The notes below the pieces were generated by a model that saw only the letters and a program-made list of their open reading frames with translations, did no database searches and was not told where the DNA came from. The position numbers and the translations under genes are program-made. From NCBI GenBank assembly GCA_017624835.1, contig JAGAMG010000046.1:45152-109151 (forward strand): a stretch of DNA of 64,000 nucleotides. Reading direction: 5' to 3'. Positions 1 to 64,000 of the stretch are shown here, in pieces (position 1 is the first letter of the stretch; every line of letters starts with the position of its first letter). Source of the stretch: Lachnospiraceae bacterium (GTDB lineage Bacteria; Bacillota; Clostridia; Lachnospirales; Lachnospiraceae).

Positions 1-67
1 TGAGATAAATGTATAGGTAAGGATAGTAATTTAATAAAATAAAAAAGCAAGATAAGGGAGAAAGAAC

Positions 68-1474
68 ATGGGTGGATTTTTTGGTGTAGCATCCAATGAG
101 GATTGTGTATTTGATTTATTTTTTGGAACGGATTATCATTCTCATTTGGGAACCAGACGTGCAGGAATGGCTGTGTACAGTGAAGAGAAAGGCTATGACA
201 GGGCAATTCATAATATTGAGAATTCCCCCTTCCGTACCAAATTTGATAAAGATGTAAATGAGATGCGTGGTAACTTGGGTATTGGTTGTATTTCCGATTA
301 TGAGCCACAGCCCTTAATTGTACGTTCCCATCACGGTACTTATGCCATTGCAACCGTAGGTAAAATTAATAATACGGATGCCATTGTAAAGGATTTGTTT
401 GCAAAGGGACATGCTCATTTTCTGGAAATGAGTGGTGGTGATATTAATGCCACAGAGCTGGTGGCATCCATCGTAAACCAAAAGGATAATCTGGTGGAGG
501 GTATTCAGTATGCCCAGGAGATTATTGACGGCTCCATGACAATGCTGATAATGACCCCTAAGGGAATCTATGCTGCCCGTGACCGTATGGGAAGAACTCC
601 TGTGGCAATTGGTAAGAAGGATGGTGCCCATTGTATTTCCTTTGAGAGCTTTGCTTATTTAAATTTGGGATACAAGGAAGAGAGAGAACTTGGTCCCGGT
701 GAAATTGTAGTGGTAACACCGGAAAGTGTACATACCTTGGTGCAGCCCGGAAAGGATATGAAAATCTGTACCTTCCTTTGGGTATATTATGGTTATCCCT
801 CTTCCTCCTACGAAGGTATCAGTGTAGAGAAGATGCGTTATAATTGTGGAGAACTTTTGGCAGAACGTGATGATGTGAAGCCGGATATTGTAGCAGGTGT
901 TCCTGATTCCGGTACACCCCATGCCATTGGCTATGCAAATCGTTCCGGTATTCCTTTTTCCAGACCCTTTATTAAATATACACCTACCTGGCCACGTTCC
1001 TTTATGCCCACCATTCAGACCCAGCGTAATATGATTGCCAAAATGAAGCTGATTCCTGTGCATGATTTGATTCAGGATAAGAGCCTTCTTCTGATTGATG
1101 ACTCCATTGTGCGTGGTACCCAGTTGGGCGAAACTACAGAATTTTTATATGAGAGTGGTGCCAAGGAGGTACATATCCGTACTGCCTGTCCTCCTCTTAT
1201 GTATGGCTGTAAATATTTGAATTTCTCCCGTTCTTCTTCAGAAATGGATTTGATAACCAGAAGAGTAATTAAGGAAATTGAAGAGGAAGGTAAGGAAATT
1301 GATTTGAAGAATTATGTTGACCCGGATACCCCTGAATATCAGGATATGGTTGACAGAATCTGTAAGAAATTAAATTTTACATCCCTGCGTTTCCATAGAT
1401 TGGATGATATGATTAAATCTGTGGGGATTGATAAGTGTAAGTTATGTACTTATTGCTGGGATGGAAAAGAGTAG
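68..1474 (+). CDS. purF: Amidophosphoribosyltransferase (variant lacking the N-terminal catalytic Cys)
   Basis: PRPP-binding motif LLIDDSIVRGT, VPDSG, and Fe-S cysteines (CTFLWVY, YGCKY, CTYCWDG); N-terminus is MGGFFG; RBS GGGAG upstream. Confidence 0.93.
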   Translation: MGGFFGVASNEDCVFDLFFGTDYHSHLGTRRAGMAVYSEEKGYDRAIHNIENSPFRTKFDKDVNEMRGNLGIGCISDYEPQPLIVRSHHGTYAIATVGKINNTDAIVKDLFAKGHAHFLEMSGGDINATELVASIVNQKDNLVEGIQYAQEIIDGSMTMLIMTPKGIYAARDRMGRTPVAIGKKDGAHCISFESFAYLNLGYKEERELGPGEIVVVTPESVHTLVQPGKDMKICTFLWVYYGYPSSSYEGISVEKMRYNCGELLAERDDVKPDIVAGVPDSGTPHAIGYANRSGIPFSRPFIKYTPTWPRSFMPTIQTQRNMIAKMKLIPVHDLIQDKSLLLIDDSIVRGTQLGETTEFLYESGAKEVHIRTACPPLMYGCKYLNFSRSSSEMDLITRRVIKEIEEEGKEIDLKNYVDPDTPEYQDMVDRICKKLNFTSLRFHRLDDMIKSVGIDKCKLCTYCWDGKE

Positions 1475-1480
1475 AAATAG

Positions 1481-1516
1481 AAAACAGCATCACCGTTTAG
1501 GGTGGTGCTGTTTTTT
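1481..1516 (+). terminator. Intrinsic terminator after purF
   Basis: AAAACAGCATCACC / GGTGGTGCTGTTTT stem followed by a T-run. Confidence 0.85.
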
Positions 1517-1587
1517 GTAGGAGCAATATCCTATATTTTTTCCCGTGAAATAGAGTATAATAAAGGTATATATAAGCGGAACGGGGT

Positions 1588-2916
1588 ATGCATATGAGAA
1601 ATGATTATGGGGATGCAAATGAAGTTATTATTGCAGCGTTTCAGGCAATGCTGGATAATACACCGGATATGATGTTTGTAAAGGATGCAAATTTGGTGTA
1701 TAGGGCTGCCTCCATGCCTTTTGTAAAAATGGTAGGTAAAGAAAATGTCAATGAGATTATCGGTCATACGGATACAGAGATTTTTTCGGATGAAAATTTA
1801 GCGGAACGGTATATAGCGGATGATCAAAAGCTGTTAACTGAGAAAAGAAATATGGTTAATTATATGGAACCTATTACGGATGATAATGGACAGGCCAGAT
1901 ATGGCTCTACTTCCAAGTACCTTCTTACAGATAATGAAGGAAAGATTTTAGGGGTATTAGGTATCACTCAGGATATAACCAGAGATTATATTGTAAGACA
2001 GCATTACCAGCAGGAATTAAAATATTTATTTAAGCTTCCTCATGATACCTATGCGGTGTCCTATATTGATGTGGATGATTGGAGAATTATCAGTCAGAGA
2101 AGACAGAATATTGGAGAGGGAACATTACAGGCGTGTCTTACCGTAGAAAAGCTCTGTCAGGCTGCAAAGGACTCCATTGTGGAACGGGGGAGTATGGCGG
2201 CTGAATTTTATCATAATTTTACCCCTAATTTTTTACGGCGCATGTATGGCAAGGGAAGGAGTCATTTATCCTTTAAATATCAACGGGTATTGACGGATGG
2301 TTCCGTACATTGGATACACAATGAAGTGAGATTTCTGATTGATGTGGATACCGGTCATTTGTGTGCGATGCTTACGGCTAAGAATATTGACAGTGAAAAA
2401 TTGAAGGAACAGAAGCTGGCAGAAGCGGCTGAAATGGATAGAATGACAAGGCTGTTAAATCGGGAGACCACCATGGAGCATATTCAGCAGACGCTTGTCT
2501 ATGAGGATGAGTCGTCCCATGCCTTGTTTATGATTGATGCAGACAATTTTAAGTCACTTAATGATACAATGGGACATCAGACCGGCGATGAGTTCCTGAT
2601 TAATTTTGCCACGGAAATCAAAAACTGTTTTAGTGAGAATGATATTGTGGGCAGAGTTGGCGGCGATGAATTTTTTGTATTGATGAAAAATGTTTCTGAG
2701 CTTTCTGATACCACCAAAAAGGCAGAAGAATTGTTAAAGGCAAGTCGTAAGGTATGTGCAAAATATCCAACGGTTCAGCTTTCAGCAAGTATTGGTATCG
2801 GCATGTATCCGGATACAGGGAAAACGTTGCAGGAGCTCTATTCCCGGGCTGATAATGCCTTGTATGAGGCAAAGAGAAAAGGGAAAAATCAATTTGTTAT
2901 CGAGATTGGTTCATAA
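1588..2916 (+). CDS. PAS-domain diguanylate cyclase (GGDEF)
   Basis: N-terminal PAS/PAC-like segment (PDMMFVKD...GVLGITQDIT); C-terminal DADNFKSLNDTMGH...GD, RVGGDEF, SIGI, ADNALYEAK. Confidence 0.9.
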   Translation: MHMRNDYGDANEVIIAAFQAMLDNTPDMMFVKDANLVYRAASMPFVKMVGKENVNEIIGHTDTEIFSDENLAERYIADDQKLLTEKRNMVNYMEPITDDNGQARYGSTSKYLLTDNEGKILGVLGITQDITRDYIVRQHYQQELKYLFKLPHDTYAVSYIDVDDWRIISQRRQNIGEGTLQACLTVEKLCQAAKDSIVERGSMAAEFYHNFTPNFLRRMYGKGRSHLSFKYQRVLTDGSVHWIHNEVRFLIDVDTGHLCAMLTAKNIDSEKLKEQKLAEAAEMDRMTRLLNRETTMEHIQQTLVYEDESSHALFMIDADNFKSLNDTMGHQTGDEFLINFATEIKNCFSENDIVGRVGGDEFFVLMKNVSELSDTTKKAEELLKASRKVCAKYPTVQLSASIGIGMYPDTGKTLQELYSRADNALYEAKRKGKNQFVIEIGS

Positions 2917-2978
2917 GTTTAAATTATACATTGCATAAAAACTATTGATTTTACTTATGCTAATGGTGGAGTTATACT
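2913..2978 (+). promoter_or_regulatory. purA promoter with LysR-type T-N11-A boxes
   Basis: ATAA-N7-TTAT at 2913-2927 and ATAA-N7-TGAT at 2935-2949, next to -35 TTTACT (2950-2955), 17-nt spacer, -10 TATACT (2973-2978). Confidence 0.6.
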
Positions 2979-3055
2979 ATCTGTGTCATGAAGCGGTTGT
3001 TACCTGCAATCGTAAAAATGAGAATAGTAGATTTCAGAAAGGCGAGGTAAATGAT

Positions 3056-4345
3056 ATGGTAAAGGCAGTTGTAGGTGCGAATTGGGGCGACGAAGGAAAA
3101 GGTAAGATTACAGATATGCTGGCGCAGGGGGCGGACATTATTGTGCGTTTTCAGGGAGGTGCCAACGCAGGGCATACCATAGTAAATGATTATGGAAAGT
3201 TTGCCTTGCATACCTTGCCGTCGGGGGTGTTTTATCATCATACCACAAGTATTATCGGCAATGGTGTGGCATTAAATATCCCGATTTTATTTCAGGAGAT
3301 TCAATCCATTGTAGAAAAGGGTGTGCCCATGCCAAAGATATTGGTTTCTGACAGGGCGCAGATTGTGATGCCATATCATATTTTATTTGACCAATATGAG
3401 GAAGAACGACTTGGGGGGAAATCCTTTGGCTCTACCAAGTCCGGTATTGCGCCCTTTTATTCGGATAAGTATGCCAAGATTGGCTTTCAAGTGAGCGAGC
3501 TTTTTGAGGAAGAATTGTTGGCAGAAAAGGTGGAGCGTGTCTGCGAAATGAAGAATATTCTATTACAGCATTTGTACCATAAGCCCGCCATTGATGTGAA
3601 GCAATTGTTGGAAACCCTGCATCAGTACAGGGATATGGTAGCTCCCTATGTGTGCGATGTTTCTGCTTATTTGGATAAGGCATTGAAGGAGGGAAAGACG
3701 GTTCTCTTAGAGGGACAGCTTGGAACCTTGAAGGATCCGGATCATGGTATTTATCCCATGGTTACCTCATCTTCTACATTGGCAGCATACGGTGCCATTG
3801 GAGCAGGGATTCCACCCTATGAGATAAAGGAGATTATTACGGTATGTAAGGCATATTCCTCGGCAGTAGGTGCAGGAGTTTTTGTATCGGAAATCTTTGG
3901 TGAGGAAGCGGATGAGTTAAGACGGCGCGGTGGTGACGGCGGAGAATATGGTGCAACCACAGGGCGTCCCAGACGTATGGGCTGGTTTGACTGTGTGGCA
4001 TCCAAATATGGGTGTCGTATGCAGGGGACTACGGATGTAGCCTTTACGGTATTGGATGTGTTGGGATATTTGGATGAAATTCCGGTATGTGTGGGCTATG
4101 AAATTGATGGAGAAGTTACCACGGAATTCCCGGTTACTGCAAAGCTTGCAAAGGCAAAGCCGGTATTGCAGAATCTGCCCGGTTGGAAATGCGAGATTCG
4201 TGGTATCAGGAAATATGAGGAACTGCCGGAAAATTGTCGAAATTATATTGAGTTTATTGAAAAACAGATTGGCTACCCCATTACCATGATTAGCAACGGT
4301 CCGGGAAGAGAGGACATTATATATAGGAATAAACCTATTATTTAG
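3056..4345 (+). CDS. purA: Adenylosuccinate synthase
   Basis: GANWGDEGKGK, RFQGGANAGHT, GEYGATTGRPRR motifs; start moved to ATG 3056 behind RBS GAGG. Confidence 0.97.
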   Translation: MVKAVVGANWGDEGKGKITDMLAQGADIIVRFQGGANAGHTIVNDYGKFALHTLPSGVFYHHTTSIIGNGVALNIPILFQEIQSIVEKGVPMPKILVSDRAQIVMPYHILFDQYEEERLGGKSFGSTKSGIAPFYSDKYAKIGFQVSELFEEELLAEKVERVCEMKNILLQHLYHKPAIDVKQLLETLHQYRDMVAPYVCDVSAYLDKALKEGKTVLLEGQLGTLKDPDHGIYPMVTSSSTLAAYGAIGAGIPPYEIKEIITVCKAYSSAVGAGVFVSEIFGEEADELRRRGGDGGEYGATTGRPRRMGWFDCVASKYGCRMQGTTDVAFTVLDVLGYLDEIPVCVGYEIDGEVTTEFPVTAKLAKAKPVLQNLPGWKCEIRGIRKYEELPENCRNYIEFIEKQIGYPITMISNGPGREDIIYRNKPII

Positions 4346-4365
4346 CAGATAAATTGGAGAAACAA

Positions 4366-5259
4366 ATGACAGGAAATCTGGAATATTTTAAGGTGTTTTA
4401 TTATACGGCAAAATGCGGCAGTCTTACCAAGGCTGCCGGAGAGCTTGCGATTTCCCAACCGGCGGTCAGTCAGGCATTAAAGCAATTGGAGAGAAGTTTG
4501 GATGTGGAGCTTTTTTACAGAGCTTCAAAGGGGGTACGTCTGACTGCTGAGGGAGAGCTTTTGTTTTCCTATGTGGAAAAGGGGTATGAGCAGATTGAGT
4601 TGGGTGTGCAGAAGGTACGCCAGATGCAGAATATGGAATTGGGTGAGATAAGAATCGGTGCCAGTGATATGACTCTGCAATTTTATTTACTTCCTTTTTT
4701 GGAAAAATTCCACGAGCAGTATCCTGAGATAAAAATTGTTGTTACCAATGCACCCACTCCTCAGACCCTGGAAACCCTTCGGGCAGGAAGAATTGATTTT
4801 TGTATTGTCAGTTCACCCTTTGGTGAGATAGGTGATTTGGAGGTATTACCGGTTCGGGAAATTGAGGATGTTTTTGTGGCGGGAAGAAGATTTACTTCCT
4901 ATAAGAATAAGACATTGGATTTTCAGGAATTGGAAAATTTGCCGTTGATATGTCTGGAAAAAAACACCAGCACCAGAAAATACATGGATGAGTTTATGGC
5001 AAAAAACAATGTGCGGATTCAACCGGAATTTGAACTGGCTACCAGTGATATGATTGTACAGTTTGTAAGAAGAAATCTGGGGGTTGGCTGTGTGGTAAAG
5101 GATTTTGCCAAGGATTATGTGGAGTCCGGCTTGCTGTTTGAACTGAGATTTAATAAAATCATACCTAAGCGTCAGTTTTGTGTGGTGAGAAATACCAAAA
5201 TCCCTATGAATACGGCAGCAAAAAAGCTTTTGCAGATTATGGAGCTGGAAAACAAATGA
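4366..5259 (+). CDS. LysR-family transcriptional regulator
   Basis: HTH SLTKAAGELAISQPAVSQALKQLE, LFYRASKGVRLT, GEIRIGAS; start ATG 4366 (or TTG 4354). Confidence 0.93.
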   Translation: MTGNLEYFKVFYYTAKCGSLTKAAGELAISQPAVSQALKQLERSLDVELFYRASKGVRLTAEGELLFSYVEKGYEQIELGVQKVRQMQNMELGEIRIGASDMTLQFYLLPFLEKFHEQYPEIKIVVTNAPTPQTLETLRAGRIDFCIVSSPFGEIGDLEVLPVREIEDVFVAGRRFTSYKNKTLDFQELENLPLICLEKNTSTRKYMDEFMAKNNVRIQPEFELATSDMIVQFVRRNLGVGCVVKDFAKDYVESGLLFELRFNKIIPKRQFCVVRNTKIPMNTAAKKLLQIMELENK

Positions 5260-5858
5260 TTAAAAATATTATTTTTGATATAGGAAATGTATTGGCAGAT
5301 TTCAGATGGAAGGAATTTCTGCAGGATAGGGGCTTTGATGAGGAAATGGTAGCGCGCATTGCCAAAGCTTCGGTATTAAGCCCGGTATGGTTTGAACTGG
5401 ACAGAGGAAAATGGACGGATGAGGAAATCCTGCAAGGCTTTGTGGATGCAGACCCGGAAATTGAAAAAGAATTGCACCTTGCCTTTGATAACGTGGAGGG
5501 TATGGTTACTATCAGGGATTATGCCATTCCCTGGCTACAGGAGTTAAAAGCAAAGGGTTTAAAGGTCTGGTATCTATCCAATTTTTCCCGCAAGGCAGAG
5601 AGGGATTGTAAGGAAAGTCTGGCATTTTTGCCCTATATGGATGGAGGGATTTTATCCTATAAGGAGCAGCTGATTAAGCCTGATGCAGCTATTTATGAGC
5701 TTTTGCTTGAGCGCTATGGGTTGGTGGCAGAGGAATGTGTTTTTCTGGATGATACCCTGCCCAATGTGGAAGCAGCCAAGGCTTTGGGGATTCATGGGAT
5801 TCATTTTACCACCAAGGACCAGGCAGAAAGGGAACTTCGGGAGTTTGGGGTAAACTAA
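5256..5858 (+). CDS. HAD-family phosphatase
   Basis: Motif I IIFDIGNVL, LSN, KPDAAIY, FLDD; ATGA overlap with lysR stop. Confidence 0.9.
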   Translation: MIKNIIFDIGNVLADFRWKEFLQDRGFDEEMVARIAKASVLSPVWFELDRGKWTDEEILQGFVDADPEIEKELHLAFDNVEGMVTIRDYAIPWLQELKAKGLKVWYLSNFSRKAERDCKESLAFLPYMDGGILSYKEQLIKPDAAIYELLLERYGLVAEECVFLDDTLPNVEAAKALGIHGIHFTTKDQAERELREFGVN

Positions 5859-5878
5859 ATAAAACTCTGTGCCGATAT
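5851..5878 (+). promoter_or_regulatory. Putative sigma-28 (FliA/SigD) promoter
   Basis: TAAA (5851-5854), N16, GCCGATAT (5871-5878); -10 matches the SigD consensus exactly, spacer is one base longer than canonical. Confidence 0.65.
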
Positions 5879-5888
5879 ACATATCAGC

Positions 5889-6020
5889 TAAGGACAGCGT
5901 CTATTTTCAACGGATTGAACAGTTGGAGAAGACGCTGTTTTTGCGTAAAAAATAAATACCGCTTGGTCCTTTCAGGAAAGCGGTGCAGCCCGGAATGACG
6001 GAAAGGCTGCGGAAAGGAGG
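5889..6020 (+). promoter_or_regulatory. Structured leader with multiple GGA hairpins; first stem may act as a terminator
   Basis: Stems ACAGCGTCT/AGACGCTGT + T5, ACCGCTT/AAGCGGT, GCAGCC/GGCTGC; 8 GGA trinucleotides. Confidence 0.55.
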
Positions 6021-6024
6021 TAAA

Positions 6025-7326
6025 ATGCAGGTAAATGGCAGTGTAAGCTCGCGCTATACAGAAGTTTGGAAGCAAGACAGAACAGTACAGCGTGGCACCA
6101 GATTTGCTGAAATGGCAGGTTTGGATTTAGGTATTGATGCAGGGGCAGATGGTAATGATGCTCAGGCTGCAACAATGCGGTATGCCGATTCACGAGAGCT
6201 TTATATGGCACAAGCCGAGCAGGTAACCAATGTTGGTCTTGGCGATACGCGGGAGGCTGAGGGAGCTGTAACGGTAGCGGAGTCGGAGGAAAAAGGAGAA
6301 ATTTTAGGAATTACCATGGTGCCTGAGGAAGGGCAGTCCATAACCTATGGGGTGAAGGCTGTGCTCAGTGAGAAATCTACGGCAGCAAATCCTATCGTAC
6401 AGGTTGTCTCCAATCTGGGAGGGAAAAAGGTAGTAGTAAATGTTCAGATTAATAAGGTAAATCCAAGCTGTGCCACACAATTGGAAATGTTTGCCTTGCT
6501 CAGCTATACCGATAAAATGGGTATCACTGATGGAGGTACCTTTGGTTCATTTCACCAATTAAAGCTGTATGCTCAAAATGCCGCTTATAGGGGCTATTGC
6601 AGTGATTTATCGGGAGAGGATGCATTCTTAAATGAGAAGGTTGATTGGACGGAGATTCTGAATAAGATAATGGGAGATTATCTGGAAGCGGAGGCTTATA
6701 ATCAATATGAAGATTGTAAAAGGCTGCTGGATTATCTGACTACGGTTGTAGGAGAAAGAGAATCGGAGCAGGAAGAATCTCTGGCGGCATATAAGGAAAA
6801 GCTATTGCAGAAAATTCAAAATGGGGATACGGATACTGCTTATCGGATTGGTGCCCAAGAATATACAGAAAAACAATGGAAGGAATTTTTGGAACGATTT
6901 GATTCTGTTGAAGAAATGATGCGAGAGTTAATGCGTGAGCGTCACAAAAAGGAGCAGGAAAAAAGGGAAGAAAGAGAACGCCTGTTGGAGGAGGAAAAGC
7001 TCCTTACTGCTCAAACCACTGTCTGTACCTACCCCACAACGGACCCTACGGATGCAGACATCCGTTATATTACCTGGTATACCGAAGAAGGAATCTTTTG
7101 CAGAAAAGCAGGACAAACAGAAGGCTACGAATGGTCCATTGCTTTTGAAAATAAAGAGCAATATAAAAAGGTAACTGAATTTATCGCCCAATTCCCGGAG
7201 GATGGGAATCTGCGCTTTGCCGCTCATGAAAATTTTTGGATGGATTTTTTGAACAATGCAATTCCCATGGATGAATTTGTGAAATTCATAAAAGGAACCG
7301 ACAAGGGAGTGTTTGTCACCCCATAA
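6025..7326 (+). CDS. Hypothetical protein (multi-module, charged helical segment)
   Basis: Long ORF; ATG 6025 follows AAGGAGG; no signal peptide or catalytic motif recognised. Confidence 0.8.
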   Translation: MQVNGSVSSRYTEVWKQDRTVQRGTRFAEMAGLDLGIDAGADGNDAQAATMRYADSRELYMAQAEQVTNVGLGDTREAEGAVTVAESEEKGEILGITMVPEEGQSITYGVKAVLSEKSTAANPIVQVVSNLGGKKVVVNVQINKVNPSCATQLEMFALLSYTDKMGITDGGTFGSFHQLKLYAQNAAYRGYCSDLSGEDAFLNEKVDWTEILNKIMGDYLEAEAYNQYEDCKRLLDYLTTVVGERESEQEESLAAYKEKLLQKIQNGDTDTAYRIGAQEYTEKQWKEFLERFDSVEEMMRELMRERHKKEQEKREERERLLEEEKLLTAQTTVCTYPTTDPTDADIRYITWYTEEGIFCRKAGQTEGYEWSIAFENKEQYKKVTEFIAQFPEDGNLRFAAHENFWMDFLNNAIPMDEFVKFIKGTDKGVFVTP

Positions 7327-7393
7327 TCGTTGAAAAGAAAGAAGTTGTTTCCCTTGAAAACAGAGAAACAACTTTTTCAGGTTTTATTCTATT

Positions 7394-7642
7394 CTAATCT
7401 TCATCACCATGAGTCATTTTCTGATACAACCAGGTATAAATCCAAATCAAAAAAGGAATGGCAAAGGAGGAAGCCAAGCATAAAGCAAAGAGCTTCCCGG
7501 AGGCAGATTTATCCACAAAAGCCACCACCAAGGTTACCACATACATCAACACCAAAAGCACCACCCCAACAATTGCCACAATTTGCTTGGAGGACATTTT
7601 CTTTTTGGGGGAATTATTATTAGTAGTCATTTTATCATTCAT
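7394..7642 (-). CDS. Small two-TM membrane protein, hypothetical
   Basis: Two hydrophobic helices after a basic N-terminus; RBS-like AAAGGA upstream. Confidence 0.75.
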   Translation of the reverse strand: MNDKMTTNNNSPKKKMSSKQIVAIVGVVLLVLMYVVTLVVAFVDKSASGKLFALCLASSFAIPFLIWIYTWLYQKMTHGDED

Positions 7643-7807
7643 GAGGAGTTATCCTTTCTTAAAATATATTCGCATTTATTCATGAAAAAAGCTGTCTGGC
7701 AATATTCTACCACAATTACAAACATTTTGTAAAACCCTACAACATATTACTCAAGTTCAATTATTTTTTCAGTGTGTTTTTGCTAATTATTATCAATTTT
7801 TGAAATG

Positions 7808-8073
7808 TGGGCGAGGGAATATGTAGGCGGGGTGGGAGGTGGGGGGGGATGGGGAGAACCTTTCGAATCAGGAGAGCGTTTTCTTATCGGTGGATGAACC
7901 GATTCAGGGGGAAACGCACAGGACGTGCGTTTCAGGAATTACGGCGCATGGATGCGCCTTAATTCCGACCCGCAGCTTACGAAAAACTTTCCCCCACCGA
8001 TTAGAAAACATCGACTGAGGAGTAGGTTCTCCCCATACCGCCCCGCCTCCCACCCCTTCACATCCCCCACCCT
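7808..8073. repeat. Long nested imperfect palindrome (structured intergenic element)
   Basis: GGGGTGGGAGG (7829-7839)/CCTCCCACCCC (8046-8056); ATGGGGAGAACCT (7849-7861)/AGGTTCTCCCCAT (8024-8036); 7878-7893/7994-8009; two inner hairpins. Confidence 0.8.
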
Positions 8074-8077
8074 CTTA

Positions 8078-8187
8078 CAAAAACAAAAACCCCCGGAAAC
8101 GCGTCCCACGCATTCCCGGAGGCTTTTAAGGGGAGGATTAAGTATTATTTTTATCCTTGGTAGTATCAAAGGAGGGGGTTCCAATGA
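8078..8187 (-). ncRNA. Candidate sporulation (sigma-G/F) C-rich small RNA
   Basis: Minus-strand promoter GTATAA-N16-CATACTA (8222-8194), C-rich motifs CCCCCTCC and TCCTCCCC, and a terminator hairpin (8086-8127) with T-tract; no RBS or short ORF inside. Confidence 0.55.
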
Positions 8188-8275
8188 TAGTAGTAGTATG
8201 TCACAGGAAAAAAGATTTATACACTTCATTCTAAAATTTTTAAAAATATTTTGACTGTTTTTAAGGAATTTTTAG

Positions 8276-8304
8276 TTGTGTAAAAAGACAATCTGTTATA
8301 TACT
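8276..8304 (+). promoter_or_regulatory. Sigma-A promoter of the SEC-C gene
   Basis: TTGTGT-N17-TATACT. Confidence 0.55.
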
Positions 8305-8381
8305 ATAGCTTGTCAGAGAAATATTCTGAGAGCGTAAGACGCTAATATACAAAAAGCATAGTTAATAAGGATGGTATTATT

Positions 8382-8885
8382 ATGGCATTATTAGAACAGT
8401 GGAGAGAGATAGCATATAATGAGAACACCAGCAGAGAAAAGCTGCAGCAGCTTTGGGGTGCATACTTCATGGAAGAGAAGGATATCTATGCAAAGCTTTT
8501 AAAGAATCCTGATGAAGTGGTAAAGGGTACCGTTAAGGAACTGGCTGACAAATATGAAGTTTCTCTTATGACCATGACCGGTTTCTTGGATGGTATCAAT
8601 GATAGCTTGGTAGAGGCTAATCCTATTGAAGAAATGGAAGAGGATACCGTAGTAAATCTTGGTTTTGACAAGGCACTTCTTTACAAGAATATGGTAGCTG
8701 CAGAGGCAGATTGGCTTTACAATCTGGAAGAGTGGAATGATATCTTTGATGAAGATACCAAGAAGGCTCTTTATAAAGAACAGAAGTCTTCTACCACAAT
8801 TGTTAAGGAAGCAAAGATTTATCCCAATGATCCTTGCCCTTGTGGAAGCGGTAAAAAATATAAAAAATGTTGTGGTAAGAAATAA
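8382..8885 (+). CDS. SEC-C metal-binding domain protein
   Basis: C-terminal [17 protein letters not shown]. Confidence 0.92.
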
Positions 8886-8898
8886 TTCCGCATAATCT

Positions 8899-8928
8899 AA
8901 GGCTTTCCCCGTGTGGAAGGCCTTTTTC
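8899..8928 (+). terminator. Probable terminator
   Basis: AAGGCTTTCC...GGAAGGCCTT followed by T-run. Confidence 0.65.
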
Positions 8929-9002
8929 TGTATAATGTATATTAAGAATAGAGTGGGAAGAGATAGCAAATAAGTATTATAATGATACAAAGGAGAAAGA
9001 GC

Positions 9003-9437
9003 GTGAATATTGCATCGTTTATTTTACCTAAGGTAGAGGTTTCTTATCTGCGCGATCATATGACAATCCGTCAGGGGTTGGAAAAAATGCGTAGAAGCGG
9101 CTACACAGCCATACCTGTAATCGACAGGGAAGATCGTTATGTGGGGGTTATCAGTGAGGGGGATTTTTTGTGGCGCATTATAGAGCGCAATAGTAATCTG
9201 GAAGATATTACCATGAAAAAATTGGAAGATATGACGATACGTGATTTGATTCAGATGGGAAAGGTAAAGCCTGTTTGTATTGATACCAATATGGAACAGC
9301 TTTTGGGGCAGGCGCAAAATCAGAATTTTGTGCCGGTAATTGATGACAGAAGCGTATTTATCGGTATTATAACCAGAAGTGATATTATCAAATATTTTGT
9401 AAAGAAGCAGTTGGAAGTGCCGGCGGCTTTGTATTAG
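9003..9437 (+). CDS. CBS-pair protein (YkuL/DarB/CbpB-like)
   Basis: GYTAIPVID...YVGVISEGD and FVPVIDD...FIGIITRSDI; GTG start after AAGGAG. Confidence 0.85.
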   Translation: MNIASFILPKVEVSYLRDHMTIRQGLEKMRRSGYTAIPVIDREDRYVGVISEGDFLWRIIERNSNLEDITMKKLEDMTIRDLIQMGKVKPVCIDTNMEQLLGQAQNQNFVPVIDDRSVFIGIITRSDIIKYFVKKQLEVPAALY

Positions 9438-9440
9438 GCT

Positions 9441-9469
9441 TTGACTTTCTAACTGAAAAAATATATAAT
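9441..9469 (+). promoter_or_regulatory. Sigma-A promoter of apt-rel operon
   Basis: TTGACT-N17-TATAAT. Confidence 0.75.
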
Positions 9470-9526
9470 CAAAATTACGAATAATGAATTTTGACGAATG
9501 ATTCATGAGAAAGGTGTGGATAAACC

Positions 9527-10051
9527 ATGAAAAAGTTGGAAGAATATGTAAGAAGTATACCTGATTTTCCGGAGCCGGGCATCATTTTCCGTGATGTGAC
9601 CAGCGTGTTACAGGATGCAGAGGGTCTTCATTTAGCAATTGATACCATGCAGGATAAAATTAAAGATTTGGAATATGATGTTGTAGTAGGACCGGAGTCC
9701 CGTGGTTTTATCTTTGGTACACCCATTGCATATAATAACAGAAAACCCTTTGTTTTGATTCGTAAGAAGGGAAAGCTTCCCTGTGAAACAGTGGAAACCA
9801 CCTATGATTTGGAATATGGTACCGCTACTATTGAAATGCACAAGGATAGCATAAAGCCCGGTCAGAAGGTATTGATTGTGGATGATTTGATTGCTACCGG
9901 TGGCACTACTCAGGCAATGATTGATTTAATTGAATCCTTGGGCGGTGAAGTAGTGGGTATTGTAGTGATGATTGAATTGGCAGGTTTAAAGGGACGTGAG
10001 CGTTTGAGCAAATATCGTCTGGATTCAGCAATCTGTTACGAGGGTAAGTAA
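9527..10051 (+). CDS. apt: Adenine phosphoribosyltransferase
   Basis: PDFPEPGIIFRD, ESRGF, RKKGKLP, YDLEYG, VDDLIATGGT. Confidence 0.97.
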   Translation: MKKLEEYVRSIPDFPEPGIIFRDVTSVLQDAEGLHLAIDTMQDKIKDLEYDVVVGPESRGFIFGTPIAYNNRKPFVLIRKKGKLPCETVETTYDLEYGTATIEMHKDSIKPGQKVLIVDDLIATGGTTQAMIDLIESLGGEVVGIVVMIELAGLKGRERLSKYRLDSAICYEGK

Positions 10052-10095
10052 ACGGACAATTGGGGAAATGCAAAAAACAAAGCATGGAGCAGCCT

Positions 10096-12414
10096 ATGAC
10101 AGAAGAAAAAAATGAGGTCATTTTTGATAGCGGTAAAATGAGTAAATCCCAGGAATTTGTGGATCCCGATGAGCTTTATCAGGAGCTTATTAAGCGTGTA
10201 AAAAAATATCACCCCAGCGATGATACGTCCATGATAGATAAGGCATATAAAATAGCCTTTGAAGCACATAAGGAGCAATTTCGTAAATCGGGAGAGCCCT
10301 ATATTGTTCATCCTTTAAATGTGGCGATTATATTGGCTGATTTGGAATTGGATAAGGAAACCATAGTGGCAGGAATTCTGCATGATGTAGTGGAAGACAC
10401 CATTATGACGGATGAAGACTTAAAGAGAGAATTTGGCAATGATGTGGCACTTTTGGTAGATGGTGTTACCAAGCTGGAGCAGATTCCCTTATCAAGCAGT
10501 GTGGAACAATCCGATGCCAAGCTGGAGATGCAGGCAGAGAATTTGCGAAAGATGTTCCTTGCCATGGCAAAGGATATCAGGGTTATTATGATTAAGCTGG
10601 CAGACCGCCTGCATAATATGCGTACCCTGAAGTATAAGAAAAAGGAAAGTCAGCAGCGTATTGCCAAGGAGACGCTGGAGATTTATTGTCCCATTGCACA
10701 GCGTTTAGGTATCAGCAAAATTAAAATTGAATTGGATGATTTATCCTTAAAATATCTGGAGCCGGAAGTCTACTATGATTTGGTAGATAAAATTGCTGTC
10801 CGCAAAAGTGTCCGTGAGAGCTATATTCAAAGCATTGTGGACGAGGTGGGTGCCCATATCAAGACGGCGGGAATTAAGGCAAAGGTTGACGGTCGTGTGA
10901 AGCATTTCTTCAGTATTTACAAGAAAATGAAGAACCAGAATAAGACCCTGGATCAGATATATGATTTATTTGCTGTCCGCATTATTGTGGACTCTGTAAA
11001 GGATTGTTATGCGGCATTGGGAGTCATCCATGAAATGTATAAGCCCATTCCCGGGCGTTTCAAGGATTATATTGCCATGCCTAAGGCAAATATGTATCAG
11101 TCCCTGCATACTACCTTGATTGGAAGTACGGGGCAGCCCTTTGAAATTCAGATTCGAACCTTTGAAATGCATAAGGCTGCAGAATATGGTATTGCAGCCC
11201 ATTGGAAATATAAAGAGGCTTCTGATGGAAAGAAAGTAGAGAAGCGGGAGGAAGAGAAACTGGTATGGCTGCGCCAGATTTTGGAATGGCAGCAGGATAT
11301 GTCCGACAACAGGGAATTCATGAATTTGCTTAAGAATGACTTGGATTTGTTCTCGGACAGCGTATACTGCTTTACCCCTTCCGGTGAAGTAAAGAATCTT
11401 CCGGCAGGTTCCACCCCCATTGATTTTGCTTATAGTATTCACTCGGCTGTAGGTAACAAAATGGTTGGTGCCCGTGTAAACGGTAAGCTGGTTACCATCG
11501 ATTATCGGATTAATAACGGTGACCGTATTGAGATTATTACTTCCCAGAATTCCAAGGGACCAAGTCGGGATTGGTTAAATATTGTAAAGAGTACTCAGGC
11601 AAAAAATAAAATCAACCAATGGTTTAAAGCGGAAGTAAAAGAGGACAATATTATCAAGGGCAAGGAAATGCTTGCCACCTATTGTAAAAATAAGAGTGTA
11701 ATGCTTTCTAATCTGTTAAAGACGGATTATATGGAAGCTATTCAGCGAAAATATGGCTTTCGGGATTGGGATGCAGTGTTAGCGGCAATCGGACATGGTG
11801 CCTTGAAGGAAGGTCAGATTGTCAATAAGATGCAGGAATTTTTTGACAGAGATCATAAGAAGGAAATGACCAATGAGGAGGTTCTTGCAAGCATTGCAGA
11901 GTCCAATAATATTGTAGGCCGTACCCCCATGATGAAGTCTAAGAGTGGTATTGTGGTAAAGGGAATTGCGGATTTGTCCGTGCGTTTTTCCAAGTGCTGT
12001 TCTCCCGTACCCGGGGATGAAATTGTGGGCTTTGTAACCAGAGGGCGTGGTGTTTCCATTCATCGTACGGACTGTGTCAATATGATGAATCTGCCGGAGA
12101 TGGAAAGAGTGCGAATTATTGATGCAGAATGGCAGACGGGAAAGGATGGAGTGTCAGGCGGCGCTCTTGCAGAAAAATATACTGCTGAGATAAATATTTA
12201 TGCCAACAACAGAAATGGCTTGCTGGCAGATATTACCAGGGCTCTTACGGAAAAGAATATTAATATTTTAGCGATGAATACCAGAACCAATAAACAGGGA
12301 CTTGCAACACTGCAAACCACCTTTGAAATCAGTGGACGTGATGAGTTGAACCGGATTATTGAAAAAATTAATGGTATTGAGAGTGTAATCGACATAGAAA
12401 GGACTACCGGCTAA
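10096..12414 (+). CDS. relA: Bifunctional (p)ppGpp synthetase/hydrolase (long RSH)
   Basis: HD motif HDVVED, KLADRLHNMRT, RFKDY, YQSLHT, EIQIRT, TGS (TPIDFAYSIHS), ZFD (KCCSPVPGD) and ACT; start taken as ATG 10096 after GGAG. Confidence 0.97.
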   Translation: MTEEKNEVIFDSGKMSKSQEFVDPDELYQELIKRVKKYHPSDDTSMIDKAYKIAFEAHKEQFRKSGEPYIVHPLNVAIILADLELDKETIVAGILHDVVEDTIMTDEDLKREFGNDVALLVDGVTKLEQIPLSSSVEQSDAKLEMQAENLRKMFLAMAKDIRVIMIKLADRLHNMRTLKYKKKESQQRIAKETLEIYCPIAQRLGISKIKIELDDLSLKYLEPEVYYDLVDKIAVRKSVRESYIQSIVDEVGAHIKTAGIKAKVDGRVKHFFSIYKKMKNQNKTLDQIYDLFAVRIIVDSVKDCYAALGVIHEMYKPIPGRFKDYIAMPKANMYQSLHTTLIGSTGQPFEIQIRTFEMHKAAEYGIAAHWKYKEASDGKKVEKREEEKLVWLRQILEWQQDMSDNREFMNLLKNDLDLFSDSVYCFTPSGEVKNLPAGSTPIDFAYSIHSAVGNKMVGARVNGKLVTIDYRINNGDRIEIITSQNSKGPSRDWLNIVKSTQAKNKINQWFKAEVKEDNIIKGKEMLATYCKNKSVMLSNLLKTDYMEAIQRKYGFRDWDAVLAAIGHGALKEGQIVNKMQEFFDRDHKKEMTNEEVLASIAESNNIVGRTPMMKSKSGIVVKGIADLSVRFSKCCSPVPGDEIVGFVTRGRGVSIHRTDCVNMMNLPEMERVRIIDAEWQTGKDGVSGGALAEKYTAEINIYANNRNGLLADITRALTEKNINILAMNTRTNKQGLATLQTTFEISGRDELNRIIEKINGIESVIDIERTTG

Positions 12415-13091
12415 TGGCAGATATTAGAATTGGAAGAATGGTATTGGGCGTTTGTCAGACCAATTGTTATTTTGTATATCGGGAGGGATGCAAGGAAGCT
12501 ATTGTAATAGATCCCCCCGACCAGGGAGAAAAGATATATGATGCTTTGAAGCGAAATGGCTTTACCGTGGAAGCTGTCTTTCTGACCCATGGGCATTTTG
12601 ACCATATTTGGGGCTGTGAAGGCTTGGTGGCTGCGGCTGCTCAGGATAACGAAAAGGAAAGTGGTGGAGCAGATTGTGATAAGGCAGTAAAGATATACGC
12701 CTGTGAAGCAGAGGCAGAGGTGCTTGCAGATGCCCGCAAAAATGTATCCTCCGGAATGGGCAGACCCATAACCATGGAAGCGGATGTGTATGTAAAGGAT
12801 GGAGAGGAGCTTACCATTGCAGGAATGACCTGTAAAGTAATTGCCACACCCGGACATACCGCCGGAGGTTGTTGCTATTACTTTGAAGAAGCCGGACTTT
12901 TGGTAAGTGGAGATACTCTGTTCCAGGAATCCGTAGGCAGAACGGATTTCCCCACCGGAAGTATGAGCACTTTGGTGCGGTCTATCAAAGAAAAGCTTTT
13001 GGTATTGCCGGATGATACACTTGTGTATCCGGGGCATGGAGATAGTACTACCATCAGTCATGAAAAGAAATACAATCCTTTCTTGGGATAA
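12414..13091 (+). CDS. MBL-fold metallo-hydrolase (glyoxalase II-like)
   Basis: THGHFDH, TPGHT, SGDTLF, YPGHG. Confidence 0.92.
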   Translation: MADIRIGRMVLGVCQTNCYFVYREGCKEAIVIDPPDQGEKIYDALKRNGFTVEAVFLTHGHFDHIWGCEGLVAAAAQDNEKESGGADCDKAVKIYACEAEAEVLADARKNVSSGMGRPITMEADVYVKDGEELTIAGMTCKVIATPGHTAGGCCYYFEEAGLLVSGDTLFQESVGRTDFPTGSMSTLVRSIKEKLLVLPDDTLVYPGHGDSTTISHEKKYNPFLG

Positions 13092-13109
13092 AATGTTTGA
13101 GAATGATGA

Positions 13110-13156
13110 AAAAGCACTTTTTCGAGACGTTGCAGAGTTTCTAAAAGTGTTTTTTT
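13110..13156 (+). terminator. Probable terminator
   Basis: AAAAGCACTTTT...AAAAGTGTTTTTTT inverted repeat with T-run. Confidence 0.6.
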
Positions 13157-13171
13157 ATTGCAAGGTGAAGA

Positions 13172-13260
13172 ACATTTGGCGAAAACGTGAAAAACAAAGC
13201 ATAAACATTTTGCAAATTCGTGAAAAACCAGATATATACATTTTGTAAATTCGTGATAGA
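13172..13260. repeat. Three degenerate direct repeats, 33-bp period
   Basis: ACATTTGGCGAAAACGTGA (13172), ACATTTTGCAAATTCGTGA (13205), ACATTTTGTAAATTCGTGA (13238). Confidence 0.75.
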
Positions 13261-13326
13261 ATTTATAAGAAGTTATATATTCCTGTTTATATGACCATGT
13301 TAATTTAGAAGAATAAGGAGATTATT

Positions 13327-14769
13327 ATGTTTGCAGTAGAATTAAACAAAGCAAATTTTGAATATGATGTGCATTCCCTTGTAAAGGCATTTTATCCGGA
13401 AGAGCAGGTAACTGTGCTTACACCGGAAAGTAAGGAGGAAAAACGTGCAGAGCTTGCAAAGGATGTAAAGCTGTGGATGGAATTGCGGGAAAACGGTGCA
13501 GAAATAAAAGCGGAGGAGCAAGGTTATTTATGGGATTATACGGGTGGAAACTATAAAGACGGCTTTAAGCGTTTTCTCTACAGAGTACTCTGTGAGGTAA
13601 CCGGAAAAACCTTGCCTTGGGGGAATCTCACCGGTATCCGCCCTACCAAGATTGCCTATGGTTTGTTGGATGAAGGAAAGAGTCATGCAGAAATTCAGGA
13701 ATTTTTACAGGAAAAGCATTATGTCAGTGAAGAAAAAGCACGGCTTAGTATTGACATTGCCGAGAGGGAACGGGAATTATTAAAGGATGTCCATTATGAA
13801 GGGGGCTACAGTCTTTACATAGGGATTCCCTTTTGTCCTACTACCTGCCTATATTGTTCCTTTACCTCTTATCCGATTGCTGCTTACCGAAAGGTAGTAG
13901 ACGACTATGTGGATTGTGTTATCAAGGAAATGGAATACACTGCTAAGCGTTTTTCTCATAAGATATTGGATAGTGTATATATTGGCGGCGGAACTCCCAC
14001 CACCTTAGAGGCAGAGCAGTTGGACAGGCTCATTGGCAGATTAAAGGAGCTTTTTGATTTTTCCACCGTAAAGGAATTTACCGTGGAGGCAGGACGTGCG
14101 GACAGTATTACCGGAGAAAAGCTGGAGGTACTATACAAGCATGGTGTCAGCCGCATCTCTGTCAATCCCCAGACTATGAAACAGGAGACCTTGGATATTA
14201 TCGGAAGACGTGCCACTGTGGAGCAGGTATTGGAGGCTTACAAGTTAGCTAGAGAGGTGGGCTTTGACAATATCAATATGGATTTGATATTGGGACTTCC
14301 CGGGGAATTGGAAGAGGATGTAAGAAACACCATTGACCATGTGGTAGAGTTGAATCCGGACAGCTTAACCGTCCATTCCCTTGCCATTAAGCGGGCATCC
14401 CGTTTAAATCAGTGGATTCAGGAGAATGGTGTTTCCATGCTGCACAATACGGATGAGACAATGAGAATTGCCGCTGAGGGTGCGAAAAAGCTTGGCATGG
14501 AGCCCTATTATTTGTATCGCCAGAAGAATATGTCCGGCAATTTTGAGAATGTGGGCTATGCAAGAGAGGGCAAGCTGGGGCTGTACAATATTTTGATTAT
14601 GGAAGAGAAACAGACCATAGTAGCACTTGGCGCGGGTAGCATCACCAAGCTGGTATTGCCGGATGGCCGGATTGAGCGCTGTGACAACGTGAAGGATGTT
14701 GCGCTGTACATTGAGAAGATTGATGAAATGATAGAACGCAAGGAGCAGCTTTTATCATTGGGAGACTGA
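13327..14769 (+). CDS. hemZ: HemZ-like radical SAM protein (coproporphyrinogen dehydrogenase family)
   Basis: PWGNLTGIRPTK, CPTTCLYC, YIGGGTPT, PYYLYRQKN; typical position after rel. Confidence 0.9.
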   Translation: MFAVELNKANFEYDVHSLVKAFYPEEQVTVLTPESKEEKRAELAKDVKLWMELRENGAEIKAEEQGYLWDYTGGNYKDGFKRFLYRVLCEVTGKTLPWGNLTGIRPTKIAYGLLDEGKSHAEIQEFLQEKHYVSEEKARLSIDIAERERELLKDVHYEGGYSLYIGIPFCPTTCLYCSFTSYPIAAYRKVVDDYVDCVIKEMEYTAKRFSHKILDSVYIGGGTPTTLEAEQLDRLIGRLKELFDFSTVKEFTVEAGRADSITGEKLEVLYKHGVSRISVNPQTMKQETLDIIGRRATVEQVLEAYKLAREVGFDNINMDLILGLPGELEEDVRNTIDHVVELNPDSLTVHSLAIKRASRLNQWIQENGVSMLHNTDETMRIAAEGAKKLGMEPYYLYRQKNMSGNFENVGYAREGKLGLYNILIMEEKQTIVALGAGSITKLVLPDGRIERCDNVKDVALYIEKIDEMIERKEQLLSLGD

Positions 14770-14885
14770 TAATGAAGCTATGGATTACTTCCGCTTTTAC
14801 CTAAAGGCAGCAGTTACACCGGCATTGAATTGGTTCTATTCCTACATCTATACCAGAATGAATTTCAGGGAGTACGCCAAGGAGC

Positions 14886-16871
14886 TTAGATTGTATGACG
14901 GTGTGGAGCCTTCCGGCGGCCGGGCGCAGTGGTATGTGGGTTAATCGGAATCGAAATACCTACACGGAAGGTATTCTCCATGGGCATGATATCCACCTTG
15001 CCACCATGAGCGGTTACTATTTCTCGGACAGATTCTATGCCCACGCCGAAGCGTTTGTTTTGGCTGTCTTTGCGTGACAGAAGGCGATGGTTCTTTTGAT
15101 ATACTATGGAATCATAGGTGTTTTCTACCATGAGGAACCATTGACCATCGGTATCATAGGTGGTTAGGAGAATATGGCCTTTTTCTCCGTCCGGAAGGCG
15201 GTCACATGCTTCTATGGCGTTTTCCAAAAGATTGCCTAAAATTCGGGTAAGCTCATCCACTGAAAGTGATATTTGTGTTGGCAGCCGGAAGCGCAAATCA
15301 ATCTGCAGCTTCTGTTCCTTTGCGATATGATAATAACAATTAAGCAGGGCATCCAGTATAGGATCAGTTGAAAAATTGCCGGTCACCAAAGCTGTATGCG
15401 AGCTGGTATGCATGGACACATCTTCAATATATTTTTGTAAATGCTCAAGTGTATCCTTATTGGACGGTTCTGCCTGCAGTTTAGTAAGGGACTCTGATAT
15501 GGTACGCAGTTGATGACGGAAATCATGGGTCATCCGGCGTTTCAAAGCCAGCTGTTCATCCAGGGTTTGGGTATAGGACTTCAGTATAGACATTTGTTTT
15601 TTTATCTGACGGTTTTCTTCATCGAAAGCAATTCGGTTGATGTATGTGTTTACCAAATCATTCCAGAGGGAATAGCCAATGGAGCATACCAAAAACAGGC
15701 TTCCCCAGTCGGCAAACCAGCCATACAGGATGGGTTCGAAGGAGGGGAGAATTCTGTCCCATATATAGACAGTTGCATATCGGATGGTTCCGTAAAAAAC
15801 CGGTCGGGAATAGCTGTTTTTCCTGTAGAGAGCCAAACCGGCCGTGATAAGCAGGTACGTGGCAAAGCCCGGCTTGTAAAATAACAAGCAGCGGGAAAAA
15901 AGCCGCATGATGGGCACAGTCAGATGAGAGGCGAATAAGCCATAGCAACCGGCAAATACAACAAAGAGTCCTGCAATCAGGGAGGAAATTCTTCTTGGAT
16001 AATAACCGGTATCACAGAGTTTGTTGTGTAGCAAAATTACAAGAAGCATCATGCCGTAGATGCTGCAAAGCTCCAAGGCATACCAGGGAAATACGGGAAG
16101 CTCCCATAGGGTGTGTATCACAGGAAATAACGGAGTCAGGCACATAAGCAGACAAAGAGCCGCAAGAAGCAGGGAAGCTTTGTTGCGCATGCGGATGCCG
16201 AAATACACTGTGAACAAGGAAAACAAAAGCCCGATAGTACTTGCTGACAGCGTGAAACCCAGACGGATATTGTGAAGGGTACTCACCTTGGAAAAAATTC
16301 CGAACACAGGCGGATATACCAGACCGCTGTAAAAGTGAGAGTAGTCAGTAACTGCAAGCAGCAGAGTCGTATCACCGGAGGCCTCAAAAGCGATGAGCCC
16401 GGAGCGAGTGCGGGGAACATAGGCAGCGGGCGATGGCTCGCCTGCCTGTGAGACAAGCACACCATTTATGTACAGCTTGTAGGAGGAATAGATTTCCGGA
16501 AGCTCCAGGGCATAGATTTGTGGCTGCTCGGGAAGACTTAAGTGAAGGGCATAGGAGCCGCTTCCGTGAGGGTCCTTGGGGTGAGCAGAACTGTCAAAAC
16601 GGGTGCGGGCTCCAATGTCCGTATAGTACATATAAGTGCCGGGATAGGCTTCGGGTGTCAGCAGACAGTCCGGATAAAATTCCCAGTCCTTTATCAGAAA
16701 ATGATAATCCTCCAAATCAGCTTCCGTGAAAGTCAGCTGTCCCAGATGGGGCTGCAAAGTAAGATGGGTATACTTGTTATTTAGGGTATACAGACCCAGG
16801 CAAAAGCCGGAAATCAATATAATTGTCAAGATATAGGGAATCAGTTTCTTCAGTGTTTTCAACATGATCAT
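14886..16871 (-). CDS. GHKL (AgrC/LytTR-partner type) sensor histidine kinase with extracellular beta domain and multi-TM region
   Basis: H-box THDFRHQL, N-box ILGNLLENAIEA, G-box GVGIESV; N-terminal TM, extracellular domain, then ~7 hydrophobic segments. Confidence 0.88.
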   Translation of the reverse strand: MIMLKTLKKLIPYILTIILISGFCLGLYTLNNKYTHLTLQPHLGQLTFTEADLEDYHFLIKDWEFYPDCLLTPEAYPGTYMYYTDIGARTRFDSSAHPKDPHGSGSYALHLSLPEQPQIYALELPEIYSSYKLYINGVLVSQAGEPSPAAYVPRTRSGLIAFEASGDTTLLLAVTDYSHFYSGLVYPPVFGIFSKVSTLHNIRLGFTLSASTIGLLFSLFTVYFGIRMRNKASLLLAALCLLMCLTPLFPVIHTLWELPVFPWYALELCSIYGMMLLVILLHNKLCDTGYYPRRISSLIAGLFVVFAGCYGLFASHLTVPIMRLFSRCLLFYKPGFATYLLITAGLALYRKNSYSRPVFYGTIRYATVYIWDRILPSFEPILYGWFADWGSLFLVCSIGYSLWNDLVNTYINRIAFDEENRQIKKQMSILKSYTQTLDEQLALKRRMTHDFRHQLRTISESLTKLQAEPSNKDTLEHLQKYIEDVSMHTSSHTALVTGNFSTDPILDALLNCYYHIAKEQKLQIDLRFRLPTQISLSVDELTRILGNLLENAIEACDRLPDGEKGHILLTTYDTDGQWFLMVENTYDSIVYQKNHRLLSRKDSQNKRFGVGIESVREIVTAHGGKVDIMPMENTFRVGISIPINPHTTAPGRRKAPHRHTI

Positions 16872-18841
16872 CTACCTTTTTTGCGATATAAAGTAAATAG
16901 CACAACAGTAAGTGTCAGGGTAACAAATGCCACCACAATTACCGGCCATGGAAAATGTGTTTCATCGGATTCGTTATCGCCGGTCGTGGTGTTGTCAGTC
17001 GTGGTGTTGTCAATGTCGGGCAACAGCTCTATGCCGATATGCTCCTGTATGGAAAAGGTACCGGTCTGATGCAGGGTAAAGGTAACCAATCCTTGTGTCT
17101 CTGACAGGATGCCCTGTGTCACCTCATTTCCCTTACTATCAATAAGGATAAGGTGGGCAGAAGTATCCCTTGGAATATAGGGAAGAGTTACCTGCATAGG
17201 CGCTAAGTCTGTTACAGACACACCGTTTCTGCGAATATCTAATGAAAAGCCGTTAGAACCGGCAGGTTTTAGCGTGACCAGAAGCTGTTCCTCTTCCTTT
17301 AATTCCAGTTCCATTACCGTGTCGGCGGGCAGACTAAGCATGATTTCCTGATTAGAAAAGCGGGCATATCCTGTGTTTTCCACCATTTGTAAGACTTCTG
17401 AACCCAGTAAATAAGGCTCTGGATGTAAGGAAGGAGGTGGCGGTGTGGCGGTTGCAATGGGAGCGATGGTAGGAGGCGCCGTAGGAGTAAGCGAGGGCTC
17501 GGGCGAGGGCGCCACAGTAGGAGTAAGCGAGGGCTCGGGCGAGGGCGCCACAGTAGGAGTAGCCGTGGGCTCGGGCTCGGGCGCCACAGTAGGAGTAAGC
17601 GAGGGCTCGGGCGTAGGTATCACCGTAGGTGCAGCAGTGGGCTCCGCCGTAGGTTCCGTCGAGGGTGCAGCCGTTGGCGCTACAGTAGGAGCAGGTGTGG
17701 GCGTAGGCGCCACAATGGGCGGTTGCCCATCGGTGTCGCCCCCATCCCTGTCCCCATCTACATAGTCTTTAAATTGAAAAACACCTTCATCATAATCAAA
17801 GGAAGCGATTCCGGTCTGCCCGCCTTCGTAGCTCACTTGCAGCCTGTAGGAGCTGCCCTCTGTGAGAAAATAGGTATCCAGAGACAAGTCTCCTTCCGTA
17901 AGGTAGACCTCATCATATAGGCTAAGCTTACGCCATTCTCCGTCATTCTCTGACAGCAGGACTATCATGCTGTCCAAATCCATATCCTTAGCAATCCAGG
18001 GGAAATACAAAAACCAGACGGAGGGCTGCATACAGTCCAGTCGGGGCTCCCCTGAAGCCTGTACGGAAATCCGGAGGGTAAAGGTGGGTACCGTAAGTGC
18101 CTCCGGGAAGGTACAGTGGAGAGGAGGTAAGAAGGTACCTGTAATCTCATATAAGCCCGGTGTATCCGCATCTACCAAAGAGGTATCTAAAGATAAGGGG
18201 CATTCATATTCGTGACCGTTGGCATCCTCACATACCCAGGTAGTGCGAAGCCGGTCGGTGACTTCCGATATATCATGATACTGCTCCAGGGCATAGGAGG
18301 AATAAAACAAAAAATCCTCATCAAGCTCCCGGATGGAGGTGATTTCAACGGGGGTATCCGGTACATAAACCGTCACCGGCAGAGTAAGCGTGGAAGGAAC
18401 CCCATCACCGAAAACGGTTTGAGCGTTCGGAAGCTGAATGCGACCGATTTCCGTGTAAGAGCCGGGAGTAGTAGTATCCACCCGAAAGACATCATTGCCG
18501 AAGCAGTCCCAAAGAACTCTCAGGGCAATGGTTTCCGCAGAGCCGTCCGGGTGTTGTACATAAGCATTAATGCGATAAAGGGGGTAGACATGGTTTACCA
18601 GATCATTGATATCATGGGGGGAGGTGCGCTGTACCATGCGAAATTCAGGTAAATGAGTCAGGTACTCCATATTTTCAAAGCCTGTAATCACGGAATACTC
18701 TGACGTCTGGTCGCCATCGGATACAGTAGCCGTAAGGGGTGTGGAAATACCGGCAGAAGATAGCTGCAGCATCTGAGCGTGTAGGGATAATGCCGGGCGG
18801 AAAAGCAACAGGCATATCATTAGTATACAGAAATGTTTCAT
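16868..18841 (-). CDS. Secreted, C-terminally anchored protein with Ig-like repeats and Pro/Thr stalk
   Basis: Signal peptide MKHFCILMICLLLFRPALSLHA; two VDxxTPGxY repeats; DGDRDGGDTDG; PT-rich linker; C-terminal TM + RKKGR. Confidence 0.85.
   Translation of the reverse strand: MKHFCILMICLLLFRPALSLHAQMLQLSSAGISTPLTATVSDGDQTSEYSVITGFENMEYLTHLPEFRMVQRTSPHDINDLVNHVYPLYRINAYVQHPDGSAETIALRVLWDCFGNDVFRVDTTTPGSYTEIGRIQLPNAQTVFGDGVPSTLTLPVTVYVPDTPVEITSIRELDEDFLFYSSYALEQYHDISEVTDRLRTTWVCEDANGHEYECPLSLDTSLVDADTPGLYEITGTFLPPLHCTFPEALTVPTFTLRISVQASGEPRLDCMQPSVWFLYFPWIAKDMDLDSMIVLLSENDGEWRKLSLYDEVYLTEGDLSLDTYFLTEGSSYRLQVSYEGGQTGIASFDYDEGVFQFKDYVDGDRDGGDTDGQPPIVAPTPTPAPTVAPTAAPSTEPTAEPTAAPTVIPTPEPSLTPTVAPEPEPTATPTVAPSPEPSLTPTVAPSPEPSLTPTAPPTIAPIATATPPPPSLHPEPYLLGSEVLQMVENTGYARFSNQEIMLSLPADTVMELELKEEEQLLVTLKPAGSNGFSLDIRRNGVSVTDLAPMQVTLPYIPRDTSAHLILIDSKGNEVTQGILSETQGLVTFTLHQTGTFSIQEHIGIELLPDIDNTTTDNTTTGDNESDETHFPWPVIVVAFVTLTLTVVLFTLYRKKGR
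17481..17710 (-). repeat. 36-bp tandem coding repeats (Pro/Thr stalk)
   Basis: GTAGGAGTAAGCGAGGGCTCGGGCGAGGGCGCCACA at 17481 and 17517, diverged copies at 17553 and 17589. Confidence 0.85.
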
Positions 18842-19560
18842 GAATTTTCTCCCATTTTGTTAAAAATGTAATTGCGGTAAGCCTGCTGTATCTGTTTGCG
18901 GTTCCGTATGTTATAGGGAAGCGCATCCCCGTTTTTCATGGTAATCAGCTCATCACTTACGTTTGTCACATGATCCATGTTAATTAAAAGCCCCCGCAGG
19001 ATAAGCAGGAAGCGGGAGTCGGCAGACAAAACATCCGATAAGGAATGAAAGGGACCCGGAACTAGCAGGGGCTTTCCTATGGTCTGTATCATTACATTCC
19101 GCTTTTCAACCTGAAGATAAAGAATCGTCTCAGTATTCAGCTGAAGGGGCATACCGTCCAATAAAATGTCTAAATAAGGGACCTCATAGGCGGGCTTTAG
19201 CATGCAGCGCTCCATGGCTTCCGAGAAATCCCGGTCCGAAGCGGGCTTTAACAGGTAATGACAGGCGTTGACCTGATATCCCTGATAAAGAAACTCATCG
19301 GAGATGGTGAGGATAATCAGCTTACAGTCCCTATCCTTCTGCCGCAGGATTAAGGCAGCCTCCATTCCGGTCATATCTGCCAGATACATGTCCATAAACA
19401 CAATCTGAAAAGTGATGGTGTCTAATGCAGCCACAAAATCCTCTGCCTGCTTATAGGTATATAATTGATAATTCAGGTGGCGGGAACTCATATATTTCTC
19501 CAATCGCCCGGCCAACCACTCACAGTCCTTTTCTAAGTCTTCAACAATTGCTATATTCAT
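18838..19560 (-). CDS. LytTR-family response regulator
   Basis: REC domain (IVED, FMD, YLLKP) plus LytTR-like C-terminus (RFLLILRGLLINMDHV). Confidence 0.9.
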   Translation of the reverse strand: MNIAIVEDLEKDCEWLAGRLEKYMSSRHLNYQLYTYKQAEDFVAALDTITFQIVFMDMYLADMTGMEAALILRQKDRDCKLIILTISDEFLYQGYQVNACHYLLKPASDRDFSEAMERCMLKPAYEVPYLDILLDGMPLQLNTETILYLQVEKRNVMIQTIGKPLLVPGPFHSLSDVLSADSRFLLILRGLLINMDHVTNVSDELITMKNGDALPYNIRNRKQIQQAYRNYIFNKMGENS

Positions 19561-19646
19561 GAGAATCTCCCTTATGTATCAGTAAACACAATATATCCAT
19601 AGTGTAACATAGATTTGAAGCTTTTGGGAGCAAAATTTATGGTCAG

Positions 19647-19719
19647 ACTTGCGACTTATGTCGAAAACTTGCGTCTTATGCAAAACGGATTGTAAAAAGA
19701 TACCGGAATTTGCGATAAT
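19647..19719 (+). promoter_or_regulatory. Direct-repeat operator (probable LytTR site) and promoter of the large surface protein gene
   Basis: ACTTGCGACTTATG (19647-19660) and ACTTGCGTCTTATG (19667-19680), upstream of TTGTAA (19690-19695) and TGcGATAAT (19711-19719). Confidence 0.65.
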
Positions 19720-19788
19720 CAAGGGTGGGAAAAAAGTATAAACAGGAGGGCTATATCAATTAAAATTGATTTAAAAGAACAAGAGAGA

Positions 19789-22700
19789 ATGAGTATGAAA
19801 GTAAAGAAATGGAAAATGAAGAAGAGGCTGGCAATGCTGATGTCGGCAGTTATGTTTGCCGGTATGCTGTCAGTGATGCCGGGCAGTGAAATGGTGGTAC
19901 AGGCAGTCAGTATGGATTTTCAGGTATATGCAACAGAGAGCAATACAGCGGAAAATCAAGTCGTAGCAGAAAATCAGGAGGCAACGGTCAGCCCCGGCGA
20001 TGGGGAGAGCAATGAGATTATGATGACGTCATTGTTGGCTGAAGAGATACACACCTTTGCTCCCGGTGAAACGAAGGAAATCGATGGCAGAGATTATACG
20101 GCCGGCGCTGACGGCGCAAGGGTTGCTGAGGCATATGACGATGAGCTTTATCTGGGGTATTTTGTGTCGGTATTGGAAGGTGAAGTCGAGACCTGGCTGA
20201 ATGATTCGGAAAGCTTATATATAGCATATCCTGACGGAGAAGGCGGTTATACCAATTTAGAAAAGCTTACAATCGTCGCGGATGGCGCTCGCGGCGTTGT
20301 ATTGGGTGAAGAGGGAAATTGCATCAGCATTAAGGCGGATGATGTGCTTACGCGGGAGGAAGTGTATGGCCATGAAGAAACGGTAGTGGGAAAATATGAG
20401 TATTTTCCCGAGCAAGACATGGAATCCTCTGTGGGACTTATTTTCAGGGAAGGAAAGGTGACGATCGATCCCGACTCTTTATTGGGCGGTTATTTGAGAG
20501 TGACTGCTCCGGAAGGTACCACTGATGTCTTGGAAGGCATTGATTGGGACGATTGGGACGATGGGGACGGCTACGACACAGCCTGCTTTGGTGTTGAAGG
20601 AGATATGATACTGAAGGAGGGCACTATTGTCCTGCGCAGTGACAATTCTCCGACTATCAGAATGAAAGCTGTAGCGACGTATGGTATTACAGTATCCGGT
20701 AATGATATGGGTGTGAATGCCCTCATACAAAAGGATGATTCGCTTGCTGCCGGTTTGGTGGATGGAACTGCCCTGATCAGTATGGGCCCTGCGGGAGAAG
20801 ATTCCTTTGCCATGTATGGAGATCCGGGCGATCCACTTCTCGTTATGAGCGACGGAACCGTTCAACCTGCCAGCCAGTTTTCTTATGATGAAAACGGTAT
20901 TTATGTAGCCTACGGTGTGTTTGAGCATGTAAGCGGCAATCCGGAGATTACGCTGTATATAGAGAATGATAGCACACCTGCCGTTACCATAGGAAATAAT
21001 ACGGAATTTGTAGCCTATAACATTCAAAATAGAGGATATATTATGGGCTCCGGTACGTTAACCTGTGATGAGGGTATCAGTACCTATGTTATAGACGGGG
21101 AAGCATATAAGGTCACCGAGGTTACGATGACAGGCTATGCAGCCTTTACGGAAGAGGACGGTGTACTGGTTGCTGCCGATAAATCCGTAGTTTCGGTTGT
21201 ATCTAAGGATGACGGGGAGAAGACCTGTACTGTTAAGGTAGAGCCCGACCCCAATCCCTACGTCATTTATGTGGGCGGCGTAGGTATGAGAAACGGAGAG
21301 TATCTTGCAAACGGCGCAACAAGCAGCAGTAGCAGCAAGCCTGCAAGTGGCGGATATGCTTATATCAAGGACAATACATTGACCCTGAACAACTATAGCT
21401 ATGAGGGTCCGGGATATTTGTATGAGCCTTTTTATGATGAGGAGGAGGGTGCATATTATAATTATACTGCGGCACTTTACTCCGACTATGAAGCTGTATT
21501 GAATGTGATTTTGGAGGGTGAGAACAGCCTTGCCAATACGGATTCTTTGGAGAACAATTGTTTAGGCGACGGTATGGCTGCGAAAGGCGGCTTGAACATT
21601 GGCGGCAATGGTTCTTTGACAATTGATTCCTCAGAAGACGGTATCTTTACAGACAATGAGGGCGTGACTGTTGGCGGAGCGTGCGTGCTGGAAATTTCCT
21701 GTGGAGATGACGGTATTTCCACCTTCGGTGATATAACTATCGGTGGAAGCGGTAAGATATATATTGAGGCTGATAGTGACGGTATCTATTCTTCTGAGGA
21801 GGGTAATATAACTATCGGCGGAAACAGTGATGTATATGTTTTGGCCGGCAGCGATGGTATTGAAACCTACGGCAGCATATTCATCAGCGGTGGCTGTACG
21901 CTTAAAATATATGCCGATGATGATGGTATCGCCGGTGGAGTGCAGATTACAGATTCCACGGTAACAATAGATGCCTATGGTGACGGTATTGATGCCTACG
22001 ACGAGGATATAATCATCACAAACAGTGAGTTGATTATCCGCAACGCAGAATCCGGTTTTGAGAACACCGAGGGAGATATTATCATAGACAATAGCACGGT
22101 AGATATTCTGGATGTATACGGTGGTATTGATTGCAATAATACCGGTGTAACCATCAAAGGAAACAGTACACTGGAGATATGTGACGCACAATATGGTGTT
22201 TATGCTAACAAAGTAGCAATCTCAGACAGTACCGTTCTGGTTACAACCGATGACCGGGCGTTTGTGGTTTACGACAGCTTTGATATTGCTGCCGGATTAT
22301 CCGTTATGTTGCCTGACGGTGGCGTATGCGGACTATATGAAGAGGTGGAACCTGCGTTTCAAACGATTATGTATGAGGACGGCTCTCCGGCCGCCTCTGT
22401 GCTAATCGCTGCGGAATGTGATCATGAATACAGTGATTATTATGTCTATAATGAAACACATCATTGGAAGACATGTACCAAGGATTGTATCCTTACACGG
22501 TATCCCGAAGCATTAGCAGAGGAATATGCGGAGCATGACTTTGATGATGCAACCGGTAAGTGTATCTGTGGTTATGAAGCGGACCGCGACAATGACCTGT
22601 ATGTGGGCGGTGTCGGAATGATCACGGGCGAATATCTTTCCAATGAAGGATTTATCTGCACTGTAAAACCTTCCGGCGGATATGCCTATTACAAAGACGG

Positions 22701-24360
22701 TACGTTGACGTTGAATAACTATGCATACAGTGGCGCAGGCTATGTGTACGATGCAGATGACGAATATATGTCTGCACTGTATAGCGAAAAGGATTTGAAG
22801 ATTCAGCTGGAAGGAACGAACAGTCTGAAGAATACATCGGAGAATTGTGATGGTATTACCGTATATAATGCGGAGCTGACATTGGATGGCGACGGTACTA
22901 TGGAGATAGATGCCGGTTATGGTATTTTTACCTGTGGTGGAACAGACCGGTTAATCATCAACGGCGGTACATGGAATATTACATCCGAACAGATGGCTAT
23001 TACTACAGACGGCAGTGTTGTGATGACAGGCGGTACGGTTTCGGCTGATTCCCGATGGTTGGGAATATTTGTTTTTGAAAAGGACTTCCTTATCAGTGGC
23101 GGAAGTTTAACAGTGAATGGTGATGAAGTGGCTGTCCAGGCGGCAAAAGGTATTACCATTGGAGAAGGATTGAAGCTGCTTGACCCTGCAGACGGTAAAA
23201 TCATTTACGACAAAACGGAGGGAGATTCTCCCGTTTATGTTATTTATGAAGCTGATGGTACAACAAAGGCAACTCATGTTGAAATCGGAAAAGCGTCGGT
23301 AGAAGAGACACCGGAAGAGGGAGATAAGGAAGACACTCCCGGTTCTGAGGGGGATAAGGAAGATGTTCCTTCTGAGGGTGGCGAGGGTGAAGCAATGCCT
23401 GAGCCGGATGACGAGGATGAGGATGACGAGGAAGAGGACGATGCAGATTCTGACGACAGCTCCGATTCCGAGGAAAACGTAAATACTCCGACATCACCGG
23501 TTATCACCCCTGCTGCACCGGCACCTGCGCCTGCGCAAAAGGAACAGCAGCCTGCAGGCAATGAACCCCAGCAGCCGGCTACCGGTACACAGCAGCCCGC
23601 TACAGGTACCCAGGTCGGAAGCGATACCAAGGTAACGGAAACGGCGGAAGAAATGCCCTTTATCAAGGGTGCGGAAGACAAGGAAGGCTGGGAAGTAATC
23701 AGCGGTGAAATTGAGAAAACCCAGGGCGGTGCCCTGATTACCGTGGATATGAACGGTGCAACCGTTGTTCCGGGCAATGTATTTGATGATATCAAGGGCA
23801 AGGACGTGACGGTAGTATTTGACCTGGGTAACGGCATCAGCTGGAGCGTAAACGGAATGGATATCACAGCCGGCAGCGTGAAGGATATTGACCTGGAGGT
23901 GAAGGTCGGAGCCGATGCCAATAACACCATTCCTGTAGAAATCATCAACAACGTATCCGGAGAGCGGGAATGTGTGAACGTTAGCCTTTCCTACAACGGT
24001 GAGTTTGGATTTAAGGCAACCCTGACATTGAAGGTGGATGCCGGGAATGCGGGACTTTTTGCAAATCTGTTCTACTTTAATGAGCAGACCAAGGAGATGG
24101 AATTCATCTGTGCGGATGAAATCGCTGCGGACGGAACGGTAGAGCTGGTATTTACACATGCTTCCGAGTATGCAATCGTAATCGATACGGTGTCCATGGA
24201 GGCTGTAGCAGGTGCGGATATTTCTGATGTGGTAAGCCCGGCAGAGGCTGATTCTGCGACGGACGGTAGCTTGTGGTGGATTGTTTTAGTTCTTGCAGCA
24301 GTGGTGATTGCAGGCACAGTAGTATATGTTGTTTATTCAAAGAATAGAGAGAGCAAATAA
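19789..24360 (+). CDS. Large acidic cell-surface protein with parallel beta-helix-type (Cthe_2159/DUF4353-like) repeats
   Basis: Signal peptide; many (D)DGI...I.I.G repeats; duplicated YVGGVGM..GEYL.N...GGYAY.KD.TLTLNNY module; Cys/His module; acidic and PQ-rich linker; C-terminal TM + basic tail. Confidence 0.82.
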   Translation: MSMKVKKWKMKKRLAMLMSAVMFAGMLSVMPGSEMVVQAVSMDFQVYATESNTAENQVVAENQEATVSPGDGESNEIMMTSLLAEEIHTFAPGETKEIDGRDYTAGADGARVAEAYDDELYLGYFVSVLEGEVETWLNDSESLYIAYPDGEGGYTNLEKLTIVADGARGVVLGEEGNCISIKADDVLTREEVYGHEETVVGKYEYFPEQDMESSVGLIFREGKVTIDPDSLLGGYLRVTAPEGTTDVLEGIDWDDWDDGDGYDTACFGVEGDMILKEGTIVLRSDNSPTIRMKAVATYGITVSGNDMGVNALIQKDDSLAAGLVDGTALISMGPAGEDSFAMYGDPGDPLLVMSDGTVQPASQFSYDENGIYVAYGVFEHVSGNPEITLYIENDSTPAVTIGNNTEFVAYNIQNRGYIMGSGTLTCDEGISTYVIDGEAYKVTEVTMTGYAAFTEEDGVLVAADKSVVSVVSKDDGEKTCTVKVEPDPNPYVIYVGGVGMRNGEYLANGATSSSSSKPASGGYAYIKDNTLTLNNYSYEGPGYLYEPFYDEEEGAYYNYTAALYSDYEAVLNVILEGENSLANTDSLENNCLGDGMAAKGGLNIGGNGSLTIDSSEDGIFTDNEGVTVGGACVLEISCGDDGISTFGDITIGGSGKIYIEADSDGIYSSEEGNITIGGNSDVYVLAGSDGIETYGSIFISGGCTLKIYADDDGIAGGVQITDSTVTIDAYGDGIDAYDEDIIITNSELIIRNAESGFENTEGDIIIDNSTVDILDVYGGIDCNNTGVTIKGNSTLEICDAQYGVYANKVAISDSTVLVTTDDRAFVVYDSFDIAAGLSVMLPDGGVCGLYEEVEPAFQTIMYEDGSPAASVLIAAECDHEYSDYYVYNETHHWKTCTKDCILTRYPEALAEEYAEHDFDDATGKCICGYEADRDNDLYVGGVGMITGEYLSNEGFICTVKPSGGYAYYKDGTLTLNNYAYSGAGYVYDADDEYMSALYSEKDLKIQLEGTNSLKNTSENCDGITVYNAELTLDGDGTMEIDAGYGIFTCGGTDRLIINGGTWNITSEQMAITTDGSVVMTGGTVSADSRWLGIFVFEKDFLISGGSLTVNGDEVAVQAAKGITIGEGLKLLDPADGKIIYDKTEGDSPVYVIYEADGTTKATHVEIGKASVEETPEEGDKEDTPGSEGDKEDVPSEGGEGEAMPEPDDEDEDDEEEDDADSDDSSDSEENVNTPTSPVITPAAPAPAPAQKEQQPAGNEPQQPATGTQQPATGTQVGSDTKVTETAEEMPFIKGAEDKEGWEVISGEIEKTQGGALITVDMNGATVVPGNVFDDIKGKDVTVVFDLGNGISWSVNGMDITAGSVKDIDLEVKVGADANNTIPVEIINNVSGERECVNVSLSYNGEFGFKATLTLKVDAGNAGLFANLFYFNEQTKEMEFICADEIAADGTVELVFTHASEYAIVIDTVSMEAVAGADISDVVSPAEADSATDGSLWWIVLVLAAVVIAGTVVYVVYSKNRESK

Positions 24361-24366
24361 GTATTT

Positions 24367-24391
24367 GGCCGACCGGTTATTCCGGTCGGTC
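24367..24391 (+). terminator. Hairpin after surface protein gene
   Basis: GGCCGACCGG-TTATT-CCGGTCGGTC; weak T-tail. Confidence 0.55.
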
Positions 24392-24521
24392 TATGACGTT
24401 TCCACCTGTCACAAAGGGATGTTGGGAAACTAGGAACATTAAAGTTAAAGCCTATCTATATGCTATAAATAATTTATAGAGTGGGCACGCAAAGAAGATA
24501 GTGAAAGAGTTGATAAAATAC

Positions 24522-24550
24522 TTGAGAAAGTATATGAGTAATGCTATACT
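24522..24550 (+). promoter_or_regulatory. Sigma-A promoter of the MoxR operon leader
   Basis: TTGAGA-N17-TATACT with extended TG. Confidence 0.7.
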
Positions 24551-24556
24551 TAAGGC

Positions 24557-24658
24557 AATTCAAAACGCCAGACGCTAAGACGCAGAGCCAAAGAATTTAA
24601 TGTCATAATTATATGAGAATAGTTGTGGCGTTGGATTCTATTGGTGCTGCGTTTTTTG
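24557..24658 (+). promoter_or_regulatory. Attenuator-like leader RNA
   Basis: Long G-U-rich hairpin 24577-24655 ending in a T-run; alternative pairing AACGCCA (24564-24570)/TGGCGTT (24626-24632). Confidence 0.6.
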
Positions 24659-24743
24659 TATTTTTAATTGCCTGGATATATAGGAACGAAGGTTTAGAAA
24701 ATTGGGAATAGGAACAAGCAGTATGGAATTGGAGGAGAAGGAT

Positions 24744-25685
24744 ATGCAGGAAAACAAAGAAATCAGCTTGGTGGAGCAGATAAGGGAAGCGATTAACAGT
24801 GTATTTGTAGGAAAAGAAGAGGTAGTAGAAGACCTTTTGGTATGTCTTTTGGCAGGAGGGCATGTACTTTTGGAGGATGTACCCGGTGTAGGGAAGACTA
24901 CGTTAGCCAGAGTCTTGGCAGATTGCATTGGCTGCAGTATGGGCAGAATCCAATTTACACCGGATACCTTGCCGGGAGATATTGTGGGTATGTCTGTTTA
25001 CAATATGAAAACAGGAGAGTTTGAGCATCGTGACGGTGTGGTAATGAATCAGGTATTATTGGCAGATGAAATCAATCGTACCTCTCCTAAGACTCAGGCT
25101 AGTCTTTTGGAAGCTATGGCAGAGGGGCAGGTTACCGTGGATGGTGTTTCCTATAAATTACCCAAGCCATTCTTGGTAATTGCTACTCAGAATCCGGTGG
25201 AGTTTTTGGGAACCTATCCTTTGCCGGAGGCACAAATGGATCGTTTTATGATGCGGTTGTCCATTGGCTATCCTGACAGAGAACAGGAGGTTAAGCTGGC
25301 TGCCAAATTCCTTGCGGGAGAAACCCCTGACACTGTGAAAAAGGTATGCATTTCGGAGCAGATTGTAGCCCTGCAAAAGGATGTGACCAAGGTGAAAGTA
25401 AATGATATGGTTTTAGGTTACATAGAAGATTTGATAGAACTGACTCGAAAAGAAACAAGATTTTTACTGGGAGCAAGTCCCAGAGCCATGCTGGCACTGA
25501 TACGAGGGGCTCAGGCAAGGGCTTTTTTGCAGGGCAGGGACTTTGTAAAGCCCGATGATGTAAAGCAGATGGCAGAGGTAATATTGCTCCATCGGCTTTC
25601 GTTAACTTCGGATGCCAAAATCAGAAAGGAAAATCCGGCGGCGATTTTAAAGAGTCTTGTCATAAAGGCAAAGGTGCCGGTGTAG
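24744..25685 (+). CDS. MoxR-family AAA+ ATPase
   Basis: LLEDVPGVGKT, RIQFTPDTLPGD, LADEINR, ATQNP, PEAQMDRF, SPRA. Confidence 0.95.
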   Translation: MQENKEISLVEQIREAINSVFVGKEEVVEDLLVCLLAGGHVLLEDVPGVGKTTLARVLADCIGCSMGRIQFTPDTLPGDIVGMSVYNMKTGEFEHRDGVVMNQVLLADEINRTSPKTQASLLEAMAEGQVTVDGVSYKLPKPFLVIATQNPVEFLGTYPLPEAQMDRFMMRLSIGYPDREQEVKLAAKFLAGETPDTVKKVCISEQIVALQKDVTKVKVNDMVLGYIEDLIELTRKETRFLLGASPRAMLALIRGAQARAFLQGRDFVKPDDVKQMAEVILLHRLSLTSDAKIRKENPAAILKSLVIKAKVPV

Positions 25686-25707
25686 AAGAGGAAGCAGGAG
25701 GAATAGG

Positions 25708-26874
25708 ATGAAAGGGCGGAAAATAGGGTTACTCATATTGTGGATATTGTCATTAATAGCCATTTCTTTTTATGGCGGAGCTATCAGCTACGGATTTTTC
25801 TTTTGCGTAACCCTGCTCCCTGTAATTTCCCTGATTTACTTGATTTGTGTTTATGCCCGTTTTAGGATTTATCAGGAAATAGAGAGCAGAACCATTGTGT
25901 GCAGACAGCCCATGCCTTACTTTTTTACCCTGCAAAACGGGGAACAGTTTGTCTTTGCGGGAATCAGTGCAAAACTGTTTTCCAGCCTGTCCTATGTGGA
26001 GGAAATGCCGGATGCAGTGGAATACGAATTACTTCCCGGAGAAAAATACACCTTTCGAACCAAGCTGGTTTGTAAATATCGGGGAGAATATGAGGTGGGT
26101 GTAAAGGAAATTGTGATAACAGATTTCTTTCGAATATTCCGGTTACGTTACAGACTGCCCAGTACCATCAAGGCATTGGTCTATCCCAGAATGTTGCAAT
26201 TAGAGGAATTGAAAACCTTAAGCGACATAAATACCTATTTATGTCGGGAAAATCCATGGATGCGCACGGAGGCGGATGTGACGGTCCGGGATTATGTCCA
26301 GGGGGATTCCCTAAAGTACATTCATTGGAAGGCAACGGCAAGGGAGCAGAAGCTGAAAACCAGAAATCGTGTAGGAGAAGAACAACAGGGAATTTGTCTT
26401 TTCTTTGATACGAGGCGTTACAGTAAAAAGCCCTTAGAATATTTACCACTTGAGAATCTGATTTTGGAATTGGTATTGACTTTGGGGTATTTCTATGCCC
26501 GGAAAAATGTAACATTTACGGCGCTTTACAGTCAGAGAGGCTTGCGGCAGAGCCGCGTAGAAGGAATCAGAAGCTATGAACCCTTTTATCAGGAGATGGC
26601 ACAGGTTGTTTTTGATGAGGAGGAAGCGAGTAATGAGTTATTTGCCGGATTGACAGAACAGGGAACATTAGCAGAAAGCAAGGTAGTGATTGCTGTTTTG
26701 CATGAGATAGAGGATGGGATTATTCAGGTGGCAGGACAATTGGCTGCAGTTGGGCAATTGGTGATATTGTATGTGGTAACGGACGAGAATATAGAGTCCT
26801 ATGTGCGTCAGAGCAGTAGTAGATTGCGGATTATGGCAGTACCTACCGATACAGAGTTGGAGGAATGGTTGTGA
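25708..26874 (+). CDS. DUF58-domain protein
   Basis: N-terminal TMs, KYRGEY, VRDYVQGDSLKYIHWKATAR; follows MoxR. Confidence 0.88.
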   Translation: MKGRKIGLLILWILSLIAISFYGGAISYGFFFCVTLLPVISLIYLICVYARFRIYQEIESRTIVCRQPMPYFFTLQNGEQFVFAGISAKLFSSLSYVEEMPDAVEYELLPGEKYTFRTKLVCKYRGEYEVGVKEIVITDFFRIFRLRYRLPSTIKALVYPRMLQLEELKTLSDINTYLCRENPWMRTEADVTVRDYVQGDSLKYIHWKATAREQKLKTRNRVGEEQQGICLFFDTRRYSKKPLEYLPLENLILELVLTLGYFYARKNVTFTALYSQRGLRQSRVEGIRSYEPFYQEMAQVVFDEEEASNELFAGLTEQGTLAESKVVIAVLHEIEDGIIQVAGQLAAVGQLVILYVVTDENIESYVRQSSSRLRIMAVPTDTELEEWL

Positions 26875-29204
26875 GAACGAAAGGGACACCGCATTTATAT
26901 CAAATTATATATCGTGCGTTCCATGTAGCTTTATTGTTTGCCATCCTGCTTTCCGGTTTTGGAAAATGGCTGGGAGTTTTGCAGATTAACGTGTGGCACA
27001 TAAGTATAGCTGCCATTCTTTTGGTGGGCATGCTTGCGGTAAGCTATTGTAAGATAAGAGGCAAAATTGCCGGAGGGATTTTGGTACCGGCAGTCGCACT
27101 TCTGATAAATCTGGTAACTGATGTGGAAAAAACAGGGGACTTTTGGAGCAATTATGGAGATTGGTTCCTGGGAGGGAGTCATTGGAACACAGAGTGGGTC
27201 AGAGGCTATGAGTTAGTGCAGAGCTGTATTGTGGTGGCAGTGTGTTATCTTCTGCAAATTTTGATGGAACGACTGCCTTGGTTAAAGGACATTTCTGCAA
27301 TTTTACTGTTGGGGAATTTATTTGTCTGCATGTTTCAGAAAAAAGTCTTTGGGGAAGAAGCTGTTTCCTTTGTTTTATGGTACTGTATTCTGCGCTTTGT
27401 GGAGCGGACGGAAGATTTTTGGAATAAGAAAAAAAACGGCAATCACAAGGAATATGTATTGCGGATACTGCCCTTTTGTGCATTATACCTTGTTTTGATG
27501 CTTGCGCTTCCGGCTCCTGAGAAGCCCTATGATTGGAAATTTGTAAAGGAAGCCTATCACAATATTAGTGAGAAAGTCATTATCTGGGTACAGGATATTA
27601 CCAGAAATGGGCAGGAAGATTTTGCAGTGGCAAGAAAGGGATTTTCCGGGGAGGGAAAGCTGATTGGAGGTTTGTTTGATAATGACCGGCATGTGCTTAC
27701 CATACAGGGAACCCAGGGACTACGCACAAATGTATACCTTACCGGAAAAATCTATGATACCTTTGATGGCACCGGTTGGAGCCAGCAGATTACGGAGAAT
27801 ATCAATGAGCAGGGAATGGATACGCTGGAAACCTTGTATGCAGTAAGGCGATATGATGAAGAACTTATGGAAAATTATGTTTTCAGTACAGGTCTGTCTG
27901 TGAAATATGAATATTTTGATACCGGCTGTGTGTTTGTACCCATGAAGTTGCAAAGGCTTGCCGGCTGTGAATATTTGCAAAATGGAAGTAATTTGATTTT
28001 TCCCAAGCAGCAAGGCTATGGAACGGAGTATCAGTTAGTATATTTTCAGTTAAATGTAAATCATCCAAGCTTTTATGAGATGGCAGAGGCTAAACAGTCC
28101 GATAATGAAGAAATCTGGAAGGATGTGATAAGGATTTATGGTTCCTTGGATAATCGAGATATTACCTTGGAGGATTTAAAGGCGTATCAGAAAAAGTTGA
28201 TTGAAAATTATCAAAGGGAGATAGTGATATCAGAGGCAGCTAGGGAATACTTAAATCAAATTACGGGAGAGCAGGAAACAGACATACATAAGCTGTTGGC
28301 AATAGAAGAAGCACTTTCGGGTTTACAATATACGGAAAATCCGGGTGAATTACCGGAATATGTACAAAGTGAAGCAGAATTTCTGGATTATTTTCTGTTT
28401 GAAAGCCGGAAGGGCTATTGTGCTTATTTTGCAACAGCCTTTGTACTGCTGGCAAGGGCAGAAGGAATTCCTGCCAGATATGTGGAGGGCTTCTGTGTGC
28501 CGATAACTGCTGATAAAAATATGACTGTAACTTCAAGTATGGCACATGCCTGGCCGGAGGTTTATCTGGAGGGTGTGGGTTGGATTCCCTTTGAACCAAC
28601 ACCGGGCTATGAAGAACTCCGTTATACCCCATGGAAAATAAAGACAGCATCGGACAGAGTTTCTTCCTGGGAGCCGGAGGAAATGGAGGATTTGGAAGAG
28701 GAAAATGCCAATGCCCAGGAAGCGGCGGAAGCAGCTTTGGAAGAATTGCAATTGCAGAAGGCAGCAAAGAAGGCTGAGGAAAGAAGATTGCTGAAATTGT
28801 TCCTGCTGGTGGGAGCAGTTATTTTGGCAGGGGCTTTATTAATCCTATATGTGGATAAGCTTCTTTTTAGAAGAAAATATGTCCGAATGACTACGGAAGA
28901 TAAGTTTATTGTTGAAGTAAGGCGAAATTTATGGCTTTTATCTATTCTTGGCTTTGTCAGAAGGGATGAGGAAACTATTGCGGAATTGCAGAATCGGATT
29001 AGCAACAGTCTGCCACCGGATTTGACAATGCGATTTATGACTTTTTATGAGGAACGACGTTATGGAAGCCGGGAGATAACTGTTGAAATTTTGGAGATTA
29101 CTAAGGAAGAGCGACAGCGGCTGTTTGTGTGGTTAAAGCAAACCAGACGTTGGTACTATTATTATGTTGTATTGCGGTTTGGTGCAACGAAGGTGGATAG
29201 GTAG
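26865..29204 (+). CDS. Membrane-bound transglutaminase-like domain protein
   Basis: Multi-TM N-terminus; GYCAYFATA, AHAWPEVY, WIPFEPTPG; C-terminal TM. Confidence 0.9.
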   Translation: MVVRTKGTPHLYQIIYRAFHVALLFAILLSGFGKWLGVLQINVWHISIAAILLVGMLAVSYCKIRGKIAGGILVPAVALLINLVTDVEKTGDFWSNYGDWFLGGSHWNTEWVRGYELVQSCIVVAVCYLLQILMERLPWLKDISAILLLGNLFVCMFQKKVFGEEAVSFVLWYCILRFVERTEDFWNKKKNGNHKEYVLRILPFCALYLVLMLALPAPEKPYDWKFVKEAYHNISEKVIIWVQDITRNGQEDFAVARKGFSGEGKLIGGLFDNDRHVLTIQGTQGLRTNVYLTGKIYDTFDGTGWSQQITENINEQGMDTLETLYAVRRYDEELMENYVFSTGLSVKYEYFDTGCVFVPMKLQRLAGCEYLQNGSNLIFPKQQGYGTEYQLVYFQLNVNHPSFYEMAEAKQSDNEEIWKDVIRIYGSLDNRDITLEDLKAYQKKLIENYQREIVISEAAREYLNQITGEQETDIHKLLAIEEALSGLQYTENPGELPEYVQSEAEFLDYFLFESRKGYCAYFATAFVLLARAEGIPARYVEGFCVPITADKNMTVTSSMAHAWPEVYLEGVGWIPFEPTPGYEELRYTPWKIKTASDRVSSWEPEEMEDLEEENANAQEAAEAALEELQLQKAAKKAEERRLLKLFLLVGAVILAGALLILYVDKLLFRRKYVRMTTEDKFIVEVRRNLWLLSILGFVRRDEETIAELQNRISNSLPPDLTMRFMTFYEERRYGSREITVEILEITKEERQRLFVWLKQTRRWYYYYVVLRFGATKVDR

Positions 29205-29342
29205 AAGACGTGATAGAATATTGGTCTAAGCCCGGAACTCGAAAGTATCGCAACGGTTAACAAATAATCGCGAAATAATCGTTTTGTTCTATTGATAGTT
29301 GTATCATATATTGCGTAGAATAAGGGTAAGGAGAATGAATTT

Positions 29343-30467
29343 ATGGATAATATTCGTTTTGCAGAGAATCTTTTAGTGCTTCGTAAAGAGAAGAAGATTA
29401 CCCAGGAGCAATTGGCTGATTTCTGTGGTGTAACGAAAGCATCTGTTTCAAAGTGGGAGACAGGACAGACTCTGCCGGATGTTTTATTGCTGCCAAGGCT
29501 TGCTGCTTTTTTTTCTATCTCTATTGATGAGCTTCTGGGATATGAAATATATTTAACGAAGGAGCAGATACATAAGATATACGAGGATTTAGCAACGGGT
29601 TTTGCTACAAAAGAGTTTGATGTAGCTATGATGGAATGCAGAGAGTGTGTAAAGCAATATTATTCCTGTTATGAATTGTTGGAGAAGATAATACTTCTGT
29701 GGATTAGCCATGAGATGTTGGCGGGAGAAAAGCGGGAAGAATTATTAGCAGAAGCCGGGAAACTCTGTGGACATATTTTGGAAAATAGTAGAAACATCAG
29801 TTTATGTAATGATGTTGTATTTTTGCAGGCTATTGTAGATTTATTGCAAGGTCATCCGTCAAAGGTCGTTGAAGCGCTGGAAGATATGAGCAATCCCTGT
29901 AGATTATCGATTCAGAGTGAGGAAGTATTGCTGAGCGCATACATGGAGTTGGGAATGCAGGAAAAGGGGAATGATTTTGCACAGATAACCATGTATCTTC
30001 ATATATTGTCTCTGATCAGCGAGGCTTGTAAGTTCCTGGAGCTGAATAGAGATAACCGGGAAAAATGTGAGGAAACAAAGCGTCGTATCGAAGCAATCAT
30101 TAAGATATATAACCTGGAAGTAATAAATTTCCACTACGTTACTTTATTTATGTATCAAATGGCAGAAGTATATAGTTATTATGGGGAAAAAGAAAAAGCA
30201 ATCGAACAGCTTACAAAATATGTGGAGGTGTTCGAAAGGTTTTTGAATGGACAGATAAGTTATCTGCAAAGTGACTATTATTTGGACAGACTGCATATAT
30301 GGTTTGAGAAGAGTGTTTTGTCCGGTAATTTTCCCAGAGAAAAAAAGACAGTCTATGATGGGATGCTTCTGGCTCTGAAAGCACCGGCTTTTGATGACTT
30401 AAAAGGGGAAGATGCATTTGTAGCGTTACAAAAGAAGGCCGCAAGATGTTGGAAACACAATACATAG
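29343..30467 (+). CDS. XRE-family HTH regulator with long helical (TPR-like) C-terminus
   Basis: LRKEKKITQEQLADFCGVTKASVSKWETGQTLPD; helical C-terminal ~300 aa. Confidence 0.88.
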   Translation: MDNIRFAENLLVLRKEKKITQEQLADFCGVTKASVSKWETGQTLPDVLLLPRLAAFFSISIDELLGYEIYLTKEQIHKIYEDLATGFATKEFDVAMMECRECVKQYYSCYELLEKIILLWISHEMLAGEKREELLAEAGKLCGHILENSRNISLCNDVVFLQAIVDLLQGHPSKVVEALEDMSNPCRLSIQSEEVLLSAYMELGMQEKGNDFAQITMYLHILSLISEACKFLELNRDNREKCEETKRRIEAIIKIYNLEVINFHYVTLFMYQMAEVYSYYGEKEKAIEQLTKYVEVFERFLNGQISYLQSDYYLDRLHIWFEKSVLSGNFPREKKTVYDGMLLALKAPAFDDLKGEDAFVALQKKAARCWKHNT

Positions 30468-30503
30468 AGCACTTGGTAAATAAAAGCAGAATGGGTGAGA
30501 AGA

Positions 30504-30686
30504 ATGGATAAGACAGAGTGGATTATATGTCCAATATGTAATAATAAAACAAGAAATAAAATAAGACAGGATACCTTGCTGAAGAATTATCCTCTTTATT
30601 GTCCCAAATGTAAAAATGAAGTTCTGATTGAAATACAAGATATGAAGGTAATAATAGTCAGAGAGCCGGACTCAATAGCAAGGTAA
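30504..30686 (+). CDS. Cysteine-rich KTR domain protein
   Basis: WIICPICNNKTR...DT.L.NYPLYCPKCK. Confidence 0.88.
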   Translation: MDKTEWIICPICNNKTRNKIRQDTLLKNYPLYCPKCKNEVLIEIQDMKVIIVREPDSIAR

Positions 30687-30732
30687 TGCATAGAGACGGT
30701 GATATTTGGCTCAGAGTCGCACTATCCGGATT

Positions 30733-31090
30733 TTATAAAATTAAGGACTCTATGAAATGAACCGTAGCTTCCTCATATCTTTTTGGTTCCACCATATAGC
30801 ATAAACCATGTCCCGCCCTGTGAATCTCTACCAGAGTAACCAGGGCGGGATTTACTTTTTGGATTTCTCTGCTCATTTCGCAGGGAACGAATCGGTCATC
30901 ATCTCCATGAAATAATAAAATAGCCTAGTACCGTCAAAGGCTGAAATATACACTTCTTCATAAGGAGTAGCAAGCATCTCTTGTCTGCATTTTTCGATTG
31001 CAGGATGATAGGGAACATATTGTTCTCCTTCGGGAAGAGAATACTGTTCCTCGGGAATCCGTTTGGGGGCACGGAAGAGTTTACAGGTTT
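30733..31090 (-). pseudogene. Alpha/beta hydrolase remnant with internal deletion and frameshift
   Basis: N-part ...PYEEVYISAFDGTRL joins, in another frame, ILLFHGDDDRFVPCEMS...GHGLCY...LIL* (stop 30733-30735); no GxSxG nucleophile region. Confidence 0.75.
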
Positions 31091-31123
31091 GCAAATCGGG
31101 TTTATAGAAAATCAATTGCAATA

Positions 31124-31152
31124 TTGACAGTTGTACAGAAAAAAAGTATCAT
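31124..31152 (+). promoter_or_regulatory. Sigma-A promoter of hisS-aspS
   Basis: TTGACA-N17-TATCAT. Confidence 0.75.
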
Positions 31153-31197
31153 GTAATAGGTAAATTAGGTGCCCGAAAGGGCAGAGGAGATGAAGAT

Positions 31198-32460
31198 ATG
31201 GCACTTAGCAAAAAGCCTACAACAGGCATGAAGGATATTCTGCCGGAGGAAATGCAAATTCGCGATTATGTGATTAGTGTAATTAAGGATACCTACGGTA
31301 AATTTGGTTTTACTTCTATTGAGACTCCCTGTGTGGAGAATATTGCAAACTTAAGCAGTAAGCAGGGCGGCGACAATGAGAAGCTGATTTTTAAGATTTT
31401 AAAGCGCGGCGAGAAGCTGAATGTGGAGGCTGCAACTACTGAGGAAGAAGTAGTGGACAGCGGACTTCGTTATGATTTAACCGTACCCTTGGTGCGTTTT
31501 TATTCCAATAATGCAGCACAGCTTCCTTCTCCTTTTAAGGCATTACAGATTGGTAATGTGTGGAGAGCGGACAGACCTCAGAGAGGAAGATACCGTCAGT
31601 TTACTCAGTGTGATATTGATATTTTGGGTGAGCCCTCCAATTTGGCAGAGATTGAACTGATTTTGGCAACCACTACAACCTTAACCAAGCTGGGCTTCAA
31701 AAACTTCCAGATTCGTATTAATGACAGAAGAATTTTAAAAGCTATGGCAGCATACGCCGGCTTTGAGGAAAGCTCATATGACAGTGTATTTATTACATTG
31801 GATAAGATGGACAAGATTGGCTTGGATGGCGTAAAAGCGGAGCTTTTGCAGAACGGCTATACCGAAGAACAGTGTGAGAAGTATTTGGAATTGTTTATTG
31901 CTATCGAAAAGGAAGAAAACGGTGTAGCGTATTTGGTAAATAAGCTGGCTGATTATTTGGACGGAGAGGTAATGGCATCCTTCCAGGAAATTTTGGATAG
32001 TGTGCAGGCTACAAAAGCAGATAGCTTTGAATTGGTATTTGACCCCACTCTGGTAAGAGGTATGTCCTATTACACCGGTACCATTTTTGAAATTGCCATT
32101 CCTGAGTTTGGCGGAAGTTGCGGTGGTGGCGGACGTTATGATAAGATGGTTGGCAAGTTTACAGGAAACGATGTTCCGGCTTGTGGATTTTCCATCGGAT
32201 TTGAGCGTATCGTATTATTGCTTTTAGAAAGTGGCTTTCAGGTACCTACTAAGCCGAAGCAGGTGGCTTACTTAATTGAAAAGGGTGTCAGTGGAGAGGA
32301 ACTTTGCAAGATTATTGCTCAGGCACAGGAAGCACGTAAGGACGGTACTCAGGTGCTGGTTGCCCGTATGAATAAAAATAAAAAGTTCCAGAAGGAACAG
32401 TTGAATAAAGAGGGCTATGAGGATTTTGTAGAATTTTATAAAGACCCTTTGAAAAACTAG
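31198..32460 (+). CDS. hisS: Histidine--tRNA ligase
   Basis: LRYDLT, WRADRPQRGRYRQFTQCD, RGMSYYTG, GGGRYD, GFERI. Confidence 0.96.
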   Translation: MALSKKPTTGMKDILPEEMQIRDYVISVIKDTYGKFGFTSIETPCVENIANLSSKQGGDNEKLIFKILKRGEKLNVEAATTEEEVVDSGLRYDLTVPLVRFYSNNAAQLPSPFKALQIGNVWRADRPQRGRYRQFTQCDIDILGEPSNLAEIELILATTTTLTKLGFKNFQIRINDRRILKAMAAYAGFEESSYDSVFITLDKMDKIGLDGVKAELLQNGYTEEQCEKYLELFIAIEKEENGVAYLVNKLADYLDGEVMASFQEILDSVQATKADSFELVFDPTLVRGMSYYTGTIFEIAIPEFGGSCGGGGRYDKMVGKFTGNDVPACGFSIGFERIVLLLLESGFQVPTKPKQVAYLIEKGVSGEELCKIIAQAQEARKDGTQVLVARMNKNKKFQKEQLNKEGYEDFVEFYKDPLKN

Positions 32461-32516
32461 TTTTGAAAGAAATAGAGATTAGAAAGCCCCAGTGAGGGCA
32501 GAAATTGAGGTATATT

Positions 32517-34316
32517 ATGGCAGAGTCAATGAAAGGTTTAAAAAGAACCCACCGCTGTGGAGAGCTTTCCCTTGCAAATGTGGGAGAAGTTGTTACCGTT
32601 ATGGGCTGGGTGCAGAAGCAGCGTAATAAGGGTGGAATTATCTTTGTAGATATGCGTGATCGTGCAGGTATTTTGCAGATTATTTTTGAAGAGAGTGATT
32701 GCGGTACAGAAAATTTTGAAAAGGCATCTGCACTGCGCAGTGAGTTTGTAGTTGCCGTTACCGGTAAGGTGGAGAAACGTTCCGGTGCAGTAAATGAAAA
32801 TTTAAGTACCGGTGAAATTGAGGTGCGTGCTACACAAGTGCGTATTTTGTCCGAGGCAGAGACTCCTCCCTTCCCCATTGAAGCGGATTCCAAGACAAAG
32901 GAAGAATTACGTTTAAAATACCGTTATCTGGATTTGAGAAGACCGGATTTACAGAAAAATCTGATTTTGAGAAGTAAGATTTCTACTACCATCAGAAGCT
33001 TTATGGCAGAGGAAGGCTTTCTGGAGATTGAAACTCCTATTTTGCAGAAGTCTACGCCGGAGGGAGCAAGAGATTATCTGGTGCCCAGCCGTGTGCATCC
33101 CGGTTCCTTCTATGCATTGCCCCAGTCTCCTCAGCTCTTTAAGCAGCTTTTGATGTGCTCCGGCTATGACAGATATTTCCAGATTGCAAAGTGTTTCCGT
33201 GATGAGGATCTTCGTGCAGACAGACAGCCTGAATTTACCCAGGTGGATTTGGAAATGTCCTTTGTGGATGTGGATGATGTAATTGCAGTTACCGAGGGCA
33301 TGGTTGCCAAGGTTTGCAAGGAAGCCATTGGACATGAGGTTCAGTTGCCTATTCAGAGAATGACCTGGCAGGAGGCAATGGATCGTTTTGGTTCCGATAA
33401 GCCGGATACCCGTTTTGGTATGGAGCTTAAGGATGTATCCGAAGTAGTTGCAGGCTGTGGATTTGGTGTCTTTACCGGTGCATTGGCAAGTGGCGGAAGT
33501 GTCAGAGGTATCAATGTGAAGGGACAGGCTGAGATGCCCAGAAAGAAGATTGATGCTTTGGTTGACTTTGCAAAGGGCTACGGCGCCAAGGGTCTGGCTT
33601 ACCTGTGTGTAATGCCGGATGGCAGCTATAAATCCTCCTTTGCAAAATTTATGACAGAAGAAGAACTTTCTGCATTGGTAGCGGCTATGGATGGTCAGCC
33701 CGGAGATTTATTACTCTTTGCGGCTGATAAATTAAAAATTGTATGGTCTGTGCTGGGAGCTCTTCGTTGCGAGCTTGCAAAGCAGCTGGAATTGATTGAT
33801 AATGATAAATTTAACTTCCTGTGGGTAACGGAGTTCCCTCTTTTGGAGTGGAGCGAGGAGGAAGAGCGTTTTGTAGCAATGCATCATCCCTTTACCATGC
33901 CCATGGATGAGGATTTGGCATTATTGGATACCGACCCCGGCAAGGTACGTGCAAAGGCATACGATATCGTATTAAACGGTGTGGAGCTTGGCGGTGGTAG
34001 CGTGCGTATTTTCCAGAATGATGTGCAGGAAAAGATGTTTGAGGTGCTTGGTTTTACCAAGGAGCAGGCATGGGACAGATTTGGTTTCCTTTTAAGTGCA
34101 TTCAAGTATGGCGTGCCCCCTCATGCAGGCTTGGCTATCGGTCTTGACCGTTTTGTAATGCTTCTGGTAAAGGCGGAAAGTATCCGTGAGGTAATTGCCT
34201 TCCCTAAGGTAAAGGATGCATCCTGTCTTATGACCAATGCTCCTGATGTAGTGGATTCGAAGCAGCTGGAAGAACTTTGTTTGAAATGTGATGTTCCGGT
34301 AAAGGAAGAGGAATAA
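32517..34316 (+). CDS. aspS: Aspartate--tRNA ligase
   Basis: RTHRCG, RLKYRYLDLR, TPEGARDYLVPSR, FRDEDLRADRQPEFTQ, GGGSVRI, PPHAG. Confidence 0.97.
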   Translation: MAESMKGLKRTHRCGELSLANVGEVVTVMGWVQKQRNKGGIIFVDMRDRAGILQIIFEESDCGTENFEKASALRSEFVVAVTGKVEKRSGAVNENLSTGEIEVRATQVRILSEAETPPFPIEADSKTKEELRLKYRYLDLRRPDLQKNLILRSKISTTIRSFMAEEGFLEIETPILQKSTPEGARDYLVPSRVHPGSFYALPQSPQLFKQLLMCSGYDRYFQIAKCFRDEDLRADRQPEFTQVDLEMSFVDVDDVIAVTEGMVAKVCKEAIGHEVQLPIQRMTWQEAMDRFGSDKPDTRFGMELKDVSEVVAGCGFGVFTGALASGGSVRGINVKGQAEMPRKKIDALVDFAKGYGAKGLAYLCVMPDGSYKSSFAKFMTEEELSALVAAMDGQPGDLLLFAADKLKIVWSVLGALRCELAKQLELIDNDKFNFLWVTEFPLLEWSEEEERFVAMHHPFTMPMDEDLALLDTDPGKVRAKAYDIVLNGVELGGGSVRIFQNDVQEKMFEVLGFTKEQAWDRFGFLLSAFKYGVPPHAGLAIGLDRFVMLLVKAESIREVIAFPKVKDASCLMTNAPDVVDSKQLEELCLKCDVPVKEEE

Positions 34317-34333
34317 GGTGAAATAGATAATTA

Positions 34334-34378
34334 AAAGGCTGTCAGAGTACCGAAAGCTGGTATCTGTGACAGCCTTTC
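34334..34378 (+). terminator. Terminator-like hairpin after aspS
   Basis: AAAGGCTGTCA...TGACAGCCTTT inverted repeat. Confidence 0.7.
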
Positions 34379-34427
34379 CTTGCAAAGATAATTTTGTTCT
34401 TGGGATTAGGACGGAAAAGAGGCATAA

Positions 34428-35171
34428 ATGCAGGATAGAAGGTATTTACTTTCTATAGGGGAGTTGTTGGCATTGGAACCATCCCATGCTTTGTGGGAAC
34501 AGTGTATGGATTTCTTGGATACAGAGCGCCGACAGAGGGCGGAAAGGCTAAAAAGCAGGAATAAAAAGGCAGAGAGTGTTGGTGCAGGTCTTTTATTGCA
34601 GCTGGCGGTGGCTGAAGCGTTACAGGGAGAGCAGCAGTTAAAAGAACAACAGCATTCAAAAGAACAACTGTCCCCAAGGCTGACAACGGAGATGCGAAGG
34701 TTGACGTTTTCGGAAATTATCGAATTATTAAAACAATTCCAACAGTCCTGCCAATTTTATGAATTTCCCCTTCTATTGGAATACACCTTTGGGGAAAGAG
34801 GAAAGCCCTATCTCAAAAATTTTCCCTATTACTTTAGCCTGTCCCATTCCGGGGAGTACATATTTCTGGTGATATCGGATACGGAGGTTGGAGTGGATAT
34901 CCAGCAAAGAAAGCCACTGGGTAACAGTAAAATTGCGGAACGTTTTTTTACAAAGGAAGAAAAGCAGGAGCTTGCGACCTGTAGTACGGAGCAGGAGCGT
35001 GAGCGATGTTTCTATCGGCTTTGGACTCAAAAGGAGGCTTACGGCAAACTGACCGGAGAAGGAATTGCAGCGGTGCTTGCAGGTGACAGGGGTAAAGGAA
35101 AGTCGGAGACTGGCATAAGCGAGTTCTATGAAATAGAAAATTATCAGATTACAATCTGTAAATGGAAATAA
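34428..35171 (+). CDS. Sfp-type 4'-phosphopantetheinyl transferase
   Basis: GKPY, FSLSHSG, VGVDIQ, LWTQKEAYGK. Confidence 0.88.
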   Translation: MQDRRYLLSIGELLALEPSHALWEQCMDFLDTERRQRAERLKSRNKKAESVGAGLLLQLAVAEALQGEQQLKEQQHSKEQLSPRLTTEMRRLTFSEIIELLKQFQQSCQFYEFPLLLEYTFGERGKPYLKNFPYYFSLSHSGEYIFLVISDTEVGVDIQQRKPLGNSKIAERFFTKEEKQELATCSTEQERERCFYRLWTQKEAYGKLTGEGIAAVLAGDRGKGKSETGISEFYEIENYQITICKWK

Positions 35172-35199
35172 ATGAATAAAATAGGAGTATTTGTTTAGG

Positions 35200-36987
35200 A
35201 TGAAAAGGTTATTAGTCTATTTAAAGGATTACAAAAAAGAGTCCGTATTGGCTCCTCTTTTTAAGCTGTTAGAGGCATGCTTTGAGTTGTTTGTGCCTTT
35301 GGTAGTGGCAAATATTATTGATTATGGTATTAGCAGTGAGGATATGGGCTATATCGGAAAAATGGGGTTGATTCTCATTGTTCTTGCCATTGTGGGACTT
35401 GTCAGTGCTATTACAGCCCAATTTTTTGCAGCTAAGGCTGCGGTGGGATTTTCGGCGCAGTTACGTCAGGCTTTGTTTGACCATATCCAGAGCTTGAATT
35501 TTACCAATATTGATAAGGCAGGAACCTCTACCATGATTACCCGAATGACCAGTGATGTAAATCAGGTACAGTCCGGTGTGAACATGGTATTGCGTTTATT
35601 CTTACGTTCTCCCATTATTGTATTTGGTGCCATGATTATGGCTTTTACCATTGATGTAAAAAGTGCCATGATATTTGTAGTGGCAATTCCCGTGCTTGCA
35701 GTTATTGTGTTTGGAATTATGCTGGTTACCATGCCATTATATAAAAAGGTGCAGGGAGCATTGGATAAGGTGCTAGGGATTACCAGAGAAAATCTTACAG
35801 GTGTTCGTGTGATTCGTGCTTTTCATCAGGAGGAGCAGGAGCTGGAACGGTTTCAGGAATATAACGAGACGCTTACTTCACTGCAAAAATTTGTGGGTAA
35901 AATCAGTGCCTGTATGAATCCTGTTACTTACATTGTGGTAAATGGTGCCATTATTGCGTTGATATATACAGGAGCCGTTCAGGTAAATGTGGGAAATCTT
36001 ACCCAGGGTGAGGTTGTGGCAATTATCAACTATATGTCCCAGATTTTGGTGGAGCTGGTAAAACTGGCAAATCTGATTATTTTGATGACGAAGGCCTTTG
36101 CCTGTGCAGATCGTGTGGCGGCTGTGTTTGAGATTCAGAAGGAAGATGCCATAGCAGTAGAAATGATAAATGTGACAGAGAAAGTGAAGAGTGCGAAATC
36201 AAAGACGGAAGCAAAGTCGGATGAGAAAGATGCCGATACCATCCCTTTTCTTGCTTTCAACCATGTATCTCTTACCTATCGGGGAGCCGGTGCGGAAACC
36301 TTGCATGACATGCATTTTACAGTAAATAAGGGGGATACCGTTGGAATTATCGGAGGTACCGGTTCCGGTAAATCCTCTCTGGTGAATCTGATTCCCGGAT
36401 TTTACCCTGCCACAGAGGGCGAAATCCTTTTGGAAGGCAGAAATATCAAGGAAATGAGCGAGGATGCCCTTAGAAATCGCGTAGGTGTGGTGCCCCAGAA
36501 GGCAGTTTTATTTAAGGGAACCATTCGCAGCAATTTACAGTGGGGCAAGCCCGATGCCACAGATGAGGAAATGTGGCAGGCAATTGATTTAGCTCAGGCT
36601 AGGGAAGTTGTGGAAGGAAAAGATGGGAAATTGGACGCAGCAGTTGCCCAGAACGGTAAGAATTTGTCAGGTGGACAGAAGCAGCGTTTAACCATTGCAA
36701 GAGCCTTGGTGCGTAAGCCGGAAATCCTCATTTTGGATGACAGTGCATCGGCTTTGGATTATGCAACTGATGCGAAGCTTAGGGCTGCACTTCGAACCTT
36801 GGAAAATAAGACCACAACCTTTATTGTGTCCCAGAGAGCTTCCACCATCCTTCATGCAGACAAAATTATTGTATTGGATGATGGAGAAATGGCGGGAGTG
36901 GGAACTCATGAAGAGCTTTTGGCAACTTGTGAAGTATATCAGGAAATTTATTATTCCCAATATCCCAAGACGGAAGGAGGCAGATAG
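35200..36987 (+). CDS. ABC exporter subunit (TMD+NBD, degenerate site)
   Basis: GGTGSGKS, LSGGQKQR, ILILDD (Asp in place of catalytic Glu), Q in place of switch His. Confidence 0.93.
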   Translation: MKRLLVYLKDYKKESVLAPLFKLLEACFELFVPLVVANIIDYGISSEDMGYIGKMGLILIVLAIVGLVSAITAQFFAAKAAVGFSAQLRQALFDHIQSLNFTNIDKAGTSTMITRMTSDVNQVQSGVNMVLRLFLRSPIIVFGAMIMAFTIDVKSAMIFVVAIPVLAVIVFGIMLVTMPLYKKVQGALDKVLGITRENLTGVRVIRAFHQEEQELERFQEYNETLTSLQKFVGKISACMNPVTYIVVNGAIIALIYTGAVQVNVGNLTQGEVVAIINYMSQILVELVKLANLIILMTKAFACADRVAAVFEIQKEDAIAVEMINVTEKVKSAKSKTEAKSDEKDADTIPFLAFNHVSLTYRGAGAETLHDMHFTVNKGDTVGIIGGTGSGKSSLVNLIPGFYPATEGEILLEGRNIKEMSEDALRNRVGVVPQKAVLFKGTIRSNLQWGKPDATDEEMWQAIDLAQAREVVEGKDGKLDAAVAQNGKNLSGGQKQRLTIARALVRKPEILILDDSASALDYATDAKLRAALRTLENKTTTFIVSQRASTILHADKIIVLDDGEMAGVGTHEELLATCEVYQEIYYSQYPKTEGGR

Positions 36988-36988
36988 G

Positions 36989-38725
36989 ATGAAGCAAAAG
37001 GATACCTTGCTTAAGGTTTTGAAATATATTCGAAAATATTGGTTTGCGGTTGTTTTGTCCCTGCTATTGGCAGCAGTAACCGTGGTATTGACTTTGTATA
37101 TTCCCATTCTCACCGGAGATGCAGTGGATTTGATTATTGCAAAGGGCATGGTAGATATGCCGGGGATTTTTGCCATTATGAAGAAGATTGCGCTGGTAAT
37201 GCTGATTACGGCAGCAGCACAATGGATTATGAATACCTGTAATAATTATATAACCTATCATGTGATTAAAGATATCCGTCAGGATGCTTTTCGGAAGCTG
37301 GAAATTTTACCCCTAAAATATCTGGATGCCAATTCCTATGGTGATATTGTAAGCAGGGTGATTGCAGATGTGGATACCTTTGCGGATGGACTTTTAATGG
37401 GATTTACCCAATTGTTTACAGGAGTACTCACTATTTTGGGCACGCTGGGTTTTATGCTGATTACCAATGTACCGATTACCTTGGTGGTGGTATGTATTAC
37501 CCCTGTTTCTTTTTTGGTGGCAAGGTTTATTGCAACCAAAACCCATTCCATGTTTAAGGAGCAGTCAGAAACCAGAGGAGAGCAGACCTCTTTGATTGAA
37601 GAAATGGTAGGAAACCAAAAGATTGTAAAGATTTTTGCCAGAGAAGAGGTCGTAAAGGAGCAGTTTGCAGAGATAAACGGACGATTGCAGAAATGCTCCC
37701 TGAAAGCAATTTTCTTTTCCTCCATTACCAATCCGGCAACCCGTTTTGTAAACAGTCTGGTGTATGCGGGGGTAGGTATTTTTGGTGCTTATGTGGCTAT
37801 CAGAGGTGGCATTAGTGTGGGAAGGCTGTCCTGTTTTTTAAGCTACGCCAACCAATACACTAAGCCCTTTAATGAAATTTCCGGTGTGGTTACGGAGCTG
37901 CAGAATGCTTTTGTATGTGCGGCACGTATTTTTGCGTTAATAGAAGAGGAGCCTCAGGTACCGGACAGTGAAGATGCCAAAGTGTTGGAGAAGGCACAGG
38001 GCAATGTGACCTTGGAAAAGGTTTCCTTTAGCTATGTACCGGAGAAGCCCTTGATTCAAAACCTGAATCTGTCTGTAAAGCCGGGACAGCGTATTGCTAT
38101 TGTGGGTCCTACCGGCTGCGGAAAGACAACCCTAATCAATCTGCTTATGCGTTTTTATGATGTGAATGAGGGTAGTATTGCGGTGGATGGAACGGATATA
38201 AGAGAGATTACCCGTGGAAGCCTCCGTACTGGTTTTGGTATGGTACTACAGGATACCTGGCTGAGAACCGGAACTATCGGAGACAATATTCGCATGGGTA
38301 AGCCGGAGGCCTCTGAGGAAGAGGTGATTACAGCAGCTAAGGCAGCCCATGCCCACAGCTTTATTAAACGTTTACCAAATGGATATGATACAGTAATTAC
38401 CGAGGACGGCGGAAGTTTGTCCCAGGGGCAGAAGCAGCTTTTGTGCATTGCACGAGTGATGCTTTGCCTGCCGCCCATGTTGATTTTGGATGAAGCAACA
38501 TCATCCATAGATACGCGAACGGAAATCAGAATTCAGAAAGCCTTTGCCAAGATGATGGAGGGCAGAACCAGCTTTATAGTAGCGCATCGTCTCTCCACCA
38601 TTCAGGAGGCAGATGTGATTCTGGTAATGAAGGATGGAAATATTATTGAGCAGGGCAATCATGAAACCTTGCTGGCCGCCGGAGGATTTTATGCGAATTT
38701 GTACAATAGTCAATTTGCGGTGTAA
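36989..38725 (+). CDS. ABC exporter subunit (TMD+NBD), heterodimer partner
   Basis: GPTGCGKT, LSQGQKQ, ILDEATSSID, VAHRLST; start ATG 36989 after GGAGG. Confidence 0.93.
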   Translation: MKQKDTLLKVLKYIRKYWFAVVLSLLLAAVTVVLTLYIPILTGDAVDLIIAKGMVDMPGIFAIMKKIALVMLITAAAQWIMNTCNNYITYHVIKDIRQDAFRKLEILPLKYLDANSYGDIVSRVIADVDTFADGLLMGFTQLFTGVLTILGTLGFMLITNVPITLVVVCITPVSFLVARFIATKTHSMFKEQSETRGEQTSLIEEMVGNQKIVKIFAREEVVKEQFAEINGRLQKCSLKAIFFSSITNPATRFVNSLVYAGVGIFGAYVAIRGGISVGRLSCFLSYANQYTKPFNEISGVVTELQNAFVCAARIFALIEEEPQVPDSEDAKVLEKAQGNVTLEKVSFSYVPEKPLIQNLNLSVKPGQRIAIVGPTGCGKTTLINLLMRFYDVNEGSIAVDGTDIREITRGSLRTGFGMVLQDTWLRTGTIGDNIRMGKPEASEEEVITAAKAAHAHSFIKRLPNGYDTVITEDGGSLSQGQKQLLCIARVMLCLPPMLILDEATSSIDTRTEIRIQKAFAKMMEGRTSFIVAHRLSTIQEADVILVMKDGNIIEQGNHETLLAAGGFYANLYNSQFAV

Positions 38726-39824
38726 AAAAAGAAAATATAGGATATTAGGAATAGGAACAGCTTTGCTCTGTTCCTATTTGCTAATGGGGTGCGGAAAGCA
38801 ACAGACAGAGGAAGAAAATCTGGTGTTAATTGAACGGACTCCGGAGTCCATAGAGTATACTTTAGGGGTTGCTACTGTGGGAGATGTGGTAAAGATAAAA
38901 AAGCTTCGTTGCGATTATGAAGAATTAAATGGTATGGATTTGTCTTTTCCTGTCAGTGGAAAGACAGTGGAAAAGATTCATGTAAAGGTAGGAGAAAAGG
39001 TTACGAAAGGACAGCTTCTGGCAGAACTTTCCATAGGAAATGTGGAGGAAAAAGTCAGAGATTTGGAATATAAAATTGCCAGAAACAGCCTTCTTCTTGA
39101 ATACGTGGATGTGAATGAAAATTATGAGATATCCTCCATGTGGCATAAGTATATTTATGAATCCTCTCATTCCGATGATAAGGCAAATGCAGTGGCTGAT
39201 TCTGTAGAAAGGCTACAGCAGAAGAATGAATATACCAGAGAGGATTATCGGGATGCCATTGAGATGGACACCTTGGAATTAGCGGATATCCAGGCTGAAA
39301 TTGCACAATGCTATCTCTATGCAGGAATGGACGGAACGGTTTCTTATTTGAAGTCAGGATTGGAAGGTACAGTTTCAAAAGAGGGGGATAAAATTATCAG
39401 TATTATTGATGGTACGGAGGGACTTTTTGTGGTAAAAGATGTGGAATATGCCCCTTATTTTAAGGAGGGGGAGGAACTGGAGATGACGATAATTTCCGGT
39501 GTGGCAGCCGGAAATTATAAGCTAATACCATATGAGATGGAGAAATGGGGAGAAAAGCTGACCTTTACTTTGACGGAGGATTATGAAAACGCAGAGATTC
39601 AGGTGGGGGATATGGGAACTATGAAGGTGATTACCGGAAAGAAGGAACAGGTGTTAAATGTTCCCTTGAGAGCCATACACACTGCAGAGGATAAAAAATA
39701 TGTATATGTGGTAGGTCAGGAGAATGTCAGGGAAGTAAAGTGGATTGAAACAGGACTTTACGGGGATGATTGTGTGGAAGTGATATCCGGTCTGACAGAG
39801 GGAGAGAAGGTTATACTAAAATGA
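38691..39824 (+). CDS. Membrane-fusion/RND adaptor-like lipoprotein
   Basis: Lipobox LMGC; lipoyl-like VKVGEKVTKGQLLAEL; coiled coil; C-terminal VEVISGLTEGEKV; ATG 38691 after GGAGG. Confidence 0.85.
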   Translation: MRICTIVNLRCKKRKYRILGIGTALLCSYLLMGCGKQQTEEENLVLIERTPESIEYTLGVATVGDVVKIKKLRCDYEELNGMDLSFPVSGKTVEKIHVKVGEKVTKGQLLAELSIGNVEEKVRDLEYKIARNSLLLEYVDVNENYEISSMWHKYIYESSHSDDKANAVADSVERLQQKNEYTREDYRDAIEMDTLELADIQAEIAQCYLYAGMDGTVSYLKSGLEGTVSKEGDKIISIIDGTEGLFVVKDVEYAPYFKEGEELEMTIISGVAAGNYKLIPYEMEKWGEKLTFTLTEDYENAEIQVGDMGTMKVITGKKEQVLNVPLRAIHTAEDKKYVYVVGQENVREVKWIETGLYGDDCVEVISGLTEGEKVILK

Positions 39825-41959
39825 GAAAGAGAGCTTATAATGCCATTGCTTTTTGGGGAATATTGGCTGTACTTGCCGGATGCGGAAGTGAGAAGGTTTC
39901 GGTTTCGGAGGAAATTGTGCTGGTGGAGCCGGTTAGCGGAAGTGTGGAATCCCAGCCGGTGCTTTACCGAAATCTTTATGATGGGGAAGTTTATTCTGCA
40001 TCGGTGCTCCCCGATATTCGAGAATATGCATTTGAGGAAAGTGCAGAGGTGGAACGCTTTGTAGCTTTTCCGGGAACTCAGGTGGAAGCGGGGGAAACGC
40101 TGGTGTATTCCGATACGGAAAGTCTGGAAGAGGAGATTCAGGATTTGGAAGAGCAGATTGCAGAAATGGAAAAAGAATTTCAGGAATATAAACAGGATGC
40201 GGAAACATTGCTTTGGGAGTATCAGCATGATACGGAAAATTATGAGGAAATGGTTGATGGGCTTAAGGAGGATGAGCCGGAAGAATACTTGGTAGGAGTC
40301 GATGGCGAGAAGACTGAAAATCCTGATTATGATGCATGGGAAAAGGAGTATACACAGCTTAGCGGAAAGTATCATAAGGAGGAGTTGAATGCTTTCATGC
40401 AGGAAGCCGAGCTACAGCAGAAAACAGAGCTTTACCAATTGGATCATGCCTATTATCTGGAAAAGCTGGAAGCCTTGAAGAAGAATAGGGAAAATCGGAT
40501 TTTGAAGACCGGAGCCAAGGGGCAGGTGGTTGCCATTGCACAGACGGAATATGAGACGGTAAAGGCGGCTGCAAATGAAGCTGTGGTGGCAGTGGGAGAT
40601 TTTTCACGGAAGCTGCTTATTTGTGATTATCTGAAGAAGTCCCGGATTACAAAGGCAGAGGAAATATATGCTTTGATTGCCGGGAAGAAGTATGAATTGG
40701 AATATCTTCCCATGGAATCGGAAGAATATATTCGACTGACGGAAAGTGGTGAGGATGTATACACCACCTTTGAAATCAAGAATCCGTCAGATGAGATTAC
40801 AGTGGGGGACTATGCAGTAATTGTGGTAATGAATAAGCGCTGCGAGCAGGTTCTGACAGTGCTAAAGGATGCCATTGACAGAGATGGCGCTACACACTAT
40901 GTATATGTGGTAGAAAATGGTGAAGGTGTGAGAAGAAATGTAAAAGTGGGCTACAGTGATGGATTGTATACGGAAATTGTGTCCGGTTTGTCAGAGGGTG
41001 AGCAGGTAATGGTTGCTCAATCCATGAGTTATGGTAATCAGGAAACAGTTTTAGAGAAGGGAACCTATAGTAATCTCTATATGCAAAGTGGGTATATGTA
41101 TTATCCTGCCATTACAGAAATAAAAAATCCGATTGTTTATGGAACTGCTTATTATGAAAAAAATCAGGTACAGCTTTATCAGCATGTGGAAAAGGGCGAT
41201 GTAATTGCAACCATACGGGTGGAAGCAGATACTGTTACCATACAGCGAAATCAACGTAAACTTCAAAGATTAAGGGAACGCTTGCAGGATTTACTGGATG
41301 AAGGGATATCGGAAAAGAATGAGGATGCCATTTTAGAAAAGCAGGAAGCCATTGCAGAGTTAGAAACGATAATTGCAGATAGGCAGAAAGATGCAAACAC
41401 CACAGAGATTATTGCGCCTAAGAGTGGCATTGTGGTAAAGCTTGAGGACTTTATGCCGGATGAGGTGTTAAAAGCGGATGCTACTATTGTACAGATAGCG
41501 GATGAAGAAACCTGTTATGTAATGGTGGAGAATGAAAATGGGCTGTTGCAGTATGGAAACGAAGTAACGGTATCCTATACGGATGAAGAAAAAAAGGAAT
41601 GTAAGGTAACAGGAAGAGTTGCCAATATTGCCGGGATAGGTATCTCTAAGGCATTGCAGACGGAATCAGCATTTATTTTATTGCCGGCCCAGTCTATCAG
41701 CGCAATGGCAGGAATGCAGGGAACAGAGGATACGGTAAGGCGCATCAGCTATCGTGTTACCGCCGAAGCCAGAGAAATGCAGAATGTGGTATTGATACCA
41801 AGAGAGGCGGTAACAGAATTGGCAGGTCGTACCTATGTACATATTATAGAGGCAGATGGAAGTATAAAGGCGCAGAGCTTTCTTCCCGGAGGACGGGATG
41901 GTTCCTATTATTGGGCAATTGAGGGAGTTACGGAAGGAATGAAGGTATGCTTGGAATAA
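39821..41959 (+). CDS. Double-length membrane-fusion/RND adaptor-like lipoprotein
   Basis: Lipobox LAGC; two adaptor modules ending EIVSGLSEGEQV and IEGVTEGMKV. Confidence 0.83.
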   Translation: MRKRAYNAIAFWGILAVLAGCGSEKVSVSEEIVLVEPVSGSVESQPVLYRNLYDGEVYSASVLPDIREYAFEESAEVERFVAFPGTQVEAGETLVYSDTESLEEEIQDLEEQIAEMEKEFQEYKQDAETLLWEYQHDTENYEEMVDGLKEDEPEEYLVGVDGEKTENPDYDAWEKEYTQLSGKYHKEELNAFMQEAELQQKTELYQLDHAYYLEKLEALKKNRENRILKTGAKGQVVAIAQTEYETVKAAANEAVVAVGDFSRKLLICDYLKKSRITKAEEIYALIAGKKYELEYLPMESEEYIRLTESGEDVYTTFEIKNPSDEITVGDYAVIVVMNKRCEQVLTVLKDAIDRDGATHYVYVVENGEGVRRNVKVGYSDGLYTEIVSGLSEGEQVMVAQSMSYGNQETVLEKGTYSNLYMQSGYMYYPAITEIKNPIVYGTAYYEKNQVQLYQHVEKGDVIATIRVEADTVTIQRNQRKLQRLRERLQDLLDEGISEKNEDAILEKQEAIAELETIIADRQKDANTTEIIAPKSGIVVKLEDFMPDEVLKADATIVQIADEETCYVMVENENGLLQYGNEVTVSYTDEEKKECKVTGRVANIAGIGISKALQTESAFILLPAQSISAMAGMQGTEDTVRRISYRVTAEAREMQNVVLIPREAVTELAGRTYVHIIEADGSIKAQSFLPGGRDGSYYWAIEGVTEGMKVCLE

Positions 41960-44754
41960 TGTTGCAAAAAATGTGGCATAAAAAATGGATGGTTTTATGC
42001 CTGTTGATAGGAAATGTGCTATTGATTGCCACAGTGGTAAGCTTTCCTCTGTATCGTACCGCTGCCTTTGACAGAATGCTGCGGGATGAATTTGAGCAGG
42101 AACTGACCGAAAACGGGAAATGGCCTGCCATGCTGGAAATGGCAATTACTGCCCAAAAGGATGGGACAGGGCAAACTATTACAGGTATGGAGAGCTTTGT
42201 AGGGCAGCTATGTGATACCCTTGGGGTAACAAAACGAAATATGATTATGAACGCCGGTACGCTCCGCTTAAAGGTTAATTCCCTGATGCAGCGTGAGGAT
42301 CTGGAGAATGCATTTTTACGCTTACTTATGATGACGGATTTTCAAGCCCATTCCACCATATTGGCCGGAGAAATGTATTCCGAAGACGGGAGGACTGAGG
42401 ATGGTGCCATTGAGGTGGTTATCAGTCAGGAATGTATGATAGCATCAAAGCTTTTGGTGGGAGAGACTTTGGAATTTGAAAAATTGAAGGATGTGGATGG
42501 GGAACCACTTCGTATAAAAATAATGGGTGTGTATGGAAGCGATACCTCGGATTCCTTCTATTGGCAGATTACTCCTAAGGAAATGAGTAATGGCTGTGTG
42601 ATGAATGAGCAGCTTTTCAGGGAAATTTTCTTAGGAGAGAATGCACAGAAATATACTCTTTTAGGAAATTATTATTTGCTCTTTGAGTATGAAGATTTAA
42701 GAGAGCTAAATGCGAAAAAGCTGTATCAGGAATCCGTAAGGCTTACAGAGGATAATGAATATAAAAAGATTGTAAGGGAGCCCTCTTATCTGAGACTTTT
42801 GGAGGAATATGAGAAGAAAAAAACCAGAATAGAAGCAACCCTTTTTATTTTACAGGTACCTGTTTTGATACTTTTGGGAGCTTTTTTGTTTATGATTTCC
42901 GGGCAGATGTATGATATGGAGCGGAATGAAATCTCTGTATTGAAAAGTCGGGGGAGCTCCGGGGGACAGATTTTCCGGCTATATTTTTACCAAAGTATTT
43001 TTCTGGCGCTTCTGGGTACCCTGTTGGGGATTCCTTTGGGAACTCTCTTTTGCAGAATTCTGGGTTCTGCCCAAAATTTCTTGGAATTTGATATCAGAAG
43101 AGAGCTGGATATTACATATGGAAGCGAAATGGCAATCTATACCGGGGGAGCAATTCTTTGTTGTATTTTGATTATGACCATACCTGCTATTAAACACAGC
43201 AAGGTGTCCATTGTTCATTTAAAACAGCAAAAAGCTGTGGAGAAAAAATCCCTGTGGCAGAAAGTTTTTTTGGATGTGATATGTCTTGGGGTAGGGATTT
43301 ATGGTTATTACAGCTTTTCGGTTAATGAAAGTATATTGATTCAAAACGTGATGGCAGGAAAGCCGTTGGATCCTTTGCTGTATCTAAGCTCTTCTGTTTT
43401 TATTGTAGGTGCGGGGCTATTGTTTTTAAGATTACATCCCCTGCTGATAAAGCTGATATATATGGTGGGGAAGCGGTTCTGGGGACCTGCAAGCTATGCC
43501 TCCTTTCAGGAAAATATAAAGAACGGAAGGAAGCAGCAGTTTATTATGCTGTTTTTGATTTTAACCATTTCCCTTGGAATGTATCATGCAACCGTTGCCC
43601 GTACCATTCTACAGAATGCCCTGGATAATGAAGCGTATCTGGATGGGGCTGATGTGGTAATTGAAGAGATATGGGAGGAAAATACCCTTTATCTGGAGGA
43701 GGATGACCCGCTGGCGGTACAATATTATGAGCCGGATTATTTTAAATATGGATTGCTTAAGGGTGTGGAGTCCTATACCAAGGTGCTTTATGATGATGCA
43801 GGATATGTTACCCAGAGTAAAAAGGGACGTATAGCTACCACTGTAATGGGCATTCATACCAAAGAATTTGGGGAAACCACAGAAATGCCCCGGGAGCTTT
43901 TGGAAAAGCATTATTATGAATATCTCAATGAATTGGCAGTAGAACCGGAAGGGGTATTGGTATCCCGAAATTTTCAGACAGTACAGGACTATAAGGTTGG
44001 GGACAAGCTGACCTTTTATGATAGTCTGGGTAGAAGCTATGTTGTAAAGATTGTTGATTTTGTGGATTATTGGCCGGGATATGCGCCGGAAACCTTAAAG
44101 CTCAATAGTGATGGAACCGTGGAAACCCGTGCCGGATATCTGGTGGTAGCAAATTATGCCTTTATGAAGGAAAAATGGGGAAGCTTGCCCTATGAGGTGT
44201 GGATTGCCATGGATGAGACCTATCATGAGGAGATTTATCAATGGGTACAGGACAATGATGTGCATTTGAGAAAATATGTTAATCGGTTGGATAATATGGA
44301 AAAGGTAATGGAAGATCCCCTGCTTCAGGGAACCAATGGTGTGCTTACCATGGGATTTATTGTAACCATGATACTCTGTGCTGTGGGGTACATGATTTAT
44401 TGGATTATGTCCATTCGTTCCAGAGAAATGCTTTTTGGTGTATTGCGTGCCTGTGGTATGCATAAGGGAGAGCTGTTTCATATGCTTATGAACGAGCAGA
44501 TTTTTTCGGGAGTTTTTTCCGTGTTGGCAGGAATCGGAATCGGTAAAATTGCTTCACGGATGTATGTACCCATGCTCCAAACTGCTTATGCAGCCTCCAA
44601 TCAGGTGCTTCCCATGCAGTTAATTACTAACCAGACAGATATGCTTCGATTATATAGTGTAATTATCGTGACTATGGCAATTTGCCTGTTGGTGCTGATT
44701 GGACTGGTCTTTAAATTGAATGTGGCGAAGGCATTGAAATTAGGTGAAGAATAA
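41947..44754 (+). CDS. FtsX/MacB-like ABC permease
   Basis: Duplicated architecture with ERNEISVLKSRG and REMLFGVLRACG motifs and large extracellular loops. Confidence 0.88.
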   Translation: MLGIMLQKMWHKKWMVLCLLIGNVLLIATVVSFPLYRTAAFDRMLRDEFEQELTENGKWPAMLEMAITAQKDGTGQTITGMESFVGQLCDTLGVTKRNMIMNAGTLRLKVNSLMQREDLENAFLRLLMMTDFQAHSTILAGEMYSEDGRTEDGAIEVVISQECMIASKLLVGETLEFEKLKDVDGEPLRIKIMGVYGSDTSDSFYWQITPKEMSNGCVMNEQLFREIFLGENAQKYTLLGNYYLLFEYEDLRELNAKKLYQESVRLTEDNEYKKIVREPSYLRLLEEYEKKKTRIEATLFILQVPVLILLGAFLFMISGQMYDMERNEISVLKSRGSSGGQIFRLYFYQSIFLALLGTLLGIPLGTLFCRILGSAQNFLEFDIRRELDITYGSEMAIYTGGAILCCILIMTIPAIKHSKVSIVHLKQQKAVEKKSLWQKVFLDVICLGVGIYGYYSFSVNESILIQNVMAGKPLDPLLYLSSSVFIVGAGLLFLRLHPLLIKLIYMVGKRFWGPASYASFQENIKNGRKQQFIMLFLILTISLGMYHATVARTILQNALDNEAYLDGADVVIEEIWEENTLYLEEDDPLAVQYYEPDYFKYGLLKGVESYTKVLYDDAGYVTQSKKGRIATTVMGIHTKEFGETTEMPRELLEKHYYEYLNELAVEPEGVLVSRNFQTVQDYKVGDKLTFYDSLGRSYVVKIVDFVDYWPGYAPETLKLNSDGTVETRAGYLVVANYAFMKEKWGSLPYEVWIAMDETYHEEIYQWVQDNDVHLRKYVNRLDNMEKVMEDPLLQGTNGVLTMGFIVTMILCAVGYMIYWIMSIRSREMLFGVLRACGMHKGELFHMLMNEQIFSGVFSVLAGIGIGKIASRMYVPMLQTAYAASNQVLPMQLITNQTDMLRLYSVIIVTMAICLLVLIGLVFKLNVAKALKLGEE

Positions 44755-45458
44755 TGGAAATGAAAAAAGAAGATGCAATTGTAATAAGTCATGTGAACAG
44801 AATTTTTTCCATACCCGGTGGGGAATTTCAGGCGTTGAAGGATATTAATGCAAGGATTCCCACTGGGGCTTTGACAATTTTGAAGGGGAGGTCGGGCTCC
44901 GGAAAAACAACCCTGTTGAATATTATTGGTGCTTTGGATAAGCCTACCTCAGGTAAGGTGCTTCTGGATGGGGTGGATATCTGTACCCTTTCCGAAAAAG
45001 AGAGGGAAAGACTTAGAAGAACTAAGGTGGGATTTGTTTTTCAGTCCGTATCTCTGATTCCCACCATGAATGCTTTTCAAAATGTAGAATTTTCGCTTCG
45101 GCTTGCGGGAATCAGGGAAAATCGACAGAAGCGTGTGGAGGAATGTCTGAAAATGGTGGGGCTGGGAAAAAGGATGCAGCATATGCCGGCAGAGCTCTCC
45201 GGTGGAGAGCAGCAGCGTGTTGCCATTGCAAGGGCACTTGCTCATCGCCCCAGGATTTTGCTGGCGGATGAACCTACTGCAGAGTTGGACAGTGCCATGG
45301 CAGCAGAAGTAACCAGATTATTTCAAGAGATGGCGGCGAAGCAACAGGTTACCATTCTCATGACTACCCATGACATGGGATTAATGGATGCGGGAAGTAT
45401 GGTGCTGGAATTGGAAAATGGTCAGCAGGTAGAAAATGTAGGTGAACAGTCTACTTAA
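44754..45458 (+). CDS. ABC ATPase (LolD/MacB type)
   Basis: [22 protein letters not shown]. Confidence 0.93.
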   Translation: MEMKKEDAIVISHVNRIFSIPGGEFQALKDINARIPTGALTILKGRSGSGKTTLLNIIGALDKPTSGKVLLDGVDICTLSEKERERLRRTKVGFVFQSVSLIPTMNAFQNVEFSLRLAGIRENRQKRVEECLKMVGLGKRMQHMPAELSGGEQQRVAIARALAHRPRILLADEPTAELDSAMAAEVTRLFQEMAAKQQVTILMTTHDMGLMDAGSMVLELENGQQVENVGEQST

Positions 45459-45475
45459 GTTAAAAGAGGTGTAAT

Positions 45476-46387
45476 ATGCCGGATACAATGATACAGGCGG
45501 AAGGTCTGGTAAAAATTTACAAAACAAAGGAGACGGAGGTATTGGCATTGCAGGGGCTGGATCTTACCGTAGAGGAGGGGGAACTAACCGCTCTTATCGG
45601 TAACAGCGGCAGTGGTAAATCCACCTTCTTAAATATGATTGGTGGTTTGGATCGTCCCAGCGCAGGCTCCTTATTGGTGGCAGGGAAAAATCTCTTTACC
45701 ATGACGGAAAAGGAACTGGTGGTTTATAAGCGGGACACGGTGGGCTTTGTATGGCAGAATAATGCCAGAAATCTATTGCCTTATTTATCGGCGGTGGAAA
45801 ATATTATGCTTCCCATGCATCTGTCGGAGGGGAAACAAAAAAAGGAGAGGGCATTGATGCTTCTTGATATGGTAGGAATGTCTGCCAAAAAAAACAGTCG
45901 TTTAAATACCTTATCCGGTGGGGAACAGCAACGAATTGCCATTGCTATTGCGTTGGCAAATTCTCCAAGGCTTTTATTGGCAGATGAACCTACAGGAAGT
46001 GTGGATCCTAAAACAGCCAATTATATCTTTGATGTATTTATGGAGCTGAATCGTCAGGGACAGACTATTTTGATTGTAACCCATGATGTGGCGCTGTCAA
46101 AAAAGGTAAAGCGTGTGGTGGCAATCAGGGATGGTAAAATCAGCAGTGAGAGAATTTTAAAAGAAAAATACGCAGATCGCTTAAAGGAGGCTGTTATTGA
46201 TTGGCGGACGGAGGAGACTCAGGAGGAATATGCCATTGTGGACAAGGCTGGTCGTGTGCAGATTCCCAGAGAGATTTTAAATGCCATGGAGCTTACGGAC
46301 AATAAGGTACGTCTGGAATATCAGGATGGTAAAGTAATAATCAGCAGGCCTGTTGAAGACCTGCTGACAAGAGATGAAGCTGAATAA
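45476..46387 (+). CDS. ABC ATPase (LolD/MacB type) with AbrB-like C-terminal extension
   Basis: [22 protein letters not shown]; tail [15 protein letters not shown]. Confidence 0.9.
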
Positions 46388-46393
46388 TTATGA

Positions 46394-47380
46394 TTATTCA
46401 GCGGATGGATTCCATTCATCCTCACCCATCAAAACATTTTCCTTGGAAAAATATTCAGAAAGGGCAGGATTGGTAATCTGCTTACTAAAGGGAACACGCT
46501 TTTCGGTGTTTGCGCCGGGGCCGTTATTGTTATGCTCAATGTAGCTGCATACGGCTTCGGCTTTTATTTTGCCCCAATTGCCCCAGCCCTCCGGAATGAT
46601 ATGGGCGCCCATATGACAATTAAGGAATGCAGTTTTGGCAAAATCTCTCCAGGGACGACCCAGGTAAACGGACTCTTGGGCAGCATCTCCGGTTAATTTA
46701 CAATCAGAGAATACCAGACCAAACTCCTGGTCAATGGGGGTGTTGGCTGCGGTTATGTAGGAATTGGCTTCGCTCTGACGTTTCCTTGAGAAAATTTCAC
46801 ATTTTTCAAAAAATGCCACGTTGGGACCGAAAATAAAGTCCACATCTCCACTGATAAAGCAGTCATAAAAATAGCTGCGGGCTGCCTTGTGATGGATGTT
46901 AACAGAGGACTCAGTAAAGAAATCCGGCAGCATGGGTTTGGAGCCGGTGAGACCCACAAAAACGGTATCCTGCCAACCAAGAAAATTACAGTGGTGGAAG
47001 CTGCATCTGTCAGCGGACACATAAATGGCAAGTGCCTGTCCGGCTACGTCGCCGGGGCCTGCAGTGCTTTCAATGGTCAAATCTTTAACGGTAATATCTT
47101 TTCCTGCAAACATAATGACAGCCGTATTAAAGGTGCCGTATTCTCCTTCCCCATCGGGTCTGGGCTTTCTTGCACCATCCCCGTAGCGGAAAATGGTTTT
47201 TTCCCTGCCGCTTCCTACAATTTCAATATTTTCTTTTCGAATAAAAACCTTTTCTTCATAAATTCCCGGTTCAATGAATATGCGGATTTTTTCCTGATGG
47301 GAGTCATCAATGGATAAAATTGCCTCCTGTAGGGAGGAAAAAGCCTCCGGGTTTGTTTGTGATACCAATATGGTTTGCAT
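46394..47380 (-). CDS. Pectin methylesterase (CE8), no signal peptide
   Basis: GIYEEKV, QALA, QDT, DFIFG, LGRPW motifs; ATG 47380 after AAAGGAG. Confidence 0.9.
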   Translation of the reverse strand: MQTILVSQTNPEAFSSLQEAILSIDDSHQEKIRIFIEPGIYEEKVFIRKENIEIVGSGREKTIFRYGDGARKPRPDGEGEYGTFNTAVIMFAGKDITVKDLTIESTAGPGDVAGQALAIYVSADRCSFHHCNFLGWQDTVFVGLTGSKPMLPDFFTESSVNIHHKAARSYFYDCFISGDVDFIFGPNVAFFEKCEIFSRKRQSEANSYITAANTPIDQEFGLVFSDCKLTGDAAQESVYLGRPWRDFAKTAFLNCHMGAHIIPEGWGNWGKIKAEAVCSYIEHNNNGPGANTEKRVPFSKQITNPALSEYFSKENVLMGEDEWNPSAE

Positions 47381-47535
47381 GGTATGTCTCCTTTCGTGGC
47401 ACATGTAATTAAGAATATTGTAGCGGATATTTGACAGTACATCAATTGCAATTTGTGAGGTTTTTGTGACATATATTGCAGGATTATAACGTTGATTGGC
47501 TTATTTATTTTTCAAAGGATTTCAAGTGAGGATAT

Positions 47536-47562
47536 TAAAGATTTACTTTTACAGGTCGATAG
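47536..47562 (+). promoter_or_regulatory. Putative sigma-28 promoter
   Basis: TAAA (47536-47539), N15, GTCGATAG (47555-47562). Confidence 0.6.
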
Positions 47563-47614
47563 TATAAGTATAAAGTGGCAAAGGGATTTGCAGAATAATG
47601 CGAGGAAATGTAGG

Positions 47615-48574
47615 ATGAAAATTACAGATAATGTTACCGTATATGCAGGAATTAATTTACAGGAAGAAAGTAGTAGAATTATTTCTTCAAAAGCAGAAAA
47701 CAGCAAACAAAAAAACAACTCCACCGTTTTTGCCGGCGATTTAAATGAAGATGTATTGCAAAACCGTATGATGCAGCGCAGGAAGGATGCCAAAGAGCAG
47801 GCTATGAAGGTGATTTCCGATGCCTTTACCGGAGATTGTACCATTGACGAGGATTTGGAAGCAAGAAGGCTGCGAGTAAAGGAATTAGAGGCTGAGAATA
47901 AAGAGTTACGGGATAAGATAAAGGATGTGGATTGTCAGCAGGAAGAGTTAATGAAGAAATATGGAGTGTCGGAGGATTCGGAGGAATATCAGAATCTGGA
48001 GTTGCTTCGTAGGGGACAGAGTATCACATCCGGGGCATTAACTCCCGAGGAGCGTGCTAAGGTAGCGGAGCTTAGGCAAAACGGCCTTACCGAATACCAG
48101 CAGAGAGTTTTGGAGCTGGATGAAATCAAAGAGGCTTATCAGGAAACCTTGAATAAGAACGACAGGGCTATTTTACAGGAAAATGCCATTATCAGGGGAA
48201 CCAAGCTGGAGCGATTAAAATATGCGCCTATGACAAAGGCAAAAGAACAGGCGGAAGGAATCATGGAGGCTGCCGGTGAGGAAATCAAGGGTATGATTTT
48301 GGAAGAGGCAAAGGATGTGCTGGATGAGAAGGAAGAGGAGCAGGAAGAACAGGCAGAAAAGATAGAGGAGAAGCGTAAGGAACAGGAAGCCTTTGTGGAA
48401 AAACAGCAGGAAGAAAGAGCACAGGAGGAGCTTTGGGAGGAGGTACCTGTGGAAGAAATGCTGGATATGGAACAGATGCAAACGGAGGTTCAAAAGGAAA
48501 TTCAGGGCATTGTAGACAAAATGAAGCTGGTTGCGGAGGATATTAAGGGCGCAGCAGTGGATAAAAGTGTATAA
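47615..48574 (+). CDS. Hypothetical coiled-coil protein
   Basis: E/K/Q-rich helical ORF; ATG 47615 after GAGG; ends KGAAVDKSV. Confidence 0.82.
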   Translation: MKITDNVTVYAGINLQEESSRIISSKAENSKQKNNSTVFAGDLNEDVLQNRMMQRRKDAKEQAMKVISDAFTGDCTIDEDLEARRLRVKELEAENKELRDKIKDVDCQQEELMKKYGVSEDSEEYQNLELLRRGQSITSGALTPEERAKVAELRQNGLTEYQQRVLELDEIKEAYQETLNKNDRAILQENAIIRGTKLERLKYAPMTKAKEQAEGIMEAAGEEIKGMILEEAKDVLDEKEEEQEEQAEKIEEKRKEQEAFVEKQQEERAQEELWEEVPVEEMLDMEQMQTEVQKEIQGIVDKMKLVAEDIKGAAVDKSV

Positions 48575-48586
48575 ATATTGGGAAGA

Positions 48587-48643
48587 CACCAAATGGGAGT
48601 CTCCTGCATATGTTGTAGAAAGACATATGCGGGAGGCTTTTTT
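48587..48643 (+). promoter_or_regulatory. Sigma-K-like promoter overlapping a terminator hairpin
   Basis: CACC-N16-CATATGTT; stem AGTCTCCTGCATATGT/ACATATGCGGGAGGCT + T-run contains the amidase RBS. Confidence 0.55.
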
Positions 48644-49171
48644 ATGGCTCTTGTTGTACTTGATGCAGGACATGGTGGAGCAAACCCCGGTGCCATATAT
48701 AATGGCAGGCAGGAAAAGGATGATGTACTTGCGCTTACTCTGGCAATCGGACAAATATTAGAAAACAGTGGAGTGGATGTGTATTATACCAGAACGGCGG
48801 ATATTTATGAATCTCCCTATCAGAAGGCAACGGAGGGAAATGATGCGGGAGCAGACTATTTTGTATCCATACATCGTAATTCCAGTCCCTATCCCAACCA
48901 ATATTCAGGGGTGGAGACATTGGTATATAACCGTTATAGTGAGGCTGCCAGATTAGCGGCTAATATTAATTATCAACTGGAGCAGGTGGGCTTTGTGAAT
49001 TTGGGCATAAACGAACGTCAAAATTTGGTGGTGTTGAACAGTACTCAGATGCCTGCTGTTTTGGTAGAGGTAGGATTTATTAACACGGATGCGGACAATA
49101 CTATTTTTGATACTAGGTTTGATGCAATTGCTCAGGCCATTGCGGAGGGAATTTTACAGACAATTAGATAA
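48644..49171 (+). CDS. N-acetylmuramoyl-L-alanine amidase (Amidase_3), catalytic domain only
   Basis: LDAGHGG, EKD, VSIH.N, PAVLVEVGFI. Confidence 0.93.
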   Translation: MALVVLDAGHGGANPGAIYNGRQEKDDVLALTLAIGQILENSGVDVYYTRTADIYESPYQKATEGNDAGADYFVSIHRNSSPYPNQYSGVETLVYNRYSEAARLAANINYQLEQVGFVNLGINERQNLVVLNSTQMPAVLVEVGFINTDADNTIFDTRFDAIAQAIAEGILQTIR

Positions 49172-49180
49172 GTAGTAAGA

Positions 49181-49218
49181 AAGGTGGTCGTAATGGAAGC
49201 GATACGACTGCCTTTTTT
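49181..49218 (+). terminator. Terminator after amidase
   Basis: AAGGTGGTCGTA/TACGACTGCCTT + T-run. Confidence 0.75.
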
Positions 49219-49231
49219 GTGCAATGGATAT

Positions 49232-49260
49232 TTTTACCTAAAAATTACATATAAATTACC
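49232..49260 (+). promoter_or_regulatory. Pho box upstream of pstS
   Basis: TTAC repeats at 49234, 49245, 49256 (11-bp period). Confidence 0.65.
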
Positions 49261-49349
49261 AAACCATGATATTTTGCGAGAAAAAATCATGCTAGTATGC
49301 AGTTGTAAGCAAAAGAAGAGAAAATTAAACGAAAATCATGGAGGAGATT

Positions 49350-50210
49350 ATGATGAAAAAGAAAAGTAGCAGAATTTTAGGTGTTTTAGGAGCTTGTGTT
49401 TTGGCAGTAGGAAGTCTTGCTGCATGCGGAAGTGATAGTAGTGTTGAGGGAGAGGTGTCACAGGGTAGTGCACTTTCCGGTTCCATTCAAATGGTGGGAA
49501 GTACATCCATGGAAAAGTATGCAAATGCTTTAAGTGAAGTGTTTATGGAAAATAATCCTGATGTAACGGTAACAGTGGAATTTGTAGGCTCCGGTGCCGG
49601 GATTGAGGCTGTGAATAATAAAACCGCGGATATCGGAAATTCTTCCAGAAACTTAAAGGAAGAGGAAAAGGCAGCAGGAGCAGTGGAAAATATTGTGGCA
49701 ATTGACGGCATTGCGGTATGTGTGGATGCTGCAAATACAGTAAGTAATCTTACTAAGGAACAGTTGACCAATATTTATAACGGAACTATTACTAATTGGA
49801 ATGAGCTTGGTGGTACTGATGCCCCTATTGTAGTGGTTGGTCGTGAAGCGGGAAGCGGTACCAGAGGTGCTTTTGAAGAACTGTTAGGTTTGGAGGATGC
49901 ATGTGCGTATGCCAACGAGTTAGACAGTACCGGTGCAGTAATGGCAAAGGTGGCAGCGACTCCCGGTGCCATTGGATATGTTTCTTTGGATGTGTTGGAT
50001 GATAGTGTAAAAGCCTTGGATTTGGAAGGTGTGGCGGCAACAGTGGAAAATATTAAGGCAGGAGAATATTTCCTTTGCAGACCTTTTGTGATGGCTACTA
50101 ATGGAGAAATATCTGCACAGAGCGAGCTGGTTCAGTCCTGGTTTGACTTTGTGCTTGGCGCAGAGGGTCAGGAGATTGCGACTGAGGTTGGGTTGATTAC
50201 GGTTCAATAA
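49350..50210 (+). CDS. pstS: Phosphate ABC transporter substrate-binding lipoprotein
   Basis: Lipobox LAAC; GSTS, GSGAG, DIGNSSR, REAGSGTRGAF. Confidence 0.93.
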   Translation: MMKKKSSRILGVLGACVLAVGSLAACGSDSSVEGEVSQGSALSGSIQMVGSTSMEKYANALSEVFMENNPDVTVTVEFVGSGAGIEAVNNKTADIGNSSRNLKEEEKAAGAVENIVAIDGIAVCVDAANTVSNLTKEQLTNIYNGTITNWNELGGTDAPIVVVGREAGSGTRGAFEELLGLEDACAYANELDSTGAVMAKVAATPGAIGYVSLDVLDDSVKALDLEGVAATVENIKAGEYFLCRPFVMATNGEISAQSELVQSWFDFVLGAEGQEIATEVGLITVQ

Positions 50211-50220
50211 GCAAATTAAG

Positions 50221-51153
50221 GTGAAAAAGGATATAGCGATGAAACAAAAATCACAAAGAAAAGCTGTGGTGGAAAATGTGGCACAAATCATTTTTACAAT
50301 TTGTGCCTTCTTCGCTGTCTTGGCAGTGCTTTCCATTACTTTATATATGATTATCAGTGGAACACCGGCAATTTTCAAGGTGGGGCTTAAGGAAATTCTG
50401 TTTAGCACGGAATGGGCACCTACGGCAAAAGAACCCCATTTTGGTATATTGTATGTTATTTTAACTTCTATAGTAGGGACTTCGTTAGCAATTTTGCTGG
50501 GAGTACCAATAGGTCTTTTGACTGCTGTTTTTTTGGCGGAGGTTGCGCCCAAAAGAATTGCAGCAATGGTAAAGCCGGCAGTGGAGCTTTTGGCAGGAAT
50601 CCCTTCTGTTGTATATGGTTTATTAGGAATTTATTTGTTAAATCCATTGATGTACAAATTGGAGCTGGCACTATTTCAGGATTCTGGGGGACATCAGTTT
50701 ACCGGTGGAGCTAATCTTTTATCTGCAGTGATTGTGTTGGCAATTATGATTTTGCCTACAGTAATAAATATCAGCGAAGCGGCACTTCGGGCTGTTCCGG
50801 CTGGGATGAAGGCGGCTTCACTTGCTTTAGGAGCATCCCATATGCAGACTATTTTTCGGATGATAATTCCGGCAGCAAAATCCGGGATTGTGACGGCGGT
50901 AGTATTAGGTGTGGGAAGAGCGATTGGAGAAGCTATGGCAATCACGCTGGTATCCGGCAGTAGTGTGAATATACCATTGCCCTTTAATTCTGTTCGTTTT
51001 CTGACAACAGCAATTGTCAGCGAAATGGGTTATGCTCAGGGAACTCACCGGCAGGTGCTTTTTACCATAGGTTTGGTACTGTTTGCTTTTATTATGGTGA
51101 TTAATGTATGTCTTGGCAAAATACTGAAAAAGGGAGAAGCAGAGAATGAGTAG
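50221..51153 (+). CDS. pstC: Phosphate ABC permease
   Basis: ELLAGIPSVVYG, GRAIGEAMA. Confidence 0.93.
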   Translation: MKKDIAMKQKSQRKAVVENVAQIIFTICAFFAVLAVLSITLYMIISGTPAIFKVGLKEILFSTEWAPTAKEPHFGILYVILTSIVGTSLAILLGVPIGLLTAVFLAEVAPKRIAAMVKPAVELLAGIPSVVYGLLGIYLLNPLMYKLELALFQDSGGHQFTGGANLLSAVIVLAIMILPTVINISEAALRAVPAGMKAASLALGASHMQTIFRMIIPAAKSGIVTAVVLGVGRAIGEAMAITLVSGSSVNIPLPFNSVRFLTTAIVSEMGYAQGTHRQVLFTIGLVLFAFIMVINVCLGKILKKGEAENE

Positions 51154-52033
51154 TAAAACTTTAATGGGTAGGAAAAAAAGACCTGTGGACACCCTGCAAA
51201 AGCTGGCAATTTATGCTTCTGCCGGAATTTCTGTTGCAATACTTTTAGGGATTATAGGCTATGTTTTTGTGAAGGGTCTGGGTACCGTGAATTGGACCTT
51301 TCTGACAACGGTTACCAGTGCAAGGAAGCAGACCACAGGTATTCTGGGAAATATAGTAAATACGATATACATAGTAGTGATTTCTTTACTGATAGCTACG
51401 CCTATAGGGGTAGGGTCAGCCATTTATCTGAATGAGTATGCCAAGCCCGGAAAAATGGTTTCTTTGATAGAGTCTACCACAGAAATACTTTCCGGTATTC
51501 CTTCCATTATTTTTGGCTTGTTTGGAATGATTTTCTTTGGAGAAACTTTGGGGTTAGGTTATTCTATTATGACAGGTTCCCTTACCTTATCCTTAATGGT
51601 ATTGCCATTGATTACCCGGAATACTCAGGAGGCACTTAGGACGGTGCCGGACAGCTATCGAAGCGGTGCAATGGGAATGGGGGCTACCAGATGGTATATG
51701 ATTCGGACAATTTTATTACCTTCTTCCATGTCCGGTATTGTGACCGGAATTATTTTGGCATTGGGAAGAATTGTAGGGGAGTCCGCTGCGCTGTTGTTTA
51801 CTGCGGGGAGTGGCTATAAGCTGCCTAATTTTGGTGGTGCCTTGGGAGAAAATCTGACAAAGCTGGCAGAGAAGGTATTGGAATCCGGTGGTACATTAAC
51901 GATTGAGCTTTATTTGCAGATGCAGAAGGGTAAGTATGATACGGCATTCGGTATCGGTTGTGTGTTGATTATTATTGTATTGCTTTTAAATCTGGTAACC
52001 AAGGTAGTTGCAAACAGGATGAAGCCTGTGTAA
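51146..52033 (+). CDS. pstA: Phosphate ABC permease
   Basis: [28 protein letters not shown]. Confidence 0.93.
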
Positions 52034-52056
52034 GGCGTTGGCAAGAGAGGAATTGT

Positions 52057-52851
52057 ATGAACAGTTTAATTAATATGAATAATACAAATAAGAAAGAAAA
52101 CAGTAAAATTCAAGTTCAGAATCTAAACTTATACTATGGTGAGAATCATGCCCTAAAGAATATTAATATGAATATCAGGGAGAATGCCATTACTGCATTT
52201 ATCGGTCCCAGCGGTTGCGGAAAATCCACATTTTTGAAGTGTATGAATCGTATGAATGATTTGGTGTCCAATGTTCGTATTAACGGAACAATACTTTTGG
52301 ATGGGGAAGATATTTATGATAAGAGGGTAGACCCTACCCTGCTTCGTAAGAGGGTGGGAATGGTGTTTCAGCAACCCAATCCTTTTCCTATGTCTATCTA
52401 TGACAATATTGCTTATGGACCGAGACTTCATGGTATAAAGAATAAGGCTAAGTTGGATGAAATTGTGGAGAATGCGTTGATAGATGCTGCCATTTTTGAT
52501 GAGGTAAAGGACAGATTAAAAAAGTCAGCCTTGGGATTGTCCGGAGGACAGCAGCAGAGACTTTGCATTGCCAGAGCCTTGGCAGTGGAGCCGGAGGTTT
52601 TATTGATGGATGAACCTACTTCTGAGCTGGATCCGATTTCTACCTTAAAAATTGAAGAATTGATGGAGACCTTGAAAAAGAAATATACCGTGGCAATTGT
52701 AACACATAACATGCAGCAGGCGGCAAGAGTGTCGGATGATACGGCGTTTTTTCTGGTAGGTGAGGTGGTGGAATTTAATTCCACCCGGCAGATATTTGCA
52801 AGACCTAAGGATAAGCGGACAGAGGATTATATTACAGGAAGATTTGGATAA
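52057..52851 (+). CDS. pstB: Phosphate ABC ATPase
   Basis: [32 protein letters not shown]. Confidence 0.95.
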
Positions 52852-52870
52852 AAAGAAGGAGAATCAAACA

Positions 52871-53536
52871 ATGTCACCAAGAATTTTTTTTGAGCAGGAA
52901 TTGGAAATCTTAAAAAGAAATGTTGCAGAAATGGGAGAGCGGGCGGAGCTTAGTTATGACAGATTGGTGAATGCTGTCGAAGAAAATGACAGGGAAACCT
53001 TAAAGCTGCTTTTGGATAATGATCGTCAAATGATTGATATGCAGAGAAGTATTGAAGGAAAATGTTTGCTGTTACTCACAAAACAACAGCCGGTAGCAAA
53101 GGACTTGCGATTGGTGTCTTCCGCCTTAAAGGTGGTTACGGATATTGAGAGAGTGGGGGATCATGTTGCGGATATTGCAGAATTATATCTTCGTATGGGA
53201 GAGTCTAATCAGCAAGGAAGCTATGAAAAATTGCTTGTCAGTATGATGGAAGAAGCAAGGAGAATGCTTTGTGAAGCGGTAGAGGCTTTTGTGAATGGGG
53301 ATGAGGAGATTGCCGGTAAGGTAATTGCACAGGATGATGTGGTGGATGAACTGTTTAATCAGGTAAAAGAGCAAATGATGCGGGCAATCTGCAATCAGGA
53401 CTTGGATGCGGATAGGGTTGTGGATTATCTGATGGTGGCAAAATATCTGGAAAAAATCGGGGATCATGCGGTAAATATTGGAGAATGGGCAATTTTTCTT
53501 GTAACGGGGGATATGCAGGGAGTAGAGTTGTACTAG
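52871..53536 (+). CDS. phoU: Phosphate signalling protein PhoU
   Basis: QQPVAKDLR, DIERVGDH, LEKIGDHAVNI. Confidence 0.93.
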   Translation: MSPRIFFEQELEILKRNVAEMGERAELSYDRLVNAVEENDRETLKLLLDNDRQMIDMQRSIEGKCLLLLTKQQPVAKDLRLVSSALKVVTDIERVGDHVADIAELYLRMGESNQQGSYEKLLVSMMEEARRMLCEAVEAFVNGDEEIAGKVIAQDDVVDELFNQVKEQMMRAICNQDLDADRVVDYLMVAKYLEKIGDHAVNIGEWAIFLVTGDMQGVELY

Positions 53537-53540
53537 AGAT

Positions 53541-53594
53541 TTTACATAAATTTTACATTTGATGGTTATATATTTTACAAAAGTAAGTTATAAT
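53541..53594 (+). promoter_or_regulatory. Pho box and -10 upstream of the Na/Pi symporter
   Basis: TTTACA at 53541, 53552 and 53574 (11-bp phase), then TATAAT 53589-53594. Confidence 0.7.
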
Positions 53595-53662
53595 GCAATT
53601 GTATATGCATCTTTCAATTGTAAAATATAAAATACAAATGTGAAATAAGAGAGGATTATCGT

Positions 53663-55432
53663 ATGACTTTTTTTGATTTTCTGACAATGCTGGGAGGACT
53701 TGCGCTCTTCCTGTATGGTATGAATCTGATGGGTGATGGTTTGTCCAAGGCATCGGGGGGACGTTTGGAGCGTATTTTGGAAAAGCTTACCAGCAATCCC
53801 TTAAAGGCAGTGCTTTTGGGTGCCGGTGTAACGGCTGTGATTCAGTCTTCTTCTGCAACTACGGTTATGGTAGTGGGTTTTGTTAACTCCGGTATTATGA
53901 AGCTGCAACAGGCAGTAGGCATTATTATGGGTGCAAATATCGGTACCACCATTACCTCTTGGATTTTAGGTTTAAGTGGAATTGATAGTTCCTCCTTTTT
54001 TGTGAAATTATTAAAACCCACATCCTTTTCTCCTGTGTTAGCATTGATAGGTGTGGTATTCCTCTTATTTACTAAGAAGGATAATTTGAAGAATGCGGCA
54101 GCGATTTTGATTGGATTTGCTATTTTGATGTTTGGTATGGATACCATGAGTGAGGCGGTAAAGCCTCTTAGAGATGTGCCTGAATTTACCAGTATTCTTA
54201 CCAGGTTTTCCAATCCGATATTAGGTATGATTGCAGGCTTGGTACTGACTGCTGTGATTCAGTCTTCTTCAGCATCAGTAGGTATTTTGCAGGCGCTATG
54301 TGCAACCGGTGCAGTGGGCTATGGTGCAGCTATTCCCATTATTATGGGTCAGAATATCGGTACCTGTGTTACAGCGATGATTTCCGGTATTGGTGCTTCT
54401 AAGAATGCTAAGAGAACGGCATTGGTACATTTGTATTTTAATGTAATAGGTACCGTATTGTTTATGGTTGCATTTTATGCAATTAATTCTGTAAATCCTT
54501 TTCCGTTTATGGGTGATGCTGCAACGCCTTTTGGTATTGCGGCAGTACACAGTGTATTTAATGTGGTTGCAACTTTGTGTTTGCTTCCTTTTTCGAAATT
54601 GTTAGTTAAACTGGCTGTTATGACTGTTAAGGATGAGGATAAGCAGGTTGAAAACAGTGAGGACAGCAAGGTACTGCATCTTTTGGATGTTCGATTTTTG
54701 GATACCCCTTCCTATGCGGTGGAGCAGAGTCGTAATGTGGCAATGGAAATGGCTTCTCTTGCAGAAGAATCCATGAATCTGGCTATGGAATTGCTGGAGG
54801 AATATGATATTACCAAGGCAGAGCGTGTGGTAGCGCTGGAAAGTGAAGTGGATCGTTTTGAGGATGAGCTTGGAACCTATCTGGTGAAGCTGAGTTCTAA
54901 AAATCTGTCTGAGAAGGATAGCCATACCTTGAATAATATTTTGCATTGTATCGGTGATTTTGAAAGAATTTCTGACCATGCCCGTAATATTAAAGAAGCG
55001 GCACAGGAAATGTTTGAGAAGAAGCTGGAGTTTTCCGATAAGGCAAAGGCTGAGCTTGAGGTTTTGAAGCGTGCAATTCATGATATCCTTCAGATTACCA
55101 TGCGTAGCTTCTATGAAGAAGATTTGAATTTGGCAAAGCTGGTAGAGCCTTTGGAAGAAGTAATCGACGGATTGAATTTGGATATCAAGCAACGCCATGT
55201 AAAGAGACTGCGTAAGGGTAAATGTACCATTGAGCTGGGCTTTATTCTGTCAGATATTACAACCAATTTTGAAAGAGTATCAGATCATTGTTCCAATATT
55301 GCAGTATGTCTGGTTGAGGTAAATGCAAATGAGTTTGATACCCATGCGTATCTGGATGAATTGAAGCAGGAAGACAATATTGATTTCAGAGGTAAGGTAA
55401 TGACCTATAAGGAGCGTTATCAGTTACCATAA
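53663..55432 (+). CDS. Na+/Pi cotransporter family protein with PhoU-like C-terminus
   Basis: Two QSSS repeats, GANIGTT/GQNIGT; ERISDH, ERVSDH. Confidence 0.93.
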   Translation: MTFFDFLTMLGGLALFLYGMNLMGDGLSKASGGRLERILEKLTSNPLKAVLLGAGVTAVIQSSSATTVMVVGFVNSGIMKLQQAVGIIMGANIGTTITSWILGLSGIDSSSFFVKLLKPTSFSPVLALIGVVFLLFTKKDNLKNAAAILIGFAILMFGMDTMSEAVKPLRDVPEFTSILTRFSNPILGMIAGLVLTAVIQSSSASVGILQALCATGAVGYGAAIPIIMGQNIGTCVTAMISGIGASKNAKRTALVHLYFNVIGTVLFMVAFYAINSVNPFPFMGDAATPFGIAAVHSVFNVVATLCLLPFSKLLVKLAVMTVKDEDKQVENSEDSKVLHLLDVRFLDTPSYAVEQSRNVAMEMASLAEESMNLAMELLEEYDITKAERVVALESEVDRFEDELGTYLVKLSSKNLSEKDSHTLNNILHCIGDFERISDHARNIKEAAQEMFEKKLEFSDKAKAELEVLKRAIHDILQITMRSFYEEDLNLAKLVEPLEEVIDGLNLDIKQRHVKRLRKGKCTIELGFILSDITTNFERVSDHCSNIAVCLVEVNANEFDTHAYLDELKQEDNIDFRGKVMTYKERYQLP

Positions 55433-55464
55433 ATGTAAACACGGATAGAAAGAAGGAAAGCTAC

Positions 55465-56151
55465 ATGGCATTAATATATGTAGTGGAGGATGACAAAAAT
55501 ATTCAGGAAATCGAAACCTTTGCTCTTACCAATGTGGGATACCGGGTGGAAGGTTTCGGGTCGGCAGGGGAGTTTTATGATGCCCTTGAGAAAGAGAGTC
55601 CGGATTTGATTTTACTGGATATTATGCTTCCGGACGAAGATGGTTTAACCATTGTAAAGAAGCTTCGTAAAAGACAGGATACCGTGCTGATACCCATTAT
55701 TATGGTAACAGCTAAGACTACGGAAATTGACAAGGTGAAGGGACTTGATATCGGGGCAGATGATTATATGACCAAGCCCTTTGGGGTAATGGAATTGATA
55801 TCAAGGGTTAAGGCAATGCTTCGAAGAAGTGCTAAGCCGGAGGATAAGGAAAAGGTGCTTCGGCTTGGAAATATTGTGTTGGATCGTGAGAAGCATGCTG
55901 TGTATGTAAGTGATATACCTTGCGAATTAACCTACAAGGAGTATGAGCTGTTAAAGCTTCTGATGGTGAATGCGGGAATTGTAACTCCAAGGGAAGTGAT
56001 TCTGGATCGTATTTGGGGGATTGATTTTGAGGGGGAATCCAGAACCTTGGATATGCATATCAAAACTCTTCGCCAAAAGCTGAAAGAAGAAGGTTGTTTA
56101 ATCAAAACCGTGCGTAATGTGGGTTATATTATGAATACGGAGAAGTCGTAA
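55465..56151 (+). CDS. OmpR/PhoB-family response regulator (probable PhoB/PhoP)
   Basis: LLDIMLP, GADDYMTKPF, SRTLDMHIKTLRQKL; phosphate cluster context. Confidence 0.88.
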   Translation: MALIYVVEDDKNIQEIETFALTNVGYRVEGFGSAGEFYDALEKESPDLILLDIMLPDEDGLTIVKKLRKRQDTVLIPIIMVTAKTTEIDKVKGLDIGADDYMTKPFGVMELISRVKAMLRRSAKPEDKEKVLRLGNIVLDREKHAVYVSDIPCELTYKEYELLKLLMVNAGIVTPREVILDRIWGIDFEGESRTLDMHIKTLRQKLKEEGCLIKTVRNVGYIMNTEKS

Positions 56152-57504
56152 ATGAAAAGAAAAATTAATCAAATGCTGGTGTTGATTGCAACACTGGCAA
56201 TTTTTCTTACTATGGTTTTAATTACTGTAGTATATTATGATTTGTTTCGCAAGCAGGTTATGGAGGATTTGCAGGTTTATGCGGGACTTATCGGAGATAA
56301 TCTTACCATAGAGAATATCAGTGAAACCAAAGAATATTTAAATACAGAATATTTAAATAAAGAGGCATTGCGAATTACAGTTATCGGTAGCGATGGAAAA
56401 GTAGATTTTGACAGTGAAGCAGATTCTGAGCAGATGGAGAATCATAGCAAAAGACCGGAAATTATTGCTGCTATGGAGTCTGGTGAAGGACAGGCTATGA
56501 GAAATTCGGAAACCCTGTCAAGAAATACCTTTTATTATGCAGTTCGTTTGGAAAACGGATACATATTGCGTGTGGCAAAGGATGCAGGAAGCATTTTGGG
56601 TATCTTTGTCAGGACGATTCCCAGTCTTTTGGTAGTGTTGGGACTTTTGGTAGTGGCATGCTTGTTTGTGGCTCATTTCTTAACCGTTAAGCTGATTCAG
56701 CCAATTGAAAAGCTGGCGGAAAATCTGGATGAATATAATGATAAATCCGATTATGAGGAGCTGACCCCTTTTATCCATATGATAAAAAAGCAGCATCAGG
56801 ATATTATGAAGAATGCCAGAATCCGACAGGAATTTACAGCCAACGTGTCCCATGAATTAAAAACTCCGTTGACTTCCATATCCGGCTATGCAGAGTTGAT
56901 TGAGACGGGAATGGCATCGGAAAAGGATGTGGCACGATTTGCCCATGGGATTCACAGCAGTGCCAATCGGCTTTTAACGTTGATTAATGATATTATCCGA
57001 TTATCCGAGCTGGATGGTGCAGAGCAGGAGATTGTGATGGAGCAGGTAAATCTCTATGAGTTGGCAGATACCTGTGTGGAGATGCTTACCATGAATGCGG
57101 AAAAGCATGATGTTACCATTTCACTACAAGGTACTGAGTGCTATGTAAAAGGTAATAAGCAGATGCTGGAGGAGCTTCTCTACAATCTATGTGATAATGC
57201 CATTCGTTATAATAATCCGGAGGGTAAGGTTGTGGTAGAGGTATATCCTAAAAAAGAGCAGGCTTATCTGGTGGTAAAGGATACGGGAATCGGCATTTCC
57301 ACGGAGCATCAGGAACGAATATTTGAGCGATTTTATCGTGTGGATAAAAGTCGTTCCAAGTCGACCGGGGGAACCGGACTTGGTCTTGCCATTGTAAAGC
57401 ATATTATTGCAAGGCATAATGCTACGTTGGAGCTTGAAAGTGAAGCGGGAAAAGGAACAAAGATAAAAGTAATATTCGGAAATGAAAGCAGGCAGATGCA
57501 TTAA
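56152..57504 (+). CDS. Sensor histidine kinase (probable PhoR)
   Basis: ENHSKRPE, ANVSHELKTPLT, NLCDNAIRY, FERFYRVDKSRS, GTGLGL. Confidence 0.88.
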   Translation: MKRKINQMLVLIATLAIFLTMVLITVVYYDLFRKQVMEDLQVYAGLIGDNLTIENISETKEYLNTEYLNKEALRITVIGSDGKVDFDSEADSEQMENHSKRPEIIAAMESGEGQAMRNSETLSRNTFYYAVRLENGYILRVAKDAGSILGIFVRTIPSLLVVLGLLVVACLFVAHFLTVKLIQPIEKLAENLDEYNDKSDYEELTPFIHMIKKQHQDIMKNARIRQEFTANVSHELKTPLTSISGYAELIETGMASEKDVARFAHGIHSSANRLLTLINDIIRLSELDGAEQEIVMEQVNLYELADTCVEMLTMNAEKHDVTISLQGTECYVKGNKQMLEELLYNLCDNAIRYNNPEGKVVVEVYPKKEQAYLVVKDTGIGISTEHQERIFERFYRVDKSRSKSTGGTGLGLAIVKHIIARHNATLELESEAGKGTKIKVIFGNESRQMH

Positions 57505-58814
57505 GCATCTGCCTGTGTATTTTCTGTGGAAGCTTCTTCCTCATGGTTTTCTGTTTCGTCTTCCTCTTTTTCGGGAAGGGTCATAAGTACCTTAACAATA
57601 CGATTTTGTTCAATACCTTGAACCTTTAATGCAATGCCATTTGGCAGAGTAACTTCTTCTTCGTCCTCCGGCAGACGATCAAGGCATTCAATAATGATTC
57701 CGCCGATGGAATCATAGTCTTCGCTTTTCAATCGGGTTCCCACAGCATCGTTGATATCATCCAGCTTCATGCTGCCTTCTACCAAATAGGTGTTTTCTGC
57801 TAATTCTTTAATGAGTTCTTCCTCGTCCTCATCGTATTCATCCCGGATTTCCCCAACGATTTCTTCCAATAAATCTTCTAAGGTAATCATACCTACAGTA
57901 GCACCGTATTCATTTAATACGAAGGCTACATTAGTGGTTTTCTCGCGCATTTCATACATTAGGTCGGAAACCTTTTTAAATTCGTAAGTGTAGTGAGCAT
58001 CGCGAAGGATGTCCTTTACCGAAAATGCACTGCGGTCACCGGTTAATATGAAATCCTTAATGTTAATCAGACCGATAATATTATCTTTATCCTCCTGATA
58101 AACGGGAAGACGGGTGTACATGGATTCCCGAAAAATAGAAAGTACATCTTCATAGGAAGAATCCAGACTGACGGTTACCATGTTAATACGGGGAATCATA
58201 ATGTCCTTTGCCAGAGAATCGGAAAAATCAAACACATTATAAATCATTTCCCGTTCTTCTGATTCAATGACACCATCCTCGTGACTTACATCCACATAAG
58301 TCTTTAGCTCATTTTCTGTCATTGCATTGACCTTTTGATTAGGATCAATGTGCATGAGTCTGAGGATGAAATTAGACATTTTATCCACAATAAAGATAAC
58401 AGGGGTTAATATCTGCATCAGTCGATATATGATACCGCTGTAAAGCAGGGAAAGCTTTTCTGAACTGATACGTGCCCAGGTCTTGGGAACAATTTCACCG
58501 CATAAAAGTACTACCACAGTTAAAATACCGGTAGCAATACCTACAGCAAGATTAATCTGTAAAGCCAGGGTCGTAGCCAGGGAAGAGGCTGACAGATTGA
58601 CAATGTTATTACCAATTAATATGGTACTAATCATTTTGCCATAATTATCAAGAATTTTGTTGACTTTGGCTGCCCGTTTGTTGCCTTCTTCCTCCAAAGC
58701 ACGAATACGCACACGATTCACCGTGCTCAGTGCTGTTTCCGCAGAAGAGAAAAAGCCGGACAAAATAACTAAGATTACAAGTACTACCAGTTGTATGACA
58801 CCGGAAGGTTCCAA
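57501..58814 (-). CDS. CNNM/hemolysin-family protein (DUF21-CBS-CorC)
   Basis: GFFSSAETA, GEIVPK, IMIPR, TRLPV, TLEDLLEEIVGEI; TTG start after AAGGAG. Confidence 0.92.
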   Translation of the reverse strand: MEPSGVIQLVVLVILVILSGFFSSAETALSTVNRVRIRALEEEGNKRAAKVNKILDNYGKMISTILIGNNIVNLSASSLATTLALQINLAVGIATGILTVVVLLCGEIVPKTWARISSEKLSLLYSGIIYRLMQILTPVIFIVDKMSNFILRLMHIDPNQKVNAMTENELKTYVDVSHEDGVIESEEREMIYNVFDFSDSLAKDIMIPRINMVTVSLDSSYEDVLSIFRESMYTRLPVYQEDKDNIIGLINIKDFILTGDRSAFSVKDILRDAHYTYEFKKVSDLMYEMREKTTNVAFVLNEYGATVGMITLEDLLEEIVGEIRDEYDEDEEELIKELAENTYLVEGSMKLDDINDAVGTRLKSEDYDSIGGIIIECLDRLPEDEEEVTLPNGIALKVQGIEQNRIVKVLMTLPEKEEDETENHEEEASTENTQADA

Positions 58815-58997
58815 AAAAATTCACTCCTTTGTATAAAATATAGTTGAGAACAAAATTAAGATTTTGTTCAGATAATCAAGACTATACAATATCTGGAAAG
58901 TAGTTGTCAAGTTTTCGGGCAGAAATGAATACTTATTTAATATAAAGTTTATTTTTGTAAAATGAAATCATTTACAGGAAAGGAGAGAAAGAAATAT

Positions 58998-59375
58998 ATG
59001 GAGAAAACTTCTACGGAGAATGGTGTACCGGTACTTTTTTTATTAAAATGCATTTTGTGTTCCTACATATTTACTGCGGCAATGCTTTTACTGTTGGCAT
59101 TTCTTCTTTATAAAATGAATTTGTCAGAAAAAATGGTGTCTCTTGGGATTATAGCTATTTATGTTATATCTACTTTTTTAGGTGGATATGTGGCAGGCAA
59201 AAAGCTGCAAAGCCGGAAATTTATATGGGGGCTTCTGGTAGGAGCTGCGTATTTTTGTGTGCTGGCTGTTGTTTCTTTATTGGTAAACCAATCCGTTTCC
59301 GAATTGGAAAACTCAGTATTTACCACCATGATTCTGTGCAGTGCAGGGGGAATGTTGGGTGGAATGCTAAGTTGA
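58998..59375 (+). CDS. TIGR04086-type membrane protein
   Basis: Four TMs ending GGMLGGMLS; usual position before the SCIFF locus. Confidence 0.8.
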   Translation: MEKTSTENGVPVLFLLKCILCSYIFTAAMLLLLAFLLYKMNLSEKMVSLGIIAIYVISTFLGGYVAGKKLQSRKFIWGLLVGAAYFCVLAVVSLLVNQSVSELENSVFTTMILCSAGGMLGGMLS

Positions 59376-59491
59376 AATGCTTTTTTGACATTATTTTTCA
59401 AAAAAGTCTTTTATAATTTGCAATTATATGGTATACTACATCATGTTTATTAGTCTATTGACGTATGAGAACATAAGGAGGCTATGTTGAT

Positions 59492-59635
59492 ATGAAGCAT
59501 ATTAAGACTTTAACAACCAGAGATTTAAAGGAATCCATGAAGAAAGGCGGCTGTGGTGAGTGCCAGACTTCTTGCCAGTCTGCATGCAAGACTTCTTGTA
59601 CCGTAGGAAATCAGAGTTGCGAAAAGATTAAATAA
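59492..59635 (+). CDS. scfA: SCIFF (six-cysteine) ranthipeptide precursor, 47 aa
   Basis: Manual translation MKHIKTLTTRDLKESMKKGGCGECQTSCQSACKTSCTVGNQSCEKIK; RBS AAGGAGG. Confidence 0.96.
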   Translation: MKHIKTLTTRDLKESMKKGGCGECQTSCQSACKTSCTVGNQSCEKIK

Positions 59636-59660
59636 TCGAACAGATATGAGAGACTACTGT

Positions 59661-59686
59661 AAGCAGCGATCCCGGTCGCTGCTTCT
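59661..59686 (+). terminator. Hairpin between scfA and scfB
   Basis: AAGCAGCGA/TCGCTGCTT stem. Confidence 0.6.
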
Positions 59687-59709
59687 TGTATGTTAGAAAG
59701 GATATAAAC

Positions 59710-61095
59710 GTGATACATCAATATAAAAGTAATGGTTTTAATATTGTAATGGATGTGAACAGTGGTTCTGTTCATGTGGTGGATGAAATTGTATATGATA
59801 TGATTCCGCTGGTAGAGCCACTTGTTAATGAAGGAATTAAGGATGCAGATACCATTAAGGCAGCGGTTTTAAACCTTGCCAATATCCCTTATCCGGAGGA
59901 AGAGATTGTTGAGGCTGTGGATGAGGTTTTGGAGCTGGAAAAAGCAGGTCAGTTGTTTGCACCCGACATTTATGAGAATTATATTTTTGATTTTAAGAAC
60001 AGACAAACTGTAGTAAAGGCTCTGTGTCTGCACATTGCTCATGACTGTAATCTGGCATGTAAATATTGCTTTGCAGAGGAAGGCGAATATCATGGCAGAC
60101 GTGCATTAATGAGCTTTGAGGTGGGAAAGAAGGCATTGGATTTTCTGGTTGCCAATTCCGGCAGCCGTGTTAACCTGGAGGTGGATTTCTTTGGCGGAGA
60201 GCCTCTGATGAACTGGCAGGTGGTAAAAGACCTTGTTGCCTATGGCAGAAGTCTTGAGGAACCTAATAACAAGAAATTCCGCTTTACCCTTACTACCAAC
60301 GGTGTTTTGTTAAATGATGATATTTTAGAATTTGCCAATAAGGAAATGGCAAATATTGTTTTAAGTATTGACGGACGTAAGGAAATTCATGATATGATGC
60401 GTCCTTTCCGTGGGGGACAGGGAAGCTATGATATGATTGTCCCCAAATTCCAGAAGGTGGCGGAGAGTCGCGACCAAATGAATTATTATGTAAGAGGAAC
60501 CTTTACCCATAATAATCTGGATTTTGCAGAGGATGTGCTGCATTTGGCAGATTTAGGCTTTCAACAGATTTCTGTGGAGCCGGTAGTGGCGGATAGTAAG
60601 GAATCCTATGCCATTACAGAAGCGGATATTCCTAAGATTAAGGAAGAGTATGATAAGCTGGCGGTGGAAATGATAAAGCGTCGTAAGGAAGGAAAGCCAT
60701 TTAATTTCTTCCACTTTATGATTGATTTGTCCGGTGGTCCCTGTGTGGCAAAGCGCTTGTCCGGTTGTGGTTCCGGTACGGAATATCTGGCAGTAACCCC
60801 TTGGGGAGATTTCTATCCCTGTCATCAGTTTGTGGGCAATGAGAAGTTCCTGATGGGTAATGTGGATGAGGGCATTATCAGGGATGATATAAAGGATGAG
60901 TTCAAATGCTGTAATGTATATGCTAAGGATAAGTGTAAGAAATGCTTTGCTAAATTCTACTGTAGCGGTGGTTGTGCGGCAAATTCTTATAATTTCCATG
61001 GAAGTATCAACGATGCCTATGATATCGGCTGTGAGCTTCAGAGAAAACGTATTGAGTGTGCGATTATGATGAAGGCAGCAGAGGCACAGGAGTAG
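59710..61095 (+). CDS. scfB: SCIFF radical SAM/SPASM maturase
   Basis: CNLACKYC, FFGGEP, SPASM cysteines (CGSG, YPCH, CKKC...CSGGC); GTG start. Confidence 0.94.
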   Translation: MIHQYKSNGFNIVMDVNSGSVHVVDEIVYDMIPLVEPLVNEGIKDADTIKAAVLNLANIPYPEEEIVEAVDEVLELEKAGQLFAPDIYENYIFDFKNRQTVVKALCLHIAHDCNLACKYCFAEEGEYHGRRALMSFEVGKKALDFLVANSGSRVNLEVDFFGGEPLMNWQVVKDLVAYGRSLEEPNNKKFRFTLTTNGVLLNDDILEFANKEMANIVLSIDGRKEIHDMMRPFRGGQGSYDMIVPKFQKVAESRDQMNYYVRGTFTHNNLDFAEDVLHLADLGFQQISVEPVVADSKESYAITEADIPKIKEEYDKLAVEMIKRRKEGKPFNFFHFMIDLSGGPCVAKRLSGCGSGTEYLAVTPWGDFYPCHQFVGNEKFLMGNVDEGIIRDDIKDEFKCCNVYAKDKCKKCFAKFYCSGGCAANSYNFHGSINDAYDIGCELQRKRIECAIMMKAAEAQE

Positions 61096-61137
61096 TGTGC
61101 AAAAGGCAGGAACTTGTAAGAGAAAGGATAGAAAAAC

Positions 61138-63402
61138 ATGAAGAAAAATAGAGCAATTATCGTTCTGCTTTGTACCATTTTGGTTTTGCTGGGTGTTACC
61201 TATGTGGACATCTGGGGAATCGATGCTAAGGGTACGGGCAGTGCGTCAGACATTAAGCTGGGGCTTGACCTGGCAGGTGGTGTCAGTATTACTTATCAGG
61301 TAGTAGGAGAGGAAGAGCCTGATGAGACGGATATGAGGGATACCATTGCAAAGCTGCAGCAGCGTGTAGAAAACTATAGTACAGAGGCGATTGTATATCA
61401 GGAAGGTCTTGACCGAATCAATATTGAGATTCCGGGTGTTAGTGATGCCAATGCGATTTTACAGGAATTAGGTAAGCCCGGTGCATTGTATTTTATTGCA
61501 GAAACAGATGCGGAGGGGAATCCCAATTATTCCTTACAGCCTGTAACAGATGCAGAAGGGAATTCCGGTTATACTTATGTGTTAAATAAGACCTTGGAAG
61601 AATTGGAAGCAAATGGTGGTGTGGTATTGGTAGGTACCGATGTGAAGGATGCCAGAGCCGGTTCTTCACAGGACAATTTAGGTAATTCCACTTATGTGGT
61701 AAGTCTGGTTATGACAGAGGGCGGAACCAAGAAGTTTGAGGATGCTACCAGAAATGCTTTTGAGAAGGGGGAGACCCTTGGTATCTATTATGATGGTGCA
61801 TTTGTCAGTGTGCCCAGTGTAAATGGTGTATTTACGGATGGAAATGCAACCATTTCACCTATGGAGTCCTATGAGGCAGCAGAGAAGCTTGCTTCTACCA
61901 TTCGTATCGGTGGTCTGAAACTGGAATTGGAGGAGCTGCATTCCAAGGTGGTAGGTGCACAGCTTGGTGTGGAGGCCATTGATACCAGCCTTTTGGCAGG
62001 TGCAATCGGTTTTGTGATTGTAATTATCTTTATGATTGCAGTATACTTTATTTCCGGTTTTGCAGCATCAATTGCGCTTAGCTTATATGTTGCCCTTGTA
62101 GTTCTTTTGTTAAATGGCTTTGATATGACTCTTACCTTGTCCGGTGTGGCCGGTATTATTCTGTCCATCGGTATGGCAGTGGATGCCAATGTAATTATCT
62201 TTGCTCGTATCCGTGAGGAATTGGCAACCGGTAAGACGGTAAGAAGTGCAATTAAGATTGGTTATGAAAAGGCGTTGTCTGCAATTATTGATGGTAATAT
62301 TACTACCTTAATTGCAGCAGGTGTATTATTACTGTTGGGGCCCGGTACAGTAAAGGGCTTTGCACAGACTTTGGCTCTGGGTATTGTATTGTCCATGTTT
62401 ACGGCATTGGTAATAACTAAGTATATCATGCTGGCATTGTATGGTCTTGGCTTTAAGTCTGAGAAGTGGTATGGTGTAGGAAGAGAGCCTAAAGCTATTA
62501 ATTTCCTTGGAAAGAGAAAGCTTTTCTTTGGTATCTCTATTGCTGTGATTGTAGCAGGCTTTGTGGTAATGGGAGCATATCAGGTAAAAACCGGAGATGC
62601 TTTAAATTACAGTTTGGAGTTTAAGGGCGGTACTGCTACCACTGTTAACTTTAACGAGAGCAGAACCCTTGCAGAGGTAAACAGTGAAATCGTGCCTTTG
62701 ATTGAGGAGGTAACGGGAAGTACGGTACAGATTCAGACGGTACAGGATTCCAATGAGGTTATCTTTAAAACAAGTTCTCTTAATGTAGAAACCAGAGAAG
62801 CGTTGAATGAGATGCTAATCAGTAATTTTGGAGTGGAAGAGTCCAAGATCACTTCCGAGACCATCAGCTCTACGATTAGTGATGAAATGACTTCTGATAC
62901 CATTATGGCAGTGGTAATTGCAATTATCGGTATGTTGATTTATATCCGAATCCGATTCAGCGATATTCGCTTTGGTGTCAGCAGTATTGTGGCATTAATG
63001 CATGATGTACTGGTGGTAATTACCTTCTATGCAATAGCAAGGGTATCCGTAGGTAATACCTTTATTGCCTGTCTGTTGACTATTGTAGGTTATTCCATCA
63101 ATGCAACTATCGTTGTATTTGACCGTATCCGAGAGAATATGGCAGAGATGAATCGAAAGGATACTTTGGAGGATGTGATTAATGCAAGTATTACCCAGAC
63201 CTTGTCAAGAAGTATCTTTACTTCTCTGACCACCCTTATCATGGTAGCTGCTCTTTATATCTTAGGCGTTACCAGCATTCGGGAATTTGCATTGCCTTTG
63301 ATGGTAGGTATAGTCTGTGGTGCATACTCTTCTGTATGTCTGGCGGCTTCTATTTGGTATATGCTGCGTAAGAAGTTTCCTCAGAAGGTAAAAAAGGATT
63401 AG
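61138..63402 (+). CDS. secDF: Fused protein translocase SecD/SecF
   Basis: LGLDLAGG, GMAVDANVIIFARIREE, EFKGG, GYSINATIVVFDRIRE, QTLSRS. Confidence 0.94.
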   Translation: MKKNRAIIVLLCTILVLLGVTYVDIWGIDAKGTGSASDIKLGLDLAGGVSITYQVVGEEEPDETDMRDTIAKLQQRVENYSTEAIVYQEGLDRINIEIPGVSDANAILQELGKPGALYFIAETDAEGNPNYSLQPVTDAEGNSGYTYVLNKTLEELEANGGVVLVGTDVKDARAGSSQDNLGNSTYVVSLVMTEGGTKKFEDATRNAFEKGETLGIYYDGAFVSVPSVNGVFTDGNATISPMESYEAAEKLASTIRIGGLKLELEELHSKVVGAQLGVEAIDTSLLAGAIGFVIVIIFMIAVYFISGFAASIALSLYVALVVLLLNGFDMTLTLSGVAGIILSIGMAVDANVIIFARIREELATGKTVRSAIKIGYEKALSAIIDGNITTLIAAGVLLLLGPGTVKGFAQTLALGIVLSMFTALVITKYIMLALYGLGFKSEKWYGVGREPKAINFLGKRKLFFGISIAVIVAGFVVMGAYQVKTGDALNYSLEFKGGTATTVNFNESRTLAEVNSEIVPLIEEVTGSTVQIQTVQDSNEVIFKTSSLNVETREALNEMLISNFGVEESKITSETISSTISDEMTSDTIMAVVIAIIGMLIYIRIRFSDIRFGVSSIVALMHDVLVVITFYAIARVSVGNTFIACLLTIVGYSINATIVVFDRIRENMAEMNRKDTLEDVINASITQTLSRSIFTSLTTLIMVAALYILGVTSIREFALPLMVGIVCGAYSSVCLAASIWYMLRKKFPQKVKKD

Positions 63403-63420
63403 TAAAAAAGTAGATGTGAG

Positions 63421-63460
63421 TCCCTCCGGGTTGGGTGAACCAGCCGGGGGGATTTTTTTT
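63421..63460 (+). terminator. Terminator after secDF
   Basis: TCCCTCCGG...CCGGGGGGA followed by T8. Confidence 0.8.
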
Positions 63461-63604
63461 GAGTGGGAAGATTTGTAGGCTGGGGTGTTTTAAATGGTGG
63501 ACAGGCTGTGTTATAATGTACGCGAGCAAACCGTCTGCGAGGCAGACAATGAGCATGCAGTGCGGTTTGTGAGTGTAGATGTGAAAGGGGTTTGGAGAGT
63601 AGGT

Positions 63605-64000
63605 ATGATTGCAGAAATTTATCATAAGGTAAGAAGCTTTAGCGAAGATGAGCTGACAGGTAACTTTTTTGGAATGATGAGATATTTTCCATTTTCCAGG
63701 GGATTGCGGCGTGTCTTTTTGAAAGCTGTTAAGAGTGAAGATGTAAGAGTAAAAAGAGTGTTGAATGAAATTATTGAGGATGATTTCGAGTTTGAATTTT
63801 GGAAACGGTCGGAGAAGGGACTGGGAGAAATAGATGGGCTGATAAGAGTTGGTAAAGTGGGGATTGGAATTGAAGTTAAGTATTGTAGTGGATTGTCGGG
63901 AGAAGAGCAATTGGAGCGCGAAGCTGCCATGCTGGAGGAATGGTGCATGGGTGAACAGAAATTGCTTTTGCTGATTGCAACGGAGGAAGAGGCAGGGAAT
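63605..64000 (+). CDS. PD-(D/E)XK nuclease-like protein, 5' part (runs off window)
   Basis: Manual translation MIAEIYHKVRSFSEDELTGNFFG...GEIDGLI...GIEVKYCSGLSGEEQLERE; open to the window end. Confidence 0.72.
   Translation, partial: MIAEIYHKVRSFSEDELTGNFFGMMRYFPFSRGLRRVFLKAVKSEDVRVKRVLNEIIEDDFEFEFWKRSEKGLGEIDGLIRVGKVGIGIEVKYCSGLSGEEQLEREAAMLEEWCMGEQKLLLLIATEEEAGN

Follow-up and report, generated by a model that had tools for sequence, protein, structure and literature searches.

The window analyzed here is a 64,000-nucleotide stretch of DNA from an uncultured Lachnospiraceae bacterium, and all positions are those of the window. In the region of interest, the end of a gene for a HAD hydrolase (purA/HAD operon) is followed by a sigma-28-type promoter, by a leader composed of two structured modules, and by a gene encoding a protein of the DUF8329 family (Table 1). 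A language-model lead connects DUF8329-type proteins with the flagellum-dependent secreted proteins of Campylobacter.

Table 1. Features of the promoter, leader, and DUF8329 gene
Feature	Position	Strand	Details
Sigma-28 (FliA/SigD)-type promoter	5851..5878	+	-35 TAAA at 5851-5854; 16-nt spacer; -10 GCCGATAT at 5871-5878
Conserved 5' word AGCUAAGGA	5886..5894	+	GGA at 5892 in 16/16 aligned copies; word in 22/22 matches
Module A (hairpin 1), long terminator-like hairpin	5886..5944	+	Core stem 5894-5902/5930-5938; U5 at 5938-5942
Apical mini-hairpin TTCAA-CGGA-TTGAA	5906-5919	+	NGGA 5911-5914 shown by UUCAA/UUGAA or in a 10-nt loop
Module B	5958-6020	+	Two covarying hairpins adjoining the Shine-Dalgarno
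Hairpin 2	5958..5984	+	Outer stem ACCGCUU/AAGCGGU; internal GGU; CC:GG pairs; loop UUUCA
Hairpin 3	5985..6010	+	Stem GCAGCC/GGCUGC; loop CGGAAUGACGGAAA; family consensus YGAMYGAC(A/G)GA
Extended Shine-Dalgarno GGAAAGGAGG and ATG	6011..6027	+	Shine-Dalgarno 6011-6020; ATG 6025-6027
DUF8329 gene (family PF27009)	6025..7326	+	433 aa; monocistronic; own terminator at ~7343-7383

The HAD-hydrolase gene stops at positions 5856 to 5858, and the -35 box is embedded in its final codons; from the position of the promoter the transcript is expected to start at about 5885 to 5886. The promoter agrees with the sigma-28 consensus of Lachnospiraceae, TAAA-N16-17-MCGATAa (PMC3720852), and with the general form of such promoters, in which 15 to 17 nt separate a -35 TAAA from a -10 (G)CCGATAT. 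The strict sigma-28 pattern has 8 matches in the genome, against approximately 3.8 that we estimate by chance (167 -10 matches multiplied by the probability of TAAA and by 3 spacers), so that a single match is weak on its own. The promoter becomes convincing because it is conserved at related loci. A CGATA -10 box is located no more than 30 nt upstream of all 22 copies of module A (the promoter was not part of the model used to find them), and it is also observed upstream of copies that consist of module B only, such as locus L059. The corresponding sigma factor is encoded in the genome (FliA_WhiG, 260.9 bits, contig C3), at the end of a complete fla/che operon (flhA-cheA-cheD). The sigma-28 promoter proposed in the earlier note is therefore supported, as is the presence of fliA, which the note had wanted confirmed. 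No internal sigma-70 promoter was detected by the scanner between hairpins 1 and 2, where there are just 16 nt.

The region from 5884 to 6024 contains eight GGA motifs (at 5892, 5912, 5925, 5975, 5992, 6000, 6011, and 6016), compared with 3.6 ± 1.35 in dinucleotide shuffles (P ~0.0015 for the eight observed), and approximately 2% of equal-sized windows of the genome carry eight or more. Four of the eight are conserved and the other four are not. Folding of the 157-nt leader gives −53.1 kcal/mol (z = −4.2 versus shuffles), and RNAalifold applied to six full leaders yielded 31 pairs, 11 of which are compensatory. The eight GGA motifs, the three hairpins, and the T5 run described in the earlier note are all in place, the last GGA does fall in the ribosome-binding site as part of the Shine-Dalgarno, and the check that it had recommended, covariation among homologous leaders, revealed compensatory changes in both modules. 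The identity of the leader DNA is 80 to 87%, compared with 36 to 49% for the encoded protein. The two modules are separable, given that module A was found without module B and module B without module A, and composite leaders that contain both are present in other genera as well. No family in Rfam 15 matches the leader, and permissive scans of the region and of nine related loci gave chance-level matches only.

Module A was found in 22 copies in 19 of 151 congeneric genomes, and the genes located 3' of these copies are varied, with no function assigned. It folds at −26.9 kcal/mol, and the 16 aligned copies all fold at −14 to −27 kcal/mol. Pairing is maintained in 96.6% of the cells of the alignment, both partners have changed in 6 of the 11 pairs, and covariation scores 0.515, versus 0.206 in shuffles. 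A run of at least three U is found in every aligned copy (16/16), with five or six U in most of them. Module A therefore shows the hallmark of intrinsic terminators, a stable stem rich in G+C with a U-run immediately after it, and the T5 previously noticed at the end of the first large stem belongs to a conserved terminator-like hairpin. A simple terminator scanner missed module A because of its internal loops. A U5 terminator placed right after a promoter would, if efficient, leave little mRNA.

The GGA of the apical loop is present in 20 of the 22 copies of module A (15 of the 16 aligned). The conserved word at its 5' side, AGCUAAGGA, is able either to pair with the U-run or to serve, when single stranded, as a GGA or Shine-Dalgarno-like site. 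No conserved antiterminator structure was found for module A; its apical part has two alternative 3' partners, and AAGGACAGCG (5890-5899) can pair with positions 5960 to 5971, a segment that is transcribed only after the terminator. Overall, module A is probably a leaky terminator and/or a 5' stabilizer. Two other roles were considered for it and rejected. A general sigma-28 or flagellin leader does not fit with the 22 copies in 151 genomes, none of which precedes a flagellin gene, and a leader peptide was set aside after the frames were read by eye, with no start codon suitably spaced from the AAGGA.

In module B, 12 of 16 pairs show compensatory changes. Such changes are seen in four of the six outer-stem pairs of hairpin 2, where 90% of cells are paired, and in all eight pairs of hairpin 3, where the proportion is 95%. 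The covariation favors the CC:GG pairs inside hairpin 2, and the CTTT-CAGG-AAAG pairing (5969-5980) suggested in the earlier note is abandoned on this basis. The loop word of hairpin 3 is kept in both DUF8329-type and flgE-type copies, and the selected sequence is UGAC(A/G)GA; GGA itself, at each of its positions in this loop and at 6011, occurs in only 4 to 5 of 20 homologues. Of the loop GGA motifs pointed out in the earlier note, the one in the TTCAA-CGGA-TTGAA hairpin of module A is conserved, and those of hairpin 3 are not.

The ribosome site lies directly 3' of hairpin 3 in 15 of 20 homologous leaders, and AAGGAG (6014-6019 in the window) is likewise found in 15 of 20. The thermodynamic fold leaves the Shine-Dalgarno already unpaired. 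A word of hairpin 2, UCCUUUC (5967-5973), shows complementarity to the Shine-Dalgarno. A pairing between the hairpin 2 loop and the Shine-Dalgarno is not backed by covariation, since complementarity is observed in 68 to 81% of cells with zero compensatory change. Readings of the conserved loops as K-turn-like or hammerhead-like were discarded, because the defining nucleotides do not fit.

The RNA motif to which module B belongs also separates PF12611, a small flagellar gene, from flgE, which encodes the hook protein, in this genome and in many families of Clostridia. The covariance model R3, built from DUF8329-type leaders only, matched directly upstream of flgE on the correct strand in this genome (18 bits), and it matched at the expected flgE place and strand in 24 of 30 Lachnospiraceae genera, with modest scores of 15 to 31 bits. 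The covariation score of the flgE leaders is 0.494 versus 0.204, with the alignment (A7) fitted to the model, which favors structure. A pattern derived from these leaders matched 33 of 301 Clostridia genomes, compared with 2 for reverse-pattern controls, and at least 26 (about 28 by eye) of the 30 matches that were fetched lie at the junction of the PF12611 gene and flgE. When the whole collection was scanned with the pattern, 21 of the 120 matches listed were located before flgE, with chance matches outside Bacillota dominating. Lachnotalea glycerini DSM 28816 and Eubacterium sp. MSJ-21 are among the named genomes in which the flgE-type element was observed.

The window copy has the architecture of the flgE-leader RNA: its first hairpin combines an internal GGW and a CC:GG pair with a 3' side rich in A, and its second one carries the YGAMYGAC(A/G)GA loop. 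Both share GGWCC...GG in hairpin 2 together with this loop; of 24 flgE copies, 23 have GGACC and 19 have GACAGA, and the corresponding words in the window are GGUCC and GACGGA. The location is, in contrast, different. The flgE-type element is flanked by the PF12611/TIGR02530 gene and flgE, has the stop codon of the PF12611 gene inside stem 1, and lies 29 to 119 nt from the start codon, whereas the window copy contains no such stop codon, adjoins the Shine-Dalgarno, is preceded by module A, and stands behind a sigma-28 promoter and before a gene that encodes a nonaxial protein. Given that its upstream gene encodes a HAD hydrolase and its downstream gene a DUF8329 protein, the window copy is a variant in a new context, and because the DUF8329 leader has no upstream PF12611 gene, the two contexts may work differently. 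The comparison of the sequences establishes this kinship and identifies module B as a paralogous copy of an RNA element that precedes flgE across Clostridia. Literature searches retrieved no description of the flgE-leader RNA, and the element is apparently undescribed. What is new at this locus is the presence of a flgE-type RNA on a sigma-28-driven DUF8329 gene, together with module A.

The reading that we favor, and consider probable, is that the region comprises a FliA-dependent promoter and a composite two-module 5' leader of the monocistronic DUF8329 gene. Conservation of the promoter, compensatory changes in both structures, modularity, and kinship with the flgE leader are established by comparative sequence analysis. 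Transcription would start near 5885 under the control of FliA (sigma-28), and module A would offer two GGA sites to an RNA-binding protein. Module B would coordinate the translation of the gene, or the local stability of its mRNA, with flagellar assembly. A likely route for this would be a factor acting in trans and recognizing GGWCC...GG and GAC(A/G)GA, which are invariant and unpaired, possibly assisted by pairing of UCCUUUC with the Shine-Dalgarno.

The earlier note had proposed a CsrA-controlled leader or attenuator, or a short sigma-28 RNA that titrates CsrA; the terminated RNA would measure ~57 nt (~5885-5942), and FliW would provide the link to flagellar assembly. This is rather unlikely as an account of the leader. 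The part that stands comprises the conserved loop GGA, the 5' AAGGA, which is invariant in the 16 aligned copies, and the GGA of the Shine-Dalgarno. The CAA-NGGA-UUG loop and CUAAGGA resemble the predicted BS1 TGACAAGGATGT and BS2 CTAAGGAGGG of C. difficile fliC (PMC8523840), the hairpin with its U5 is terminator-like, and an mRNA leader that titrates CsrA is found in C. jejuni (PMC4894983). A single CsrA device is, however, not supported, since four of the eight GGA are unconserved and the second and third hairpins are part of the flgE-leader RNA family. With regard to the sponge, the putative 57-nt RNA has two conserved GGA only, instead of the many loop GGA of a free-standing terminated RNA, and no Rfam CsrB/Rsm family matched in the region. 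Csr/Rsm sponges are known to carry many GGA.

The spacing of the sites also argues against a CsrA switch. In a BS1-type site, the hairpin that exposes the conserved GGA is a near neighbor of the ribosome site. In the leader studied here, 104 nt separate the conserved loop GGA (5912) from the Shine-Dalgarno GGA downstream, which exceeds the roughly 10 to 63 nt that one CsrA dimer reportedly bridges (Mercante et al. 2009). A GGA overlapping the Shine-Dalgarno, as in BS2, is present, though any strong Shine-Dalgarno would qualify. Moreover, flagellin genes of the same genus use a distinct and classic CsrA BS1/BS2-type leader that contains neither module A nor module B.

The distribution of csrA is of little help in this respect. 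Among 150 congeners, 124 encode CsrA, as do 17 of the 19 genomes that carry module A; the co-occurrence is compatible with the CsrA reading and does not discriminate (89% versus a background of 82%). Neither csrA nor fliW was found in this genome. This absence is uninformative with regard to the CsrA proposal of the earlier note, because the assembly is 84.8% complete and the whole late flagellar locus is missing from it, including FlgM, FliS, and FlgL, with FliD cut at a contig end. Both genes were also not found in a second genome that carries module A, G004 (97% complete), where the flgL locus is missing too; since flgL matches are lacking in both CsrA-negative genomes, an assembly gap is the likelier cause. 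CsrA control is plausible for the first hairpin only, and CsrA may bind module A without being the organizing principle of the leader.

Module A could instead act mainly as a 5' stabilizer, a 5'-terminal stem-loop with a Shine-Dalgarno-like AAGGA (STAB-SD type) that protects against a 5' exonuclease with no specific regulator. We regard this as improbable. In 9 of the 22 copies the -10 box ends 7 to 8 nt before AGCUAAGGA, so that the transcript would start at the base of the stem, where GC and AAGGA pair with the U-run and GC, and AAGGA(G) does resemble a Shine-Dalgarno. In the other 13 copies, however, the promoter is 12 to 24 nt further upstream, which would give a long single-stranded 5' end, and the conserved apical NGGA loop is left unexplained.

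It is quite improbable that module B and the flgE-leader family constitute a riboswitch, in which a ligand pocket for a small molecule linked to motility (e.g., a cyclic dinucleotide) would gate the ribosome site. Flagellar operons of Clostridia are known riboswitch targets, as illustrated by the c-di-GMP-I riboswitch before flgB in C. difficile. The strongly conserved unpaired nucleotides in an internal and an apical loop flanked by covarying stems, the position directly upstream of the Shine-Dalgarno, the 7-nt anti-Shine-Dalgarno-like word in hairpin 2, and the wide distribution of the element would all suit such a function. The element is, however, small (~55 nt) and has no multistem junction, no expression platform with covariation is evident, no known class was matched, and the genes encode structural or secreted proteins, with no transporter or enzyme among them from which a ligand could be deduced.

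The view that the hairpins are passive, with hairpin 1 being the terminator of the purA/HAD operon (the alternative allowed for in the earlier note, which we reject), the sigma-28 match fortuitous, and hairpins 2 and 3 generic stabilizers, is highly improbable: the hairpin does lie 32 nt past the HAD stop codon with no other terminator visible, and strict promoter matches do arise by chance at the rate given above, but the hairpin travels with its sigma-28 -10 box behind unrelated upstream genes in 22 of 22 loci, the loop and the 5' word are kept in sequence beyond what pairing demands, the invariant loop nucleotides of module B are common to flgE leaders across families, and the leader is more conserved than the coding sequence.

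Extending the favored reading of a composite FliA-dependent leader, we can envisage a single undescribed RNA family that unites module B with the flgE leader. Recognized by a ligand or by a flagellar factor of its own, this family would make translation of the hook protein, and of sigma-28-driven DUF8329-type proteins that are probably secreted by the flagellum, depend on how far the export apparatus has advanced in Clostridia at large, with module A being a sigma-28-driven attenuator whose two GGA titrate or answer CsrA. This extension is possible though doubtful. If true, module A would be the first CsrA-linked RNA in Bacillota besides the flagellin mRNA. To our knowledge, posttranscriptional control of flagellar assembly in Bacillota is known for flagellin only, through CsrA and FliW. 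A strongly conserved but uncatalogued RNA fold, located ahead of flgE in many Clostridia, has been copied onto sigma-28-dependent genes, which enlarges the putative regulon, and some Lachnospiraceae sigma-28 transcripts would start with a conserved GGA-bearing terminator hairpin. With one promoter, a leader of ~140 nt, and one gene, the locus is a compact monocistronic test case. Many gut Lachnospiraceae carry these elements and are major sources of immunogenic flagellin, which gives practical interest to the timing of their flagellar gene expression.

Among known systems, Termite-flg (RF01729; Weinberg et al. 2010, PMC2864571) is likewise a candidate cis-regulatory RNA of flagellar-gene leaders whose mechanism is unassigned. 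It has been reported from the termite hindgut only, and its covariance model gave no match genome-wide at E values up to 10 or in the scanned loci.

The 5' stabilizer hairpins and STAB-SD elements of Bacillota mRNAs, such as those of aprE and cry3A, have in common with module A a stem-loop located at the 5' end or close to it and a Shine-Dalgarno-like AAGGA close to the transcript start. They differ in that the apical loop of module A is kept in sequence and in that its distance from the promoter varies, so that the 5' end is not always in the stem.

The flagellin leaders controlled by CsrA and FliW (B. subtilis hag; C. difficile fliC, PMC8523840; C. jejuni flaA, PMC4894983) share with the window the sigma-28 promoter, GGA motifs both in the loop of a hairpin and in the Shine-Dalgarno, and membership of the flagellar regulon. 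Flagellin genes of the genus have a small BS1 hairpin 12 to 20 nt before CAAGGAGGA, in contrast with the 104 nt that separate the loop GGA from the ribosome site in the window, where the CsrA site is putative and the encoded protein is a DUF8329 protein and not a FliW-binding flagellin. Finally, the FliA-dependent small RNA CJnc170/FlmR of C. jejuni (PMC11187230) provides a precedent for a short sigma-28-driven regulatory RNA in the flagellar hierarchy, should module A terminate at its U-run; CJnc170/FlmR is a free-standing gene whose product base pairs with flagellar mRNAs, whereas module A is fused to an mRNA leader.

All features of the leader described in the earlier note (sigma-28 promoter, hairpins, T5 run, GGA set and ribosome-binding site) are present in the sequence. 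The −35 box lies inside the final codons of a HAD-hydrolase gene, whose stop codon occupies 5856-5858. The genes 5′ of the leader are purF-like, PAS-GGDEF, purA, LysR and HAD; the PAS-GGDEF diguanylate cyclase gene (1588-2916) is flanked by the purF-like gene and purA. Eight GGA motifs fall within 141 nt of the leader, versus 3.6 ± 1.35 in dinucleotide shuffles (P about 0.0015), and 2% of equal-sized windows of the genome reach eight; the leader fold has a z of −4.2. Since the strict sigma-28 pattern has 8 matches genome-wide versus an estimated 3.8 or so expected by chance, a single promoter match is by itself weak proof.

Features of the leader, conservation of its GGA motifs among homologues, and the flgE-leader element of the source genome
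Feature	Position	Strand	Basis or conservation
Sigma-28-type promoter, 16-nt spacer	TAAA 5851-5854; GCCGATAT 5871-5878	+	read from sequence
Hairpin 1 (long)	core stem 5894-5902 with 5930-5938; T5 5938-5942	+	sequence
Hairpin 1 apex, UUCAA-CGGA-UUGAA	5906-5919	+	sequence
Hairpin 2	5958-5984	+	sequence
Hairpin 3	5985-6010	+	sequence
Shine-Dalgarno GGAAAGGAGG	6011-6020; ATG at 6025	+	sequence
GGA in 5′ word AAGGA	5892		16/16
GGA in hairpin 1 apical loop	5912		15/16
GGA, eighth	5925		variable
GGA in hairpin 2	5975		14/20; remainder GGG
GGA in hairpin 3 loop and its 3′ flank	5992, 6000, 6011		4-5 of 20
GGA in Shine-Dalgarno	6016		15/20
flgE-leader element	G000:C3, L147:10568-10655 (outside the window)	−

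DNA and protein searches showed that DUF8329 homologues in the genus carry this leader too, with 80-87% DNA identity at loci where the proteins share 36-49%. The covariation check suggested in the earlier note revealed compensatory changes, with 11 of 31 pairs compensatory across six leaders (RNAalifold). A covariance model built on the complete leader matches 39 of 151 congeneric genomes, and inspection of the matches revealed two separable parts: module A (5886-5944, hairpin 1 with its flanks) and module B (5958-6020, hairpins 2 and 3 and the ribosome site), the latter seen both with and without module A. At the level of sequence comparison, this demonstrates a conserved putative sigma-28 promoter and two conserved predicted RNA structures, both modular. 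Several congeneric genomes (G046, G100, G073, G119, G142 and G083) contain 3 to 7 leader copies, some just 1.5 to 6 kb apart on one contig, so that the motif-bearing genes form paralogous arrays.

Module A consists of AGCUAAGGA, the long hairpin and a U-run. A model of this module alone, from which the promoter is left out, finds no more than 22 copies, spread over 19 of the 151 genomes, and every copy (22/22) has a CGATA −10 box 7 to 24 nt upstream. Its stem is paired in 96.6% of cells, with a covariation score of 0.515 versus 0.206 in shuffles; the 5′ GGA does not vary, and 20 of the 22 copies have the apical one. The genes behind it are diverse and uncharacterised, and include DUF8329, DUF4885 and others. 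With a predicted energy of −26.9 kcal/mol for hairpin and U-run, module A is expected to stop a fraction of the transcripts and probably also serves as the terminator of the upstream operon; it may act as an attenuator, stabiliser or protein-binding site. In the apex (5903-5929), UUUCAA has two alternative 3′ partners, the proximal UUGAA and the distal GUUGGAGA; most copies show this duplication, which may point to an apex with two states. A long-range alternative fold is also possible, in which 5890-5899 (AAGGACAGCG, module A) pairs with 5960-5971 (CGCUUGGUCCUU, hairpin 2) over 10 bp with a 2-nt bulge, and it is only partly kept in relatives.

In module B, 12 of 16 pairs are compensatory. When its model was searched against one genome per genus across the family, the strong matches lay before DUF8329-like genes, and the weaker ones all lay just 3′ of a gene ending ...VFTNIDGA... 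and just 5′ of the hook gene flgE. In the source genome itself, the same two-hairpin element stands before flgE, where it starts at the stop codon that closes a 138-aa PF12611 (Flagellar_put) gene; stem 1 contains this UAA, so ribosomes completing the gene have to open the hairpin. Run without filters, the model recovered the element in 24 of 30 flgE loci, each from a different genus, at the position and on the strand expected. In the flgE-type alignment, which was fitted to the model, pairing extends to 90% of cells and 13 of 16 pairs changed on both sides; the covariation score of 0.494 compares with 0.204 for shuffles and 0.05-0.12 after sliding. A pattern derived from this alignment matched 33 of 301 Clostridia genomes, and its reversed control 2. 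Of the 30 fetched matches, at least 26 (about 28 by reading), from many families, lie at the PF12611-gene/flgE junction. Direct alignment of the DUF8329-type and flgE-type elements revealed GGWCC...GG and GAMYGAC(A/G)GA in both. Comparative analysis thus identifies module B as a predicted flgE-leader RNA, kin of the element at flgE. Neither type matches any Rfam 15 family, the covariance model of Termite-flg finds nothing, and no description of a flgE leader RNA was found in the literature. Upstream of a flgE locus from another genus, RsmY gives a weak match (L163:2266-2350, minus; 21 bits, E 0.27) that falls well short of the gathering score and is probably due to chance.

The window locus represents a variant, in a new context, of this apparently undescribed flagellar leader RNA: the flgE-type motif stands on a sigma-28-driven, non-axial gene and is coupled to a further conserved hairpin linked to sigma-28, module A. 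Module B would control translation or local stability through a factor that recognises its unpaired, invariant positions. The segment UCCUUUC (5967-5973) and GAAAGGA of the Shine-Dalgarno are complementary, but their pairing shows no covariation, and in the thermodynamic fold the ribosome site is open.

The gene behind the leader (6025-7326) is monocistronic and is followed by a terminator of its own at about 7343-7383. Its 433-aa product belongs to PF27009 (DUF8329), a family occurring in Lachnospiraceae and annotated solely as hypothetical. The ESM Atlas language model places it near DUF4885 and near clusters of Campylobacter Cj0814-type flagellum-dependent secreted proteins (a lead only, with a score of 0.94), a resemblance that fits a putative set of sigma-28-driven export substrates. 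The N-termini of proteins encoded behind module B are alike, with the pattern M-x-[VIL]-[NG]-x-[VI]-x-S/G...Y (window 6025-6060; loci L049, L053, L059, L061, L073 and L136).

The source assembly (85% complete, 55 contigs) contains a full fla/che operon ending in fliA, the sigma factor gene expected by the earlier note. CsrA, FliW, FlgM, FliS and FlgL were not found in it, and FliD is represented by a fragment at the start of a contig (G000:C45:289-486), adjoining a sigma-factor region-4-like ORF. Because FlgM, FliS and FlgL are also missing, FliD is cut, and csrA adjoins flgL in one congener and clusters with flgM in published Lachnospiraceae genomes (PMC3720852), the late flagellar locus (flgM to csrA, fliC, fliS) is most likely unassembled, which makes the absence of csrA uninformative. 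The sole Flagellin_N match is a short, 270-aa flagellin-like gene (G000:C50:32476-33288; L045:8476-9288) with a sigma-70-like promoter, non-flagellar neighbours and the N-terminus MSISGIQSQ. Two more well-formed sigma-28 promoters with short leaders (G000:C20:96350-96377, minus; G000:C26:2028-2055, plus) precede a 210-aa protein gene without Pfam family (N-terminus MSVNGITS) and a DUF6033 gene, and point to a "dark" sigma-28 regulon.

The earlier note had interpreted the leader as a CsrA switch or sponge; its observations stand and its interpretation finds partial support, the switch or sponge reading itself now appearing unlikely. Only four of the eight GGA motifs (5892, 5912, 5975 and 6016) are kept, the other four being variable; homologues without the hairpin 3 GGA carry the family sequence UGA...GACAGA. 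Co-occurrence of CsrA with module A has no discriminating power. In congeners, the flagellin genes are preceded by sigma-28 promoters, and their leader is of another kind: a small hairpin, whose loop reads AAGGAU or AUGGAA, lies 12-20 nt before CAAGGAGGA, the arrangement that is classic for CsrA (PMC8523840). Module A resembles these flagellin sites, which makes CsrA binding to it plausible on sequence grounds; its loop GGA, however, sits 104 nt from the ribosome site.

What the first reader, a model, noticed from the sequence alone, without database searches (positions are those of the whole stretch)
8078..8222. Candidate forespore (sigma-G/F) small RNA with two anti-Shine-Dalgarno C-rich motifs
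Seen on the minus strand: GTATAA-N16-CATACTA, then ~110 nt with GAACCCCCUCCUUUG and UAAUCCUCCCCUU, closed by a strong hairpin and U-tract. Known: sigma-G promoters read GnATA-N17/18-CATAcTA; C-rich loops in Firmicute sRNAs such as RsaE/RoxS pair with GGAGG; CsfG is a forespore sRNA with pyrimidine-rich motifs. Inference: an unannotated sporulation sRNA that blocks ribosome binding sites.
Basis: partly seen in the sequence, partly recalled or inferred. Interest (0 to 1): 0.68.

Follow-up and report, generated by a model that had tools for sequence, protein, structure and literature searches.

The report
Spore-linked small RNA of Lachnospiraceae
This gene-free stretch encodes a roughly 108-base non-coding RNA with a promoter of the type used inside developing spores and cytosine-rich motifs; it is conserved in over a quarter of sampled genera of the gut family Lachnospiraceae, belongs to no catalogued RNA family, and its expression and targets are untested.

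Summary
On the minus strand there is TGTATAA-N16-CATACTA, a 5' hairpin with a C-rich loop, a single-stranded stretch ending in UCCUCCCCUU, and a strong terminator.

It is a real, conserved gene. Homologues occur in 18 of 36 same-genus genomes. Its 16-nt core occurs in 109 of 401 Lachnospiraceae genera, against 5 control hits. Outside the family, 1 of 195 other Clostridia matched, by chance.

Of 93 homologous loci, 88 keep a G(T/A)ATA-N17/18-(GG..)CATAcTA promoter. A matrix built from the other genomes' promoters ranks this promoter first in the whole genome. Next come a SpoIIQ-like M23 protein gene and a GerA germination gene.

All 109 carrier genomes have SpoIVA or alpha/beta SASP genes. Only 5 of 139 SpoIVA-negative genomes carry the core.

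It is not CsfG. Rfam RF00516, the reverse strand of CsfG, gives no hit. Clostridial CsfG has a different core and sits beside rsmD. This RNA sits beside a SEC-C gene in 52 of 93 loci.

Blocking of ribosome-binding sites is inferred only. Target prediction did not beat its control, and no RNA data cover the locus.

An earlier scan note reports a similar forespore C-rich sRNA family in Cellulosilyticaceae; I did not test any link.

The parts
8217..8223 (-). -35 element TGTATAA (G(T/A)ATA core)
   Evidence: In the 87 promoter instances from other genomes, T81 G87 T67/A18 A87 T87 A87 A68. The spacer to the -10 is 17 nt in 71 and 18 nt in 17 of the 88 loci with a promoter.
8194..8200 (-). -10 element CATACTA
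   Evidence: Family consensus is gGGtCATAcTAt, with A/A/T invariant or nearly so. It is identical to the -10 in front of the genome's SASP gene and sigG-like gene.
8079..8188 (-). Predicted transcript of about 108 nt. The 5' end is inferred 6-8 nt after the -10; the 3' end is in the U-tract.
   Evidence: Inferred from promoter and terminator. No RNA data.
8164..8189 (-). 5' hairpin SL1 with apical loop ACCCCC (8179-8174). The C-rich motif CCCCCUCCUUU runs from the loop into the 3' arm.
   Evidence: MFE fold. 92.6% of cells are paired in 19 genus-level homologues. All 55 C-runs in the 5' modules of homologues lie in predicted apical loops. Stems vary across 39 distinct versions: 84.6% standard pairs against 56.9% when partner arms are permuted.
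8128..8161 (-). Conserved single-stranded core ACCAAGGAUAAAAAUAAUACUUAAUCCUCCCCUU. The second C-rich motif UCCUCCCC is at 8137-8130.
   Evidence: Predicted mostly unpaired; the small hairpin predicted there is not conserved. It is the most conserved part across genera. The 16/17-nt AAUACUUA(A)UCCUCCCC occurs in 109 of 401 Lachnospiraceae genera.
8079..8123 (-). Rho-independent terminator: G+C-rich hairpin 8123-8090, then UUUUUGUUUUU
   Evidence: Every homologue has a terminator at this place with a different sequence.
8382..8885 (+). Neighbouring gene, not part of the RNA: a 167-aa SEC-C-motif protein, divergently transcribed
   Evidence: Pfam SEC-C and NCBIfam NF004088 at 225.7 bits. A homologue lies next to the RNA gene in 52 of 93 loci: 41 upstream and divergent, 11 downstream on the same strand. 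It has its own sigma-A-like promoter.

Best explanation
Window 8188-8079 (minus strand) is a stand-alone small non-coding RNA gene. It belongs to a previously uncatalogued family spread through the Lachnospiraceae. It is most likely transcribed only in the developing forespore, by RNA polymerase carrying sigma-F and/or sigma-G. The promoter combines the G-rich stretch upstream of the -10 (a sigma-F trait) with CATAcTA (a sigma-G trait). The RNA displays two pyrimidine-rich motifs. One is CCCCCUCCUUU, in and after the loop of a 5' hairpin; eight of its bases equal the 16S anti-Shine-Dalgarno CCUCCUUU (the 16S 3'-end sequence is recalled from memory, not read from this genome). The other is UCCUCCCC, at the end of a 35-nt unstructured core just before the terminator. 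The most likely mode of action is pairing of these motifs with purine-rich ribosome-binding sites of mRNAs, lowering their translation or stability in the forespore, as RoxS/RsaE and FsrA do and as is proposed for CsfG. Shown here: the gene anatomy, its conservation, its promoter class by sequence, and its restriction to genomes with sporulation genes. Inferred: forespore transcription. Inferred without direct support: the anti-Shine-Dalgarno mechanism and any target.
For: Anatomy and fold. Conservation: 18 of 36 same-genus genomes. The alignment shows an invariant promoter, motifs and core, with variable terminators. At least 120 matches across public genomes, nearly all in records named as Lachnospiraceae genera or unclassified Clostridiales/Bacillota bins. 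109 of 401 genera carry the exact core, against 5 reversed-pattern control hits. Promoter: 88 of 93 loci have G(T/A)ATA-N17/18-CATAcTA, with a fixed 7-9 nt from the -10 to the core in the short forms. With a matrix built without this genome, this promoter is the best of all sites in G000 (23.5). Next are a membrane M23 peptidase whose best NCBIfam match is SpoIIQ (23.3) and a GerA-family germination protein (18.5). The sigG-like gene has GTATA-N18-CATACTA and the SASP gene has CATACTA. In C. difficile, sigma-F promoters keep a G upstream of the -10 and sigma-G promoters an A downstream (PMC3789822); this family has both. Phyletic link: 104 of 109 carriers have SpoIVA, against 158 of 292 non-carriers (odds ratio 17.6). 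The five exceptions all have alpha/beta SASP genes. C-rich loop module. Stand-alone: it has its own terminator, and the nearby genes that match protein families lie on the other strand.
Against: There is no expression evidence. Target prediction was uninformative: the energy distribution equalled the reversed-sequence control. No extended complement occurs above control frequency in G000 or in five cultured carriers. 28 of 88 homologues lack the hairpin with the first C-rich motif, so that motif is dispensable for the family. The extreme conservation of AAUACUUA next to the C-run is not explained by generic Shine-Dalgarno pairing; it could be a protein-binding site or a site for one specific unknown partner. 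Assigning a sigma factor from sequence alone can fail. Phyletic counts are not phylogenetically independent.
Confidence: 0.6

Rival explanations
1. It is a highly diverged orthologue of CsfG, the sigma-F/sigma-G forespore sRNA of Bacillus and some Clostridia, and so a member of a known family.
For: It has the same promoter class, similar size, CU-rich unpaired motifs, a terminator and restriction to spore formers. CsfG as modelled by RF00516 was not found in the 41 relatives or 3 other Lachnospiraceae searched, so the two look taxonomically complementary. My model R2 gives weak hits of 12.5-19 bits at all six clostridial CsfG loci.
Against: RF00516 gives no hit at the locus even at E <= 10, while the B. 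subtilis control is found. Clostridial CsfG has a different conserved core (UUCCCCAUAGAGCUCUUCCUUCAAUUUCUCCUCUCCC) and lies divergent to rsmD-coaD, between ylbG and ylbH (rsmD) as in B. subtilis. In G000 the rsmD upstream region holds no such RNA. This RNA is linked to a SEC-C gene instead. The R2 hits cover the promoter part of the model, so they reflect a shared sigma factor and not RNA homology.
Confidence: 0.12
2. It is a protein-binding or decoy RNA. The invariant 35-nt core, or the mimic of the 16S 3' end, titrates an RNA-binding protein (Hfq, a KH-domain protein such as KhpB, or a ribosome-associated factor) and does not pair with mRNAs.
For: The core is conserved far beyond what generic Shine-Dalgarno pairing needs. 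No complementary target stands out. CsfG co-purifies with Hfq in B. subtilis (PMC3574147).
Against: No protein partner was tested or is indicated by gene neighbourhood. The only conserved neighbour is a SEC-C protein of unknown function with its own sigma-A-like promoter. Among Firmicutes C-rich sRNAs, those with known targets, RoxS and FsrA, act by pairing at or near ribosome-binding sites (PMC4409812 and PMC4152353).
Confidence: 0.15
3. It is not forespore-specific. It is a housekeeping or stress sRNA, or a leftover leader or terminator, whose promoter only resembles sporulation promoters.
For: No RNA data. Sigma assignments rest on sequence. In B. subtilis, CsfG has also been suggested to respond to oxidative stress (PMC4409812).
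Against: No sigma-70-like site was found at the conserved promoter position. The promoter motif, spacing and distance to the RNA are conserved in 88 of 93 loci. The matrix picks out sporulation genes in the same genome. The core is almost absent from SpoIVA-negative genomes, at 5 of 139, and those five have SASP genes.
Confidence: 0.08
4. It encodes a small protein: the 96-aa ORF at 8229-7939 on the minus strand.
For: An open frame spans the region.
Against: The frame would start upstream of the -35 element and run through the terminator. Homologues differ by 1-nt indels in the C-run and by unrelated terminators and insertions. No conserved frame exists.
Confidence: 0.01

Closest known systems
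CsfG sRNA (B. subtilis; Marchais et al. 2011; held in Rfam in reverse orientation as RF00516 'ylbH leader')
   Same: A stand-alone RNA of roughly 100 nt with a forespore-type (sigma-F/sigma-G) promoter, CU-rich motifs in loops and inter-helical stretches, an intrinsic terminator, and occurrence only in endospore formers. Targets are unknown for both.
   Different: There is no detectable sequence or model similarity. The conserved core differs. The genomic site differs: CsfG lies beside rsmD/ylbH in Bacillus and in Clostridia, this RNA beside a SEC-C gene. The architecture is modular, with the 5' hairpin optional.
RoxS/RsaE (RF01820) and FsrA, the C-rich-region sRNAs of Firmicutes
   Same: Unpaired C-runs in hairpin loops and linkers that can pair with GGAGG-type ribosome-binding sites, plus a terminator hairpin.
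   Different: No Rfam match. The regulation differs: those respond to NO/redox or iron, this one has a sporulation-type promoter. It is restricted to Lachnospiraceae.
Forespore C-rich sRNA family of Cellulosilyticaceae noted earlier in this scan (e1-5273780)
   Same: As described in that note: about 100 nt, a forespore-type promoter, an invariant C-rich loop, no Rfam family, and the order Lachnospirales.
   Different: It is a different bacterial family. I could not compare the sequences. The one weak non-Lachnospiraceae hit of my model in the order (third hit) lacks the core.

Membership tests
CsfG (Rfam RF00516, reverse strand) | Match to the covariance model at or above the gathering score of 50 bits | tested here: not met
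   No RF00516 hit in the window at gathering or at E <= 10 over 7600-8450 on both strands. None over the cut-off in 41 relatives, while the B. subtilis control is found.
CsfG (Rfam RF00516, reverse strand) | Conserved CU-rich core shared by Bacillus and clostridial copies | tested here: not met
   Clostridial copies (35.8-37.5 bits, all below the 50-bit gathering score) share UUCCCCAUAGAGCUCUUCCUUCAAUUUCUCCUCUCCC. This family has ACNAAAGA..AAUACUUAUCCUCCCC.
CsfG (Rfam RF00516, reverse strand) | Location in the ylbG-ylbH (rsmD) intergenic region | tested here: not met
   B. subtilis location from PMC3574147. The clostridial copy lies divergent to rsmD-coaD. The region upstream of rsmD in G000 lacks it. 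This RNA lies beside a SEC-C gene.
CsfG (Rfam RF00516, reverse strand) | Promoter of sigma-F/sigma-G type | tested here: met
   By sequence only. Clostridial CsfG copies have the same type, for example GTATA-N17-CAATAATA.
CsfG (Rfam RF00516, reverse strand) | Forespore-specific transcription | not testable with these tools
   The only RNA runs found are metatranscriptome contigs with nothing over the locus.
C-rich anti-Shine-Dalgarno sRNAs of Firmicutes (a functional class, not a sequence family) | Runs of at least 4 C in hairpin loops or single-stranded stretches | tested here: met
   for this copy. 55 of 55 C-runs of the 5' modules lie in predicted apical loops. The second motif lies in a stretch with no conserved pairing.
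C-rich anti-Shine-Dalgarno sRNAs of Firmicutes (a functional class, not a sequence family) | Pairing with ribosome-binding sites of defined target mRNAs | tested here: inconclusive
   CCUCC is complementary to GGAGG by inspection. But predicted energies to 3164 start regions equal a reversed control: 44 against 39 sites at or below -20 kcal/mol. No conserved target was found.
RsaE/RoxS (RF01820) | Match to the Rfam model | tested here: not met
   Not among the matches at E <= 10.

The most novel reading that the evidence does not exclude
Lachnospiraceae lost CsfG and evolved, at another locus, an unrelated forespore RNA. Its invariant 35-nt 5' core is a dedicated binding site for one conserved partner (a protein or a single key mRNA) that controls translation shutdown or its release during spore dormancy and germination. 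The optional anti-Shine-Dalgarno-mimicking hairpins are add-on modules. The conserved linkage to the SEC-C-motif protein gene would then reflect a functional pair.
Probability: 0.15. Interest if true: 0.75.

Novelty: new member of a known kind. Interest (0 to 1): 0.55.

Why it matters
Lachnospiraceae are among the most abundant bacteria of the human and animal gut, and spore formation is thought to be how many of them pass between hosts. Almost nothing is known about RNA-level control of their sporulation. This family gives a defined, widely conserved forespore-type RNA. It occurs in at least 109 of 401 sampled genera and is present in cultured strains such as Hungatella effluvii DSM 24995, [Clostridium] aerotolerans DSM 5434, Anaeromicropila populeti 743A and Waltera acetigignens, so it can be tested directly. 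It also shows that the 'CsfG niche', a sigma-F/G-driven C-rich sRNA, is filled by an unrelated sequence in a lineage where CsfG was not found among the genomes searched. That makes the still unknown function of such RNAs approachable by comparison. The family is missing from Rfam, and the clostridial CsfG copies seen here score below the RF00516 threshold.

Tried and rejected
1. Expression. One run search found only DNA holders plus four metatranscriptome runs with small shares. Laid on 7750-8550, their contigs cover only the SEC-C gene and part of the spacer and promoter region (8209-8370), none of the RNA body. This is no evidence either way.

2. Perfect or near-perfect complements of the core. 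In G000 there were only two sites with 2 mismatches, both inside coding regions with no promoter or terminator, which is about the chance number. In five cultured carriers, counts equalled the reversed-pattern control.

3. Genome-wide duplex energies to 3164 putative start regions were indistinguishable from a reversed-sequence control.

4. spoIIAB as a target. In A. populeti the spoIIAB ribosome-binding site is a perfect 12-nt complement of the core. There is no extended pairing in G000, where it ranks 2810 of 3164, nor in Hungatella, C. aerotolerans or Waltera, and only SD-type pairing in Cuneatibacter. Rejected as a conserved target.

5. A forespore promoter in front of the SEC-C gene. Comparison of homologues shows a sigma-A-like TTGCAA-N17-TATACT promoter instead.

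6. Weak RF00516 hits in relatives (up to 28.8 bits) are CU-rich stretches without RNA-gene features.

7. The one class-level match outside Lachnospiraceae (G583) has no promoter or terminator and is taken as chance.

8. The order-level search with model R2 found few hits. Only 27 first-look candidates per genome were scored, and the model includes the genus-specific hairpin, so that search undercounts.

9. MAFFT alignment of the hairpin windows misplaced the gaps, so pairs were counted in a script instead. Those windows were defined from predicted folds, which biases them towards pairing.

10. The original CsfG paper (PMC3218505) is not held. CsfG features were taken from PMC3574147, PMC4409812 and PMC8583004, and from the Rfam model.

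Full report
**Observation.** TGTATAA lies at 8223-8217, followed by 16 nt, then CATACTA at 8200-8194. GAACCCCCUCCUUUG is at 8181-8167 and UAAUCCUCCCCUU at 8140-8128. A G+C-rich hairpin at 8123-8090 is followed by UUUUUGUUUUU. The terminator scan finds this hairpin (20 pairs counted, 9 G-C) and finds no sigma-70-type promoter at the conserved promoter position. The 117-nt stretch folds at -42.3 kcal/mol (z = -4.2). The first C-run sits in the apical loop of a 5' hairpin and the second in an unpaired stretch. The nearby genes that match protein families are on the plus strand. They include a 167-aa SEC-C-motif protein at 8382-8885, transcribed divergently. The element is therefore a stand-alone unit and not a leader.

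**Known RNA families.** Rfam 15 gives one match in the whole window, a TwoAYGGAY RNA at 7861-8025 on the plus strand, next to the candidate but not overlapping it. At E <= 10 over 7600-8450, nothing meaningful covers the candidate. The best match is the L10 leader at 25 bits, against a threshold of 44, and it aligns mainly over the terminator and A/U-rich stretches. CsfG is held in Rfam in reverse as the 'ylbH leader' RF00516. PMC3574147 shows that the ylbH motif is transcribed from the opposite strand as CsfG, between ylbG and ylbH. RF00516 did not match here. It also passed its cut-off in none of 41 relatives, while the B. subtilis control was found. The weak hits in relatives are CU-rich stretches without RNA-gene features. 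Twelve homologous loci from other genera gave no Rfam match over the RNA either.

**Conservation within the genus.** BLASTN of the 166-nt region found significant homologues in 18 of 36 genomes of the same genus. The aligned part runs from the promoter to the second C-rich motif. The terminators are all present but unrelated in sequence. A covariance model aligned 19 copies. The 5' hairpin is 92.6% paired, but it is mostly conserved in sequence, with only two pairs changed on both sides.

**Conservation across public genomes.** Nearly all the named records are Lachnospiraceae genera, among them Acetatifactor, Hungatella, Lacrimispora, Anaerocolumna, Waltera, Blautia, Fusicatenibacter and Marvinbryantia. 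The rest are unclassified Clostridiales or Bacillota bins. The exact 16/17-nt core AAUACUUA(A)UCCUCCCC occurs in 109 of 401 Lachnospiraceae genomes sampled at about one per genus. It is almost always single-copy. The reversed-pattern control gave five hits in all. In a class-wide sample, only one of 195 non-Lachnospiraceae Clostridia matched, and that site has neither promoter nor terminator.

**Family anatomy.** In 93 homologous loci the common unit has three parts. The first is a promoter. The second is a roughly 35-nt unstructured core, ACNAAAGAnAA-(4-10 nt)-AAUACUUAUCCUCCCC, usually followed by UUUU. The third is a terminator. Among the 88 loci with a promoter, 28 are 'short forms' in which the core starts 7-9 nt after the -10. 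The other 60 carry one or two extra 5' hairpins. Every one of the 55 runs of four or more C in those 5' modules lies in a predicted apical loop. The stems differ between genera, for example GGA/UCC, CAAAG/CUUUG and UCAAA/UUUGA. Over 39 distinct versions, 84.6% of arm positions form standard pairs, against 56.9 +/- 2.6% when arms are permuted. A caveat applies: the windows were defined from predicted folds. The window's copy is a long form with one such hairpin. Eight bases of its first motif, CCUCCUUU, equal the anti-Shine-Dalgarno end of 16S rRNA; the 16S 3'-end sequence is recalled from memory and was not read from this genome.

**Promoter class.** 88 of 93 loci have G(T/A)ATA, a 17- or 18-nt spacer, and a -10 of consensus gGGtCATAcTAt. 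From memory, the B. subtilis consensus is GGnnAnAHTR for sigma-F and CATnHTA for sigma-G; this matches both. For C. difficile, PMC3789822 states that the two forespore consensus sequences are very alike. They differ by a G conserved upstream of the -10 (sigma-F) and an A conserved downstream (sigma-G). This family has both, as that paper reports for spoVT.

I tested the promoter class in the window's own genome. A position matrix built only from the other genomes' promoters was scanned over all 2.9 Mb. The top site is this RNA's promoter, at 23.5. The next sites with a downstream gene are as follows.
- A membrane-anchored M23 peptidase of 304 aa, whose best NCBIfam match is SpoIIQ, far below its cut-off (score 23.3).
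- A GerA-family spore germination protein (score 18.5).
- A 48-aa hydrophilic protein (score 17.7).

The genome's sigG-like gene is preceded by GTATA-N18-CATACTA, and its only alpha/beta SASP gene by CATACTA. From general knowledge of B. subtilis and C. difficile, these are forespore genes.

**Link to sporulation.** The same 401 genomes were searched for SpoIVA. By comparing the two lists, 104 of 109 RNA carriers have SpoIVA, against 158 of 292 non-carriers (odds ratio 17.6). The genomes are about one per genus, but they are still not independent. The five carriers without a SpoIVA match all carry alpha/beta SASP genes. The core was therefore seen only in genomes with hallmark sporulation genes.

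**Relation to CsfG.** A class-wide search with RF00516 found no match over the cut-off. It did find six sub-threshold matches (35.8-37.5 bits) in three genera. These are convincing CsfG genes. They have a forespore-type promoter, a shared core UUCCCCAUAGAGCUCUUCCUUCAAUUUCUCCUCUCCC and a terminator. The copy I inspected lies divergent to rsmD-coaD, and CsfG lies between ylbG and ylbH (rsmD) in B. subtilis. The Lachnospiraceae RNA shares the kind of promoter and the CU-rich character, but not the core sequence or the location. In G000 the spacer upstream of rsmD contains a tandem 17-nt repeat and no such RNA. The RNA described here lies next to a SEC-C (NF004088-family) gene in 52 of 93 loci. 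My model gives only 12.5-19 bits at the CsfG loci, over the promoter part. I therefore treat it as a separate family that works like CsfG, and not as a member of it.

**Mechanism.** The C-runs are complementary to GGAGG. By analogy with RoxS and FsrA (PMC4409812 and PMC4152353), the likeliest action is pairing with ribosome-binding sites in the forespore. I could not support this beyond complementarity.
- Duplex energies to 3164 start regions are the same as for a reversed control.
- Extended complements do not exceed control counts in six genomes.
- One attractive hit was a perfect 12-nt match at the spoIIAB ribosome-binding site of Anaeromicropila populeti. It is not conserved in five other genomes.

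The very strong conservation of AAUACUUA next to the C-run, and of ACNAAAGA, is not explained by generic Shine-Dalgarno pairing. This leaves room for a specific partner, RNA or protein.

**Expression.** The single run search returned DNA holders from animal gut metagenomes and four metatranscriptomes with small shares. Their contigs cover the SEC-C gene and not the RNA. This says nothing either way.

**Prior work.** Full-text searches found no description of a forespore sRNA in Lachnospiraceae, and no Rfam family fits. Earlier notes of this scan describe canonical CsfG copies beside rsmD in other genomes. This agrees with what I saw. One note (e1-5273780) describes a similar new forespore C-rich sRNA family in Cellulosilyticaceae, which I did not compare.

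**Verdict.** This is a real, conserved, uncatalogued small RNA gene family of Lachnospiraceae. It has a forespore-type promoter and C-rich motifs. It is a new family of a known kind. Expression, targets and phenotype remain to be shown.

Noticed in passing
window 7861-8025 (+): TwoAYGGAY RNA (RF01731, 76 bits) directly downstream of the sRNA terminator, flanked by G-rich (8071-8030) and C-rich arms. The genome holds 16 copies over the cut-off. This is the 'nested palindrome' of another first-stage note (e1-5450509).
   Followed up: partly
window about 8352-8311 (-): A second, weaker match to the forespore-promoter matrix (score 13.5, TTGTATATT-N17-CAGAATAT), about 130 nt upstream of the main promoter and in the same orientation. 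It could be chance or a second start.
   Followed up: no
L074 (Hungatella effluvii DSM 24995), cores at 1000-1029 and 4565-4594: Two short-form copies of the sRNA gene lie 3.5 kb apart on one contig. Two copies were also seen in C. aerotolerans (2 kb apart; the second copy's core differs by one base), and in G375 (0.4 kb apart) and G279 (1.4 kb apart).
   Followed up: no
L175:1501-1512 (Anaeromicropila populeti, G188:C26:155133): The ribosome-binding site of spoIIAB (anti-sigma-F) is a perfect 12-nt complement (GGAGGAUAAGUA) of the sRNA core in this species. It is not conserved in five other carriers.
   Followed up: yes
L163-L167 (class Clostridia, three genera): Genuine clostridial CsfG genes (forespore promoter, conserved core, terminator) score only 35.8-37.5 bits, below the RF00516 gathering score of 50. 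The inspected copy (L163) lies divergent to rsmD-coaD, with an alpha/beta SASP gene on the other side. The Rfam model misses these copies.
   Followed up: partly
L168:1405-1475 (G000:C47, upstream of rsmD): Four tandem copies of a 17-nt unit (GTTCCGGGAATCAGAAC) in the spacer before rsmD.
   Followed up: no
L049:1865-2022 (-) (Waltera acetigignens): A Clostridiales-1 RNA (RF01699, 118 bits) lies immediately upstream of the sRNA homologue.
   Followed up: no
G000:C29:17753-17899 (+): A 48-aa very hydrophilic ORF with no family match sits behind one of the best forespore-type promoter matches in the genome (score 17.7). It is a candidate small spore protein.
   Followed up: no
window 8382-8885 (+): The SEC-C-motif protein (NF004088/PRK05590 'hypothetical protein') is the conserved neighbour of the sRNA gene across genera, in either divergent or tandem arrangement. 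It has its own sigma-A-like promoter. Its function is unknown.
   Followed up: partly
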